From: Fidelibacterota bacterium
Lineage (GTDB): Bacteria; Fidelibacterota; UBA2242
Assembly: GCA_030603165.1 (NCBI GenBank)
Contig: JAUVYH010000003.1
Coordinates: forward strand, 1-45,639
Direction of reading: 5' to 3'
Length of the DNA: 45,639 nt
In this document: positions 1 to 45,639 of the stretch, one piece after another
How positions within the stretch are numbered: position 1 is the first letter of the stretch
How the letters are laid out: the number at the start of each line of letters is the position of its first letter
Program-made: the position numbers and the translations under genes
Notes under the pieces: model-generated
What the model was told of the DNA's origin: nothing
The model's database searches: none
The model's input: only the letters and a program-made list of their open reading frames with translations

Positions 1-1
1 G

Positions 2-190
2 GGTGATACGCTTTTTCAGGGCTCCGTTGGACGAACCGATCTCCCCGGAGGATCGATGAAGCAGCTCGGTGATAGCTTAAAACGCTTAAGCCGATTACCG
101 GAAGATACTCAGGTATATCCCGGTCACGGAGAGATTACATCTATCAAAAGAGAACTCGAGACAAATCCTTATGTAAAAGAAGTACTCTAA
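2..190 (+). CDS. MBL-fold metallo-hydrolase (glyoxalase II/YcbL-like), 3' partial
   Basis: Manual translation of frame 2: [18 protein letters not shown]...VYPGHG...[12 protein letters not shown]; the GDTLF/GRTD/PGHG motifs are typical of the family. Confidence 0.9.
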
Positions 191-200
191 TTTAGCTCAC

Positions 201-1601
201 ATGACAGATTTATACGATCAATTCTCTACGTTTATTACTCAGAACCAACTAATCCAAAATAATAGTACGGTTATTGTTGGTGTTTCAGGCGGAGTAGATT
301 CGATGGCATTGCTGCATCTTTTACTTCATTACGGAAAAGACGCAAATTTACAAATCGTGGCAGTCCACCTGAATCATTCACTGCGGGGAAAGGCTGCCGA
401 TCATGATGAAACGACAGTAAGCGAGTTCTGTCAATCGAAGACTTGCCCATTTTATTCGAAAAAGATTGATGTCAAACAGTACGCTAAGAAGAATAAATTG
501 TCACTTGAAATGGCTGGACGTAAAATTAGATATGCTTTATTTAATGAAGTTGCCCAATCTTACACCGGTTCGCTAGTTGCTACGGCACATACATTAGATG
601 ATCAGGTTGAGACTATTTTACTCAGAATCATCAAAGGTACAGGACTCAGAGGTCTCCGGGGAATTCAGATCAAGCGGGATAATGTCATCCGTCCCCTTCT
701 CTTTGCAGCATAAGAAGATAGTTACCAATATGCAAAACAACACAAGATTCCCTATCATGAAGACCGGACAAACCTCGATATTTCAATACCGAGGAATTTC
801 ATTCGGCAGACGTTAATTCCATCAATCCGATCAAGCACAAATCCATCATTGGAGAAATCGATCCTGCAATTATCTTCAATCGCTTCAGACGCCAATCATT
901 TTATCGAAGATGCTGCTCAAAACGCTTTAAAACGCTGTTTGTCCCGCCAATCTTCAAGAGAAATTGCCCTTGATATTTCTCGTCTAAAAAGGTATTTTAC
1001 AGCTGTAAAAATTGAAGTGATTCGGGAATGCATTGCACAACTAAATAACCCCGATTCACGGATTGATTATACTATGATGAACAATATCTTAAAACTTGCG
1101 GAAAATAGTCAAACCGGAAACCAGCTGAGGATAACAGCCGGTTTGCTTGCCTGTATCGACCGAAATGAATTGGTATTCGTGCGAAATAACGAACAAGAAT
1201 GGAAGACGTTTCAGATTATTCCCGGAAAGGAATACATCACCGGTTTTTTCCGGTTTCAAACAGAGATAGTCGAAAACCCTGATTTTTCGAAAGAGCGAGA
1301 TCATAAAGGAGTCGAATATATCGACCTGGATCGATTGGGTAGTCAGATAATTTTACGCCCCTGGAAAGAATCTGATCGGATAACTCCGTTAGGTGTAACC
1401 CATTCAAAGAAAATCAGTGATGTGTTCATCGACCAAAAAGTGCCCTTATACAAGAAAAAACATATTCCTATTCTTGTTTCCGACGATACAATCGTGTGGG
1501 TTTGCGGTCTCAAACTTTCTGAAAAATATAGAATCAGTCCTTCAACTAAAAGAGCATTAAAATTAATTTACGAGGAATTAGATATATGCCAAAAACAATG
1601 A
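201..1601 (+). CDS. tilS: tRNA(Ile)-lysidine synthetase, interrupted by a single in-frame TAA at 711-713 (sequence error or pseudogene)
   Basis: SGGVDS, AHTLDDQVET and RPLL motifs in ORF 201-713; the same frame continues after the TAA (EDSYQYAKQHKIPYHEDRTN...RNFIRQ) into ORF 849-1601, which has the TilS C-terminal domain; sits upstream of hpt-ftsH. Confidence 0.9.
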
Positions 1602-2155
1602 TCTTAGACGACAACTTTGGGAAATTCAGCGGATTGACCCTTCATGAACTGCTGCCTTACGAAAAAATTCAGGAACGAGTACGTGAATTAGCGTCAGATA
1701 TTTCAAAGGATTACCAGGGAACTACACCAATTTTAATCGGCGTACTGAATGGTTGTTTTGTCTTTTTCGCTGATCTTATCCGGGAATTGGATATTCATAC
1801 CGAAGTTGATTTTATCAAAATCTCCAGTTATGCTAATGAAACCAAAACCAGCGGAACCGTGAGGCTGCTTAAGGATATAAGTTGTGATATAACAGGTAGA
1901 GACGTAATAGTTATAGAGGATATCATCGACTCAGGTTTATCAATCAACTTTCTTAAGAAACGGCTTGAAGGCAGCGAAGCAAAATCTATTCGATTTGCGA
2001 CTTTATTAATAAAAGAATATACAAAACTGGATTTTGATATCGATTATATTGGGTTCACGATTCCCAATAAATTTGTCGTCGGTTGTGGTCTCGACCTTGC
2101 TCAAAAATTACGGAATTTAAAATCGATCTATTATTTAAAACAAGAAGGTAACTAA
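1586..2155 (+). CDS. hpt: Hypoxanthine phosphoribosyltransferase
   Basis: PRPP-binding motif [11 protein letters not shown]; FVVGCGLD; tilS-hpt-ftsH synteny. Confidence 0.95.
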
Positions 2156-4251
2156 TGAGAAAGTTTAATACATCTAATCGGACCAAAAGTCCAAAAAATA
2201 AAAAACAAAATAAACCTAAAATTCCACCGAAGGATAGCCTTACACGAAAAAAGAAAAAGACGCCACCCGACGATAATGAATTCAAGTGGAAAAAGGCTTC
2301 AAAAACTTCGTTAATGTGGATCGTAATAATTATCAGTTCGATCTTTTTGATCCAGATTCTCGGAACCGGATCCAGGGAAGAAGTCGTGATCGAATATTTT
2401 CAATATAAGGATCTGCTGGCAAACGGACAGATCAAAGAGGCGACAATTATTGAAAGAGAATTCCATGGTGTTCTAAAGGAAAAAGTAGCCCTGATTATCG
2501 GTGGCAGACCTGTTGATGTAGAAAAATTTTACTTCATCCTGCCTCCCGTTATTGACAAAGCCATGCTTGAAGAATGGGATGAGTTTAATCTTAAGTACAA
2601 TTTTAAAGAAAAGACTGTTGAATGGACCAGTTATTTATTTAACCTGCTACCTTGGTTACTTTTCATCGGAATCTGGCTTTTCTTCATGCGCCGGATGCAG
2701 GGACAAAATAACCGCGGAATATTTGGATTCGGAAAGAGCAAAGCCCGCTTATGGACGTCCGATCGCCCAAAATCATCATTTGCCGATGTAGCCGGTTGTG
2801 TCGAAGCAAAAGAGGAACTTCAGGAAATAATCGAATTTCTCAAATCTCCGGCTAAATTTTCCCGTCTTGGTGGAAAAATCCCTACGGGAGCGCTCCTGCT
2901 TGGTCCTCCCGGAACCGGTAAAACCCTTCTTGCCAAAGCCGTTGCCGGTGAAGCCAATGTTCCCTTTTTCAGCATCAGCGGCGCCGATTTTGTCGAAATG
3001 TTTGTGGGAGTAGGCGCATCCCGGGTGCGCGATCTTTTTGAACAGGGCAAGAAAAATGCACCCTGTATTATTTTTATCGATGAAATCGATGCTGTCGGTC
3101 GTCACCGCGGAGCCGGTCTCGGCGGCGGGCACGACGAACGAGAACAAACCCTGAACCAGCTCCTGGTTGAAATGGACGGATTCGATGAAAAAACCAATGT
3201 AATAATCATTGCCGCGACGAACCGACCCGATGTACTGGATTCCGCTCTACTGCGACCGGGACGTTTTGACCGGCAAATTGTGGTCGATGTACCAGATGTA
3301 AATGGGCGGGAAGGTATTCTCAAAGTTCACACCAAAAAAATTCCGTTATCTAAAGATATCAATCTTAATGTCTTAGCGAGAGGGACACCGGGACTTGTTG
3401 GCGCGGATTTGGCAAATCTCGTCAATGAAGCGGCGCTGTTAGCCGCGCGTAAAAATAAAAAATCCGTCGGCATGGAAGACTTTGAGGAAGCCAAAGATAA
3501 AGTAATGATGGGAGTTGAGCGTAAAAGCCTCCAGATTTCCGAGAAAGAACGGAACCTCACAGCGTATCATGAATCCGGACATGTGCTGGTTGCAATGAAC
3601 ATCCCGGAAGCCGATCCGATTCACAAAGTCACCATTATTCCTCGTGGAAGAGCGCTTGGTATTACCCATCAGTTACCGATGGATGAGCGACATAATTATT
3701 CACGTACATATATTAGTGGACGTCTGAGTATTTTACTTGGTGGACGCGCCGCCGAAAAAATTATCTTCAACGAACTCACAACCGGCGCGGGCAATGATAT
3801 CGAAAACGCAACGGAATTAGCCCGTAAGATGGTCTGTGAATGGGGTATGAGCGAGCGTCTTGGACCACTTACATTCGGAAAAAAGGATGAACAGATATTC
3901 TTAGGTCGGGAAATCGCCCAGCACCGGGACTTCAGTGAAGATACCGCAAAAATCATCGATGAAGAGGTTCGGAATATTGTAGAAGCGGCAGAAGAACAGG
4001 CATCAAAAATCCTCAAAGAAAATCTCCCTTCATTAAAATTACTTGCCGAATCGTTGCTTGAGCATGAAGTCCTTGACGGCGAGAATATAAAACGCATTTT
4101 AAAAGGCGAAAAAATTAAAAAAGTAAAGAAGAATAACTCTACCGTAAAAAAAGTATCCAAGCCCGTTAAACGAACCCGCAAACCGGTCGGTCCCCGTACG
4201 CGTATTGCAAAGAACCCAAAAGGAGATAAGGACTCTGCTAAGACAGCTTAA
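2155..4251 (+). CDS. ftsH: ATP-dependent zinc metalloprotease FtsH
   Basis: Two TM segments, Walker A GPPGTGKT, Walker B IIFIDEID, second region of homology, HESGH zinc motif. Confidence 0.98.
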
Positions 4252-5428
4252 GATAAATGATATTCCTCATTACATTGAGGAAATGAAGTCTCTCCCGGTA
4301 GATACCGGCGGCATTGCGATAATGGCGCCGAAAGGGGAATTTTATATTCTCAAAACCGATCCTATCTCCTGCCCCGCCGCCAATATTTTAAAACAACAGA
4401 TGCTCTCAGCAGGCGGCGAGTGTGCAGTTGCCAGAGGCGTAACCACATGTTCGGTTGATAAAGCGCCGACAATTTTATCCGGCGCCAGGAAACATTTTCT
4501 GCAATTGATCGACAGTTTGAAATATCAAGCCTTCGGTCTCTATAAACTCCAGGAGGAATTACAAGAATTCTTTACCGAAAGGCATATTCAATCGACAATT
4601 AATATCGGATCCGCTGTTTTTGATTTACGAAAAAAAACCCGTGTTATGGGAATCCTGAATGTAACCCCCGATTCCTTTTGCGATGGCGGCAAGCATCTTA
4701 AAGTTGAACAAGCGCTTTCTGCGGCATTGCAAATGATCGAAGATGGCGCCGATATTATCGATGTTGGTGGAGAATCGACTCGTCCGGGCGCTAATCCGGT
4801 TGACCTTGAGACTGAATTGAACAGAGTTATCCCGGTCATCAAAGCGATTAGGAAGAATTCCGATATTCCGATTTCTATCGATACGTATAAATCCGTTGTG
4901 GCGGAAGAAGCCCTAAAATCCGGCGCTGAATTAGTAAACGACATCAGCGGGCTTACATTCGATCCCGATATGGTGAAAATCATAAAACAGTACGACGCCG
5001 CCGTTGCTCTCATGCATATTAAGGGCACACCAAGAGATATGCAGAATGATCCGAAGTATGCCAATCTGATCGATGAGATTATGAAATTCTTATCGGAATC
5101 GATTCAGACAGCAATTAATTCCGGTATCACGAGAAATAAAATCATGATTGATCCTGGAATCGGCTTTGGTAAGACAGTGGAAGATAATTACAAAATTTTG
5201 AGATATCTAAGCGAATTTATATCATTGGGGCAGCCCATTCTGCTTGGATTATCCAGAAAATCGTTTATCGGGAAATTACTCGATCTTCCTGTTGATGAGC
5301 GGCTGGAAGGCAGCCTTGCAAGTATGGCAGCCGCGATTATGAACGGCGCCGGTATTGTTCGTGTCCACGATGTAAAAGAATCTGTCCGGGCTGTGAAAGT
5401 GGTGGATTCAATCCTGGGGAAAAAATAG
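4205..5428 (+). CDS. folP: Dihydropteroate synthase with ~140-aa N-terminal extension
   Basis: [32 protein letters not shown] and RVHDV motifs; start codon uncertain. Confidence 0.95.
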
Positions 5429-5429
5429 C

Positions 5430-6206
5430 ATGAACCTGTTTACAATAAAATTTATTACTGTAACGATCTGGGATGTTCTGGATATCCTAATTGTGTACTT
5501 TATTTTTCTAAAGCTATACCAGTTTTTCAAAGGCTCCCGTGCTTCTCAGATGATTTTCGGTCTTGCAATTATCCTGTTGCTGTCATTTCTGGCAAGAATT
5601 CTCAACTTGCAAAGCCTGTCATGGATAATGGGACATTTAAAAACTGTCTGGGTAATTGCCTTTGTAATTATATTTCAGCCGGAACTGCGTCGCATCCTGA
5701 TTCTAATCGGTCAGAGCCGGTTTTTAAGACGCTTTTTTGCCGAACCAAAATCAAAAACTATTGACGCCGTTATAGAATCCTCTTTGGAACTGGTCCGGCG
5801 AAAATGGGGTGGTATATTCGTCCTTGGAAGAGAAGCACGGATAAAATCCATCAGAGAAAATGCCACCGGTATCAATGCTGAAATATCCCCAAGTTTACTG
5901 ATCTCCATATTCAATCCGAGTAGCCCATTACACGATGGAGCCGTGATCATTCAAAATGATATCATTGAAGCAGCCGGAGCCATCTTACCGCTGTCGGACA
6001 ATCCTGACCTCGACCCGCTTTTAGGAACACGACATCGCGCCGCTTTAGGATTATCAGAAGAATCAGACGCTGTGATCGTGGTAGTTTCCGAGGAGACCCA
6101 GAAGATCGCACTCGCTTATCAGGGCATGTTTTATCGCAGTGTTGATGAAGATACGCTCAGAGGATTGTTAAATAAATTATTCTTTATCGGCAATGAAAAA
6201 CGGTAA
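5430..6206 (+). CDS. cdaA: Diadenylate cyclase CdaA/DacA
   Basis: Three N-terminal TM helices; LHDGA and GTRHRAA motifs; VVSEETQ. Confidence 0.95.
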   Translation: MNLFTIKFITVTIWDVLDILIVYFIFLKLYQFFKGSRASQMIFGLAIILLLSFLARILNLQSLSWIMGHLKTVWVIAFVIIFQPELRRILILIGQSRFLRRFFAEPKSKTIDAVIESSLELVRRKWGGIFVLGREARIKSIRENATGINAEISPSLLISIFNPSSPLHDGAVIIQNDIIEAAGAILPLSDNPDLDPLLGTRHRAALGLSEESDAVIVVVSEETQKIALAYQGMFYRSVDEDTLRGLLNKLFFIGNEKR

Positions 6207-6371
6207 ATACGGGCTTGGAAAGTAAAACAAACACTTTTAACCCGTTAAATGCGGAGCATATTTAACTGGGTCCTGTTTGTTCAAGTTACAGGGTATCACT
6301 TCAAGTAAAACAAACACTCTTGTTTGTTCAGGATTCATCCTCGATCCGCAGCGATGTTACGGAAATACCTA

Positions 6372-6759
6372 TACCGACTAAAGTCGGAAACATGGTGCGA
6401 ACCTTTACCCCCCCCCCGGATAAATCCGGGGGTTAATTTTTACGACTCGTCTCAATGCTCAAGCGTTGATACGGAACTGCTCTTTTTCGTGCTGATTTTA
6501 GATGTGCCGGAGCAAACATTAACCACCCAATTTATTGGGTGGGCGCTGCGAGCACTAACAACAAACCTCCGAATTCATTCGGGTAACTTACCGACTAAAG
6601 TCGGAAACATGGCGCGTCGCCTTCATCCCCCCGGATAAATCCGGGGGTTAATCTTTACCACTTGTTTCGATGCTCCTGCGTTGAGATAGAACTACTCAAA
6701 TCTTTCTTTGTGTCACCGCAGGAGCGGAGACACGAGTAAACAATTTTTAGATGTGCCGG
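6372..6759 (+). repeat. Tandem copies (partial 6372-6510, full 6511-6759) of a four-hairpin non-autonomous element
   Basis: Hairpins ccacccaat-tt-attgggtgg, ccgaat-tc-attcgg, ccgact-aa-agtcgg and ccccggat-aa-atccgggg, then tttagatgtgccgg; the same element occurs inverted at 31441, 38772 and 39346. Confidence 0.9.
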
Positions 6760-6770
6760 AGCAAGCAAAA

Positions 6771-6803
6771 AACCTTCCGAAGGTTCGGAACCTTCGGAAG
6801 GTT
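6771..6803. repeat. REP-like palindrome doublet
   Basis: aaccttccgaaggtt-cgg-aaccttcggaaggtt; single copy also at ~38773. Confidence 0.8.
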
Positions 6804-6927
6804 GACGGACAATGACGATAAAAAAAACCATAGAAAAAACTATAGATTTTTTTCCAGATGTGTTAAGTTAATAACGATTATTATGAATAACTATTTATCA
6901 TGGAGACACACAGAATACAAATTTTGT

Positions 6928-6995
6928 TATACCTGTCAGGTTTACAAAATTATTTGCATCTTATGGAAAAATATCTAATAAACCTGACAGGTATA
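6928..6995. repeat. REP doublet (REPIN-like) with 17-bp inverted arms
   Basis: tatacctgtcaggttta (6928-6944) and taaacctgacaggtata (6979-6995); same family at 38893-38958. Confidence 0.85.
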
Positions 6996-7009
6996 GAGGG
7001 AGACATTTC

Positions 7010-10000
7010 TTGCGCAATTCAGTATATGTCTTAATTATCAATATACTTTTATTGATTTCGATTTTTAATCGCTTCGGTTTTTCAAATTCTCAATATATAA
7101 AAACCAAACAGCCGGTTACTTATTCAGACACATGGCTGGACGACAATAGCTGGATATGGCGGGCGCATTTAAATTCACCCGATTTTCATTATTCACCGGA
7201 CAATGAAATTACACTAAGCGTTGAACAGCTTGATAATGATAGCCGGATAGGATACCCTTCACTCCCTCGCTTCGTTAAATTGTTCAATGCGCTACCGGAA
7301 GATATCACATTCCATACAAGCGGGAAAAATCTGATAATAATTCCGCTACCAGCTGAGATAGAACGGTTTACCGATATTTCAAAACCTGATCTGGAAAGTG
7401 TAGATCAGATACAAAACTATCCGGCAATCACGACCGAAATATACCCAAAAGAAGTTGTTTCGATCTCGTTTGTCGGGGATGTCGATAATATCCCGCTGAC
7501 CCGCTTGACTGTTTATCCATACCAATTAATTGCAAATGGAAAACAATTGAGATACTATCAGGATTTATCGGTATCCGTATCAATTACTGAAAACAACAAC
7601 CTTACAGCCATTCAAAATCCTAAAAAGAATCCTTTTCTCCGGTCAATCGGGCTGGATGAAAATATATTACGAATCAAACGGGATCGTCGCTTTGCTAAAT
7701 CCGCCGCTCATGATCTATTCGGGAAAGAATTGATGCGGATCGTCGTCGAAAAAGATGGTATCTATCGAATCAGTAAAAGCGTATTAATTGACAGCGGGGC
7801 GGTAATTAGCCGTGTTGATCCACGCACTTTTCAGATGTTTAATAATGGACATGAGGTCCCGATATTTGTCAATGGCGAATCCGACGGTTCATTTAATAAA
7901 TCGGATTATATCGAATTTTACGGACAACGACACCGCAATAGCGTCGGCAATTATGAATACGATCCTTTCACGGATAAAAATGTTTACTTCCTGACCTGGG
8001 GCGAAAAAAACGGACTGCGCTACGCCGAAGAATCTGCAAAGGCGACGGTGCCATCCAGCGAGGCAATTATCCCTGTTGATTATTATTATACACTGCATTA
8101 TGAAGAAAATAATTATTTTGACAGGTTGGGCAAAGTCGATACTCACCTTCCCTCCCACGCCCGTGACCACTGGTTTTTCAACGGCGGCATTAATGGCGGT
8201 ACGACCCAGAGTAATACATTTCAATTAATTCATCCCAACCAAAACACCGTAAAACGGTTCCAAATCGAAGTCGGCATGCACGGTTTGACCTACCAGGAAG
8301 GCGATCATACTGTCACTATTCATATCAATGACAAATATGCCGCAACGGACAGCTGGAATGATCAAGTTCCTTATGTAATTAAAAACGCCGAAAGCCAGGT
8401 GCTTCAGAACCGGTTTTTGGTAAATGGCGATAATAAAATCCAGCTGGCGGTCGCCGGCGACGACCCGACGAACAGATACGATAAAGTGCTCTTTGATTAT
8501 TTAAAAGTCCACTATCACCGATTATATCGCGCTTTTAATGACAGGATCGACTTCACCCGACCTCTCGCAATGCCAAATGGACGCTATCACTTTAAAATAG
8601 ATAATTTTGACGATCCGGATATTTCAATATATAAAATCGGAAAAAGTAAGCTGCGTGATTTCAGCGTCGAGTATAATACCAGGACAAAGAATTATTCCGT
8701 TCTGGTAGAAGATAATATATATGATGAAAGCACATTTTATTTTGCCGCATCTGCTGAAGGTATGATGAATACGGTTTCGATCCAGCCGGATACGATTTTT
8801 AATATTGCCAATAATGATATCGGCAGCGACCTGCTGATTATCACGGATCACAAGTGGAAGTACAACCTGTCAAAACTGCTTAAATTCTATCGTGATATAA
8901 ATATTGAAGCCCAGGTAGTAAGCATTCGGGATATTTATAATGAGTTTAACAATGGTATTATAAGTCCATACGCATTAAAAAAATACTTCGCTCATATACA
9001 TGAAAATTGGACTCACAAACCTGAATATGTACTCTTAATTGGCGATGCAAAAATTAAAGAGGAAGAATCAGTCCCGGCGTTTTTCTTTCAATCCTACAAA
9101 TACGGCGCATGTTCGGCAGATCATTGGTACGTTGTAGTCGATGAAGAGACGCACATCCCGGAATTCTCAATCGGGCGCTTGCCTGTTTCAACTGATGAGG
9201 AATTGGATTTACTGATTGATAAGCGTATCAATTATTCAAAAAATTCGCCGGTAGATCAATGGCGGAACGAGTTGCTTTTCATCGCCGGTTTTGAAGATGC
9301 GTTCAAAAATCAATCGGAGGATATAATCAACCGCCGGGTTCCCAAAGAATTCAGCATAAACAGGATATATATCAACCCGTCTTCGGTAAAAACACCGTTC
9401 TGGGGCGGTTCGGACACGTTGATATATCTTTTGAATAACGGGCTAACGCTTGTGAATTTCATGGGACACGGCGGCGGCGCTGTATGGTCGGATAGATCAC
9501 TATTTAATTCATCTCACATTCCAGATTTGGAGAACATTGAGAAGCTCCCGTTTATGACGAGTATGACCTGTTTTACCGGTGATTTTGCGAATATGACCGG
9601 GTTGGGAGAACATCTGCTTCTGGCTGAAAACGGGGGCTCAATCGGTTTGTGGGGCGCTTCCGGCGTCGGCTGGATCAAGAATGATTACCTGCTGGCAAAA
9701 CCGTTCTATGACGCCATATTTGAACCGGGTATCAGCGTCGGGAAAGCCATTCAATCGGCAAAAACTTCCTATCTTACCCAGTATTACTCTGACTATCTTA
9801 AACTTTCTATGGTCTATTCCTACAATCTGATCGGCGATCCGACTATCAACTTACCATTTCCTGAGCAACAATCAACTCTTACCGTAAACGAAGACAACCC
9901 GGTTGCCGGACAAGAGATCACAATATCCGGGACGTTACCGTTTGAAAGCGGAGACATATATACACAACTGTACGATTCAAGTACATATAGAGTTTTTTCC

Positions 10001-11890
10001 GAACCGATATTTCAGTCATTCAGCAATTCCTTTATAGAAGAGATAATTCAGTTACCGGACGAGGACGATATTAATCCTGGGAATACTTTTATTAATTATT
10101 ACTTCCGGAATTCGGACCATTCAGACGACGGACACGGCGTCACATTACTAAGTATTCAGGGGCTGAACTTCTACGGATTTCAGGTTCAGCCTGCAAATCC
10201 CGGAAAAAATGATCCTATAACATTTTCCATAAAAACCGAATCAGCTGATATTAGTGAAATGATATGTGAAATCGACACCTCGACTACATGCAGTAAATAT
10301 CTGGACGCCAGCGGAATTGAACAGATATTCAGTTTTCCGGATAGCGGATATTTTATCCAACAACAAATGATTCGGGATTCTCAGGATGACCGGCTGTGGA
10401 ATATCCAAAATCCTATTTCCATAGGAACACCCGGTAAATTAGTTGGGGTCCGATTCATTGCGGAAGATAATCAACAAAAGCAGACCACCAGTTCAGTATT
10501 TTCAATAAAGATCAAACACATGCCTGATTTCAGTCCGGTTAGTATTCATCAGAAAGGTGAAACATTTCCAGAACTGGTTGTAACTGTCAATTATTTCGGT
10601 GATGACACCCTGAACGTAAATTCTTCCGTTTTCAAGATAGAAGGCGGCAATGATATTCTTTTTAGAAATAAGTCATTTCAACTGACCCCAAATCATAAAT
10701 CATTTGTCTCTTTCCCCGGAATACTCGGACAAGGTTGGAAACTCTTCAAAGTCGTTTTAGACCCTCAGAATCGCATTCCTGAAAGCAACGAGTCGAACAA
10801 TATTTTAATCGATTCTCTATTTATTTCCACCTATCCGCTTCTGACAAATATCGGAACTTCCGTGGATGGTGTTAATCAAGATACAATTACCTGGGATAGA
10901 TTTTCTTTTTATCTGGAGCCGAACTGCGTTGCCGATTCTTCGGTAATAAACATCTCAAGCAGCGCTTGCGGCGCCATTATCAACCAACCTGCCTATTCGC
11001 ATTTACCGATTGAATCAGACGGTCAATCTGTCGCCGTCAATATCTCAATTCCGACACTCACGGATACTTTACTCCAGCCGTTGTGGATTGGAATTTCACC
11101 CGGTGACAGTATCGATGAAACGGCGTCGATTGGTCGCTGGGATCCTTTTTTAAAAATCTGGATTAAAGAAAAAACTACATACCAAAATTCTCTCTATTCG
11201 GCAAAAACGAGCAAACCGGGTAAATTTACCTTAATTAGTTGTCAGGATTCCGAACCTCCCAAACTCGAATTAAGTCTCGACGGTCAGCAATTTTTCCAGA
11301 ATTCCTATGTATCCCGGGAACCAAATATTTCAATAATCGGCGAAGATCAAAACGGGGTTCTTTTCGACGCAAAAGGTGTAAGTGTCAAATTAGATGGAAC
11401 TAATATAAATTTTTCCGAACTGAATATTCCGGATACACTTATAAATGGAAATTATGTATCCGCACAGTTCCGACCTAAACTCGATTACGGCGATCACGAA
11501 ATTGAAGTCAGGCTGAGCGACGCCGCCGGTAATATAACCGGTGATGAAATTCTGTTTACGGTCAGCGATGAACTAAAACTGATCGATTATGGAAATTATC
11601 CGAATCCATTCAAAGACCGGACTACATTTATTTACGAACTTACACGACGGGTTGAAAAATTTAAAATAAAAATTTACACACCATCGGGACGATTGATAAA
11701 AGTGTTGGAAGAATCCACTATTTTCAGCTCCGGCTTGGATATGAACGAAGGTGGATACCACGAAATTATGTGGAACGGACTCGATGATGACGGCAACTTC
11801 ATTGCCAACGGCGTCTATTTTTATAAGATGAGCGCCAAAAGCCGTGATAAGACAGTAAGCTCTATTGGAAAGATCGCCAAAGCACGATGA
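7010..11890 (+). CDS. Peptidase C25 (gingipain/PorU-like) with CARDB-like and FlgD-Ig-type C-terminal domains
   Basis: YVLLIGD, IGRLPV, NFMGHG (His), SMTCFTG (Cys) and YNLIGDP motifs; C-terminus NYPNPF...WNGLDDDGNFIANGVYFY; precedes a PorV-like gene. Confidence 0.85.
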   Translation: MRNSVYVLIINILLLISIFNRFGFSNSQYIKTKQPVTYSDTWLDDNSWIWRAHLNSPDFHYSPDNEITLSVEQLDNDSRIGYPSLPRFVKLFNALPEDITFHTSGKNLIIIPLPAEIERFTDISKPDLESVDQIQNYPAITTEIYPKEVVSISFVGDVDNIPLTRLTVYPYQLIANGKQLRYYQDLSVSVSITENNNLTAIQNPKKNPFLRSIGLDENILRIKRDRRFAKSAAHDLFGKELMRIVVEKDGIYRISKSVLIDSGAVISRVDPRTFQMFNNGHEVPIFVNGESDGSFNKSDYIEFYGQRHRNSVGNYEYDPFTDKNVYFLTWGEKNGLRYAEESAKATVPSSEAIIPVDYYYTLHYEENNYFDRLGKVDTHLPSHARDHWFFNGGINGGTTQSNTFQLIHPNQNTVKRFQIEVGMHGLTYQEGDHTVTIHINDKYAATDSWNDQVPYVIKNAESQVLQNRFLVNGDNKIQLAVAGDDPTNRYDKVLFDYLKVHYHRLYRAFNDRIDFTRPLAMPNGRYHFKIDNFDDPDISIYKIGKSKLRDFSVEYNTRTKNYSVLVEDNIYDESTFYFAASAEGMMNTVSIQPDTIFNIANNDIGSDLLIITDHKWKYNLSKLLKFYRDINIEAQVVSIRDIYNEFNNGIISPYALKKYFAHIHENWTHKPEYVLLIGDAKIKEEESVPAFFFQSYKYGACSADHWYVVVDEETHIPEFSIGRLPVSTDEELDLLIDKRINYSKNSPVDQWRNELLFIAGFEDAFKNQSEDIINRRVPKEFSINRIYINPSSVKTPFWGGSDTLIYLLNNGLTLVNFMGHGGGAVWSDRSLFNSSHIPDLENIEKLPFMTSMTCFTGDFANMTGLGEHLLLAENGGSIGLWGASGVGWIKNDYLLAKPFYDAIFEPGISVGKAIQSAKTSYLTQYYSDYLKLSMVYSYNLIGDPTINLPFPEQQSTLTVNEDNPVAGQEITISGTLPFESGDIYTQLYDSSTYRVFSEPIFQSFSNSFIEEIIQLPDEDDINPGNTFINYYFRNSDHSDDGHGVTLLSIQGLNFYGFQVQPANPGKNDPITFSIKTESADISEMICEIDTSTTCSKYLDASGIEQIFSFPDSGYFIQQQMIRDSQDDRLWNIQNPISIGTPGKLVGVRFIAEDNQQKQTTSSVFSIKIKHMPDFSPVSIHQKGETFPELVVTVNYFGDDTLNVNSSVFKIEGGNDILFRNKSFQLTPNHKSFVSFPGILGQGWKLFKVVLDPQNRIPESNESNNILIDSLFISTYPLLTNIGTSVDGVNQDTITWDRFSFYLEPNCVADSSVINISSSACGAIINQPAYSHLPIESDGQSVAVNISIPTLTDTLLQPLWIGISPGDSIDETASIGRWDPFLKIWIKEKTTYQNSLYSAKTSKPGKFTLISCQDSEPPKLELSLDGQQFFQNSYVSREPNISIIGEDQNGVLFDAKGVSVKLDGTNINFSELNIPDTLINGNYVSAQFRPKLDYGDHEIEVRLSDAAGNITGDEILFTVSDELKLIDYGNYPNPFKDRTTFIYELTRRVEKFKIKIYTPSGRLIKVLEESTIFSSGLDMNEGGYHEIMWNGLDDDGNFIANGVYFYKMSAKSRDKTVSSIGKIAKAR

Positions 11891-12897
11891 TATTTAGAAG
11901 ACGATTAGTAATAATATTGATTTTGACCGGAACAATTTCCTTTGGAGGAGAATACGCCGACGCCTTCCTGGAAACCGGCGTCAGCGCACGGGCGCAGGCA
12001 ATGGCGAACACCCTTGGAGCCCTGGATCACAGTGTGACGTCTTTCGCCAGCAACCCGGCTGGATTAGCATACGTCCGTCGAAATTCGATCGGTTTAATGT
12101 ATGCGTCACAATTTGGATTGGCAGATCATAATTACATCGGACTGGCGCTGCCATTTTCAGAAAAATCAACCGGATCAATCAGTTGGGTTCGCTTTGGTGT
12201 GGATGATATTCCTATCCGACCCGATATACTTAGACAGGTTACCGATCCGGCAGCCCGGCGGGATTCGGTGGTGGCGCTTCAGAATTATCCGTTCAAGACC
12301 TTCAACGACCTGGAAAATGCGCTGTTCATCAGTTACGCCCGGTTTATTTCCAAATCCGTTAGTCTCGGATGGCGCTATTCGCGTTTTACCGTCGAGATTC
12401 CCTGGGGAGTAAATATCAAATTGATTCATAAAAAACTGTATAACCTCGAAGCTTATGGCATCGGGATCGACATCGGCGGCAGAATCTGTTTTAGTGGTGA
12501 GGAAGTGTTCGAAGTATCCAAAATGGGAAAACTGAGTTTCGGACTGGCATTACGAGACGTAACCGGCACTAACGTCTATTGGAACACCAAACGACAGGAT
12601 GAGATTCGTCTCAACCCGGTTTTATCGGTCGGACTCGAACAACCCATCGAACGATATGACATTCAATTGAATGTTGCGATGGAAAAAGAATATCGCTACG
12701 ATGACAAGATCAGATACGGTCTTGAATGCATCGTTAAAGACCGTTTAAATATTCGTGCGGGTTTAAATATATCTGGATTAACGACCGGATTAGGTTTAAA
12801 TTTTAAGGTAATGAACCACAATGTCCACATAGATTATTCATTTTTAAAACACGATCTCGGAACGACACACCGAATTGGAGGCGGTATCGAGCTTTGA
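11887..12897 (+). CDS. PorV/PorQ-family outer-membrane beta-barrel protein
   Basis: FLETGVSARAQAMA...NPAGLA N-terminal motif; C-terminal IDYSF...DLGTTHRIG. Confidence 0.8.
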   Translation: MIFRRRLVIILILTGTISFGGEYADAFLETGVSARAQAMANTLGALDHSVTSFASNPAGLAYVRRNSIGLMYASQFGLADHNYIGLALPFSEKSTGSISWVRFGVDDIPIRPDILRQVTDPAARRDSVVALQNYPFKTFNDLENALFISYARFISKSVSLGWRYSRFTVEIPWGVNIKLIHKKLYNLEAYGIGIDIGGRICFSGEEVFEVSKMGKLSFGLALRDVTGTNVYWNTKRQDEIRLNPVLSVGLEQPIERYDIQLNVAMEKEYRYDDKIRYGLECIVKDRLNIRAGLNISGLTTGLGLNFKVMNHNVHIDYSFLKHDLGTTHRIGGGIEL

Positions 12898-13652
12898 GAA
12901 ACAGAATCTTTTACTTTTTTATTATGCCCGTTTTCTTGATGATTTTCGTTTCCCGTTGCGGTGAGAGTATCGAAGATCCCGATCCGCCGGCAGCACCGGT
13001 ATGGGTAGAGAAATCCGCCCCGACAGACACTATTGAATCCGGCATTCGTCCCTACAACGACGGTAACGGAATTTTATTAGAATGGCATCCAAATCTGGAA
13101 GAAGACATCTCCGGATATAAATTGTATCGGACAGGTGAAGATATTGAAAACAAATTCGCATTAATCGCCGATATCAATGCGTTTAAGATCAGCGGCGCAG
13201 ATACGTTTTTTATTGATGATGGTGTAAATCTGAACATTGACTATTTTTATTATCTGAAAGCCTATGATCAGGCAGGAAATAAAAGCGAACCGTCAGATAC
13301 AATACGATACTGTTTGATTGAGAAAGCAGAACCATTAAAACCATTAGGTACAATAAATAATTACACACCGGAGTTTGAGTGGTACTATTTTGCACGAGAT
13401 GCATACGAATATGTCATTCGCGTAGAGATATTTTTACCGCGAGAAGTTATTTGGATTTCTCGTATAAGAAGATCAAATTATACCGAACTTTCTCAGAAGA
13501 TTTTCTATAACAGTGATGGATCAGCAGCCCTGAATTCACTTGAATCAGGAGTAACCTATCAATGGTGTATAAAGTCCATTTCACTGGTAGATAACCGTAA
13601 TTTTGATATTGCCGGATCAATTTCAAATTGGGGTTATTTCACAATCGAATAG
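12894..13652 (+). CDS. Probable lipoprotein with fibronectin type III-like domain
   Basis: Signal peptide followed by Cys (VSRC-G); LEW...GYKLYR...YFYYLKAYDQAGNKSEPS FN3 pattern. Confidence 0.7.
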   Translation: MRNRIFYFFIMPVFLMIFVSRCGESIEDPDPPAAPVWVEKSAPTDTIESGIRPYNDGNGILLEWHPNLEEDISGYKLYRTGEDIENKFALIADINAFKISGADTFFIDDGVNLNIDYFYYLKAYDQAGNKSEPSDTIRYCLIEKAEPLKPLGTINNYTPEFEWYYFARDAYEYVIRVEIFLPREVIWISRIRRSNYTELSQKIFYNSDGSAALNSLESGVTYQWCIKSISLVDNRNFDIAGSISNWGYFTIE

Positions 13653-13664
13653 CAAGGAGCAAAC

Positions 13665-14177
13665 TTGAAACGAATATTTTATGTTCTATTTATTTTAATG
13701 TTTATTTCGACTATCTACGGTCAGGAATCCGTACGGCGGCAGAGTACAACTACGGGCAGATATACCGATCGTCCGAGCGCTTCCCGGTACATCCTCTCTA
13801 CAACAAGCGACGCATTGCTAATGACCGTCAAAGTCTGGGGCGAAGTACAAAAACCGGGATTATACGATGTTCCTATCGGAACCGATCTTATTGAACTAAT
13901 CTCATCTACCGGCGGTCCAACCACCAGAGCAAAACTATCAAAAGTAAAAATTATCCATGCATCAGATAAGAACAACGAAAGTTATGTCTCAACGGTTAAT
14001 ATTAAAAAATTCCTTGATACCGGAGACAGTCAGTTCATACCGGAAATAAAACCTAATGACACTATTGTTGTTCCAATAAAACCAACTCAATATATCCTTA
14101 CTTCTCTGTCGTGGACTCAACAATTATTGAGTTTGTTTTCAGCGTATGCACTGATCATCTATTACACTAACAGATGA
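13665..14177 (+). CDS. SLBB-domain (beta-grasp) protein
   Basis: VKVWGEVQKPGLY...LIELISSTGG...PNDTIVVP; signal peptide and C-terminal hydrophobic helix. Confidence 0.75.
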   Translation: MKRIFYVLFILMFISTIYGQESVRRQSTTTGRYTDRPSASRYILSTTSDALLMTVKVWGEVQKPGLYDVPIGTDLIELISSTGGPTTRAKLSKVKIIHASDKNNESYVSTVNIKKFLDTGDSQFIPEIKPNDTIVVPIKPTQYILTSLSWTQQLLSLFSAYALIIYYTNR

Positions 14178-14238
14178 AGATAAAATTTCACTGATCTGGA
14201 TTTAATTATTACTAAAAACAAGATAGGAGTTAAGAAAT

Positions 14239-14706
14239 ATGATTGACACGACTGATGTACAAATCCTTGATATCCTCCAAAAAGATGGAAGAATTCAACG
14301 GAATCGAATTGCTGAAAAAGTAGGTTTAACCATTCCCGCCGTTAGCGAACGGATGCGGAAATTGGAGAAAAAAGGTATTATTGCCGGTTACCACGCCAAA
14401 GTCAATAATATCGCAATTGGTAAAGATGTTACCGCTTTTGTATTTGTAATGACGTCCCCGTCAAAAAATTACGAAGAGTTTATCAGACATGCCCGTGAAA
14501 ATAATGACGTCATCGAATGCCATTCCATCACCGGCGAAGGTTCTCATTTACTGAAAATACAGACTGATAATACCTCCACCCTGGAAAAACTTCTCTCCGA
14601 AATACAGTCCTGGACCGGCGTCTTGCAGACACGAACTTATATTGTTCTTTCCAGTTATAAAGACTTTTCACCGTTAAAGCCATCGGACACAATCATAAAA
14701 CAATAG
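14239..14706 (+). CDS. Lrp/AsnC family transcriptional regulator
   Basis: D..IL..LQKDGR...IAEKVGL...ERMRKLE HTH; ECHSITGE ligand-binding domain. Confidence 0.93.
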   Translation: MIDTTDVQILDILQKDGRIQRNRIAEKVGLTIPAVSERMRKLEKKGIIAGYHAKVNNIAIGKDVTAFVFVMTSPSKNYEEFIRHARENNDVIECHSITGEGSHLLKIQTDNTSTLEKLLSEIQSWTGVLQTRTYIVLSSYKDFSPLKPSDTIIKQ

Positions 14707-14723
14707 GTCAAATTTATTAGTAA

Positions 14724-15837
14724 ATGATGATCAGCGATATTAAGTCAGAACTCGATATCCTGGAACCGAGGATCAACGAACTCCGGAGGTTTCTTTGACG
14801 TTGACGCCAAACAACGTCAGCTGCAGGAAACACAGCTAAAAACATCCGCAAGCAATTTCTGGGACGACCGCGAAACAGCGCAGACATTACTTCAGCAAAT
14901 CCGGCTTATTGAGACGAAACTGGATCAGTATAACGCTATCCGTAAATTATATAATGATGTCAAAGAGCTTCTGGATCTTGTTGCTGATGAGAGTGATGAA
15001 TCCATTCTGAAAGACATTCAGGCGATGATCGGAGATCTCCGTAAAAAACTTGATAAAATAGAACTTCAGTCCATGTTGAGTGGCGACGACGATTCAAAAA
15101 ATGCCATTATGACCATTCACCCTGGCGCCGGCGGCACCGAATCCCAAGACTGGGCGGAAATGTTATTGCGAATGTACATGCGCTGGTTTGAACGCGCCGG
15201 AATGGACTCAAAAATCATAAACTTTCTCAAAGGCGATGAGGCTGGTATTAAAGACGTCTCAATTGAAATTAAAGGATCTTATGCCTACGGATATTTGAAG
15301 TCCGAAGCCGGAATTCACCGTCTCGTGCGTATCTCACCCTTCGATTCAAATCATCGGCGACATACATCATTCGCCTCCGTATTTGTCTATCCGGAAGTTG
15401 ATGAAGATATAGAGGTAGAAATTAATCCCGATGAATTACGAATTGACACATATCGAGCCAGCGGAGCCGGTGGTCAGCATGTCAATAAAACCGATTCCGC
15501 TATCAGAATAACTCACCTTCCAAGCGGTATTGTCGTTCAGTGCCAGAATGAGCGTTCACAGTACAAAAATAAATCCTCTGCGATGAAAATCCTGAAAGCC
15601 CGTCTCTACCAGTTGAAAAAAGAGGAAATGGCAAAGGAAAAGTCCGAGATTGAGAAAAACAAGAAGGATATTTCGTGGGGTAATCAGATACGATCATACG
15701 TGTTCCAGCCCTATACTATGGTAAAGGACCATCGTACTAAATATGAAAACACCAATGTTCAAGCTGTAATGGACGGCAATATTGACGAGTTCTTACGCCA
15801 ATATTTATTATGGAACATTAATAAGGAGAAAAAATAG
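14724..15837 (+). CDS. prfB: Peptide chain release factor 2, with programmed +1 frameshift
   Basis: SPF and GGQ motifs; frame 0 from ATG 14724 runs to CTT-TGA-C (14793-14799); the +1 frame from 14797 is continuous with ORF 15025-15837. Confidence 0.97.
14785..14799 (+). promoter_or_regulatory. prfB +1 ribosomal frameshift cassette
   Basis: Internal Shine-Dalgarno GGAGG, TTT spacer, CTT TGA C. Confidence 0.95.
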
Positions 15838-15839
15838 CC

Positions 15840-17339
15840 TTGAGCACTCAAGATCAACATATCGGAAAATCACTAAGTGAAATTCTCTCTGTCCGCAAAG
15901 AAAAACTTCAGAAAATACGAGACCTGGGATTTGAACCTTATGCATATAAATTCCCAAAAACCCATTCCTGCGGAGAGATTATCAACAACTTCACCGAACT
16001 GGAAGAGACTGTAACCGTGAAAGCAGCGGGACGGATTATGGCAATTCGGAAAATGGGTCGCGCCAGTTTTTGCCATATTCAGGATGAACACAATAAACTT
16101 CAGATATATTTTCGGGAAAATAAAATCGGAAAACAGCTTTACGAATTGTTCGGTCTGCTTGACATCGGCGACATCATCGGCGCTGTCGGAAAAGTATTTA
16201 AAACCCGCACCGGAGAAATCACTATCTTTGCGGAAGAGCTACACCTGTTGACCAAAAATGTACGTCCGATCCCGATAGTTAAGGAAAAGGACGGAACCCT
16301 GTTCGATGCATTTAGCGATAAAGAGCAGCGGTATCGGCAGCGATACCTGGATCTTATCGTCAATCCGGATATTAAAAATATCTTTAAACTCAGAAGCCGG
16401 ATCATCCAGTGGTCCCGGGATTTTCTCAACGAACGGGAATTTTTAGAAGTCGAGACGCCATCTCTGCAACCGATATACGGCGGCGCTTCGGCAAAACCGT
16501 TCAAAACTCATTATAACGCATTAAACCGTGATTTTTACCTGCGCATAGCCGATGAGCTGTATTTGAAACGTTTAATTATCGGCGGATTCGAAAAAGTTTA
16601 CGAAATCGCTAAAAATTTCCGAAACGAAGGAATTGACCGGACCCATAATCCCGAATTCACCGCCCTGGAATTTTACCAGACTTATGTCGATTACTATTAT
16701 CTGATGGATATGGTTGAAGAATATTTCAAGTTCATCGCCAGTAAAATCGGCAAATCATCCTTCGGGTACGGAGATTATACCATCGACTTCAGCCAGCCTT
16801 TTCAGCGTCGCAAAATGTTCGACCTTCTGAAAGAGTATGTCGGCGTCGATATAGCCAGCCTCTCCCAAAAGGAACTCGAAGAATTATGCGTGGCAAAAGG
16901 GCTGGAAGTGAACCCGAAATTTGGATACGGGAAACTCATCGAGCTTCTTTTTGATAATTTTGTTGAAAACAAACTGATTCAGCCAACCTTTGTTATTGAC
17001 TATCCAAAAGCGATTTCACCTTTGGCGAAGATCAGCCGCGACGGTAATCCGGAAATTGTCGAGCGTTTCGAGCTGTATATAGCCGGTCAGGAATTTGTCA
17101 ATGCCTTCAGCGAGTTGAATGATCCTTTTGACCAGCGGGATCGTCTGGAACGTCAGAATAAATTACGCGATCTCGGCGATGAAGAAGCCCAGACCATGGA
17201 TGAAGATTTCGTCACGGCGATGGAATACGGAATGCCTCCCACGGGCGGCGTCGGTATCGGTATTGATCGTGTGATCATGCTCTTCACAAATCAGCGGACT
17301 ATCAAAGACGTGATCCTTTTTCCGCAATTGAGATCTTAA
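15840..17339 (+). CDS. lysS: Lysine--tRNA ligase, class II
   Basis: RYRQRYLDL, FRNEGID..HNPEF and YGMPPTGGVGIGIDR motifs. Confidence 0.98.
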   Translation: MSTQDQHIGKSLSEILSVRKEKLQKIRDLGFEPYAYKFPKTHSCGEIINNFTELEETVTVKAAGRIMAIRKMGRASFCHIQDEHNKLQIYFRENKIGKQLYELFGLLDIGDIIGAVGKVFKTRTGEITIFAEELHLLTKNVRPIPIVKEKDGTLFDAFSDKEQRYRQRYLDLIVNPDIKNIFKLRSRIIQWSRDFLNEREFLEVETPSLQPIYGGASAKPFKTHYNALNRDFYLRIADELYLKRLIIGGFEKVYEIAKNFRNEGIDRTHNPEFTALEFYQTYVDYYYLMDMVEEYFKFIASKIGKSSFGYGDYTIDFSQPFQRRKMFDLLKEYVGVDIASLSQKELEELCVAKGLEVNPKFGYGKLIELLFDNFVENKLIQPTFVIDYPKAISPLAKISRDGNPEIVERFELYIAGQEFVNAFSELNDPFDQRDRLERQNKLRDLGDEEAQTMDEDFVTAMEYGMPPTGGVGIGIDRVIMLFTNQRTIKDVILFPQLRS

Positions 17340-17356
17340 CGATACTGTCCGGCATT

Positions 17357-18577
17357 ATGTCATTACCATTTTTTATTGCAAAACGCCACCTTTTCAACCG
17401 ACATAAAATCGGGTATATCTCCTTTATCAGTATAATTTCTACGGTCGGACTGGCTGTCGGTATTGCAGCGCTTATTATCACAATTTCAATATTGAACGGC
17501 TTTGAAAATGTCCTCAAAGAGAAACTGATCGGCTTTGATGCTCATATACGTCTGCGGCTTTTTAACGGACAGACCTTTGAATCGTCCGATGATATCGAGG
17601 AACGGTTATGGGAAATTCCTCAAATCAAGGAAATTGTTCCATACGTCCACAGCACCGTTATGGTTCGCTATAAAAGCGAAACCGACGGCGTCGTCATGGA
17701 AGGTCTTACGGAAGAAAATATCACGAAAACTCTTGACATCCGGCGTTTTCTTAAAAGCGGTTCGGTTACCTTTTATACGGATGACGGACATGACGGGATC
17801 GTTATTGGACGAAAGCTGGCTAATCTGCTCGGCGCCGGTTTGGGTGATCGGATTTATTTATTCGTTCTGCATTCTCCATCGGAGACTTCAACACGTCCGC
17901 GGGTCGGAACGTTTACAATCACAGGAATATATGAATCGGGTATCGCCGATTACGACGATATATTTGTCTATACCGGTCTCGAAGCAGCTCAAAATATTAT
18001 GAACCTCGGCACACAGTTTTCCGGATTCCAGATAATCCTGGAAAATCCATACGATGCCGGTGATGTAGCAGAACAGATCAATTCCACGCTCGGTTATCCT
18101 TATCACGCCATGAGCTGGCTCGACCTGCACATGAACCTGTTCGAGTGGCTGCGTGTTCAGCGCCTACCGATTCTGATCGTTTTCGGATTAATCGCTTTAG
18201 TAGCAATCTTTAACATTATCAGTTCATTGATGATGATTGTAATAGAAAAGACCAAAGACATCGGCGTTCTAAAAAGTATGGGAGTCAACCGCCGGCAAAC
18301 CGGCAGAATCTTTCTGATCGAGGGAACAATTATCGGCATTGCCGGAACGCTGCTTGGATTTATGATTGCATTCATTTTATCCTGGGTTCAGATGCGATTC
18401 AACATCATTTCCATTCCCGAAGATGTTTATTTCATGAGCCAACTGCCCATTCAATTGGAACCCGGTTATTTTCTCATAATCGGCGCTTGCGCGATCGTTT
18501 GTTCGATGATAGCGACAATTTACCCGGCGTTTAAAGCCATTCGATTAACGCCCACCGAGGCGATACGCTATGAATAG
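17357..18577 (+). CDS. Lipoprotein-releasing ABC transporter permease (LolC/E family)
   Basis: MacB/FtsX topology; SILNGF, EKTKDIGVLKSMG and TIYPA...EAIRYE. Confidence 0.9.
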   Translation: MSLPFFIAKRHLFNRHKIGYISFISIISTVGLAVGIAALIITISILNGFENVLKEKLIGFDAHIRLRLFNGQTFESSDDIEERLWEIPQIKEIVPYVHSTVMVRYKSETDGVVMEGLTEENITKTLDIRRFLKSGSVTFYTDDGHDGIVIGRKLANLLGAGLGDRIYLFVLHSPSETSTRPRVGTFTITGIYESGIADYDDIFVYTGLEAAQNIMNLGTQFSGFQIILENPYDAGDVAEQINSTLGYPYHAMSWLDLHMNLFEWLRVQRLPILIVFGLIALVAIFNIISSLMMIVIEKTKDIGVLKSMGVNRRQTGRIFLIEGTIIGIAGTLLGFMIAFILSWVQMRFNIISIPEDVYFMSQLPIQLEPGYFLIIGACAIVCSMIATIYPAFKAIRLTPTEAIRYE

Positions 18578-19793
18578 ACGCCTGGTAAACTGGATATCCT
18601 TTCGGTATTTTCGGTCGAAAAAGCAGACCGGACTTATTTCTTTCACATCTTATGTCTCCATCTCCGGAATTGCGCTGGGTGCATTTGCATTAGTCGTGAC
18701 GCTAAGTATATTAAACGGATTCGAATCGGAAATTTCATCCCGCGTCATCGACCTGGAATCTCATATCCGCATTACGGGTCAGGATATCGGCGATAAGGCT
18801 GTCCATGAAATTGAAAACCTGCTGCGTGATTTTGATCTCAATACAATCTACCCATTCGTGATAAAAAAATCCGTTCTGTCGGCGATCGGAACCGATGCGG
18901 TGGTACGCCTTAAAGGAATCGATACAACGATTTTTATGAACAAAATCATGCAGGAAACCGCTATAATCCGCGGAAATAATTCCTTCTCCGCTCCTACCTC
19001 CGATCTCCCCGGCATCATTGTCGGCTACCGTCTTGCGGATAAACTTGGTCTTTATCTTGGCGATACGGTCAACGTCATCAATCCTCTTAATATTAAAAGT
19101 TCATTCAGCATTCCTTATGTCGGCAGCTTCGTATTGAGTGGCGTCTTCCGCCTGGACTTGTTTGATTATGACGAAAATCTGGCATTTATAAACATTCACG
19201 AAGCCCGGAAAATTTTCAAAATGGATAACCAATATTCGGGCATAGACATCCGGTTCAATTCTTATAAAAACGTTCCTCAGATAAAAGCCATATTACAGGC
19301 TAATCTCAACAACCGTTTTTCAGTAATGACCTGGGAAGATTTGCACAGAGATTTGTTTGGCGCCATGAGACTGGAAAAATACGGTAGTTTTCTCGCCTTA
19401 AGTTTTATTATTCTGATCGCAATCTTCAACCTGACAAGTTCACTGGTGATGCTGATAATGGAAAAAATCCGTGAGATCGGCATGATGCAGACATTGGGAA
19501 TGAATCATGATCATATCAAAGGCATTTTTCTTCGTTTGGGATTTATCACCGGCAGTATCGGCTTATTCCTGGGTATCCTGTTATCCCTGAGCCTATGCCT
19601 GCTGCAACAATATTTTCATTTTATACCGCTGCCATCGGTTTATTTTATTCCCTATCTGCCGATAGAAGTTCACTTTACTGATGTCGCTGCAATCATCGGC
19701 GCCGGTATGATTCTTATTTTTCTGGGCACCCTTTACCCGAGCCGGCGGGTTGCTAAACTCGCTCCATTGGAGGCAATTCAATATGAAAAATGA
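18570..19793 (+). CDS. Lipoprotein-releasing ABC transporter permease (LolC/E family)
   Basis: Paralogue of the preceding gene; SILNGF, EKIREIG and LYPS...EAIQYE. Confidence 0.9.
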   Translation: MNRRLVNWISFRYFRSKKQTGLISFTSYVSISGIALGAFALVVTLSILNGFESEISSRVIDLESHIRITGQDIGDKAVHEIENLLRDFDLNTIYPFVIKKSVLSAIGTDAVVRLKGIDTTIFMNKIMQETAIIRGNNSFSAPTSDLPGIIVGYRLADKLGLYLGDTVNVINPLNIKSSFSIPYVGSFVLSGVFRLDLFDYDENLAFINIHEARKIFKMDNQYSGIDIRFNSYKNVPQIKAILQANLNNRFSVMTWEDLHRDLFGAMRLEKYGSFLALSFIILIAIFNLTSSLVMLIMEKIREIGMMQTLGMNHDHIKGIFLRLGFITGSIGLFLGILLSLSLCLLQQYFHFIPLPSVYFIPYLPIEVHFTDVAAIIGAGMILIFLGTLYPSRRVAKLAPLEAIQYEK

Positions 19794-20472
19794 TGCTGTA
19801 CCAATATTAAACGTCCATAATCTGTCAAAGTCCTATCATAATGATGGTATTGAAGTGCCGGTTTTAAAGGATATATCCTTTTCCGTTAATCCCGGTGAAG
19901 TTATCACTATTATGGGACCGTCGGGTATCGGAAAATCCACCTTGTTGAATCTTATTGGAACCCTGGATTATCCCGATTCAGGTGAAATTATCTATAATGG
20001 CGTCAATCCTTTCGCTCTGACGGAAAAGGAGATTGCCCGCTTCAGGAACAAAACAATCGGATTTGTATTTCAATTTCATCACTTATTACCGGAATTCACC
20101 GCTCTCGAAAATGTCATGATCCCATCTATTATTTACCGGTACGATCCCGAAAACGCGAAAAAATCTTCTATCGAAATGCTGGAACGCGTCGGACTGGGAC
20201 ACCGCATCAATCATCGCCCTTCCGCCCTTTCCGGCGGAGAACGCCAGCGGGTTGCCGTTGCTCGCGCGCTGATCAATGAACCGCTGGTTGTGCTGGCGGA
20301 TGAACCTTCCGGAAACCTTGATACACATAATAGTGATTTGCTGATAAATTTGATCCTGGAATTGAACCGGCAATTCGGGCGAACCTTTATTATTGCCACT
20401 CATAATTCGGGCATTGCGTCAAAATCCCATAAGGTTTTATATCTCAGCGATGGAACAGCCCGATTTCAATAA
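19783..20472 (+). CDS. lolD: Lipoprotein-releasing ABC transporter ATPase
   Basis: GPSGIGKS, GFVFQFHHLLPEF, LSGGERQR and LADEPSGNLD; ATG at 19783 preferred as start. Confidence 0.92.
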   Translation: MKNDAVPILNVHNLSKSYHNDGIEVPVLKDISFSVNPGEVITIMGPSGIGKSTLLNLIGTLDYPDSGEIIYNGVNPFALTEKEIARFRNKTIGFVFQFHHLLPEFTALENVMIPSIIYRYDPENAKKSSIEMLERVGLGHRINHRPSALSGGERQRVAVARALINEPLVVLADEPSGNLDTHNSDLLINLILELNRQFGRTFIIATHNSGIASKSHKVLYLSDGTARFQ

Positions 20473-20480
20473 AAGTTTAA

Positions 20481-20510
20481 TTGACATTGGGCTATTTCAC
20501 GTTATATATT
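20481..20510 (+). promoter_or_regulatory. Putative sigma70-type promoter for clpC
   Basis: Perfect TTGACA followed 16-18 nt later by TATATA/TATATT, just upstream of the RBS. Confidence 0.45.
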
Positions 20511-20523
20511 TCAATAGAGGAAT

Positions 20524-22986
20524 ATGATGGAAACGAAAGATAATTTTTCAAAACTAATTCAACTGATCATAAAAGAAGCCCGGAACCAGGCTATTCGGCT
20601 TGGGCACAACTATATTGATTCCGAACATCTTCTGCTGGCAATTCTAAATCATCCCCAGAATAAAATTATCAGTATATTTTCCAGCTATGATATTGATATC
20701 GATGAACTTATTAAAAACATCGAAGATTTCATTCAAAGCGGTAACGAAATATTGCAAATAGGCAAGTTGCCTCTAACAAAACGGGCAGAACAAATTTTAC
20801 GAAACACCTATCATGAAGCCCAACATCTTAACGCCCCGCAAATTGATGAAACTCATATCATTCTCGCCATACTTAAACAAGGTGATGGAATTGCGTACAA
20901 AGCGCTGACCGCTTTAGGAATTGAATATCACACTTTTAGAGACGAATTATTAGAGCCGAAATTCGATCGCAGACAAAGTACATCAGGAAAGAAACAGACC
21001 AGCAAAACGCCGGCGCTGGATCATTTTTCAAGAGACATTACCGAAAAAGCCCGGAATAATCAATTGGACCCGGTCATCGGCAGGGAAAAAGAGATCGAAC
21101 GGGTCGCACAAATTCTATCACGCCGCAAGAAGAATAATCCTGTACTCATCGGCGAACCGGGTGTTGGAAAAACCGCAATTGCCGAAGGACTGGCAATCCG
21201 CATTATCCAGAGGAAAGTACCCCGTCTGCTCAACAATAAACGAATCATTGATCTGGATATGGCGGCAATCGTAGCAGGAACAAAGTACCGCGGTCAGTTT
21301 GAGGAACGCATGAAAGCAATCATGCAGGAGATCGAGAAAAGGGATGACATTATCCTTTTTATCGATGAGCTTCACACCATAGTAGGCGCCGGTGGCGCTT
21401 CGGGTTCCCTCGATGCATCTAATATGTTCAAACCCGCTCTGGCGCGCGGGGATATCCATTGTATCGGTGCCACGACACTTGACGAATACCGCAAGGTGAT
21501 TGAAAAAGACGGCGCTCTGGAACGGCGTTTCCAGAAGATCATCGTCGATCCTACACAGAAAGATGAAACGCTGAAAATATTGAAAGGATTGCAAGAACGC
21601 TACGAAGAACACCACCGTGTTAAATATACTACTCAGGCGCTGATCAGCGCCGTAGAATTAAGCGATCGTTATATCACCGATAAATTCCTGCCCGATAAAG
21701 CTATTGATGTCGTTGATGAAGCCGGTTCCCGCGTTCATATACGCAATATCGATGTTCCCAAATCCATTATCGAAATGGAAGACAGGGTTGAAAATATCAG
21801 ACTGGATAAAGAAACCGCCGTCCGGGAACAGGCTTTCGAGAAAGCTGCTGAGTTACGTGATTGTGAACACAAACTACGTCAGAAAATCAAATCCGATACT
21901 AATGAATGGGAAAAGAAAACAGCGACATCGATAATTGAGGTCACGGAAGAAGATATTGCCGATGTTGTTGCCATGATGACCGGTATCCCGGTGAATCGCG
22001 TGGCAGAATCGGAGAATAAAAAGCTGCTTAACATGGAAGCCGAATTAAAGAAGCAAATCGTTGGACAGGATGAGGCTATTCGGCTGATTTCCAGCGCCAT
22101 CCGCAGAGCACGCGCCGGTATAAAAGATCCAAAACGACCAATTGGTAATTTTCTTTTCATGGGACCTTCCGGAGTCGGTAAAACCGAACTGGCGAAAGTT
22201 ATCGCGCAATTCCTCTTTGGAGGAAAAGATGCTCTCATCAAGATCGACATGTCTGAATTCATGGAGAAATTTGCAGTCTCCCGCCTGATTGGGGCGCCTC
22301 CCGGGTATGTTGGCTATGAGGAGGGTGGTGAATTAACCGAGCGAGTCCGTCGGCACCCATATTCCATCGTGTTATTTGATGAGATTGAAAAAGCACATAC
22401 GGACGTCTTTAACATTCTTCTGCAAATCTTCGATGAAGGCGTTTTGACAGATAGTTTTGGTCGCAAAATTGATTTCAAAAATACGATTATCATCATGACC
22501 TCTAATGTCGGCAGTCGAAATTTACGGAAGGGAACCTTCGGTTTTTCTAAATCCGATCAGCAAAACGATTATAACGTCATGAAAAAGAAGATGATCGAAG
22601 AGGCTCATAAACTCTTTAATCCCGAATTTCTCAACCGTATCGACGACCCCATCGTGTTTCGTTCTTTAACCTGTGAAGACATTATAAAAATTATTGATAT
22701 CCAGCTTAAGGACGTCAAATTAAATCTGGCAAATTCCGGGACTATTCTAAATGTCAGCAAACAGGCAAAAGAACTCATTATGGAAGACGGCTATAAACCT
22801 GAATGCGGCGCGCGACCACTCAGGCGTTCGATCCAGACTATGATTGAAGATCCCATCGCCGAAAAATTTCTGGATGGTTCACTGGTCAAAGGTAAACCTA
22901 TTGACGTCCGGGTAAAAAATAAACAATTAACTTTTCTGCACTCGCAACCGCATAAAAAGAGTCGCCCGGTAACGGTTGAGAAATAG
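20524..22986 (+). CDS. clpC: ATP-dependent Clp protease ATP-binding subunit ClpC
   Basis: Clp N repeats, two AAA+ modules ([16 protein letters not shown]), short UVR-type middle domain, FGF ClpP-binding loop. Confidence 0.95.
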
Positions 22987-23151
22987 ACTTTTCCCATTTT
23001 CCGACAATTTTTCCGATTTACCCTAAGGGGGTATGATAGAATATAGTTGTCATTCATGGTGATTTATCATTATGTTATTTATGAAATTACAATATCAATA
23101 ATATTAAGGTTATTTTATCACACCCCCTAAATACAAATTCATATCAATTTT

Positions 23152-23210
23152 CAGTCTGACGTTATGTCTCAGTAAAAAACTGGCATAACATTTGACATTT
23201 ACAGTCTGAC
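23152..23210 (+). promoter_or_regulatory. Putative sigma54-like (-24/-12) promoter and repeated CAGTCTGAC boxes upstream of dnaK
   Basis: TGGCA-taacat-TTGA at 23181-23195 with GG-N10-GA spacing; cagtctgac at 23152 and 23202. Confidence 0.45.
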
Positions 23211-23264
23211 TTTTAAAATTGTGATTATAAAAAATATAAAGAAAATGATTTAAAGGAGCTAAAA

Positions 23265-25184
23265 ATGGGAAAAATTATCGGGATTGATCTGGGTACAACC
23301 AACTCCTGTGTCGCAGTAATGGACGCCGGTACTCCCCGGGTATTGGAAAATTCGGAAGGACGTTCCGTCACGCCTTCAGTTGTTGTATTCAAAAAAGACG
23401 GTGAACGAGTTGTAGGTGATACGGCAAAACGCCAGATTGTGACAAATCACGACCGTGCCGTTTATTCGATAAAACGCTTCATGGGACGCCTTTACAAAGA
23501 AGTCTCTCATGAAAAAGAAGAGGTGCCGTTTAAAGTCATTCAAGGACCCAATAGCGATGTGCGTGTACGTGTGGCTGACCGCGATTACTCTCCACCTGAA
23601 ATTGGCGCAATGGTTTTACAGAAAATGAAACAAACCGCCGAAGAAAAATTAGGAGAGAAAATTACAGACGCCGTAATTACTGTACCCGCATACTTTAATG
23701 ACTCTCAACGTCAGGCAACCAAAGATGCCGGAAAAATTGCCGGACTAAACGTCAAACGTATTATTAATGAACCCACAGCGGCAGCTCTTGCATACGGACT
23801 TGATAATAAAAAAGATGAAAAAATCGCTGTCTATGACCTGGGCGGCGGTACTTTTGATATCTCAATATTGGAAATTGGCGATGGTGTTTTCGAAGTCAAA
23901 TCCACCAGCGGTGATACTCATCTGGGCGGTGATGATTTAGATCAGCGCGTTATCGACTGGCTCGTTGATGGGTTTAAGAAAAAAGAAGGCGTGGACCTGA
24001 AGAAAGATCCTATGGCATTGCAACGCCTGAAAGAAGCCGCTGAAAAAGCCAAGGTCGAACTGTCCTCCAATATGGAAACCGAAATTAACCTGCCCTATAT
24101 AACAGCGGGAGCCGCCGGTCCGATCCATATGCTGGAAAAAATATCCCGCGCAAAATTCGAATCCCTTGTCGGAGATCTCATAGAACGCACCCGCAAACCA
24201 TGTCAGCAGGCTCTAAAAGATTCTGGACTTTCATCCGGTGATATTGATGAAATAATCCTTGTTGGCGGTTCTACCCGTATTCCAAAAGTACAGGCATTGG
24301 TTAAGGAGATTTTCGGTAAAGAACCAAATAAAACCGTGAACCCTGATGAAGTCGTTGCAATTGGCGCCGCAATACAGGGTGGCGTGCTTGGTGGTGAAGT
24401 AAGTGATATTCTCCTCCTCGATGTTACACCTCTTTCACTCGGGATTGAAACCCTTGGCGGTGTTGCTACGCACCTGATCGAACGCAATACGACCATTCCA
24501 ACACGGAAAAGTGAGATATTCTCCACAGCCGCCGACAGTCAGACTACCGTGGAAATTCATGTCTTACAGGGTGAACGTTCGATGGCAGCCGACAATAAAA
24601 GCATCGGTAAATTTCATCTGGACGGTCTTCCACCGGCGCCCCGCGGCGTACCTCAGATCGAAGTGACCTTCGACATCGACGCAAATGGTATTTTAAATGT
24701 CTCCGCTAAGGACAAAGCTACCGGCAAAGAACAGAGCGTACGCATTCAGACCTCCAGTGGATTGTCCGACGAAGAAAAAGAGCGCATGGTGCATGACGCC
24801 CAGGCTCATGAAGAAGAAGATAAACGCCGTAAAGAAGAAGTCGATACCCGCAACCAGGTTGATGCAATTGTTTACCAGACTGAAAAGAATATGAAAGAGT
24901 ACGGAGATAAACTACAGCCTGACGAAAAAGGCAAAATCAACGACGCGCTGGAACAACTGAAAAAAGTTCAGGGCAGCAATGATATCAACGCTATGAAAGA
25001 GGGCATTGAGAATATCAATAAGGTCTGGTCGGAAGTATCTTCCAAGATGTACGAACGCGTCAAAACCGAAACTCCTCCGCCGGATGCCGAACAGCAACCT
25101 GGCGGCGAAGCACAAAGCAGCGCCGGTACCGGCAAAGACGATAACGTCGAAGACGCCGACTTCGAAGTCGTCGATGACAAATAA
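23265..25184 (+). CDS. dnaK: Chaperone DnaK
   Basis: [17 protein letters not shown] and VGGSTRIP motifs; C-terminal EDADFEVVD. Confidence 0.99.
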
Positions 25185-25318
25185 TATAGATTCCTATTTT
25201 CAGAACTCCTGACCTGATGTTGAAAAATCAATGATTTATTTCAATGAATTCGTAAAGTAAAATGTCATAATTTGTGATAAACTGGGAGTTCTGATTTCAA
25301 ATTTCAAATATCAAAGTG

Positions 25319-25480
25319 CAAATTGTATTAAAGGAAGTGAGAGAATCAAGGTTTTGGATTCGATTAATTAAAAGAGCAAGTTTGATTCCGAAAGATAAAA
25401 TTTCACCAATTCTTTGTGAAACTGATGAACTTATTAAAATAATTGCAAAATCAGTTATTACATCGAAGATAAAAAAATAA
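25319..25480 (+). pseudogene. C-terminal fragment of a four-helix-bundle (23S rRNA-IVP/TIGR02436-like) protein
   Basis: Manual translation QIVLKEVRESRFWIRLIKRASLIPKDKISPILCETDELIKIIAKSVITSKIKK*; N-terminal half missing; flanked by inverted tttcaaa/tttgaaa heptamer runs. Confidence 0.8.
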
Positions 25481-25498
25481 TTTGAAATTTAGTATTTG

Positions 25499-25520
25499 CG
25501 CCAAAGGCGTCCCCTTGGGG
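25499..25520 (+). mobile_element. 22-nt double-hairpin micro-insertion
   Basis: cgcc-aaa-ggcg tccc-ctt-gggg interrupting tttg|cattttgaaat. Confidence 0.7.
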
Positions 25521-25663
25521 CATTTTGAAATAACAGCCATACCGACTGATTTCAACATGAATAACTCCGATTGAAAATCTAAACCACAACGTGGTTCCAG
25601 CAGTTTTTGCAAAAATTAGAGACAGAATAATCTGCGATAAGTCAGGAGTTCTGATTTTACTTC

Positions 25664-25694
25664 AAGAGGGTGAATTTCTTCACCCTCTTTTTTT
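25664..25694 (+). terminator. Rho-independent terminator (probably the displaced dnaK terminator)
   Basis: aagagggtga...tcaccctctt stem followed by a T run. Confidence 0.8.
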
Positions 25695-25769
25695 ATCCAA
25701 ACACCGTTGAAAACTTTTGGTTTTTAGTGATTTTCATAGTATTTTTCAGCGCTATTTTAGAACAGAATC

Positions 25770-25842
25770 GGCGACGTACCCAAGTGGCTAAGGGAGCGGT
25801 CTGCAAAATCGTTATTCACCGGTTCGAATCCGGTCGTCGCCT
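25770..25842 (+). tRNA. tRNA-Cys(GCA)
   Basis: Acceptor stem GGCGACG/CGTCGCC, U discriminator, anticodon loop CTGCAAA, T-arm GGTTCGAATCC; CCA not encoded. Confidence 0.96.
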
Positions 25843-25855
25843 CGTTTTTTTTCGT

Positions 25856-25930
25856 GCCGAAGTGGCGGAATTGCCTCAACGGAGATCCCTTTGGGAGTAG
25901 ACGCAAGGGACTTAAAATCCTTCGTAGGTT
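25856..25930 (+). pseudogene. Truncated 5' duplicate of tRNA-Leu(TAA) with a 23-nt insertion in the D-loop
   Basis: Matches 25960-26001 exactly apart from cctcaacggagatccctttggga at 25874-25896; lacks the T-arm and 3' acceptor strand. Confidence 0.85.
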
Positions 25931-25959
25931 TAAAACGCTTTTTAAAATTTTATCACAGT

Positions 25960-26045
25960 GCCGAAGTGGCGGAATTGGTAGACGCAAGGGACTTAAAATC
26001 CCTCGAAGGTAATCCTTCGTGTCGGTTCGAGTCCGACCTTCGGTA
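25960..26045 (+). tRNA. tRNA-Leu(TAA)
   Basis: Acceptor stem GCCGAAG/CTTCGGT, anticodon loop CTTAAAA, long variable arm, GGTTCGAGTCC; CCA not encoded. Confidence 0.96.
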
Positions 26046-26049
26046 CAAC

Positions 26050-26084
26050 AAAATCCCGTCGGTAAACGGCGGGATTTTCGTTTT
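26050..26084 (+). terminator. Rho-independent terminator of the tRNA cluster
   Basis: aaaatcccgtc...ggcgggatttt hairpin plus T-rich tail. Confidence 0.8.
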
Positions 26085-26322
26085 AAATACCATCCCTCAA
26101 AATTCTTGCATCATTTTCCGATAAGTTCCAATAAAAACCTGTAAGGAAACTCACCCCCTGTCCCCCTCTCTTGAAAACAAGTGGGAACGCACCTATCTTT
26201 ATCCTCTAAAGAAACATTTATAAAGGAGTGAGTTCAATATAACTTTCAACTTAACACAAGTCCTAAAGAGAGCCCCACATCTCAACCGGAATACTTTATT
26301 GTGGACTTGTGTCAAGTTCTGA

Positions 26323-29300
26323 TTATTTGAGTATCACACACTTCTTTACATCTGAGAATCGACCTGCATCAATTTTATACAGATACACTCCTGAGCCTAC
26401 CTTTGAAGCGTCCCATTGAACCGAATAGTATCCCGGTTCCTTTGATTGATTCTCTAAAACTTCCAGCGCCTGACCGGCGATATTGTATATCGTCAAAGTG
26501 ACATACGATTTTTCGGGAATCGCATACTGAATGGTTGTAACCGGATTGAATGGGTTGGGATAATTCCGGCTTAAAGAATATTCTGTCGGGATTCCACTAA
26601 CATCTAAATCTATAGCTGCTATTCGAGATAAGGTGGATACGGCAACATCATTTTTAACGGCGCCTTCATTCCAACGCAGCTCATCGAGCGATACTGTTGT
26701 CTCAACTCCGCTAAAACTGGCATTAATGACAAAACGCACCGTAGCAAACACACCGCTTTCGCCGTCCGGAGCAGAACCGGCGCCCGCAAAAACTAGCCTG
26801 CCATCCGATTCATTCACTTCGATCAAAAACCCTTCCGTTACTTGCGACCACTCAATATCTTTATAGACTAATTGCTCCGGTCTGTAAGACATACATCCCT
26901 CAAAAGAGAGTATATTACTACCTCCGCTTAATGTGAGCGGTACCTCTATCACCTGCCCCGGAACATAACTGCCATCTTTCATCGTGATAGAGCCCTTTGC
27001 CAGGAGATTACCGTTTGAAGTATCATAAGGCAGTGTATCAATCAGTCCAACTCCGTATTGAAGAATTATCGATGCATCAAGCGCCGTAACTGTGTCATTG
27101 AGCGTCACATCGGCATTGACTAATCCCTGACAATCGAGTGTCTCTACTTCAATTACATATTTTAAGATAAGAGCGGCGTCATGCGCCTGAACTTCTCCAT
27201 TACTATCTACGTCACCATAAACAGGAATAGGTTTAATATAAATTCCACCATTGGTAATCGATACCGAATCATCGCCTGTATTAAATAATGCGGATTCGAT
27301 ATTGATCGGTACGAAATTGCATGGCTCTCCTGTAACAGCAAACTTCAGCCGGCAAAAGACGCCACTTCCTGAAATATCTTCCGCACCGGCAAACCAGGAA
27401 ATTATCAGGCTGTCACCAGTCTCATTGACGGCATTACTCCAGCCGGCGCCGCCTGTCATGCTTAAAGAAGTATCTACTTCAATGAAATCTAATCCATCTT
27501 GATAACCGCTGAAAGTAAGTTCGGCGGAGTCGTAATTTTTCCCATTGGGGAATTCAACATTTACAGGAATATCAATCGTATCACCTATAAATGCATTAAG
27601 AGAATCAACGGCAATTAATATATTTTCTCCCCAGCCACCAACATGGTAAAGGCTGTCTATTGTAGCAGAATCAAGGATGCAATTAAAAATTTTTATATCA
27701 TCTAAAGAACCTTTAAAACTAAGCAAATTGAGGGGTGCACCCCAATAACCCCAATAGATAGTATCATTTTGGGATACAGGATGATAGCCGCCATCATTTG
27801 TATAAATTCCGTTAAACATATTATTTCCATCAATATAGAGTTTCAAGTAATTATTTATAGAATCATATTGTAAAAATACATGATGCCAAGTATCAAATAA
27901 TGGGGGATAATCTGTAACTACATGATAACCATTATTATCGGCTAATTGTTTTCTTGAATATATATATCCTTCCTGACCAGGTTTTGAAAAACTATACATA
28001 CAACAATAAGAGTTATTATACCAGAAAAAGTGTGGCCATTCAATATCTGGATCTGGGAAAGATGATTTATACCAAAATGACAAGCCCATTGTGCCAATAT
28101 TACCTATTTCAGATATAATATAATCATCAATTCCATCAAACTCATAAGCGCTATTTCCATTCCCAAATCTATCAGCTGTCAGAGTTGCTCCACTCACAGT
28201 GCCATCATTCCCATTCCCGCTTTCATCATTGGCATTGCCATTAAAAGGGTAATAAGCAACCAGGTTAGGTGGTTCTGAGTCTTTTATGCAGCGTACAGAA
28301 AATCCATCTTCTTTACCATATCCATCAGGGCTAACATAAATACCCGAACTATCATAATCTAATGTTCGCCCCACAGCTTCCGTAGTGTTCAAATCGGAAG
28401 AAGACCAAAGGTATGCTTGAAAACCAATAAAGTTATAGGGACCATCCCAGCCTCGAGAACCACCAGGCAAAGCAGAAAAACCGGATTCATTAGTAGCTCC
28501 AGTATTGGGGCTATTCCAATGGGTTGTACCTATTTCTTTTAGTTTGCTGCCTTCATCTGTTCCCCGCCATCCGGTAGCATTTGCATCCGATTCACTCATA
28601 CCTAGATACATTTCCAGTTCTTTCCATTCTTCATCAGTTGGCACATGCCAGCCTTCAGGAGCGATATTGCGGTTGTCATTCACAGCGTACCAGTTATAAA
28701 GTACTCCGTAAGTGTCACCATTGTTATCATCATTATCATAAAAGCAATAAGCGCCCTCAGTCATTGCAGACCATACCGTGTTGTTATTAATTCTGGTAAT
28801 TGCTTCGCCATTTCTGTAATGTGTCACTTTCAGGTTCTCCGCCATCCACCATTGGTTTCCAATTTTTACTGTTTGATAGGTATTGTCATCTATATCAGTA
28901 ACTGTCCCTGTCTCGTAAAGTGCCCATCCTCCTTCGTGATAAAGAGAATCAATCTCTGATTTAGTTAAGGCCCGGTTGTAGATGCGGATGTCATCTATAA
29001 CACCATCATAATAATAGTCACCGCCGAAGGTGTTCTCACCGATATAGAGGTCGTTATCAGATGGAGAAATTGTTCCCGTTTGTGTAATGGTCGTATCCAA
29101 AGTATTATTGATATATATCCTCATTTCGTTTTCATTATAGGTCATTACGAAGTGATAATATTTATCCAATTCAAGATCAAAAGTCCAGTGATCGATGAAA
29201 GAGTCAGGAGAGTACTTAAAACCCCAATGTAAATCTCTTTGTCTTTGTCCCAAATCCCACGATCCGTATTTTTCAATTATTGCATATGGGAAATAATATG

Positions 29301-29619
29301 GTGCCTCTGACTCAGGTTTAATCCATAATGACACCGTGATTTGGTCAATGCTATCTATGGTTGGAGAATTTGGAACTTGTATATAATCATCAATCCCATC
29401 AAAACTATAAGCGCTATTTTCATTCCCAAACCGGTCAGTTGCTAAAGTTGGAGCATGTCCTGTTGTATCCCCATGATTACCATTCCCGCTTTCATCATTG
29501 GCATTACCGTTGAAAGGGTAATAAGCAACCAGCCCATCATTCAAGCCAGCAAACACACTTCCCGTAATAATGAATAAAACCATTAATGCAATCAAAATAC
29601 AATTAAGGTTCTTTTTCAT
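26323..29619 (-). CDS. Secreted modular protein: LamG - Fibrobacter succinogenes major domain - LamG - cohesin - dockerin - cohesin - C-terminal sorting domain
   Basis: Signal peptide; LVAYYPFNGNANDESGNGN twice; TVKIGNQWWMAENL...GFSVRCIKD; GDVDSNGEV..HDA/ADVTLND.V.ALDA dockerin duplet; NYPNPFNP...SGVYLYK C-terminal domain. Confidence 0.85.
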   Translation of the reverse strand: MKKNLNCILIALMVLFIITGSVFAGLNDGLVAYYPFNGNANDESGNGNHGDTTGHAPTLATDRFGNENSAYSFDGIDDYIQVPNSPTIDSIDQITVSLWIKPESEAPYYFPYAIIEKYGSWDLGQRQRDLHWGFKYSPDSFIDHWTFDLELDKYYHFVMTYNENEMRIYINNTLDTTITQTGTISPSDNDLYIGENTFGGDYYYDGVIDDIRIYNRALTKSEIDSLYHEGGWALYETGTVTDIDDNTYQTVKIGNQWWMAENLKVTHYRNGEAITRINNNTVWSAMTEGAYCFYDNDDNNGDTYGVLYNWYAVNDNRNIAPEGWHVPTDEEWKELEMYLGMSESDANATGWRGTDEGSKLKEIGTTHWNSPNTGATNESGFSALPGGSRGWDGPYNFIGFQAYLWSSSDLNTTEAVGRTLDYDSSGIYVSPDGYGKEDGFSVRCIKDSEPPNLVAYYPFNGNANDESGNGNDGTVSGATLTADRFGNGNSAYEFDGIDDYIISEIGNIGTMGLSFWYKSSFPDPDIEWPHFFWYNNSYCCMYSFSKPGQEGYIYSRKQLADNNGYHVVTDYPPLFDTWHHVFLQYDSINNYLKLYIDGNNMFNGIYTNDGGYHPVSQNDTIYWGYWGAPLNLLSFKGSLDDIKIFNCILDSATIDSLYHVGGWGENILIAVDSLNAFIGDTIDIPVNVEFPNGKNYDSAELTFSGYQDGLDFIEVDTSLSMTGGAGWSNAVNETGDSLIISWFAGAEDISGSGVFCRLKFAVTGEPCNFVPINIESALFNTGDDSVSITNGGIYIKPIPVYGDVDSNGEVQAHDAALILKYVIEVETLDCQGLVNADVTLNDTVTALDASIILQYGVGLIDTLPYDTSNGNLLAKGSITMKDGSYVPGQVIEVPLTLSGGSNILSFEGCMSYRPEQLVYKDIEWSQVTEGFLIEVNESDGRLVFAGAGSAPDGESGVFATVRFVINASFSGVETTVSLDELRWNEGAVKNDVAVSTLSRIAAIDLDVSGIPTEYSLSRNYPNPFNPVTTIQYAIPEKSYVTLTIYNIAGQALEVLENQSKEPGYYSVQWDASKVGSGVYLYKIDAGRFSDVKKCVILK

Positions 29620-29924
29620 GATCGTTTCCTCCCTAAGATATTTTCTAATGATTTAAAAACCAACTATCGTATATACTTTTTGCACAATCCTCTTTATAAA
29701 AAACATCAAATATCATGAGCAAAACATCCCGATATCCGGAACTGTAAAAAAAACAATTCCCGGCGGATTACATTTTTTATCCTCTAATAAATTTATTAAC
29801 CTGAAATACTTCAATTCATTCACGGTTTACATTTGCAAACAAAATACTATTAATATTTTCGTTATGCAAGAACAATTTAGGTTTGATCGTAATGCCTACC
29901 TGGGTAAGCCAGAATTTCAAATTT

Positions 29925-29946
29925 CCCCAAAGGGGTGCCTTCGGCA
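29925..29946 (-). mobile_element. 22-nt double-hairpin micro-insertion
   Basis: Minus strand tgcc-gaa-ggca cccc-ttt-gggg; removing it restores the heptamer run tttgaaa-cttgaaa-tttgaaa. Confidence 0.75.
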
Positions 29947-30000
29947 CAAGTTTCAAATTGCAAATTGTAAATTTATAAGAAAATTCCCTTTGGGATAAGA

Positions 30001-30087
30001 GTAACTTTGCGAAAGCTATCTAAAAGAGATTTACAGTATTCATCTGTATCTTTCGCATTACCGAGAACGAACTTTCGCAAAGATTAC
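30001..30087. repeat. REP-like inverted doublet
   Basis: gtaactttgcgaaag ... ctttcgcaaagattac. Confidence 0.65.
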
Positions 30088-30189
30088 TTCTGGTTTATTG
30101 GTTGATTAGTTTACTGGTTTATCGGGGCTGGATGTTGAATTTTTAATTGAAGATTGCTAATAAAATCACAATATCAAAACACCAAATTT

Positions 30190-30211
30190 CTCCAATGGGA
30201 CGCCTTTGGCG
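30190..30211 (-). mobile_element. 22-nt double-hairpin micro-insertion
   Basis: Minus strand cgcc-aaa-ggcg tccc-att-ggag, 20/22 identical to 25499-25520; removing it restores caccaaa-tttcaaa-tttctaa on the + strand. Confidence 0.75.
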
Positions 30212-30372
30212 CAAATTTCTAATTACTCTCCCTTCCTTTCTCCCCTGCTCCAATTTATCGAAGGTTTACTCCAAATAACTGAAGGATTACGTTTGATCAA
30301 AATCTGGATTACGGTATTGTATATATGTCGAATTATCAATAATATTGGAGAGCAGAAATTAAAGGAGGCTAC

Positions 30373-31389
30373 GTGGCACAAGAACCGGATTTTTACGACA
30401 TAGAAATCACATTGCAAACCCTAAAATATGCAACCCGGCAATTGGTGGCTGAATTGGATGTGGAACGGGTAGTTTTCCATGCACTTCACTCCATCGCCGA
30501 TTTCAGTAACAGTGGCAAATTATCACTTTTACTATTGAATAGTGATTCAACAACAGCTAATGTCGCGGGGATATTAATTGACGGAGAATTCAGCACGCCA
30601 AACGAACAAATTACCATAAGAAACACACCACTTGCAGAAATATTGGAAACAAAGCAATCCGGGACTTATGACATCCTGAAAAAGACGCCGTATCCAATCC
30701 CGACCTCTAAAATATTTCATACCAAATCAAAATGCAAATGCCTTCCATTAGTGGGCACAAATCATAAAGTTAACGGGTTTATAAACTTTGAGGAAAAGTC
30801 CGGCAAGATAATCCACAAGAACCATCAGGAAATATTAACCGTTTTGACTACCTTGATCGCAATGACGCTTGAAAATGCCAGACTGTTCCAGCTGGCAACA
30901 ATCGATGGGCTTACCGGTCTATATGTTCGCCGATACTTCGATATCCGTCTTAAAGAAGAAATTACACGACTAAAGCGCATCGACTCAAATCTTGCTATAA
31001 TTATGATGGATATCGATCACTTTAAATCCGTTAACGACACATTCGGACACCAGCAGGGGGATGTTGTATTAACAGAACTTGCCTCCATTCTTAAAAACGC
31101 CATTCGTAAAGATCTGGATATTCCCTGCCGTTACGGGGGTGAGGAATTTGTCGCTATTCTGCCCGGCACCGATCAGGAAGGCGCCATCGTCCTGGCGGAA
31201 CGCATCCGGAAACGATGTGAGGATTTTCAATTCAAAAGCCTTAGCGATGATCCGATTCGGGTTACGATCAGTGGAGGAGTTGCGTCGATCAATTCCAATA
31301 CGATTATTACAAAAGAAGAATTATTCGAGATAGCGGATAAAAAATTATACGAAGCAAAACAGGCGGGACGAAATAGAATCCGGTTTTAA
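30373..31389 (+). CDS. GAF-like sensor diguanylate cyclase
   Basis: DGLTGL, DIDHFK.VND.FGH..GD, RYGGEEF and LYEAKQAGRN; GTG start after GGAGG RBS. Confidence 0.93.
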   Translation: MAQEPDFYDIEITLQTLKYATRQLVAELDVERVVFHALHSIADFSNSGKLSLLLLNSDSTTANVAGILIDGEFSTPNEQITIRNTPLAEILETKQSGTYDILKKTPYPIPTSKIFHTKSKCKCLPLVGTNHKVNGFINFEEKSGKIIHKNHQEILTVLTTLIAMTLENARLFQLATIDGLTGLYVRRYFDIRLKEEITRLKRIDSNLAIIMMDIDHFKSVNDTFGHQQGDVVLTELASILKNAIRKDLDIPCRYGGEEFVAILPGTDQEGAIVLAERIRKRCEDFQFKSLSDDPIRVTISGGVASINSNTIITKEELFEIADKKLYEAKQAGRNRIRF

Positions 31390-31440
31390 CCCTATAACGT
31401 CATTTAGGAAATATGATGCGATATATATTTCCAACTAACA

Positions 31441-31609
31441 CCGGCACATCTAAAATTATCTCAAAAAAGAACAAAGATTAACCCCCGGTTTGAACCGGGG
31501 GAATGAAGGTTGTGCACCACGTTTCCGACTTTAGTCGGTAAGTTACCCGAATGAATTCGGGGGTATGTTATTAGTGCTCAGTATCCACCCAATGAATTGG
31601 GTGGTTAAC
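31441..31609 (-). repeat. Four-hairpin non-autonomous element, full copy
   Basis: Reverse-complement match to the element at 6511-6759, with compensatory stem changes (ccccggtt-tg-aaccgggg). Confidence 0.9.
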
Positions 31610-31672
31610 TTTTAGAAGTGAGTTCCTGACGCAACGGAGAATGGAATTAAATTTTTAAGTTACGTAGTAGGG

Positions 31673-32524
31673 TTAATCGCTGCGCAATGTCACCCAAGAT
31701 ACAGTTCCTAAAATAAACAAACCACCAAGAACCGTTCGAAGCTGCGGATATTCTCCAAGAACAAGTATCGCCAGCAGGATGCCATAAACCGGCTCCAGGG
31801 AAGCGATTATTCCGGCGGTATATGCGCGGATATGCTTCATGCTGTGAATAAAAAGCGTATGCGCCAGAGCGGTGCAAATTATCCCGAGAAATGCTATATA
31901 AGCAAGATCATTTATAGCTATGCGCGGCGCTTGAATAATGATAACGGGTAATAATATCAGGCAGGCGATGAAGTCCTGATAGAAGGCAATCTTCAGCGCC
32001 GGGTAAACAGATGTATATTTCTTATTAAAGATTGTCAGTAAGGCAAATGTCCAGCCGGAGATCAAACCGTACAAAACTCCCTGCATAATATTGTTTCGGA
32101 TATCAAATTTCGGAATAATAACAATCATTCCTGCCATTACAATGAGAGCCGTGATTACATCGATTATTCTCAATCGGCATTTTGTGAACAGCGGCTCACA
32201 TAGAGTTACAAAAACCGGGAAACTGGAATAGGTCAACAGACCAATCGCAACTGTTGATACCTGAATTGAATAAAAAAATGTCAACCAGTGAACAGCCAAC
32301 AGCATTCCCATCAACAGAAATCCGCAAATATCACGTCGATTCTGAAATTTAAAGCTGATCCGGTATCTTCTGATGACGATCCACAAAACGACCGACGCGA
32401 AAGCCGTTCGCCCAAAGACGATCGTTACAGGACTTGCCGCAATTAATTTTCCAAATAGTCCCGCCAGACCGAATAACAGCACGGCGATATGAATTCCCGA
32501 TAGATGTTTTATTCGTGTAGCCAT
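31673..32524 (-). CDS. EamA/DMT family transporter
   Basis: About 10 TM helices in two repeats; LEPVYGILLA.LVLGE motif. Confidence 0.9.
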   Translation of the reverse strand: MATRIKHLSGIHIAVLLFGLAGLFGKLIAASPVTIVFGRTAFASVVLWIVIRRYRISFKFQNRRDICGFLLMGMLLAVHWLTFFYSIQVSTVAIGLLTYSSFPVFVTLCEPLFTKCRLRIIDVITALIVMAGMIVIIPKFDIRNNIMQGVLYGLISGWTFALLTIFNKKYTSVYPALKIAFYQDFIACLILLPVIIIQAPRIAINDLAYIAFLGIICTALAHTLFIHSMKHIRAYTAGIIASLEPVYGILLAILVLGEYPQLRTVLGGLFILGTVSWVTLRSD

Positions 32525-32536
32525 TCCGGTATAATG

Positions 32537-32565
32537 AAAGTGTCAGGCGTAACGCCTGACACTTT
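32537..32565. repeat. Perfect palindrome with 14-bp arms (terminator or REP-like)
   Basis: aaagtgtcaggcgt-a-acgcctgacacttt between the M48 gene stop and the EamA start. Confidence 0.6.
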
Positions 32566-32588
32566 GCAAAACTCCCGGTATTACGATT

Positions 32589-33809
32589 TTAATGAAATAC
32601 TCTATTAAATCTGCGCTTATTCTCAACATTCCAATCGACATTTTTTGTTAATTTTGCAGATATAAATGCAGTGACTTTCTCCGATCTGTCCTCGATCGCA
32701 TCGTACTGCCAGTTGGATTCCGGGTGCCAGAAATCGCTGCTCGTCATTGATTTAATTGTCTTCAGAACAGAAGCCAGACAATGTGGATCGTAACCAGCCC
32801 GGTAAGCATAAATGACGCCCATCATATCGGCTTCGTATTCATATTCATTCTGACGGCGGGCAGTTGCCGCTTCGAACATTTGAAACGCAAGATCATCCAG
32901 CTCTTTATCGCTAAACCCTTCAGGCATATCTTCCTCTAATTCGTCAAATGCATCCTCGGCAACAATTTGTGTTTTGCGTTTAGTCACCTCGGAATAGCCA
33001 TGCTGCTGAACCACGTGGGAAATCTCATGCCCTATCACACAAGCAAGTTCCGCCTCACTTTGCAGGACATTAAGCAAGCCCAGTGAGACGAAGATCATTC
33101 CGTTTGGTGTAGCGTAGGCAGTAGGACGTTCATCGGAAAGAATATAGAATTTAAAAGGATAGTAGTAGAGCGGCGTGCTTTCCACTATAAGATTCCCGAC
33201 CATATTGATGTACCGCAGTTTCTTAATATCCGTCTCAAGTCCGCCGGTTGCAATTTGTCCCGCCACGGCAAAACCCATTTTTTCAAGATAGGAGTTGATT
33301 TCGGGTTCTTTATTCTCAATTTTTATTTGTCTGTATCGTTTCCTTATTTTTTTCATGTTTCGATTTCTGTAAGTCTCTTGCCGGAAATTTTCATACTCCC
33401 GGGACTGAAAGAACACCTTATCATATTGATCCAAAAAAGTCAAACTTCCATCATGTTTTTTAAAATAGGTCTGGGCAAATCCTTTTACTGCGCCGCTGGC
33501 GGACGCCCTTGATATCATACTTGGCTGACCTGACGGAAAACTCGTATTTGATATACTGCCGGATTTTCTATCCTGTTGAGATAATGCGTTATTCGAAATC
33601 CAGCCTTCCTGCCCGCTAACCCGGATTTTCGCCCATCCCGAAGTCTCTTTTAAAATTGTCACTATCGCATCTTTCACTAATATTCCGAGAAGCGGATAAT
33701 AACTGCCGGGACCTTTGCGGAGATGGGTATTGTCCTGGTAAATAGTAGCCTCTTGTTGTGCCAGAATCATCATCGACATTAAAAGGATTATTACTACAAA
33801 TCGTTTCAT
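32589..33809 (-). CDS. SH3b-domain peptidase M48 family protein
   Basis: Signal peptide; LRKGPG...W.KI....EGWIS SH3b; AYATPNG, HEISH, EYEAD and AGYDP motifs. Confidence 0.88.
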   Translation of the reverse strand: MKRFVVIILLMSMMILAQQEATIYQDNTHLRKGPGSYYPLLGILVKDAIVTILKETSGWAKIRVSGQEGWISNNALSQQDRKSGSISNTSFPSGQPSMISRASASGAVKGFAQTYFKKHDGSLTFLDQYDKVFFQSREYENFRQETYRNRNMKKIRKRYRQIKIENKEPEINSYLEKMGFAVAGQIATGGLETDIKKLRYINMVGNLIVESTPLYYYPFKFYILSDERPTAYATPNGMIFVSLGLLNVLQSEAELACVIGHEISHVVQQHGYSEVTKRKTQIVAEDAFDELEEDMPEGFSDKELDDLAFQMFEAATARRQNEYEYEADMMGVIYAYRAGYDPHCLASVLKTIKSMTSSDFWHPESNWQYDAIEDRSEKVTAFISAKLTKNVDWNVENKRRFNRVFH

Positions 33810-33832
33810 CTTTCACCTCAAATTTTATTAAA

Positions 33833-35992
33833 TCATTTCACAGTTATATTAAAAATACCTTTTTCATCGATCAGCTCCGGATTCTTAAGCAATTGCCGGC
33901 AGCGTTCAATAAAAACCTGCGCAACGGAATCATCCGGCTGCATGCTAAACACTTTTGAAAAGCTTTCAGCGGCGTCTGTATATTTTTTCCGGCGGTACAT
34001 CTCTAATGCTTCGTTGTGTATAGACAATAATTCCATAGTTTCGTTGTCAACATCGCTTCTCTCGGCAATAACCGTGAATATCTTCAGCGGTTTATCTCTT
34101 CCCTTGACCCGGATATAATCAATTTCCCGGCACACAATAATATCTTTCACAAAATCATAAGTGCTTTCAGAAATTATATTTTGAGTGCCGTACAATTTAT
34201 TGACGCCCTCCAGCCTTGCGGACAGGTTGACCGTATCGCCAATCGCCGTGTAATCCATCCTGTTCCGCGAACCTATATTGCCCACGATCAAATTCCCGCT
34301 ATTTACTCCCACGCGGGTTATCAACGGCACCTTTTTGCCGGCTTTTTCAACACTCATCTTCGATAGCGCTTTAAAGTCCAGCACCGCCCGGCAGGTTTGC
34401 AAGGCGTGTTCTTTTGATTCAACCGGAGCGCCGAAGATAGCCATAATTCCGTCACCGGTATATTTATCGAGCATTCCGTTATTTTTGAATATTATCGTTT
34501 CAACTCGCTCAAAGTAATCGTTAAGAAACTGGACGATTTCATGGGGAGCGAATAACTCCGAAGTGCCTGTGAAATCCTGCAAATCGGTAAACAGTACGGT
34601 CGCTTCAATTTCCATACCGCCCATTTCAATCTCACCGGAATTCCGCGTTAAATTATCGACAACTGCCGGATGTAAGTATCTGTTAAACACCTTTTTCACC
34701 AACGCTTTCTCCCTGCCCTCGGCGAGATAGTTAACCACCAGAACACCGATAACGGATACTATCAGGGCAATTTCAGAACGAACTGCCGGGAAAAAAGTCA
34801 ACCGGTATTGAAAAAGAAATACAGCGCAAATCAGTGGAACAAGGAACATAATTAACGAAGCAATTGAGGCTTGCCACACCTTAAAATTCTGCCAGATCAC
34901 GCATAACAGAACCAGAATCAGAAATGCGGCAAGAAGCCATAAGCCATCTCCAAAATGAGAAATATAGTCATCCCGAATAATATTGGAAAAAAGGGTGGCA
35001 TAAATTTCAACGCCCGGATAGGGTTCAACGGAGCTGAAAGGCGTTGTTTTCAAATCTAAAAGTCCGGCGGCTGTCGCTCCGATAAACACAGCTTTGTCTT
35101 TAAATGTCTCAACCGAAATTTGCGGTTTTTCACCATTTATCCACTGCAAATAGGAATTGATCAACTGGGCATAGGAAATATAGGTAAACGTATTCCCGGG
35201 TCCGCCCGCTCCATACCAGTAAAGTTCAAACATGCCATTTTTATCAACCGGAATAGAATGATCTCCAATATCAAACGCCTGCTTTTCCTGATCATAAGCG
35301 ATATCACTATCACCGGTATAAAGCATTGCCGCCGCCAGCGCCATGTACGGAATTATTCTGTTTTGATAGCTGTACAACAGTGGAATACGGCGACAAACGC
35401 CATCGTCATCGGTGAAAAAATTCACTGCGCCGGGAATTGCCATCCCTTTTTGAAATTGGTGTATCGGTAATGTCAGATTTGGATAGCGCCTGACTAATTG
35501 TTCCGGTCCGGTGAATTGTGCCTCAATTGAGAATTGATCTACTAATGGTTCAAGAGTGTTATGAGTGGAATCCTCCATCTGGGTAGCAAGAATGACACGC
35601 CCGGAGTGCAACATTGCCTCTGAAAACTGCGCATCGGCATAAGCTGCCTGAACATTCAACCGGTCAATATCAGGCGATGAAAAGATAATGTCATAGGCAA
35701 TTAATTTCGCTCCGCAATGCGATAAATAATCAGTGGTAATCGCATAAACATCGCGGGGCCAGGGCCACAGTATTCCAGAATTTTCCTGAAAATAATCCAG
35801 ACTGTTCTGGTCAATTGCAATGATAACAACCTCGTCGGGATGCTGCTCCGGATTAACATTACGATAAAGCAGATCCTGTCCCTGTTTTTCCCATCTGTCG
35901 ATAAGCGCAAACCGCGAACCTAACAGCGCCAACCCGGCAGAAACACCGGCAATTAAAAGCGAGATCAGGCACTTTTGAGTAATACGATTCAT
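33833..35992 (-). CDS. CHASE2-domain class III adenylate/guanylate cyclase with C-terminal TPR
   Basis: WPWPR, DDDGVCRR and YPGVE CHASE2 motifs; three TM helices; LFTDLQDFT, DKYTGDGIMA and DYTAIGDTVNLSARLE (Lys/Asp pair typical of ATP specificity). Confidence 0.93.
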   Translation of the reverse strand: MNRITQKCLISLLIAGVSAGLALLGSRFALIDRWEKQGQDLLYRNVNPEQHPDEVVIIAIDQNSLDYFQENSGILWPWPRDVYAITTDYLSHCGAKLIAYDIIFSSPDIDRLNVQAAYADAQFSEAMLHSGRVILATQMEDSTHNTLEPLVDQFSIEAQFTGPEQLVRRYPNLTLPIHQFQKGMAIPGAVNFFTDDDGVCRRIPLLYSYQNRIIPYMALAAAMLYTGDSDIAYDQEKQAFDIGDHSIPVDKNGMFELYWYGAGGPGNTFTYISYAQLINSYLQWINGEKPQISVETFKDKAVFIGATAAGLLDLKTTPFSSVEPYPGVEIYATLFSNIIRDDYISHFGDGLWLLAAFLILVLLCVIWQNFKVWQASIASLIMFLVPLICAVFLFQYRLTFFPAVRSEIALIVSVIGVLVVNYLAEGREKALVKKVFNRYLHPAVVDNLTRNSGEIEMGGMEIEATVLFTDLQDFTGTSELFAPHEIVQFLNDYFERVETIIFKNNGMLDKYTGDGIMAIFGAPVESKEHALQTCRAVLDFKALSKMSVEKAGKKVPLITRVGVNSGNLIVGNIGSRNRMDYTAIGDTVNLSARLEGVNKLYGTQNIISESTYDFVKDIIVCREIDYIRVKGRDKPLKIFTVIAERSDVDNETMELLSIHNEALEMYRRKKYTDAAESFSKVFSMQPDDSVAQVFIERCRQLLKNPELIDEKGIFNITVK

Positions 35993-36021
35993 AGATATGT
36001 TTTCCGATACATTATGAAGAC

Positions 36022-36071
36022 CTATTCAAGCGCTTCTCATTCAAGATTTCAATCCCATTTATCAAAATTGG
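36022..36071 (-). pseudogene. Degenerate duplicate of the transglutaminase gene 3' end
   Basis: Translates NFDKWD*NLE*EALE* versus YFDKWDWNLEWEVIQ; 36038-36063 matches 37238-37263 at 25/26 nt. Confidence 0.8.
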
Positions 36072-36112
36072 CAATAGTTCACCACTGATTTTCACGGAGT
36101 TACACTGAATTA

Positions 36113-36442
36113 TCAAAATATTCTTCTCATTATTTCATCCCGACTCGTCGGGACAGCACCAAAATTAAACAATAACCCTACTCTTAATCGTGTTGTTTTT
36201 CCCATAGAAATCACTACGTGATAAGTAATTAATTGTGCTTCATCCTGATTTGTTATCTTTTTCATGGCTTTGTTTTCTACAAGAATTCTCTTTTCAACAA
36301 GAAGATCATCTCGAAATTTTCGATCAAACACAACATTTTTATAATGAACATCTAATTCTAACTGTCTTTGGTAAGATATACCCATTAAATCAAGCTCGTA
36401 ACACAAGGCATCTTCATTCACCCCGTGTAATAGATTGTTCAT
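36113..36442 (-). pseudogene. GxxExxY family (PD-(D/E)XK-like) protein, degenerate
   Basis: EDALCYEL...RQ..L.V.YK...DLLVE..ILVENKA...AQL...GLLFNFG; N-terminal GxxExxY motif missing; two internal palindromic insertions. Confidence 0.8.
36200..36221 (-). mobile_element. 22-nt double-hairpin micro-insertion inside the GxxExxY CDS
   Basis: Minus strand tcac-gta-gtga tttc-tat-ggga between att-aat-tac-tta (INYL) and aaa-aca-aca (KTT). Confidence 0.7.
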
Positions 36443-36591
36443 TAATCGTCTTATTATCTTCTTTTTTATTTATTACACGGGGTGAATATTGCAACTTGAT
36501 CATTTTATCTCTTTTCTGTGATATTCCGTGTCCTTCAGTGGTGAACTATTATCAAAATTGGAATTTGACAACCGCACGAAACAAAAGTCAA

Positions 36592-36867
36592 TTAACGATA
36601 AATATTATTGTGAGCGCCAATATCAATTAGGGTAATTTCTTTTTTCTCTATTTGCAAGATTAGCGTTATTCTATATTTATATGTAAGTCGAATGGCAGAT
36701 AAACCTTTGAATTTTCCTTTAAGCGAATGTAATTGTAGAGAAGGATGTAATGGATCCTTAATTAATATCTCAATAATTTTTTCAAATTGAGACCTCAGAT
36801 CAGGATGACGTTTGATAAATTTATTAGCAGTCTTTAAAAATTGATCCGGTACAACTAAAGTGAACAT
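36592..36867 (-). CDS. Type II toxin, RelE/ParE superfamily (YafQ-like mRNA interferase)
   Basis: 91 aa; DPLHPSLQLHSLKG...YRI...LIDIGAH pattern; overlaps the upstream antitoxin. Confidence 0.85.
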   Translation of the reverse strand: MFTLVVPDQFLKTANKFIKRHPDLRSQFEKIIEILIKDPLHPSLQLHSLKGKFKGLSAIRLTYKYRITLILQIEKKEITLIDIGAHNNIYR

Positions 36868-37145
36868 TGGTTTTCTGGATAGTTTTCAATGGTGTTCATA
36901 AAATCTGAGACTGAGCCAAATCGCTTAACTTTTTTATTCTTAATATCCTCCAAAGCTGATTGTATTCGAAGGAGATACGAATTTTCTTGTTCTCTGATTA
37001 ACTCATCGTAAGTAGGTTCATCTAAAATAACATATTGTGGTCGGTTATTCTTAATGATGTGAACTGCTCCCTTTTTTAGTTCTTCATCAACGGCGCTAAT
37101 GCCTTTTCGTTTGATCTCTTGTGCTGGAATAGTATTCATTTTCAC
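36855..37145 (-). CDS. Phd/YefM-family antitoxin
   Basis: IPAQEIKRKG...VHIIKNNRPQYVIL....Y pattern; directly upstream of the toxin. Confidence 0.85.
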   Translation of the reverse strand: MKMNTIPAQEIKRKGISAVDEELKKGAVHIIKNNRPQYVILDEPTYDELIREQENSYLLRIQSALEDIKNKKVKRFGSVSDFMNTIENYPENQCSL

Positions 37146-37209
37146 ACCTTTTTTAGTACTTAATAGAGTATAACTTATATTTTTCTTATAATCAAGAGTT
37201 TTTAGTTTC

Positions 37210-38709
37210 TTATCTTGCGAAAGGTTGAATTACCTCCCATTCAAGATTCCAATCCCATTTATCGAAATAGAGATTTGCTTCTTTCCACTCTACTTCGCCG
37301 CGCTGGGAATCAATAGTTTCGGACCGGACATGTCTCTTTTCAGGTTCAAATTTCACACTGTAATCATCATTGAATATCAGGCGGTAGCTGTCCATTCCGG
37401 ATAAATAAAACCATATTAGTTTTTCATCCGTCGTTTTTCGCAAACCATAAGTCACATCCATCGGAACCCAGCCATAAGGTTCAAAATAGATTTCGCTCCA
37501 GTCATGCATGCTGTCTTTCGGCGGTTGAAATTCCCAACCGGACTGCCATTTTGTTGGAATTCCATTCAAACGGCAAAGCGTCATAAAGGTCAATGTCTGC
37601 ATCCCGCAATCACCATGTCGGTTTTCAATAACATAATGAGGAATGCTGAAAAAGGTTGAGTACTCACGGGCAGAAGCCCAGGTAATATTCGTATCTACCC
37701 ACGCAAATAATTTCTGAGCAATACGATAGGGATTTTTTTCATCACCGATGATGGATTTGGAAAGTTCCTTCAATTGGGGTGTAAATTCAATATGGCGCCC
37801 TCTTTCGCAAAGATAAGGTTTTAAATTTTCATCCTGAGGCGTTGGCAATACCTTATCCGGGTCGATAGGCACATAAACTCCATGAGACAGATACGTATAT
37901 TCCACGAAAAATTCAGTTGGTTCATCACACTTCACCGGTTTCTCAAAATAGATTGTCCGTTGCAGATTCCTGTTATCGGCAAGCTGATACACATCGGGCT
38001 CGGTTCTTAATATTCGGATGTCGGTTTGCCGGTTCTCGATTTCCCTTGGGAAAGGAATCCAGCAGCGCAGAATCTCACCTTCGGGAACGACATTTTTATC
38101 AACAATTAAACTCTGTTTAATCCGCAATTTAACCGGGTGAACATATTTTTTACCACTTTTCACTGCTGCTGTGATGATGTCTTTGATATGATTATCCAGT
38201 GGAAATTCTTTCTTTTTTGAATCATCACCTTTTTGCGTATCTACCTTTTCCTTAATGATTTTCAACTCTTTATTCAGACGAAAGAGATTATATTGCGCAT
38301 TATTAAAATACCGTTTTTGTCCATCGATGATTTGATATTCCAGAGACTTTTCTGCTTCCCATCTTCTTAAATTTTCTAGGGTTACATCAGGAACATATTG
38401 CTTGACGTATTCAATTACTTTTTCTTCGGTAAGTGTAAAATCCATTTCAATCCGGTCCATGCGGACAAGATTAAAATTTAAACCAGCCCGTAAACTTTCC
38501 GACATATCTTGATTCATGCTCAAATCTTCCATAATTAAACGACGCGCTTCTTTGAATTCACCATTTTTTATTAACTCATTATATGATGGCTTATGGGAAC
38601 ATTGAAAGAGACCGGCAATAAGTCCCAGCAACAGAATCACTTTGATCAATATTGCAGCCTGTTTCATAATAAACATCTCCCTGGTAATATTTGTAGCTAT
38701 ATCTTGCAT
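37210..38709 (-). CDS. Transglutaminase-like domain lipoprotein
   Basis: GDC...HDWSEIY...GWVPMD catalytic triad; lipobox-like GLFQC; true start probably MKQAA at 38667. Confidence 0.88.
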   Translation of the reverse strand: MQDIATNITREMFIMKQAAILIKVILLLGLIAGLFQCSHKPSYNELIKNGEFKEARRLIMEDLSMNQDMSESLRAGLNFNLVRMDRIEMDFTLTEEKVIEYVKQYVPDVTLENLRRWEAEKSLEYQIIDGQKRYFNNAQYNLFRLNKELKIIKEKVDTQKGDDSKKKEFPLDNHIKDIITAAVKSGKKYVHPVKLRIKQSLIVDKNVVPEGEILRCWIPFPREIENRQTDIRILRTEPDVYQLADNRNLQRTIYFEKPVKCDEPTEFFVEYTYLSHGVYVPIDPDKVLPTPQDENLKPYLCERGRHIEFTPQLKELSKSIIGDEKNPYRIAQKLFAWVDTNITWASAREYSTFFSIPHYVIENRHGDCGMQTLTFMTLCRLNGIPTKWQSGWEFQPPKDSMHDWSEIYFEPYGWVPMDVTYGLRKTTDEKLIWFYLSGMDSYRLIFNDDYSVKFEPEKRHVRSETIDSQRGEVEWKEANLYFDKWDWNLEWEVIQPFAR

Positions 38710-38771
38710 CTGTAATAGGATTAATTTACCATTTTTTCAGTAAAATGAAATGCGTATTTATTGAATCGACC

Positions 38772-38882
38772 TAACCTTCGGAAGGTTTTTTGTTCGCTCC
38801 GGTATATCTAAAATTAGCGTAAAAAATAAAAAAGATTAACCCCCGGATTTATCCGGGGGGGGGTAAAGGCTCGCACTATGTT
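38772..38882 (-). repeat. Partial four-hairpin element plus AACCTTC REP
   Basis: Reverse-complement match to 6390-6440 and 6745-6785. Confidence 0.85.
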
Positions 38883-38892
38883 GCCAACGGGA

Positions 38893-38958
38893 AGACCTGT
38901 CAGGTTTAACAGATTCTTCTACTTCAGATAGGCGTAAGCGATTAAACCTGACAGGTCT
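38893..38958. repeat. REP doublet with 17-bp inverted arms
   Basis: agacctgtcaggtttaa ... ttaaacctgacaggtct. Confidence 0.85.
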
Positions 38959-39136
38959 AAGTCCCGCACTGAAAAACCTTGAGTTAAGTTCTTTTCATAA
39001 ATTCATGTCAGAATTAAAAACTTCTAATAAGAACTTGACTTAAGTTAGAAGTAGAATAGAAACCAATTTGGCTTCGCTGAAAATTGGTTTCATCTTTTAT
39101 TCTCTTACTCGGCAGCCGTTACACTCTTGTGGGATA

Positions 39137-39338
39137 TTGCTTTAGACCAGGGCGCCCCCATGTTGTCATCCTGAGGGAAGCGAAGCGACGAAGGATCGCT
39201 TTTAGACCAGAGCTCCCCTGTATTGTCATTCTGAGGGAGGAACGACCGCTTCAAAGAAGTCCCTGGTGGGAAAGAATTGCTTTAGACCAAGGCGCCAGTC
39301 CAACCCGATTCTTCTTCACTTCGTTCATCAGAATGACA
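39137..39338. repeat. TGTCATTCTGA...TCAGAATGACA palindromic repeat with a tandemly duplicated left arm
   Basis: tgtcatcctga at 39164, tgtcattctga at 39224, tcagaatgaca at 39328-39338; gcttt(t)agacca three times. Confidence 0.8.
39249..39271 (+). mobile_element. 23-nt double-hairpin micro-insertion
   Basis: cttc-aaa-gaag tccc-tggt-ggga between gaccg|aagaat; absent from the sister repeat unit (gacg-aaggat). Confidence 0.75.
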
Positions 39339-39345
39339 GCTTTTA

Positions 39346-39526
39346 TTCCGGCACATCTAAAATCAGCACGAAGAAGAGTAAAAATTAACACCCGGTTTTA
39401 ACCGGGGGGATGAAGGTTGCACACCACGTTTCCGACTTTAGTCGGTAAGTTACCCGAATGAATTCGGGGGTTTGTTGTTAGTGCTCACAGTACCCACCCA
39501 ATTAATTGGGTGGTTAATGTTTGCTT
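39346..39526 (-). repeat. Four-hairpin non-autonomous element, full copy
   Basis: Reverse-complement match to 6483-6656; near-identical to 31441-31609. Confidence 0.9.
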
Positions 39527-39707
39527 TGGCGAGATGAATTATTTCGTGTAATTTGCCTGTCCTGTAGGGAAGAATGACCATACAGGGTGAAATTCGTGGT
39601 TTACTTTCAAAAAAACATGCTTTGAACATTCGTCTGTCTGGCATAGCTTTTGTCACTTCAAATGCCGGTTTATTGAATACTATTATTAAAATCATTGAGA
39701 GAAAGAC

Positions 39708-41777
39708 ATGCATCGAATTCGTCAGCACCCAATCCTGGAAATTCCCGAAAATAGAAATAAAGTCCGATTTTTTTTCAAGGGTAAAGAATTTTACGGGTTT
39801 GAGGGTGAAGCAGTATCTTCCGCATTAATCGCAAATGGTATTCAGATCTTCAATATCCATAAAAAAGGCGACACGCCCCAGGGACTGTTTTGCGCCAACG
39901 GGCAATGCTCCCATTGCACTGTCATCATTGACGGTTTTCCATTAAAATCCTGCGTAACACCGCTGAAAGGGGGAATGGAAATTTATCCTTTGATCCATCT
40001 GCCGGAGTTACCCGGCGATGACCACCCTTTCACAAAACACCGTAAAATAATAAAAGAGTGTGATGTATTGGTCATCGGTGGCGGTCCTTCCGGATTGACC
40101 GCTACTATCGAGCTCGCAAAACTCGGTTTTTCCGTGATCCTCATCGATGACAAGAATAAGCTGGGCGGCAAGCTTTTACTTCAGACTCATAAATTTTTTG
40201 GCTCGATTGAAGATTGTTATGCCGGAACCCGGGGGATCGACATTGCCACAATACTTGAAAATGAATTACAGCAATATCCAAATATTTCCATATATACGGA
40301 TTCTTCCGTAGTTGGAATTTTCAAGGATCAGAAAGCCGGTGTTTTCGTTAATAATCAAAATTATGTCATTATCGATTTTAAGGGTTTGATCGTCTCCCCG
40401 GGAGCACGTGAAAAATCCCTGATATTTCCCGGAAACAATCTGCCGGGAGTCTATGGCGCCGGGGCTTTTCAAACGCTGGTAAACCGGGATTTGATCCATT
40501 CCTCCGACAGAGTCTTCGTTGTTGGAAGCGGTAATGTCGGATTGATCGCCGCTTATCACGCTTTACAAGCCGGTATTCAGGCAGTCGGAATTTGTGACAT
40601 TCTTGATAAAGTCTCCGGTTATAAAGTCCATGCCGATAAAATAAAACGCATGGGAGTCCCGATCTACCTGAATCATACCGTTCTATCGGCGGAAGGTGAC
40701 GGACAGGTCGAAAAGGTTACCATCGCGCGGGTCGATGAGAAATTCCAGCCGATTCTGGACACCGCAAAAACCTTTGAAGTCGATACGCTGCTGATTGCAG
40801 TTGGATTAACGCCGGTTGACGAATTCTACGATATGGCAAATGAATTCGGATTTAAAGTTGTAAAAGCCGGGGACGCCCTAGAAATTGCCGAAGCCTCATC
40901 TGCTATGTTTGGTGGACGGATCGCCGGATTGCAGATGGCACAGATGCTGGGAAAAGATATTCAAATTGATCCCGGTTGGGGTGAAAAAGCCGAGATTCTA
41001 AAAAGCAAACCGGGTAAAATTTATGATCCTGTTGAAGTGACACTTTCGGAATCCTTTCAGCCGGTTATCCGTTGTGACGAAGAAATACCCTGCGATCCCT
41101 GTACATCCATCTGTCCCGTCAACGCTATAAAACTGGATAAAAAACTGGGCAATATTATGGATATTCCACGATATTTGGATGGTTGTACCGGTTGTGGACT
41201 ATGCATCCTGATCTGCCCTGGTCTGGCAATCACACTTGCCAAAAAATTGGATGAAGCGACGGCGGAAGTTATCCTGCCTCATGAATTTATTCCTGAGTTC
41301 AAGGTTGGTGATCATATTCCGGTTACCGGACAGGAAGGCGAGTATCTCGAAGATGCCGAAGTGTTGAAAATTCGGTACAACAAGAAATACAAAACCTACT
41401 TGGTCCATATTAAGACATCCCTGAAGAATGGTGCAAAAACAACCGGAATCCAGGTCCAAAATGTCAGTATTACTTTACCAATTCGGGACACTTCATTTGA
41501 ATATATTCCGGAAAACAGCATCGTCTGCCATTGCGAGATGGTAACAGCAAAAGAATTAATTGCTTATATTAAAGAGCACAATATTCGCGATATAAACCAG
41601 TTAAAACAGATTCGTGTCGGAATGGGCGCCTGCGGCGGTAAAAATTGTTCCGTACTATTGCCGAGGATTTTTTCTATGGCAGGCATTGACTGGGAAGAAG
41701 TAACAACGGGAACTAAGCGACCGTTAAGTGTTGAGATTCCCATGTATGCATTAATAAATGAAGAGGATATTGATTAA
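39708..41777 (+). CDS. Fused FAD-dependent oxidoreductase with [2Fe-2S], 2x[4Fe-4S] and BFD-like domains (sarcosine oxidase alpha / dye-linked L-proline dehydrogenase type)
   Basis: FCANGQCSHC...SC; GGGPSG; GSGNVG; CDPCTSICP and CTGCGLCILICP; C-terminal CHCE...GMGACGGKNC. Confidence 0.88.
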   Translation: MHRIRQHPILEIPENRNKVRFFFKGKEFYGFEGEAVSSALIANGIQIFNIHKKGDTPQGLFCANGQCSHCTVIIDGFPLKSCVTPLKGGMEIYPLIHLPELPGDDHPFTKHRKIIKECDVLVIGGGPSGLTATIELAKLGFSVILIDDKNKLGGKLLLQTHKFFGSIEDCYAGTRGIDIATILENELQQYPNISIYTDSSVVGIFKDQKAGVFVNNQNYVIIDFKGLIVSPGAREKSLIFPGNNLPGVYGAGAFQTLVNRDLIHSSDRVFVVGSGNVGLIAAYHALQAGIQAVGICDILDKVSGYKVHADKIKRMGVPIYLNHTVLSAEGDGQVEKVTIARVDEKFQPILDTAKTFEVDTLLIAVGLTPVDEFYDMANEFGFKVVKAGDALEIAEASSAMFGGRIAGLQMAQMLGKDIQIDPGWGEKAEILKSKPGKIYDPVEVTLSESFQPVIRCDEEIPCDPCTSICPVNAIKLDKKLGNIMDIPRYLDGCTGCGLCILICPGLAITLAKKLDEATAEVILPHEFIPEFKVGDHIPVTGQEGEYLEDAEVLKIRYNKKYKTYLVHIKTSLKNGAKTTGIQVQNVSITLPIRDTSFEYIPENSIVCHCEMVTAKELIAYIKEHNIRDINQLKQIRVGMGACGGKNCSVLLPRIFSMAGIDWEEVTTGTKRPLSVEIPMYALINEEDID

Positions 41778-42929
41778 GTGATGAAATCATACGACATTGC
41801 GGTCATCGGAGCCGGTAGTATCGGTGTTCCACTGAGTTTTTATCTGGCGCAGCAAGGACTAAGCGTCCTTATTCTGGAAAAATTGCCGTCCGCCGGCAGA
41901 GGTCAGAATCGTGCAGCTATCGGAGGCATCCGGGCTACTCATTCAGATCCGGCAAAAATTAAAATGTGCCTTCGAACAATTGAAATTGTGTCAAGAATTG
42001 AAGAGGAACACGGATTTGACGTCGATTGGATCACCGGTGGATATCTGTTCCCTGTTTATGACGAAGAAACTGAAGCCACATTAAAGGCATTACTCGAATT
42101 CCAGAATCACTACCAATTAAACATCGATTGGATTACATCGGAAGAAGTAGATAAATTGGTTCCTGGAATCAATCCTGAAAAACTTCGTGGCGGCACCTAT
42201 TCACCCGAAGACGGTTCCGCGTCGCCTTTGAAAGTTATCGATGCTTTTTATATGCTTGCAAAGCAAAACGGCGTCGATTTTCATTTCAATGAAGAAGTAA
42301 CCGGTTTCACAGTTTCAGATAACAACATTACTGATATAAAGACTTCAAAAGGACATTATTCTGCAGGACTGATCATCGATGCAGCCGGAGCTTATTCAAG
42401 AGATGTCGGCAATATGCTCGGATTGGATGTGCCTGTCTATCCCGATTCCCATGAAGCAGGAATTACTGAACCGGTTCAGCGATTTTTCGAACCTATGATA
42501 GTCGATATCCGCCCCGAAAAAGGGTCGGCTAATTATTACTTCTATCAAAATGTCGAAGGACAGGTAGTGTTTTGCATTACACCGGATCCAAAAATTCCGG
42601 GAACAGACAGTGACAATACATCGGTTTTTTTACCCCAGGTGATTAAACGCATGACGCAACTATATCCACGCCTGCGGAATCTCAGGGTTCGCCGGACCTG
42701 GCGAGGACTTTATCCGATGACGCCCGACGGGTTTCCGATTGTCGGTTATTCCAGGGAAATCGGCAACCTGTTTTTAGCCACCGGTATGTGCGGTCAGGGA
42801 TTTATGATCGGTCCGGGACTTGGCGAAATTGTCACTGAAATCATTGTGGATAAGAGCAATGAATATGACGATATTTTGAAACAGATTACACTTTATCGCA
42901 GTTTCACCGGCGAAGAAATGCTGAAATAA
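41778..42929 (+). CDS. FAD-dependent oxidoreductase, DAO family (sarcosine oxidase beta / proline dehydrogenase beta-like)
   Basis: IGAGSIG, WRGLYPMTPDGFPIVG and GMCGQGFMIGP motifs. Confidence 0.9.
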   Translation: MMKSYDIAVIGAGSIGVPLSFYLAQQGLSVLILEKLPSAGRGQNRAAIGGIRATHSDPAKIKMCLRTIEIVSRIEEEHGFDVDWITGGYLFPVYDEETEATLKALLEFQNHYQLNIDWITSEEVDKLVPGINPEKLRGGTYSPEDGSASPLKVIDAFYMLAKQNGVDFHFNEEVTGFTVSDNNITDIKTSKGHYSAGLIIDAAGAYSRDVGNMLGLDVPVYPDSHEAGITEPVQRFFEPMIVDIRPEKGSANYYFYQNVEGQVVFCITPDPKIPGTDSDNTSVFLPQVIKRMTQLYPRLRNLRVRRTWRGLYPMTPDGFPIVGYSREIGNLFLATGMCGQGFMIGPGLGEIVTEIIVDKSNEYDDILKQITLYRSFTGEEMLK

Positions 42930-42999
42930 CCGATTTCTTTATACCATTTTATAATTGAATTCGTATCTTATTGACCTAACTTTTTTCAGGAGATTTGAT

Positions 43000-44202
43000 A
43001 TGTCGTACAGAATTTCACACAGGGCAAAAGCAATCAAGCCATCACCAACCCTTGCAATGAACGCACTGGCTTGCGCTATGAAAGCCAAAGGCATCGACGT
43101 AGTTAATTTCGGCGTCGGTGAACCGGATTTTAATACGCCTGAATATATCAAAAACGCCGCGATTCAGGCTATCGATGATAATTTTACGCGGTACACCGCG
43201 GCAGCCGGGATTCCGGAACTCCGGAGCGCCATCGCCGCAAAATTAAAACGCGATAATAACTTATCTTTCAATCCTGATGATATTCTGGCTTCTCCGGGCG
43301 CTAAAGCTTCCATTATCAACATCCTGATGACTATATGCGACCCAAGAGATGAAGTGTTGATCCCCTCTCCATACTGGGTGAGTTATACATCACAAGTTGA
43401 AATGGTCGATGCATTCCCGATTTTACTGCCAACCGACGAAAGCGCCGGTTTTAAGATCACAGCCGATCAACTTGATAAAGCGATCTGTTCCCTGACAAGT
43501 CCGAAAGCCCTGATCATTAATTCTCCCAACAATCCAACCGGCGCTGTTTATACAAAAGAAGAATTGGAAGAGATCGCCGGAGTATGTTTGAAACACGATA
43601 TTCTTATTATTTCCGATGAAATCTATGAAAAATTGATCTACGATGGCGAAAGCCATTATTCCATTGCCCAGGTATCCGATGATGTCCGCGAACATACCAT
43701 CGTGATTAATGGTGTTTCCAAAGCCTATGCCATGACCGGTTGGCGGCTTGGATATGCGGCAGGACCCAGTGAAATTATAAAATGCGCCGCCCGAATCCAG
43801 GGACATACGACATCCTGTGTCACTTCAATCACTCAGAAAGCAGCCGTCGTAGCGCTGAATGAAGAAGACGGCAGTATTGAACAGATGAGAAAAGAATTTG
43901 AAAAACGCCGGAATTTCCTCGTCGCTGAATTGAACCGGATTAAAAATATTAAATGCCCTATGCCCAAAGGCGCTTTTTATACCATGCCAAACGTTTCATA
44001 CTATATACATAATAATAAAAAAGACGTCGCCAATACGGTAGAATTATGTCACTATCTTTTGGAAAACTTTCATATTGCCATTATGCCGGGTTCCGCCTTT
44101 GGTATGGAAAATTATGTTCGCTTTTCTTATGCAAACAGCATGGATAACCTGCGCGAAGGTTTAGATCGTTTCCGGAATGGCTTGGAAAACTTATTATCAT
44201 AG
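43000..44202 (+). CDS. aspC: Class I PLP-dependent aminotransferase (aspartate aminotransferase-like)
   Basis: GEPDF, NSPNNPTG, SDEIY and SKAYAMTGWRLGY; ATG at 43000 after AGGAG. Confidence 0.9.
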   Translation: MSYRISHRAKAIKPSPTLAMNALACAMKAKGIDVVNFGVGEPDFNTPEYIKNAAIQAIDDNFTRYTAAAGIPELRSAIAAKLKRDNNLSFNPDDILASPGAKASIINILMTICDPRDEVLIPSPYWVSYTSQVEMVDAFPILLPTDESAGFKITADQLDKAICSLTSPKALIINSPNNPTGAVYTKEELEEIAGVCLKHDILIISDEIYEKLIYDGESHYSIAQVSDDVREHTIVINGVSKAYAMTGWRLGYAAGPSEIIKCAARIQGHTTSCVTSITQKAAVVALNEEDGSIEQMRKEFEKRRNFLVAELNRIKNIKCPMPKGAFYTMPNVSYYIHNNKKDVANTVELCHYLLENFHIAIMPGSAFGMENYVRFSYANSMDNLREGLDRFRNGLENLLS

Positions 44203-44236
44203 TCGTTGATTTAAACACTGAAAATACTTTCAAATA

Positions 44237-45226
44237 ATGCCAAAAACATTACCCTACGATATCTATTTCTATGAAGCCTTTGAAGAAGAATGGGAACGGA
44301 TCAGCGCTTATCTTCCCTCTTCAATCAGGGCTGGTTATACCGATAAAACAATCCGGGAAAGCGGTGACAATATTCCACCGGCGAAAATTATCAGCGTCCG
44401 TACTCAATCCATCATCCCGGAATCCTGGCTTACGCGGGTTTCAGGATTACTGACCCGCAGCACCGGTTATGATTATTACAAATCCCTTCGGGATAAGGCG
44501 GATGATTCCGTTCAATTCGGCTATCTGCCGCTCTATTGCGCCCGGGCTGTCGCCGAACAGGCAATGCTCTTGTGGATGGCATTAATGCGAAAATTACCCC
44601 GGCAGATGGAACAGTTTAAAACTTTCCATCGCGATGGTCTTACCGGATGCGAATGCCGGGAAAAATCGTTGCTGGTTGTTGGTGTCGGAAATATCGGTTA
44701 TGAGATTGTGCAGATAGGCAGAGGACTGGATATGATCGTCAGGGGAGTCGATATCGTTCGTAAACACAACGACGTTGATTATGTGAATTTCGATGAAGCG
44801 CTTCCGGATGCGGATATAATTGTTTCCGCCATGAACCTGACCCCGGAAAACACCGGCTATTTTCATTATGAGCGGATGAAAACGGCAAAAACCGGCGCCC
44901 TTTTTGTCAATGTTGCCCGGGGCGAGCAATCAGCTCCTTCCGATCTCAAGCGACTGTTAGATGATGGAACGCTGGGCGGTATTGCCATGGACGTTTATCC
45001 TTTTGAAGATGAACTGGGCGCTGCACTCCGAATGAATTCCGAAATTAAGAATGAAGAATTGAAAATTATTCAGACGCTATCCCGGTATTCAAACGTAATA
45101 ATGACTCCCCATAATGCGTTTAATACCACAGAGTCCGTCGAGCGTAAAGCCGAGCAGTCGGTTCAGCAGGTTCAGCATTTTCTTGAAACCGGTAAATTTC
45201 TCTGGGAAGTCCCTGACCCGGCATAA
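44237..45226 (+). CDS. D-isomer-specific 2-hydroxyacid dehydrogenase (D-LDH-like)
   Basis: GVGNIG, NVARG, DVYPFE and TPHNAF motifs. Confidence 0.88.
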   Translation: MPKTLPYDIYFYEAFEEEWERISAYLPSSIRAGYTDKTIRESGDNIPPAKIISVRTQSIIPESWLTRVSGLLTRSTGYDYYKSLRDKADDSVQFGYLPLYCARAVAEQAMLLWMALMRKLPRQMEQFKTFHRDGLTGCECREKSLLVVGVGNIGYEIVQIGRGLDMIVRGVDIVRKHNDVDYVNFDEALPDADIIVSAMNLTPENTGYFHYERMKTAKTGALFVNVARGEQSAPSDLKRLLDDGTLGGIAMDVYPFEDELGAALRMNSEIKNEELKIIQTLSRYSNVIMTPHNAFNTTESVERKAEQSVQQVQHFLETGKFLWEVPDPA

Positions 45227-45314
45227 GAGAATAATAAAATCTCAAACTCTCACCATATTGTTCTGCGTTGAGGCAAATAAATGTAAATCAGACACTCCTG
45301 TCTGATTATAACTT

Positions 45315-45338
45315 GCACAGGTTGAAAACTTGTGCTAC
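45315..45338 (-). repeat. GTAG-type REP sequence
   Basis: Minus strand GTAG-cacaagtt-ttc-aacctgtgc imperfect palindrome. Confidence 0.65.
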
Positions 45339-45639
45339 TGCATAATAATCACCACTTCTCATCCGATATCGTTATGACAATCCCTGCTATGATGTAAAGC
45401 GCCTTTTTACAAAGACATATTTATTTCGATCATATAAATTTTACTACACGAGACATCTTATTTTATACATACTAACGGACAATCATCACCCGCAGCGAAC
45501 TTAACCCAAGTTCGACAATAATATAAAATAATCCCGAAAAAACGACACTCGCTCTACGCTAACATACTGTTTTTACAACAATGGGCTTCTGGAATCTCGG
45601 TGTAGTGACTGAACGGGCAAGATAGTCCTTGCACTGCTG

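Follow-up and report, generated by a model that had tools for sequence, protein, structure and literature searches.

Double-hairpin micro-insertions of about 22 nt in a Fidelibacterota genome: six window copies of a probable dispersed family

The window, the whole 45.6-kb stretch of DNA that was analysed, comes from a 3.3-Mb draft MAG (255 contigs) of the marine phylum Fidelibacterota (Marinimicrobia/Neomarinimicrobiota). A preliminary description had reported six short inserts here, and all six were found exactly where it placed them. They gave the top six scores when the window was scanned with the covariance model R1, filters off, and the inserts at 25874 and 39249 reached E 2–3e-4 although they lie outside the R1 training alignment. 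The inserts, their hosts and reference features are as follows.

25499..25520, unstranded: element 1, CGCC-AAA-GGCG / TCCC-CTT-GGGG; R1 25.4 bits
25854..25924, plus strand: truncated 5′ pseudo-copy of tRNA-Leu(UAA), host of element 2, from comparison with the intact gene
25874..25896, unstranded: element 2, 23 nt, in the D-loop of the tRNA-Leu pseudo-copy; R1 21.4 bits
25960..26046, plus strand: intact tRNA-Leu(UAA) (ARAGORN), empty-site reference for element 2
29925..29946, unstranded: element 3, TGCC-GAA-GGCA / CCCC-TTT-GGGG on the minus strand, in a heptamer run; R1 33.4 bits
29985..29995, unstranded: solitary TCCC-TTT-GGGA hairpin, half-element-like; R1 10.3 bits, weak
30190..30211, unstranded: element 4, CGCC-AAA-GGCG / TCCC-ATT-GGAG on the minus strand; R1 21 bits
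36072..36560, minus strand: PDDEXK_3 (PF13366) gene cassette, host of element 5
36200..36221, unstranded: element 5, inside the PDDEXK_3 ORF, TCAC-GTA-GTGA / TTTC-TAT-GGGA on the minus strand
39220..39292, plus strand: MITE-like repeat unit (gtcattctgaggga...), host of element 6
39249..39271, unstranded: element 6, 23 nt, CTTC-AAA-GAAG / TCCC-TGGT-GGGA; R1 20.9 bits

Element 1 interrupts a heptamer-like run between the flanks tatttg and cattttg; the same site is empty in genome G077 (junction tatttg/cattttg), and contigs C164, C128 and C232 carry copies that are identical or nearly so, with related flanks. Element 2, whose first stem comprises 3 bp with a 4-nt loop, had been assigned to a tRNA D-loop. 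Its removal does restore tRNA-Leu sequence, leaving the first ~48 nt of the intact gene at 25960–26046, but the host is a truncated 5′ pseudo-copy upstream of that gene, and this pseudo-copy is missing from G077. At the element 3 locus, G077 is shorter by 36 nt, equal to the element plus two heptamers; the solitary hairpin at 29985–29995 covers only R1 model positions 1–11. Around element 4, ~100 nt are divergent or missing in G077. Element 5 resides in a cassette bounded by the direct repeat atcaaaattgg, which is entirely missing in G077; one contig of run X6 also skips 36111–36505. The second stem of element 5 is decayed (TTTC/GGGA, with TCCC in paralogues), and an extra 4-nt deletion adjoins the insert in the window copy, giving a net change of +18 nt, so that the PDDEXK_3 frame stays open. 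Paralogues on C154 and C255 are empty, and a filled paralogue on C60 is frameshifted; the proposed restoration of INYL/KTT codons upon removal is clean in C60 but not in the window copy with its neighbouring deletion. Element 6 has an exact empty paralogue at C227:23031 and a sister MITE-like unit without the insert at about 39161–39211. The flanks originally read for the six inserts (TTG four times, TTA and CCG) are correct.

About 14 host families contain exact paralogous empty sites (gap 0). Orthologous empty sites are exact as well, and neither kind shows a duplicated target, in agreement with the original claim. The empty state is ancestral, because the canonical forms of tRNA-Leu, tRNA-Ser and the PDDEXK_3 frame are those without the insert. 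Hosts include heptamer runs, REP-like hairpins, MITE-like units, multicopy PDDEXK_3 genes and tRNA pseudo-copies, and 22-mers are sometimes inserted into loops of REP families belonging to RAYT-like genes; hairpin loops of the host are favoured modestly (7 of 51 contexts, five of the seven from one host family). These precise, duplication-free insertions into repeat-type hosts uphold the earlier picture of a structure-defined unit of ~22 nt that is dispersed in trans and resides in repeats or structured DNA. G000 and G077 both carry an insert at the tRNA-Ser site, the two inserts differing by one compensatory pair (T-A vs C-G); some insertions predate the G000/G077 split, and others are genome-specific. 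Alignment of public contigs to the window revealed no filled/empty difference of exactly 22 nt.

Genome-wide, the strict pattern (N4-N3/4-N4′ + YCCC-N3/4-GGGR) yielded 74 matches, compared with 1–6 in 10 dinucleotide shuffles, and perfect 8/8 double hairpins with both loop-closing pairs C:G numbered 98, compared with 2–10, the excess over shuffles being 14- to 20-fold across these two patterns; double hairpins with at least 7/8 pairs numbered 298 (105–139 in shuffles). Stop-free frames of at least 150 codons make up 83% of the genome, yet contain only 13 of the 98 copies. An unbiased self-BLAST census of indels between paralogous repeats returned 169 merged indels of 10–59 nt, the most frequent length being 22 nt (32 inserts). 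Double hairpins account for 25 of these 32, 19 with 8/8 and six with 7/8 Watson–Crick pairs; among 5000 random 22-mers, none had 8/8 and 34 had 7/8. Folding energies of single 22-mers are weak (z −0.6 to −2.2) and form no part of the support, which consists of pattern, copy number and empty sites. The shortness of the motifs, these z-scores and the draft state of the 255-contig MAG could be taken to indicate chance matches, assembly or adapter artefacts, or precise deletion of inserts that were ancestrally present. We consider this barely credible given the excess over shuffles, the presence of the family in at least 43 independently assembled genomes, an independent-run contig spanning 36154–36417 that holds the insert, though possibly as a paralogue, and, against deletion, the ancestral empty state of the tRNA and protein hosts.

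The elements measure 22 nt (range about 21–24 nt) and consist of two 11-nt mini-hairpins placed end to end. Each has a 4-bp stem, a triloop and an invariant C:G loop-closing pair, and the consensus is T-YY-C[RAA]G-RR-A / T-YY-C[TTY]G-RR-A. The second hairpin had been characterised as TCCC-N3/4-GGGA-type; that pattern is indeed enriched, but on our reading 15 of 44 aligned copies are without TCCC...GGGA, and the architecture is wider. Across this alignment C4, G8, C15 and G19 are invariant and both-sided changes occur at 6 of 8 pairs; pairing is 99% by construction because the copies were chosen for it, leaving the diversity of pair types as the only informative part. Among 137 double hairpins with two or more G:C pairs per stem, 30 have GAA as their first loop, which makes it the most frequent; AAA, ATA and GTA occur too. 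According to two papers, d(GNA) triloops closed by C:G form very stable DNA mini-hairpins (PMC3201870, PMC13037366). The two loops are roughly complementary in sequence, and the architecture is therefore identical on both strands. At the purine/pyrimidine level the element is dyad-symmetric; each stem pairs locally only, the unbiased inserts averaging 7.1/8 local pairs versus 4.9/8 global palindromic pairs. The preferred insertion point is the dyad of TTN/NAA, with T at −3 in 80 of 102 flanks and at −2 in 83 of 102 (background 0.30), and TT/AA is still present in empty sites.

In the own-genome R1 search the best 150 of 1450 candidates were scored, and its counts and absences are soft. The same holds for the phylum search, in which the best 67 candidates were scored in each of 121 genomes; at E ≤ 1e-4, the threshold for a motif-positive genome, at least 43 of the 121 carry the family, with a patchy distribution by family. 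Stem combinations are restricted, with 19 distinct pairs observed versus 24.3 ± 1.5 under random re-pairing (P 0.0012), and the TCCC+TCTC type appears in 12 different contexts among 51 non-redundant ones. Since 22-mer types recur in unrelated contexts and the family extends to at least 43 of the 121 genomes, they spread as units. We assign a probability of about 0.75 to the reading that the six inserts are members of a genuine dispersed family of ~22-nt non-coding micro-insertion elements, propagating as units and moved in trans. Such elements would be selfish and non-autonomous, mobilised in trans and perhaps recognised through mini-hairpins that form within one strand when the DNA is single-stranded or extruded; this would account for the perfect local stems with compensatory changes and the C:G-closed GNA-type triloops.

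Two other origins bear on this evidence. Most copies may never have transposed, a few founders having been spread or erased by duplication and gene conversion of host repeats: most copies do lie in multicopy hosts, one host family comprises seven filled and about nine empty copies, PDDEXK_3 cassettes amount to 26 copies or fragments, and many identical inserts share identical flanks. That account is improbable in view of the same types in non-homologous contexts, the range of genomes that carry the family and the different elements at one site of a host family (TTCC...GGAA vs CCCC...GGGG; TCAC-GTA-GTGA vs TTCC-AAA-GGAA). Less probable still is a de novo origin of each insert, with template switching or fold-back synthesis in replication or break repair as the source. 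It would suit perfect stems of many different sequences, the existence of solo half-like hairpins (61 and 63) and sites prone to secondary structure or slippage, such as heptamer runs and hairpin loops, but the two halves are not independent, identical 22-mers occur at unrelated sites and in other genomes, and the invariant C:G closing pairs with RAA/TTY loops point to a common source.

As to the enzyme, the preliminary description had linked the inserts to HUH/Y1 proteins (IS200/IS605 TnpA, RAYT). A Y1 enzyme would move the elements as single-stranded DNA, recognise one hairpin as the left end and the other as the right, and insert 3′ of a short T-rich target; the absence of target duplication, the DNA-type C:G-closed triloops of the hairpin ends and the T-rich TTN 5′ flank all fit. 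G000 possesses such genes, with 14 Y1_Tnp matches and, among six ORFs compared with NCBIfam, four IS200-type and one RAYT above its cut-off. The link itself is not borne out: motif and Y1 genes do not co-occur, and at no Y1 gene does the motif form the ends. With the best 67 candidates scored per genome, the motif-positive genomes with Y1_Tnp number 34 of 43 and the motif-negative ones 54 of 78, and of the 24 genomes of family f7, 21 have Y1 and none the motif; nine motif-positive genomes are without a Y1 match, eight of them 66–93% complete. None of eight RAYT-like genes has the 22-mer motif within 400 nt, and each has different REP-like hairpins of its own. Two of five IS200-type genes have a copy nearby: one a perfect copy within 700 nt, which however is inserted in a flanking repeat and is lacking from that repeat's other copy, the other an imperfect copy at a distance of about 280 nt. 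TnpB was not found in G000. IS200/IS605 transposition is strand-specific, unlike the strand-symmetric 22-mers. A strand-symmetric precedent exists in REPINs, which owe this property to their two inverted REPs, and Bertels & Rainey (2011) list SDRs among candidates for a REPIN-like origin (PMC3116915). Overall, this strict form of Y1 mobilisation is rather unlikely. Our best single guess, tentative and well short of even odds, is an IS200/RAYT-type HUH/Y1 enzyme that acts in trans and on either strand, after the model put forward for REPINs; an unrecognised enzyme is at least as likely.

A dimeric double-strand enzyme (nuclease, recombinase or integrase) might instead insert the dyad-symmetric 22-bp duplex bluntly at TTN/NAA, the local stems serving protein recognition of extruded or cruciform DNA. 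This is unlikely in our judgement: element and target are both dyad-symmetric with insertion at the dyad and no duplication, a Y1 link is absent, and the patchy distribution is as expected of a system gained and lost, but there is no candidate gene, and perfect local pairing is conserved (7.1 vs 4.9 of 8), which purely double-strand recognition would not need. PDDEXK_3 does not co-occur with the motif either (family f5: motif in 6/6 genomes, PDDEXK_3 in 0/6). A search for a longer parent bounded by solo hairpins gave five candidate pairs within 3 kb, none convincing.

Several known systems resemble the 22-mers in part. The d(GCGAAGC)-type mini-hairpins share their C:G-closed GNA triloops (PMC13037366, PMC3201870), but are a structural motif, not a genetic element. 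DDE-derived MITEs are likewise small, multicopy, non-autonomous and often nested, but have terminal inverted repeats and target-site duplications, whereas the 22-mers cause no duplication and their halves are not mutual complements. IS200/IS605 elements insert without target duplication, carry hairpins at both ends and use a short T-rich target 5′ of the insertion. The 22-mers share these traits with them and with PATEs, but are about ten times smaller and strand-symmetric, show no tnpA association, and have the hairpin foot abutting the end without a spacer. REPs and REPINs are also short, hairpin-forming, non-autonomous intergenic repeats; the 22-mers differ in having 11-nt rather than 20–40-nt units and no conserved GTAG/CGTC tag, their halves do not pair with each other, and they flank no RAYT gene.

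The preliminary description knew of no element this small, but the SDRs (21–27 nt) of Nostocaceae were published in 2008. Elhai et al. (2008) reportedly described SDRs of 21–27 nt in Nostocaceae as predicted tandem stem-loops backed by compensatory changes, embedded in tandem heptamer repeats, mini-transposons and a palindrome, and present or absent between otherwise alike sequences; their mobilising enzyme is said to be unknown. To our knowledge, SDRs have so far been known only from Nostoc-type cyanobacteria. An R1 search of the 354-kb N. punctiforme plasmid pNPUN01 gave no match. SDR insertion into HIP1 is precise, according to one study (PMC4390886); HIP1 is not enriched in the Fidelibacterota genome (23 copies vs about 19 expected). 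Host phylum separates the two, Fidelibacterota here and cyanobacteria for SDRs, but size, precise insertion, presence/absence, tandem hairpins with compensatory changes and embedding in other repeats are common to both, and from the description of SDRs rather than their sequences we judge the 22-mers to be probably an SDR-like element in a new phylum.

The six 22-23-nt double-hairpin inserts of the preliminary description were verified in sequence and coordinates, and are listed here with the state of each site in G077, a same-genus relative that is 91-93% identical to the source genome (G000) across the main syntenic blocks.

25499-25520: element 1; site empty in G077 (junction tatttg/cattttg)
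25874-25896: element 2; hosted by a tRNA-Leu pseudo-copy that G077 lacks
29925-29946: element 3; absent from G077, where 36 nt (the element plus two heptamers) are missing
30190-30211: element 4; surrounded by other sequence in G077
36200-36221: element 5; hosted by a PDDEXK_3 cassette that G077 lacks entirely
39249-39271: element 6; surrounded by other sequence in G077

G000 is a 3.31-Mb draft genome of 255 contigs (G+C 0.40, 92% complete), of which the window is C58; it is not cyanobacterial, and window proteins include Fib_succ_major and T9SS-tail. The strict pattern first proposed for the inserts exceeds chance, with 74 occurrences genome-wide versus 1-6 in ten dinucleotide shuffles. Abutting perfect 4-bp hairpin pairs with C:G closing pairs number 98 versus 2-10 in shuffles, and allowing one mismatch (≥7/8 pairs) gives 298 versus 105-139, an excess of ~180 copies. 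A structure-blind census, based on self-BLAST of the genome, merged the indels (10-59 nt) that distinguish paralogous repeats and yielded 169, with 22 nt as the commonest length (n = 32). In the double-hairpin register, 19 of these 32 show 8/8 Watson-Crick pairs and six show 7/8, compared with 0 and 34, respectively, among 5000 random 22-mers. Element length has its mode at 22 nt, with variants of 21-24 nt. A covariance model of the double hairpin (R1) was trained on an alignment (A1) of 40 genome copies and 4 window copies; 8 of 53 distinct perfect triloop 22-mers, probably chance occurrences, were removed by eye before A1 and the flank statistics. With filters off, the six top-scoring window sites of R1 were the six inserts, two of them outside the training set.

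The empty state is ancestral, and the events are insertions rather than deletions. BLAST with the flanks recovered gap-0 paralogous hosts in ~14 host families, and the paralogous junctions are exact with no repeated bases, in agreement with the proposed absence of target duplication. Removal of the insert restores tRNA-Leu, as judged against the intact gene 86 nt downstream, as well as, in contig C103, the tRNA-Ser(UGA) anticodon loop; in the INYL/KTT host it gives back the conserved QLINYLKTT of PDDEXK_3 proteins, as had been anticipated. In one host family, a single site is occupied by different elements in different copies. Short public contigs of related strains, matching at most 40% of the sequence words and covering the sites in part, displayed no clean 22-nt skip at the six sites. 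The interrupted tRNA-Ser pseudo-copy is common to G000 and G077, and other inserts are absent from G077; the insertions therefore span a range of ages. G077 lacks the nested-repeat intergenic blocks at 31390-31674 and 38790-39560 of the window or has other sequence in their place; intergenic repeat DNA turns over fast between the two genomes.

With both strands pooled, flanks carry T at position -3 in 80/102 cases and at -2 in 83/102 (background 0.30). This clear preference makes TTN/NAA the target, cut at its dyad (slash, insertion point), and empty sites still hold the TT and AA. Heptamer runs (…TTTGAAA…) offer such a target, as do the anticodon and T loops of tRNAs, which explains why the elements are associated with them. 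Host hairpin loops were considered as the main target and rejected: the preference is modest, with only 7/51 contexts in such loops (5 of the 7 from one host family) versus 1.7% for sites chosen at random and 7.8% for random TTN/NAA sites. Long reading frames are avoided: stop-free frames of ≥150 codons span 83% of the genome but contain only 13/98 copies.

The consensus of the 44 copies in A1 is T-YY-C[RAA]G-RR-A followed directly by T-YY-C[TTY]G-RR-A, with C4, G8, C15 and G19 invariant and A7 and T16 almost invariant. The TCCC...GGGA hairpin, originally taken as a shared feature, is common but not obligatory, being absent from 15/44 copies by reading of the alignment rows. Because the second loop approximates the complement of the first, both strands read alike, and R1 matches both strands at every site. 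Pairing is local: census inserts average 7.1/8 local pairs versus 4.9/8 in the alternative whole-palindrome register. The stem covariation suggested by the window copies holds in the alignment, where 6/8 pairs vary on both sides; the 99% pairing of the alignment arises by construction. A compensatory swap, T-A versus C-G, further separates the orthologous tRNA-Ser-site inserts of G000 and G077. Folding energy of single copies is unremarkable (z -0.6 to -2.2). Passages of PMC3201870 and PMC13037366 describe C:G-closed GNA triloops as unusually stable DNA mini-hairpins.

Stem vocabulary is small, comprising TCCC, TCTC, TGCC, TTCC and others, and the two halves are combined non-randomly: the 51 non-redundant contexts contain 19 distinct stem pairs versus 24.3 ± 1.5 after re-pairing (P 0.0012). 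The TCCC+TCTC type alone is present in 12 different contexts. Taken together, these two observations indicate that the elements spread as units; an alternative in which the two 3' ends of a break each receive a half independently is weakened by this non-random combination.

The elements occur nested within palindromes, heptamer repeats and small repeats that resemble transposons; hosts in G000 include REP-like hairpins, MITE-like units, heptamer runs and, notably, a multicopy PDDEXK_3 cassette. The PDDEXK_3 (PF13366) cassette is represented by 26 copies or fragments, and its conserved upstream and downstream sequence across these makes it resemble an independent mobile unit. By coordinate comparison, the truncation points of at least 10 of them coincide with or adjoin an insert. 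At element 5 (36200-36230), the 22-nt insert and a neighbouring 4-nt deletion add a net 18 nt and leave the frame open (QLI-TYHVVISMG-KTTRL), and an insert-bearing paralogue in contig C60 is frameshifted. The window gene may be dead anyway, since its N-terminal GxxExxY part is missing. The window cassette (36072-36560) is an insertion relative to G077, flanked by the direct repeat atcaaaattgg, and a YafQ/ParE-like type II toxin ORF at 36592-36867 (-) directly adjoins it.

Another recurrent layout places a truncated tRNA copy, with an insert in a loop, next to an intact gene. The G077 loci of this layout lie in contigs C97 (L072) and C80 (L089).

Window 25854-26046: tRNA-Leu pseudo-copy, insert in the D-loop
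G000 C103:21139-21327 (locus L092, 440-628): tRNA-Ser pseudo-copy, insert in the anticodon loop
G077: tRNA-Cys 3' fragment, ~20-nt insert in the T-loop

The layout may reflect rescue by partial duplication, or insertion may be tolerated only in pseudo-copies.

The indels between paralogous repeats in G000 also disclosed a second micro-indel family, 15-nt inserts of CCTGT plus a single hairpin (CCCC-TTG-GGGG) with exact empty copies, which accounts for ~18/20 of all 15-nt indels. Derivatives of the 22-mer, 18-19 nt long through an internal deletion of ~4 nt, were observed as well; these are decaying or variant copies, since they occupy host sites where full-length elements are also seen and fold into a single, longer hairpin.

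C155:14065-14079; C79:3954-3968; C133:677-691: 15-nt inserts (examples, G000)
C181:22241-22258; C130:3541-3558; C218:2253-2270; C134:1331-1349: 18-19-nt derivatives (G000)

Across the phylum, R1 matches at E ≤ 1e-4 occur in at least 43/121 sampled genomes, G000 included, with a patchy distribution by family among scored candidates (f1, 14/19; f5, 6/6; f8, 12/25; f10, 4/4; f13, 3/4). No match was obtained among the scored candidates of f7 (0/24), f3 (0/5) or f12 (0/6), absences that are soft, as 67 candidates were scored per genome under stricter filters. In other genomes the copies are built like those of G000, and several lie at the centre of host palindromes. A pattern scan of viral contigs gave 0 matches.

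The preliminary description proposed a micro-element mobilised or templated in trans, with HUH/Y1 enzymes as the established parallel. Its mobility stands, whereas Y1 co-occurrence and flanking evidence do not support the HUH link: Y1 is present in 34/43 motif-positive versus 54/78 motif-negative genomes (counted from the listed rows), and no copy with ≥7/8 pairs lies within 400 nt of any of the 8 RAYT-like genes. G000 contains 14 Y1_Tnp matches; six ORFs compared with NCBIfam comprised four IS200-type TnpA, one RAYT above the cut-off and one RAYT below the cut-off only. One IS200-type tnpA (C95:4950-5372, locus L018) has direct copies of a ~130-nt repeat on both sides, the right copy with a double-hairpin insert at gccattt/atggtgg, the one perfect copy near an IS200 gene, and the left copy empty; in contig C125, an imperfect copy lies ~280 nt from a second IS200 gene. 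RAYTs are usually single-copy. Several RAYT-like genes were observed in G000, and every one of them has a separate family of REP-like hairpins at its flanks:

C218:27444-28103; C214:245-847; C92:9087-9866; C177:1508-2044; C243:6137-6673; and others

TnpB was not found in G000, nor was a longer parent element bounded by solo hairpins, and a Y2/IS91 search returned no match anywhere, its controls included. PDDEXK_3 was rejected as the mobilising nuclease: all six f5 genomes carry the motif but none carries PDDEXK_3, and f7 shows the converse. Local stems, DNA-type triloops, lack of duplication and the T-rich 5' flank best fit a hairpin-recognising single-strand mechanism. A HUH enzyme acting in trans is our best single guess, made with little confidence; an enzyme not yet recognised is no less likely.

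A more far-reaching reading, with a probability of roughly 0.3, is that the elements would be, outside cyanobacteria, the smallest known self-contained transposable units. As 22-bp dyad-symmetric double mini-hairpins they would make up a class spanning the phylum, integrated at TTN/NAA by an enzyme family new to transposition (neither Y1 nor DDE nor element-adjacent). The small dispersed repeats (SDRs) of Nostocaceae would represent a further branch of this overlooked bacterial mobile DNA, and hits in tRNA loops would cause recurrent tRNA-gene damage followed by rescue via partial duplication. A second, independent and widespread occurrence, in another phylum and patchy between families, shows that the phenomenon is general. 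The anatomy is now sharply defined by invariant C:G-closed triloops, strand symmetry and the target, and the enzyme question becomes accessible to phylogenetic profiling and simple oligonucleotide biochemistry. In practical terms, the inserts disrupt both reading frames and copies of tRNAs, break up assemblies and confuse MAG annotation.

Comparison with known systems separates the elements from three classes. REP sequences carry a conserved GTAG or CGTC tag at the hairpin foot, according to a passage of PMC3733652; in contrast to REP/REPIN-RAYT systems, the consensus here starts T-YY-C without such a tag, and the elements do not flank a RAYT gene. IS200/IS605-derived elements would be expected to insert without duplication, 3' of a fixed 4-5-nt target; here, insertion is without duplication and the target, only TTN, is seen on both strands. 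Unlike IS200/IS605 derivatives, the elements are strand-symmetric and have no tnpA-bearing parent by co-occurrence or end similarity, and unlike DDE-type MITEs they lack terminal inverted repeats and target-site duplication.

The SDRs of Elhai et al. (2008) are closest. They are said to measure 21-27 nt, comparable to the 22-nt mode and 21-24-nt variants here, and to share a fold (SDR4-6) kept by compensatory changes; they are reportedly mobile and nested in heptamer repeats, mini-transposons and HIP1. A passage of PMC4390886 states that SDR5 inserts precisely into HIP1, and passages citing the SDR work describe SDRs as restricted to Nostocaceae. HIP1 is not enriched in G000 (23 copies vs ~19 expected). 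On the 354-kb N. punctiforme plasmid pNPUN01, which may hold no SDR, R1 gave 0 matches; de novo inspection of the first 53 kb of the plasmid revealed heptamer repeats, with no double hairpins and no split HIP1. The open-access literature yielded no description of SDR-type elements outside cyanobacteria, nor of such elements in this phylum. The host differs, Fidelibacterota versus Nostocaceae, but the likeness extends beyond size to structure (a common predicted fold kept by compensatory changes), setting (nesting in palindromes and in heptamer or small transposon-like repeats) and behaviour (precise borders, and presence or absence between otherwise alike sequences, both paralogues and G077). 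The elements are thus of a known but little-studied, SDR-like kind that is new and widespread in this phylum.

Follow-up and report, generated by a model that had tools for sequence, protein, structure and literature searches.

A displaced tRNA-Leu fragment plugged by a double mini-hairpin upstream of the working tRNA-Leu gene in a Fidelibacterota genome

Results

An interrupted partial copy of tRNA-Leu lies between tRNA-Cys and the working tRNA-Leu

The DNA analyzed here, referred to as the window, is the stretch from position 1 to 45,639 of contig JAUVYH010000003.1 in the Fidelibacterota assembly GCA_030603165.1 (genome G000 below). It contains a tRNA-Cys/tRNA-Leu pair whose two genes are separated by a partial tRNA-Leu copy. 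The features are as follows; a slash in a motif marks the point of insertion.

25770..25843, + strand: intact tRNA-Cys(GCA), first gene of the Cys-Leu pair (ARAGORN; Rfam tRNA, 61.9 bits)
25844..25855, + strand: native Cys-Leu spacer of 12 nt, gttttttttcgt (from the sequence)
25856..25873, + strand: displaced 5' fragment, tRNA-Leu positions 1-18 (18/18 identity to 25960-25977)
25874..25896, no strand assigned: double mini-hairpin micro-element of 23 nt at the D-loop site TTG/GTAG; a C, the hairpin CTC-aacg-GAG, an A, and the hairpin TCCC-ttt-GGGA
25897..25929, + strand: copy of tRNA-Leu positions 19-51 with two mismatches (repeat finder, 94%; blastn-short)
25930..25959, + strand: 30-nt spacer with a GCTTTTT leader motif (from the sequence)
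25960..26046, + strand: working tRNA-Leu(UAA) (ARAGORN, taa; Rfam 58.6 bits)
26050..26078, + strand: terminator-like hairpin at the close of the tRNA operon

Positions 25856-25929 are a copy of positions 1-51 of tRNA-Leu(UAA) interrupted by a 23-nt insert. The preliminary description of this locus reported 42 nt identical to the intact gene; these were recovered, and the homology extends to tRNA position 51 with two mismatches. Direct reading and the repeat finder agreed that 25854-25873 matches 25958-25977 at 20/20 positions (two upstream bases plus tRNA positions 1-18) and that 25897-25929 matches 25978-26010 at 31/33. The latter piece spans the 3' side of the D-stem, the anticodon arm and the start of the variable arm. 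When the whole genome was searched by blastn-short with all 44 tRNAs as queries, the 33-nt piece was found at E = 2e-7 and the 18-nt piece at E = 0.003. The insert, CCTCAACGGAGATCCCTTTGGGA, sits in the D-loop of the copy as had been described, exactly between TTG and GTAG. The reported lack of a T-arm also held: the homology ends at position 51, nothing tRNA-like follows, and both the T-arm and the 3' strand of the acceptor stem are absent. ARAGORN, a check suggested at the outset, called only the tRNA-Cys at 25770-25843 and the tRNA-Leu(taa) at 25960-26046, with no call at 25856-25959. In an Rfam search at E<=1, only these two tRNAs reached the gathering score, while five other matches in the window fell below theirs and were at chance level.

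The displaced copy could be separated from several known kinds of RNA gene. It is not a functional tRNA gene, as it lacks a complete cloverleaf, with neither T-arm nor acceptor 3' strand, and was called by neither ARAGORN nor Rfam. An intron-bearing tRNA of the group I or archaeal bulge-helix-bulge type was rejected on the missing tRNA 3' half, the small size (23 nt) and D-loop position of the insert, and the lack of an Rfam intron match; a group II intron domain gave no match either. A circularly permuted or split tRNA was rejected as well, because the 3' acceptor strand of tRNA-Cys is not complementary to the 5' acceptor strand of tRNA-Leu.

A 104-nt unit (25856-25959) is made up of the partial copy, the insert and the 30-nt tRNA-leader-like spacer; it lies within the tRNA operon between two terminators. 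The unit contains no ORF and hence no nuclease gene, the component expected of a homing-endonuclease cassette. Its GCTTTTT leader motif is also found upstream of stand-alone tRNA genes, and a loose regular expression placed a GC-T-rich leader motif within 40 nt upstream of 23 of the 44 tRNAs of this genome. Relatives without the unit lack the 30-nt spacer, and in them the native 12-nt spacer is directly 5' of the working tRNA-Leu. The duplication cannot be put down to misassembly of this genome, as the same arrangement occurs in an independently assembled congener (93% identity over 221 nt) and in other public assemblies. Public sequencing runs were uninformative: the best run held at most 31% of the sampled words, and the contigs from four DNA runs were tRNA pile-ups of other organisms, none bridging the unit, which speak neither for nor against the duplication.

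The insert belongs to a family of double mini-hairpins that insert on their own

The whole 23-mer has no second occurrence in the genome, but its 3' 15-mer, GAGATCCCTTTGGGA, is common to about 14 other copies. The family to which they belong has a 22-nt pattern with two 4-bp hairpins, T-NNC-RAA-GNN-A followed by T-NNC-TTY-GNN-A. Anchor matches numbered 74 in this genome compared to 9-11 for three control loop orders, and both stems were perfect in 44 of the 74 against 1.6 expected, which gives at least 44 perfect copies. With a strict pattern applied to 41 genomes, the distribution among relatives was patchy. Five genomes contained 61, 33, 21, 10 and 5 copies, the 33 being those of G000, and the others 0-3; a reversed-pattern control found no copies in any of the 41. 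The family thus consists of many dispersed short palindromic repeats, as REP/REPIN-type elements do. Its copies are single and dispersed with no arrays, and they are not CRISPR repeats.

A MITE family of the same genome supplied filled and empty sites away from any tRNA, with 11 arms filled by the 22-mer and at least five elements empty in both arms. Comparison of filled and empty arms revealed a precise gain of 22 nt with no target duplication, and of 34 flank contexts 20 had TTN to the left of the element, compared to about 3 expected. Clearly, the element can insert by itself at places other than tRNA genes. The earlier claim that the 23 nt are an insertion-type micro-element is therefore supported by sites independent of the tRNA locus, and the intact tRNA-Leu at a distance of 104 nt serves validly as its empty counterpart. 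The insert is not itself a MITE, given this precise gain without target duplication and the fact that its halves are each self-complementary rather than terminal inverted repeats.

Transposition of the single-stranded DNA type seen in IS200/IS605 proceeds without target duplication beside a short target word. The element studied here likewise shows precise insertion with no target duplication beside a short word, TTN, in a genome with 14 matches to the Y1 transposase family (PF01797). No strict element was found within 1.5 kb of any of these 14 matches, whereas looser mini-hairpins flank some IS200-like/Y1 genes of the genome; Y1 transposases are thus candidate mobilisers. Mobile repeats of cyanobacteria termed SDR, of 21-27 nt with predicted hairpins, were reportedly shown to insert by means of filled and empty sites (Elhai and colleagues, 2008, in Genome Res). 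The present element resembles them in its length of about 22 nt, its hairpins and its filled and empty sites but is from another phylum and has another sequence. It also resembles the REP/REPIN-RAYT system in being a many-copy, short hairpin-forming repeat, as far as the available part of the source goes (PMC3116915). It differs from that system, as described there, in that no Y1 gene is flanked by a strict element, the element is only 22 nt long and its two hairpins do not form an inverted pair.

The unit recurs at the same site in relatives and varies within a genus

The Cys-Leu cluster was compared among related genomes, as the preliminary description had suggested. The gap between the two genes is only 5-25 nt, with no unit, in 11 of the 16 relatives' loci where both tRNAs were called, other families of the order included; judging from this comparison, the short gap is the ancestral simple state. 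The unit, with its insert at the same D-loop position, is present in nine Marinimicrobia genomes (G000, G002, G009, G020, G005, G008, G011, L025 and L026). In some it is tandemly repeated, with three units in L025, at least three in G020 and two in L026, the last unit of both G020 and L026 being cut by a contig end. A unit without insert was not seen in these nine genomes or in two metagenome loci retrieved with a pattern independent of the insert; both loci carry the insert, although two are too few to exclude intermediates. A mirror unit was found in five genomes, where a 3' fragment of tRNA-Cys has a double hairpin of 22-28 nt in its T-loop.

A functional RNA that held the same 23 nt in relatives had been named as a finding that would speak against insertion. 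Half of this was observed, since an insert is indeed found at the same place in the D-loop. However, its sequence differs by genus, only the two hairpins are kept, and nothing indicates a functional RNA. Across the nine genomes, pairing was 97.2% of cells in each insert hairpin. Both stems covary through compensatory substitutions, with five of the eight stem pairs altered on both sides, and the observed values were reached by none of 500 shuffles. The predicted folding of the insert is weak (-2.8 kcal/mol, z = -0.6) and no better than that of shuffled sequences, so the structural claim is founded on covariation and not on energy. Conservation across genera covers tRNA positions 1-18 and 19-29 as well as both hairpins, but not the spacers, which diverge. 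Genera also differ in where the copy stops at its 3' end, and its anticodon stem is only 77.5% paired. The D-loop insert of G011 is one base off a generic G000 element, which points to replacement or a separate insertion event and not to inheritance along with the unit.

Within a single genus, the Leu unit is present in G000 and G002 and precisely absent from G003, and the Cys unit is present in G002 and G003 and absent from G000. Homing cassettes typically show this kind of presence/absence polymorphism, with one and the same site occupied in some close relatives and free in others. Two markers were compared in G002. Position 16, a single-site marker, is C in the displaced fragment of G002 and in the unit-free congener G003 but T in the working copy of G002. 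In segment 19-54 of the G002 unit, the start of the variable arm matches the genes of L025, G015 and G004 and not that of G002 itself. Read as sequence markers, the two suggest that the unit was imported.

Related arrangements at other tRNAs carry small GIY-YIG nuclease genes

Fuller versions of the arrangement occur at other tRNA genes of G000. At tRNA-Ser(tga), a 5' copy with a 22-nt element in its anticodon precedes a leader spacer and the intact gene, beyond which lie a GIY-YIG ORF and another plugged copy. The tRNA-Pro(cgg) gene is followed by an 82-aa GIY-YIG ORF (PF01541, E = 1.2e-14) and then by a plugged 3' copy. The 82-aa protein (on C93) matched PF01541 and, weakly and in overlap, PF10544 (T5orf172), with no further domain. 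A second GIY-YIG match from the genome search with PF01541 is in a 120-aa open frame on C103. The solved structures nearest to the small protein are those of UPF0213 proteins, and the NCBIfam model for group I intron endonucleases gave only weak, sub-threshold matches to the small nucleases. Plain 3' copies of tRNA-Lys and tRNA-Gly are also present on other contigs of G000; these are 40-43 nt long and 100% identical, with intact T-loops and no element.

Small GIY-YIG genes were present in 28 of 30 genomes. Of 30 GIY-YIG loci fetched, 17 have a same-strand tRNA whose end is 0-35 nt upstream of the gene; 6 of the others lacked an adjacent tRNA call and 7 were cut by contig ends. A displaced 3' tRNA fragment is present at 13 of these 17 loci, and all 13 fragments have hairpins or an altered T-loop or anticodon region; hairpins lie 3' of the GIY-YIG ORF in 13/17. 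The junction hairpins vary between orthologous tRNA-Pro cassettes of different genera. The nuclease gene is on the 3' side of the tRNA in 17/17 cases and on the 5' side in none of the Marinimicrobia loci. In L027, a Bacteroidetes MAG, the same 5'-side architecture was found at tRNA-Leu, with a D-loop hairpin and a GIY-YIG ORF of 79 aa in the place of the spacer. Our literature search found no papers describing such tRNA-gene cassettes.

Two nuclease systems offer comparisons, both drawn from the parts of the sources available to us. Ssn proteins are 94-aa single-domain GIY-YIG nucleases that bind dispersed hairpin repeats and cut the adjoining ssDNA (Chenal et al., Nat Commun 2025, PMC11893778). 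The nucleases here are similarly small and single-domain (82 aa, and 79 aa in L027), and Tyr6, Tyr17 and Glu63 of the 82-aa protein, by our own residue count, match the mutated Y6, Y17 and E64 of SsnA. In both systems short hairpin repeats exist in tens to hundreds of dispersed copies, and some junction hairpins of relatives (TCCCGCC-aac-GGCGGGA) resemble the NTS core ATTCCC-N8-GGGAAT. As for repeats beside the nuclease gene, hairpins adjoin the ORF in the 13 of 17 loci given above, but the strict double-hairpin class is near only 1 of 6 GIY-YIG genes in G000. There are also differences. The element here is a double 4-bp hairpin while the Ssn repeat (NTS/SRM), as far as it is described there, is one 8-bp hairpin, and the main text of PMC11893778 has no occurrence of the word tRNA. 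Moreover, the unit studied here is without a nuclease gene. The second system is SegB of the phage T4/T6 tRNA cluster, a GIY-YIG homing nuclease. Its recognition site is the 11-bp motif of the T-stem-loop in tRNA genes (PMC2330249), and segmental amplification is driven by it (PMC13096335). It is similar in having a GIY-YIG gene among tRNA genes, and the cassettes here may share its recognition of a conserved T-stem-loop motif in DNA, its spread by break repair and its tandem segmental amplification via short homologies. SegB differs in being a larger phage protein, and neither a split-and-rebuilt tRNA nor a hairpin plug is described for it in the available portions of these papers.

Discussion

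We propose, as a reading with an even chance of being correct, that the 104-nt unit goes back to a cassette that splits a tRNA gene, restores it and leaves a displaced fragment plugged by hairpins; the unit would be either a relic of such a cassette without its gene or a non-autonomous form of it. The insertion point would be TTG/GTAG, and the added DNA would consist of the 23-nt element, the copy of positions 19-51 (or 54), the 30-nt spacer and a new set of positions 1-18. With these four parts, new positions 1-18 included, the tRNA-Leu gene would be split and rebuilt in one stroke. The first 18 nt of the working gene would have been supplied by the unit, and the old positions 1-18 would remain as the dead, hairpin-plugged fragment. 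In G000 and its family, cassettes of this kind do include a gene for a small single-domain GIY-YIG nuclease, in the size class of Ssn and UPF0213 proteins. Presumably, the nuclease cuts a naive tRNA gene within its loop-coding DNA, and repair of the break may then copy the cassette from a donor through the tRNA homology on both sides. The plug would split both the repeated homology, leaving 18 nt for a viable deletion, and the conserved loop motif, so that the displaced fragment would be neither easily recombined away nor re-cut. Tandem arrays could result from repeated events or unequal exchange.

Several observations weigh against this cassette model. The 104-nt unit has no nuclease gene, and the GIY-YIG genes of Marinimicrobia are all on the 3' side of the tRNA. 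Strict double-hairpin elements are not linked to GIY-YIG genes, as one was within 1.5 kb of only 1 of the 6 PF01541 matches in G000. Furthermore, with the tRNA gene rebuilt, the site at which the nuclease presumably cuts is present again, and the model thereby leaves the immunity of the donor unexplained.

One of the two histories offered in the preliminary description, that a duplication remnant was hit afterwards, is its live rival, although we consider it unlikely. Here a partial 5' duplication of tRNA-Leu, either local or imported (for example by illegitimate or nuclease-stimulated recombination), came first and was struck later by the mobile 22-nt element. Hits in the working tRNA-Leu would be lethal and therefore only those in a spare copy would survive. 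Such a late strike on a remnant already in place accounts for the plug just as well, given that the element enters sites outside tRNA genes by itself, with exact junctions and no duplicated target. The D-loop TTG/G, the T-loop TTC/RA and the Ser anticodon loop TTG/A all fit its TTN preference. The burst-like distribution of the element among relatives, the tRNA-Pro junction hairpins that differ between genera and the nearly generic insert of G011 point in the same direction. Against this history, the intermediate it predicts, an insert-free unit, was not seen in the nine genomes and two metagenome loci. The inserts are all at the D-loop even though the anticodon loop of the same fragment, CTTA/AAA, is an equally good TTN/NAA site, and the plain, att-like Lys and Gly 3' fragments with intact T-loops carry no element.

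It is improbable, in our view, that the host benefits from the plugged half-tRNA as a structured signal, in RNA or in DNA, and retains it by selection, for instance to direct processing of the Cys-Leu transcript or to act as a decoy within it. The conservation of positions 1-18, positions 19-29 and both hairpins across genera with diverging spacers is consistent with such a role, as is the location of the unit inside an operon between two terminators. The inserts are at G18/G19 and after C56, which we take to be the two points that form the tRNA elbow. On the other hand, the units are patchy within genera and easily lost (G003 has no Leu unit and G000 no Cys unit), the 3' end point of the copy is variable, the anticodon stem is imperfectly paired, and no Rfam family matches. 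Gene conversion with the neighbouring gene can conserve the tRNA-identical parts, and elsewhere the same architecture bears selfish-looking nuclease genes.

The other history in the preliminary description, that the element disrupted the sole tRNA-Leu(UAA) and a duplication then rescued the cell, is disfavoured by the comparison and is very improbable. Its geometry is compatible with the locus, in that the filled copy is upstream and the intact copy downstream. Nevertheless, a cell without its only UUA-reading tRNA should not last until rescue, the 30-nt spacer is foreign to the locus, and the copied segment 19-54 of G002 has the variable-arm start of another lineage's tRNA-Leu and is not derived from the resident gene. 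The same layout is moreover seen at Cys, Ser and Pro, with nuclease genes in some cases, and in tandem arrays.

Integrative elements that enter tRNA genes reportedly leave attL/attR partial tRNA copies (Williams, 2002). They are like the unit in that a tRNA gene is cut in its loop-coding region and rebuilt by incoming DNA with a fragment displaced, but they duplicate the 3' part, bring an integrase along with many kilobases of DNA, and lack a hairpin plug. That the locus is an attL/attR scar of an integrase-borne island since deleted is the least probable reading of all: tRNA genes are classic integration sites and this genome has the plain, fully identical tRNA-Lys and tRNA-Gly 3' copies, but at this locus the duplicated part is 5', the copies are just 30 nt apart with no ORF between them and no integrase ORF nearby, and the unit forms tandem arrays. 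Plastid trnF arrays, for which neither an inserted hairpin element nor a connection to a nuclease is known to us, likewise have head-to-tail partial tRNA copies beside a functional gene but are an organelle phenomenon. In the available part of that account, the tandem partial pseudogenes are upstream of the working gene (PMC3786074).

The cassette model can be extended, though this extension is doubtful as it stands. An undescribed class of tRNA-gene parasites may have the double mini-hairpins as its working ends; Ssn-type ssDNA nucleases, or Y1 transposases, would recognise the hairpins, nick at the adjoining TTN in single-stranded tRNA-gene DNA and drive a copying of the cassette that overwrites and rebuilds the gene. 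The 104-nt units would then be non-autonomous 'mini' forms that are moved in trans and arrayed by serial invasion of the rebuilt gene.

Genes for tRNAs are among the most conserved genomic sequences and are classic landing sites of large mobile elements. Here, a gene-less unit of only about 100 nt appears to split and rebuild a tRNA gene, leaving behind a hairpin-plugged fragment. If the unit is the small end of a nuclease-cassette family, it would provide a concrete selfish life cycle for Ssn-type ssDNA nucleases and hairpin repeats. If this is true, many 'tRNA pseudogenes' and odd tRNA-adjacent repeats of uncultured bacteria would be explained, and annotators would be cautioned against taking fragments of this sort for introns or novel RNAs. 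It would also open these tiny pairs of nuclease and hairpin site to testing in vitro.

Results

Anatomy of the tRNA-Leu fragment unit

The anatomy of the Cys-Leu locus was established by sequence reading and a repeat finder, which bear out the preliminary description of a duplicated tRNA-Leu 5' half carrying a 23-nt insert in its D-loop.

Features of the Cys-Leu locus in the window
25664-25689 and 26050-26078: terminator-like hairpins on either side of the Cys-Leu pair
25770-25843, + strand: tRNA-Cys (ARAGORN)
25856-25873, + strand: displaced tRNA-Leu(taa) 5' fragment, first 18 nt (sequence reading)
25874-25896: D-loop insert CCTCAACGGAGATCCCTTTGGGA, 23 nt (sequence reading)
25897-25929, + strand: copy of tRNA-Leu positions 19-51, two mismatches (sequence reading)
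25930-25959: 30-nt spacer of unrelated bases, beyond tRNA position 51 of the copy
25960-26046, + strand: tRNA-Leu(taa), intact (ARAGORN)

Identity is 20/20 between 25854-25873 and 25958-25977 and 31/33 between 25897-25929 and 25978-26010. With all 44 tRNAs as queries in a genome-wide blastn-short search, the two pieces gave E values of 2e-7 and 0.003. ARAGORN, the check proposed earlier, called only tRNA-Cys and the intact tRNA-Leu and not the half-copy (25856-25959, the Leu unit), for which Rfam at E ≤ 1 added no family. The feature is a gene-less unit consisting of a tRNA-Leu fragment plugged by a hairpin insert.

Recurrence in relatives

The recurrence of the unit is established by the Cys-Leu loci of relatives. 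Both tRNAs were called in 16 of the 19 loci examined. The gap between them is 5-25 nt in 11 of these 16 and 110-239 nt in the other five; since the short gap is also found in other families of the order, it represents the ancestral state. A tRNA-Leu 5' copy was present in all expanded loci, in two loci cut by contig ends and in two additional species identified by scanning 185,579 species genomes. Every Leu unit, in nine genomes (G000, the window's own, G002, G009, G020, G005, G008, G011, L025 and L026), carries a 22-23-nt insert at the identical site between TTG and GTAG, and a 54-nt match suggests that G001 is probably a tenth. An insert-independent pattern retrieved two metagenome loci, both with the insert, and no Leu unit lacking it was seen in the nine genomes and these two loci. 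Units in tandem were found in L025 (three, about 106 nt each), in L026 (two) and in G020 (at least three); in L026 and G020 the contig end cuts the final unit.

The insert sequence varies among genera (for example, CTCC-gtg-GGAG TTCC-tgc-GGAA vs TCCC-ggaa-GGGA TCTC-ttc-GAGA) while two hairpins are kept. Each hairpin is paired in 97.2% of cells, and five of the eight stem pairs changed on both sides. None of 500 shuffles reached the observed values and slid controls were 25-51% paired; as the sample comprises nine related sequences only, the covariation is supportive and carries no probability. Folded as DNA, the insert has a weak predicted stability (-2.8 kcal/mol, z = -0.6), and the case for its structure therefore rests on covariation. 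The anticodon stem of the Leu copy is only 77.5% paired, and where the copy ends on its 3' side differs among genera.

Two further observations concern tRNA-Leu genes. In G011 (L028 1675-1784 = L019, minus strand), the working gene and its terminator are followed by a third tRNA-Leu-like copy, which is degenerate and has a single hairpin, TCCCGGTAGGGA, in its D-loop. The variable arm of tRNA-Leu(taa) is wholly different in G000 and its congeners G002 and G003 (cgaaggtaatccttcg, cgatcatatttggtcg and cggtccattggaccg), the remainder of the gene being nearly identical.

A mirror unit occurs at tRNA-Cys in G002, G003, G011, G008 and L025, in the order intact tRNA-Cys, spacer of about 50-65 nt, tRNA-Cys 3' copy and native 12-nt spacer. 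The T-loop of the 3' copy holds a double hairpin of 22-28 nt between ccggttc and aatccgg, and the old anticodon-stem strand pairs with new sequence lying 5' of the copy (acgatt...aatcgt; aacggt...accgtt). Among members of the window's genus, G000 has only the Leu unit, G003 only the Cys unit and G002 the two together, so that units are gained or lost cleanly.

The 22-nt double-hairpin family and its insertion

Even with 3 mismatches allowed, no second copy of the entire 23-mer insert exists in the 3.3-Mb genome. The 3' part of the insert, GAGATCCCTTTGGGA, is present about 14 times. The family plan of 22 nt consists of two adjoining 4-bp hairpins, T-NNC-RAA-GNN-A and T-NNC-TTY-GNN-A, and reads alike on either strand. 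When only both loops and their closing pairs were fixed as anchors, leaving five stem positions free, there were 74 matches in G000 vs 9-11 for three other loop orders. All five free positions were paired in 44 of the 74, compared with a mean of 1.6 and a maximum of 5 when partners were shuffled (1000 trials). Stems are diverse, with at least five different first and at least ten different second stems. Among 41 genomes of the group, the strict pattern had 61, 33 (G000), 21, 10 and 5 copies in five genomes and 0-3 elsewhere; the reversed pattern, as a control, had none in all 41. A 22-nt mobile double hairpin is well supported. Mobile repeats of 21-27 nt were reportedly described by Elhai et al. 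in 2008.

A strict element in the window (29925-29946, CCCCAAAGGGGTGCCTTCGGCA, TTTCAAATT flanking both sides) lies within a mosaic of short dispersed repeats (region 29900-30250) that are many-copy in the three congeners. The imperfect anchor matches include a second hairpin repeat, TACAAAGC-N4-GCTTTGTAA, with eight copies, one ending GCAA, on G000 contigs C24, C43, C47, C90, C105, C119 and C230.

The earlier proposal that the micro-element is an insertion is supported by a G000 MITE family of 150-220 nt (ends TTGATGGnnTCGTAAAAAGT ... ACTTTTTACGAnnCCATCAA; nested inverted repeats TTGATGG..AAAAAGT / GTCATTCTGA..), with filled or empty copies on contigs C125, C164, C187, C215, C81, C136, C18 and others. 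In 11 copies the 22-mer interrupts the right arm exactly at the junction of ACTTTTTA with CGA, at least five copies have neither arm interrupted, and in others the element occupies further internal positions (C215, C18). The gain is precise and without target duplication, showing that the element inserts independently and precisely. Of 34 distinct contexts, 20 have a left flank ending in TTN and 20 have a right flank beginning with NAA, with about 3 expected for each; these contexts are partly non-independent because some come from related repeats. TTN-type sites include the D-loop (TTG before G), the T-loop (TTC before RA) and the tRNA-Ser anticodon loop (TTG before A).

The Y1 transposase family is represented in the genome by 14 matches, and no strict element was found within 1.5 kb of any of them. 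Mini-hairpins flank some IS200-like genes, one being an element-like double hairpin. At the G000 IS200-like Y1 genes C25 3566-3910 and C125 596-940, repeated segments carry mini-hairpin pairs on each side (e.g. TCCCGGAGGGATCCCGTTGGGGGA).

In the window, an insertion that resembles a MITE and is about 455 nt long (25196-25660) lies between the dnaK end and tRNA-Cys. It has perfect 14-nt inverted ends (TCAGAACTCCTGAC) and is missing at the orthologous site of G002. One full copy (97%, on C164) and many partial copies exist elsewhere. Its right edge (25654) is the exact start of contigs from three public runs. The insertion also contains, at 25500-25520, a double hairpin that resembles the element, GCC-aaa-GGC G TCCCC-tt-GGGG.

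The same architecture with nuclease genes or other cargo

The link of this architecture to small GIY-YIG genes is established at other tRNA genes. At tRNA-Ser(tga) of G000 (C103 20877-21700), a 5' copy of positions 1-56, with the 22-nt element in its anticodon, lies upstream of a 31-nt leader-like spacer and the intact gene; directly 3' of the latter, a GIY-YIG ORF is followed by another plugged copy and an older ORF start remnant. This locus shows two invasion rounds. On C93, 3 nt separate tRNA-Pro(cgg) from an 82-aa GIY-YIG ORF (PF01541, E = 1.2e-14) whose stop lies within a pseudo-tRNA-Pro, in which a hairpin replaces the anticodon arm and a 23-nt double hairpin occupies the T-loop.

Small GIY-YIG genes were present in 28 of 30 genomes of the family, at 1-10 per genome. 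In 17 of 30 GIY-YIG loci a tRNA (Pro 10, Ser 3, Asn 2, Asp 1, Glu 1) ends 0-35 nt upstream on the same strand; seven of the remainder are cut by contig ends and six have no adjacent tRNA call. A displaced 3' fragment was found in 13 of the 17 (nine by tail search, four by eye). All 13 are altered in the T-loop or anticodon region: they carry a GC-rich hairpin there, or two, except that in the Glu case the T-loop is shortened instead.

In the Bacteroidetes MAG locus L027, a tRNA-Leu 5' copy with a 20-nt D-loop hairpin precedes a 79-aa GIY-YIG ORF ending 1 nt upstream of intact tRNA-Leu(caa); this arrangement is the ORF-bearing counterpart of the Leu unit.

On the minus strand of G000 contig C177 (4760-5800), the 5' part of tRNA-Asn (acceptor and D-arm) precedes, in order, a GC hairpin, CCGGC-agc-GCCGG, two small ORFs that by eye are PIN toxin- and antitoxin-like, a leader and intact tRNA-Asn. 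The split-and-rebuild layout is the same here, and the cargo is different. Both G000 contig C110 680-930 (minus strand) and L057 have tRNA-Glu(ctc) followed by a 21-nt 3'-end copy with a shortened T-loop and no ORF. In G006 this fragment lies downstream of each of two tandem GIY-YIG genes.

Discussion

Several sites bear on the origin of the Leu unit. The 30-nt spacer, missing from unit-free relatives, contains a GCTTTTT leader motif found upstream of 23 of the 44 genome tRNAs with a loose regular expression. Position 16 is C in the displaced fragment of G002 and in the unit-free congener G003 and T in the working copy of G002. Unit segment 19-54 (…ccctcgtaggttt) agrees with tRNA-Leu of L025, G015 and G004 where the variable arm begins and differs from the gene of G002 itself (…ccctcgatcat…). 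These few sites give a weak hint that the Leu unit may have been imported, not copied in place.

We propose, at about even confidence, that the unit is a variant of a class of cassettes lodged in tRNA genes. A nuclease would break the loop-coding DNA of a naive tRNA gene, and repair from a donor would copy all that lies between two tRNA homology arms, rebuilding the gene and leaving its old end behind. The plug would divide a conserved loop word and reduce to 18 nt the uninterrupted homology for the sole deletion that yields a viable gene. Counting against this proposal, the Leu unit has no nuclease gene, and rebuilding the gene recreates the presumed target. The preliminary description was partly right: its insertion stood, and its suggestion that a pre-existing tRNA-Leu remnant was hit later by the element is a serious rival, given that the element clearly lands by itself, although we hold it to be less likely than the cassette reading.

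Precedents for the proposed mechanism are SegB and the Ssn proteins. SegB is described as recognising an 11-bp T-stem-loop motif of tRNA genes (PMC2330249) and as promoting tandem amplification through short homologies (PMC13096335). Ssn proteins are described as GIY-YIG enzymes of 94 aa with a single domain, which bind to dispersed hairpin repeats and cleave adjacent ssDNA; the main text of that paper does not contain the word tRNA (PMC11893778). Among the full-text literature matches listed, which include SegB and mitochondrial/phage homing genes, none describes small cassettes that split and rebuild tRNA genes of bacteria and have hairpin-plugged fragments. If our proposal is correct, the Leu unit would join a 22-nt mobile double hairpin to a variant form of tRNA-lodged cassette, a class as yet unpublished.
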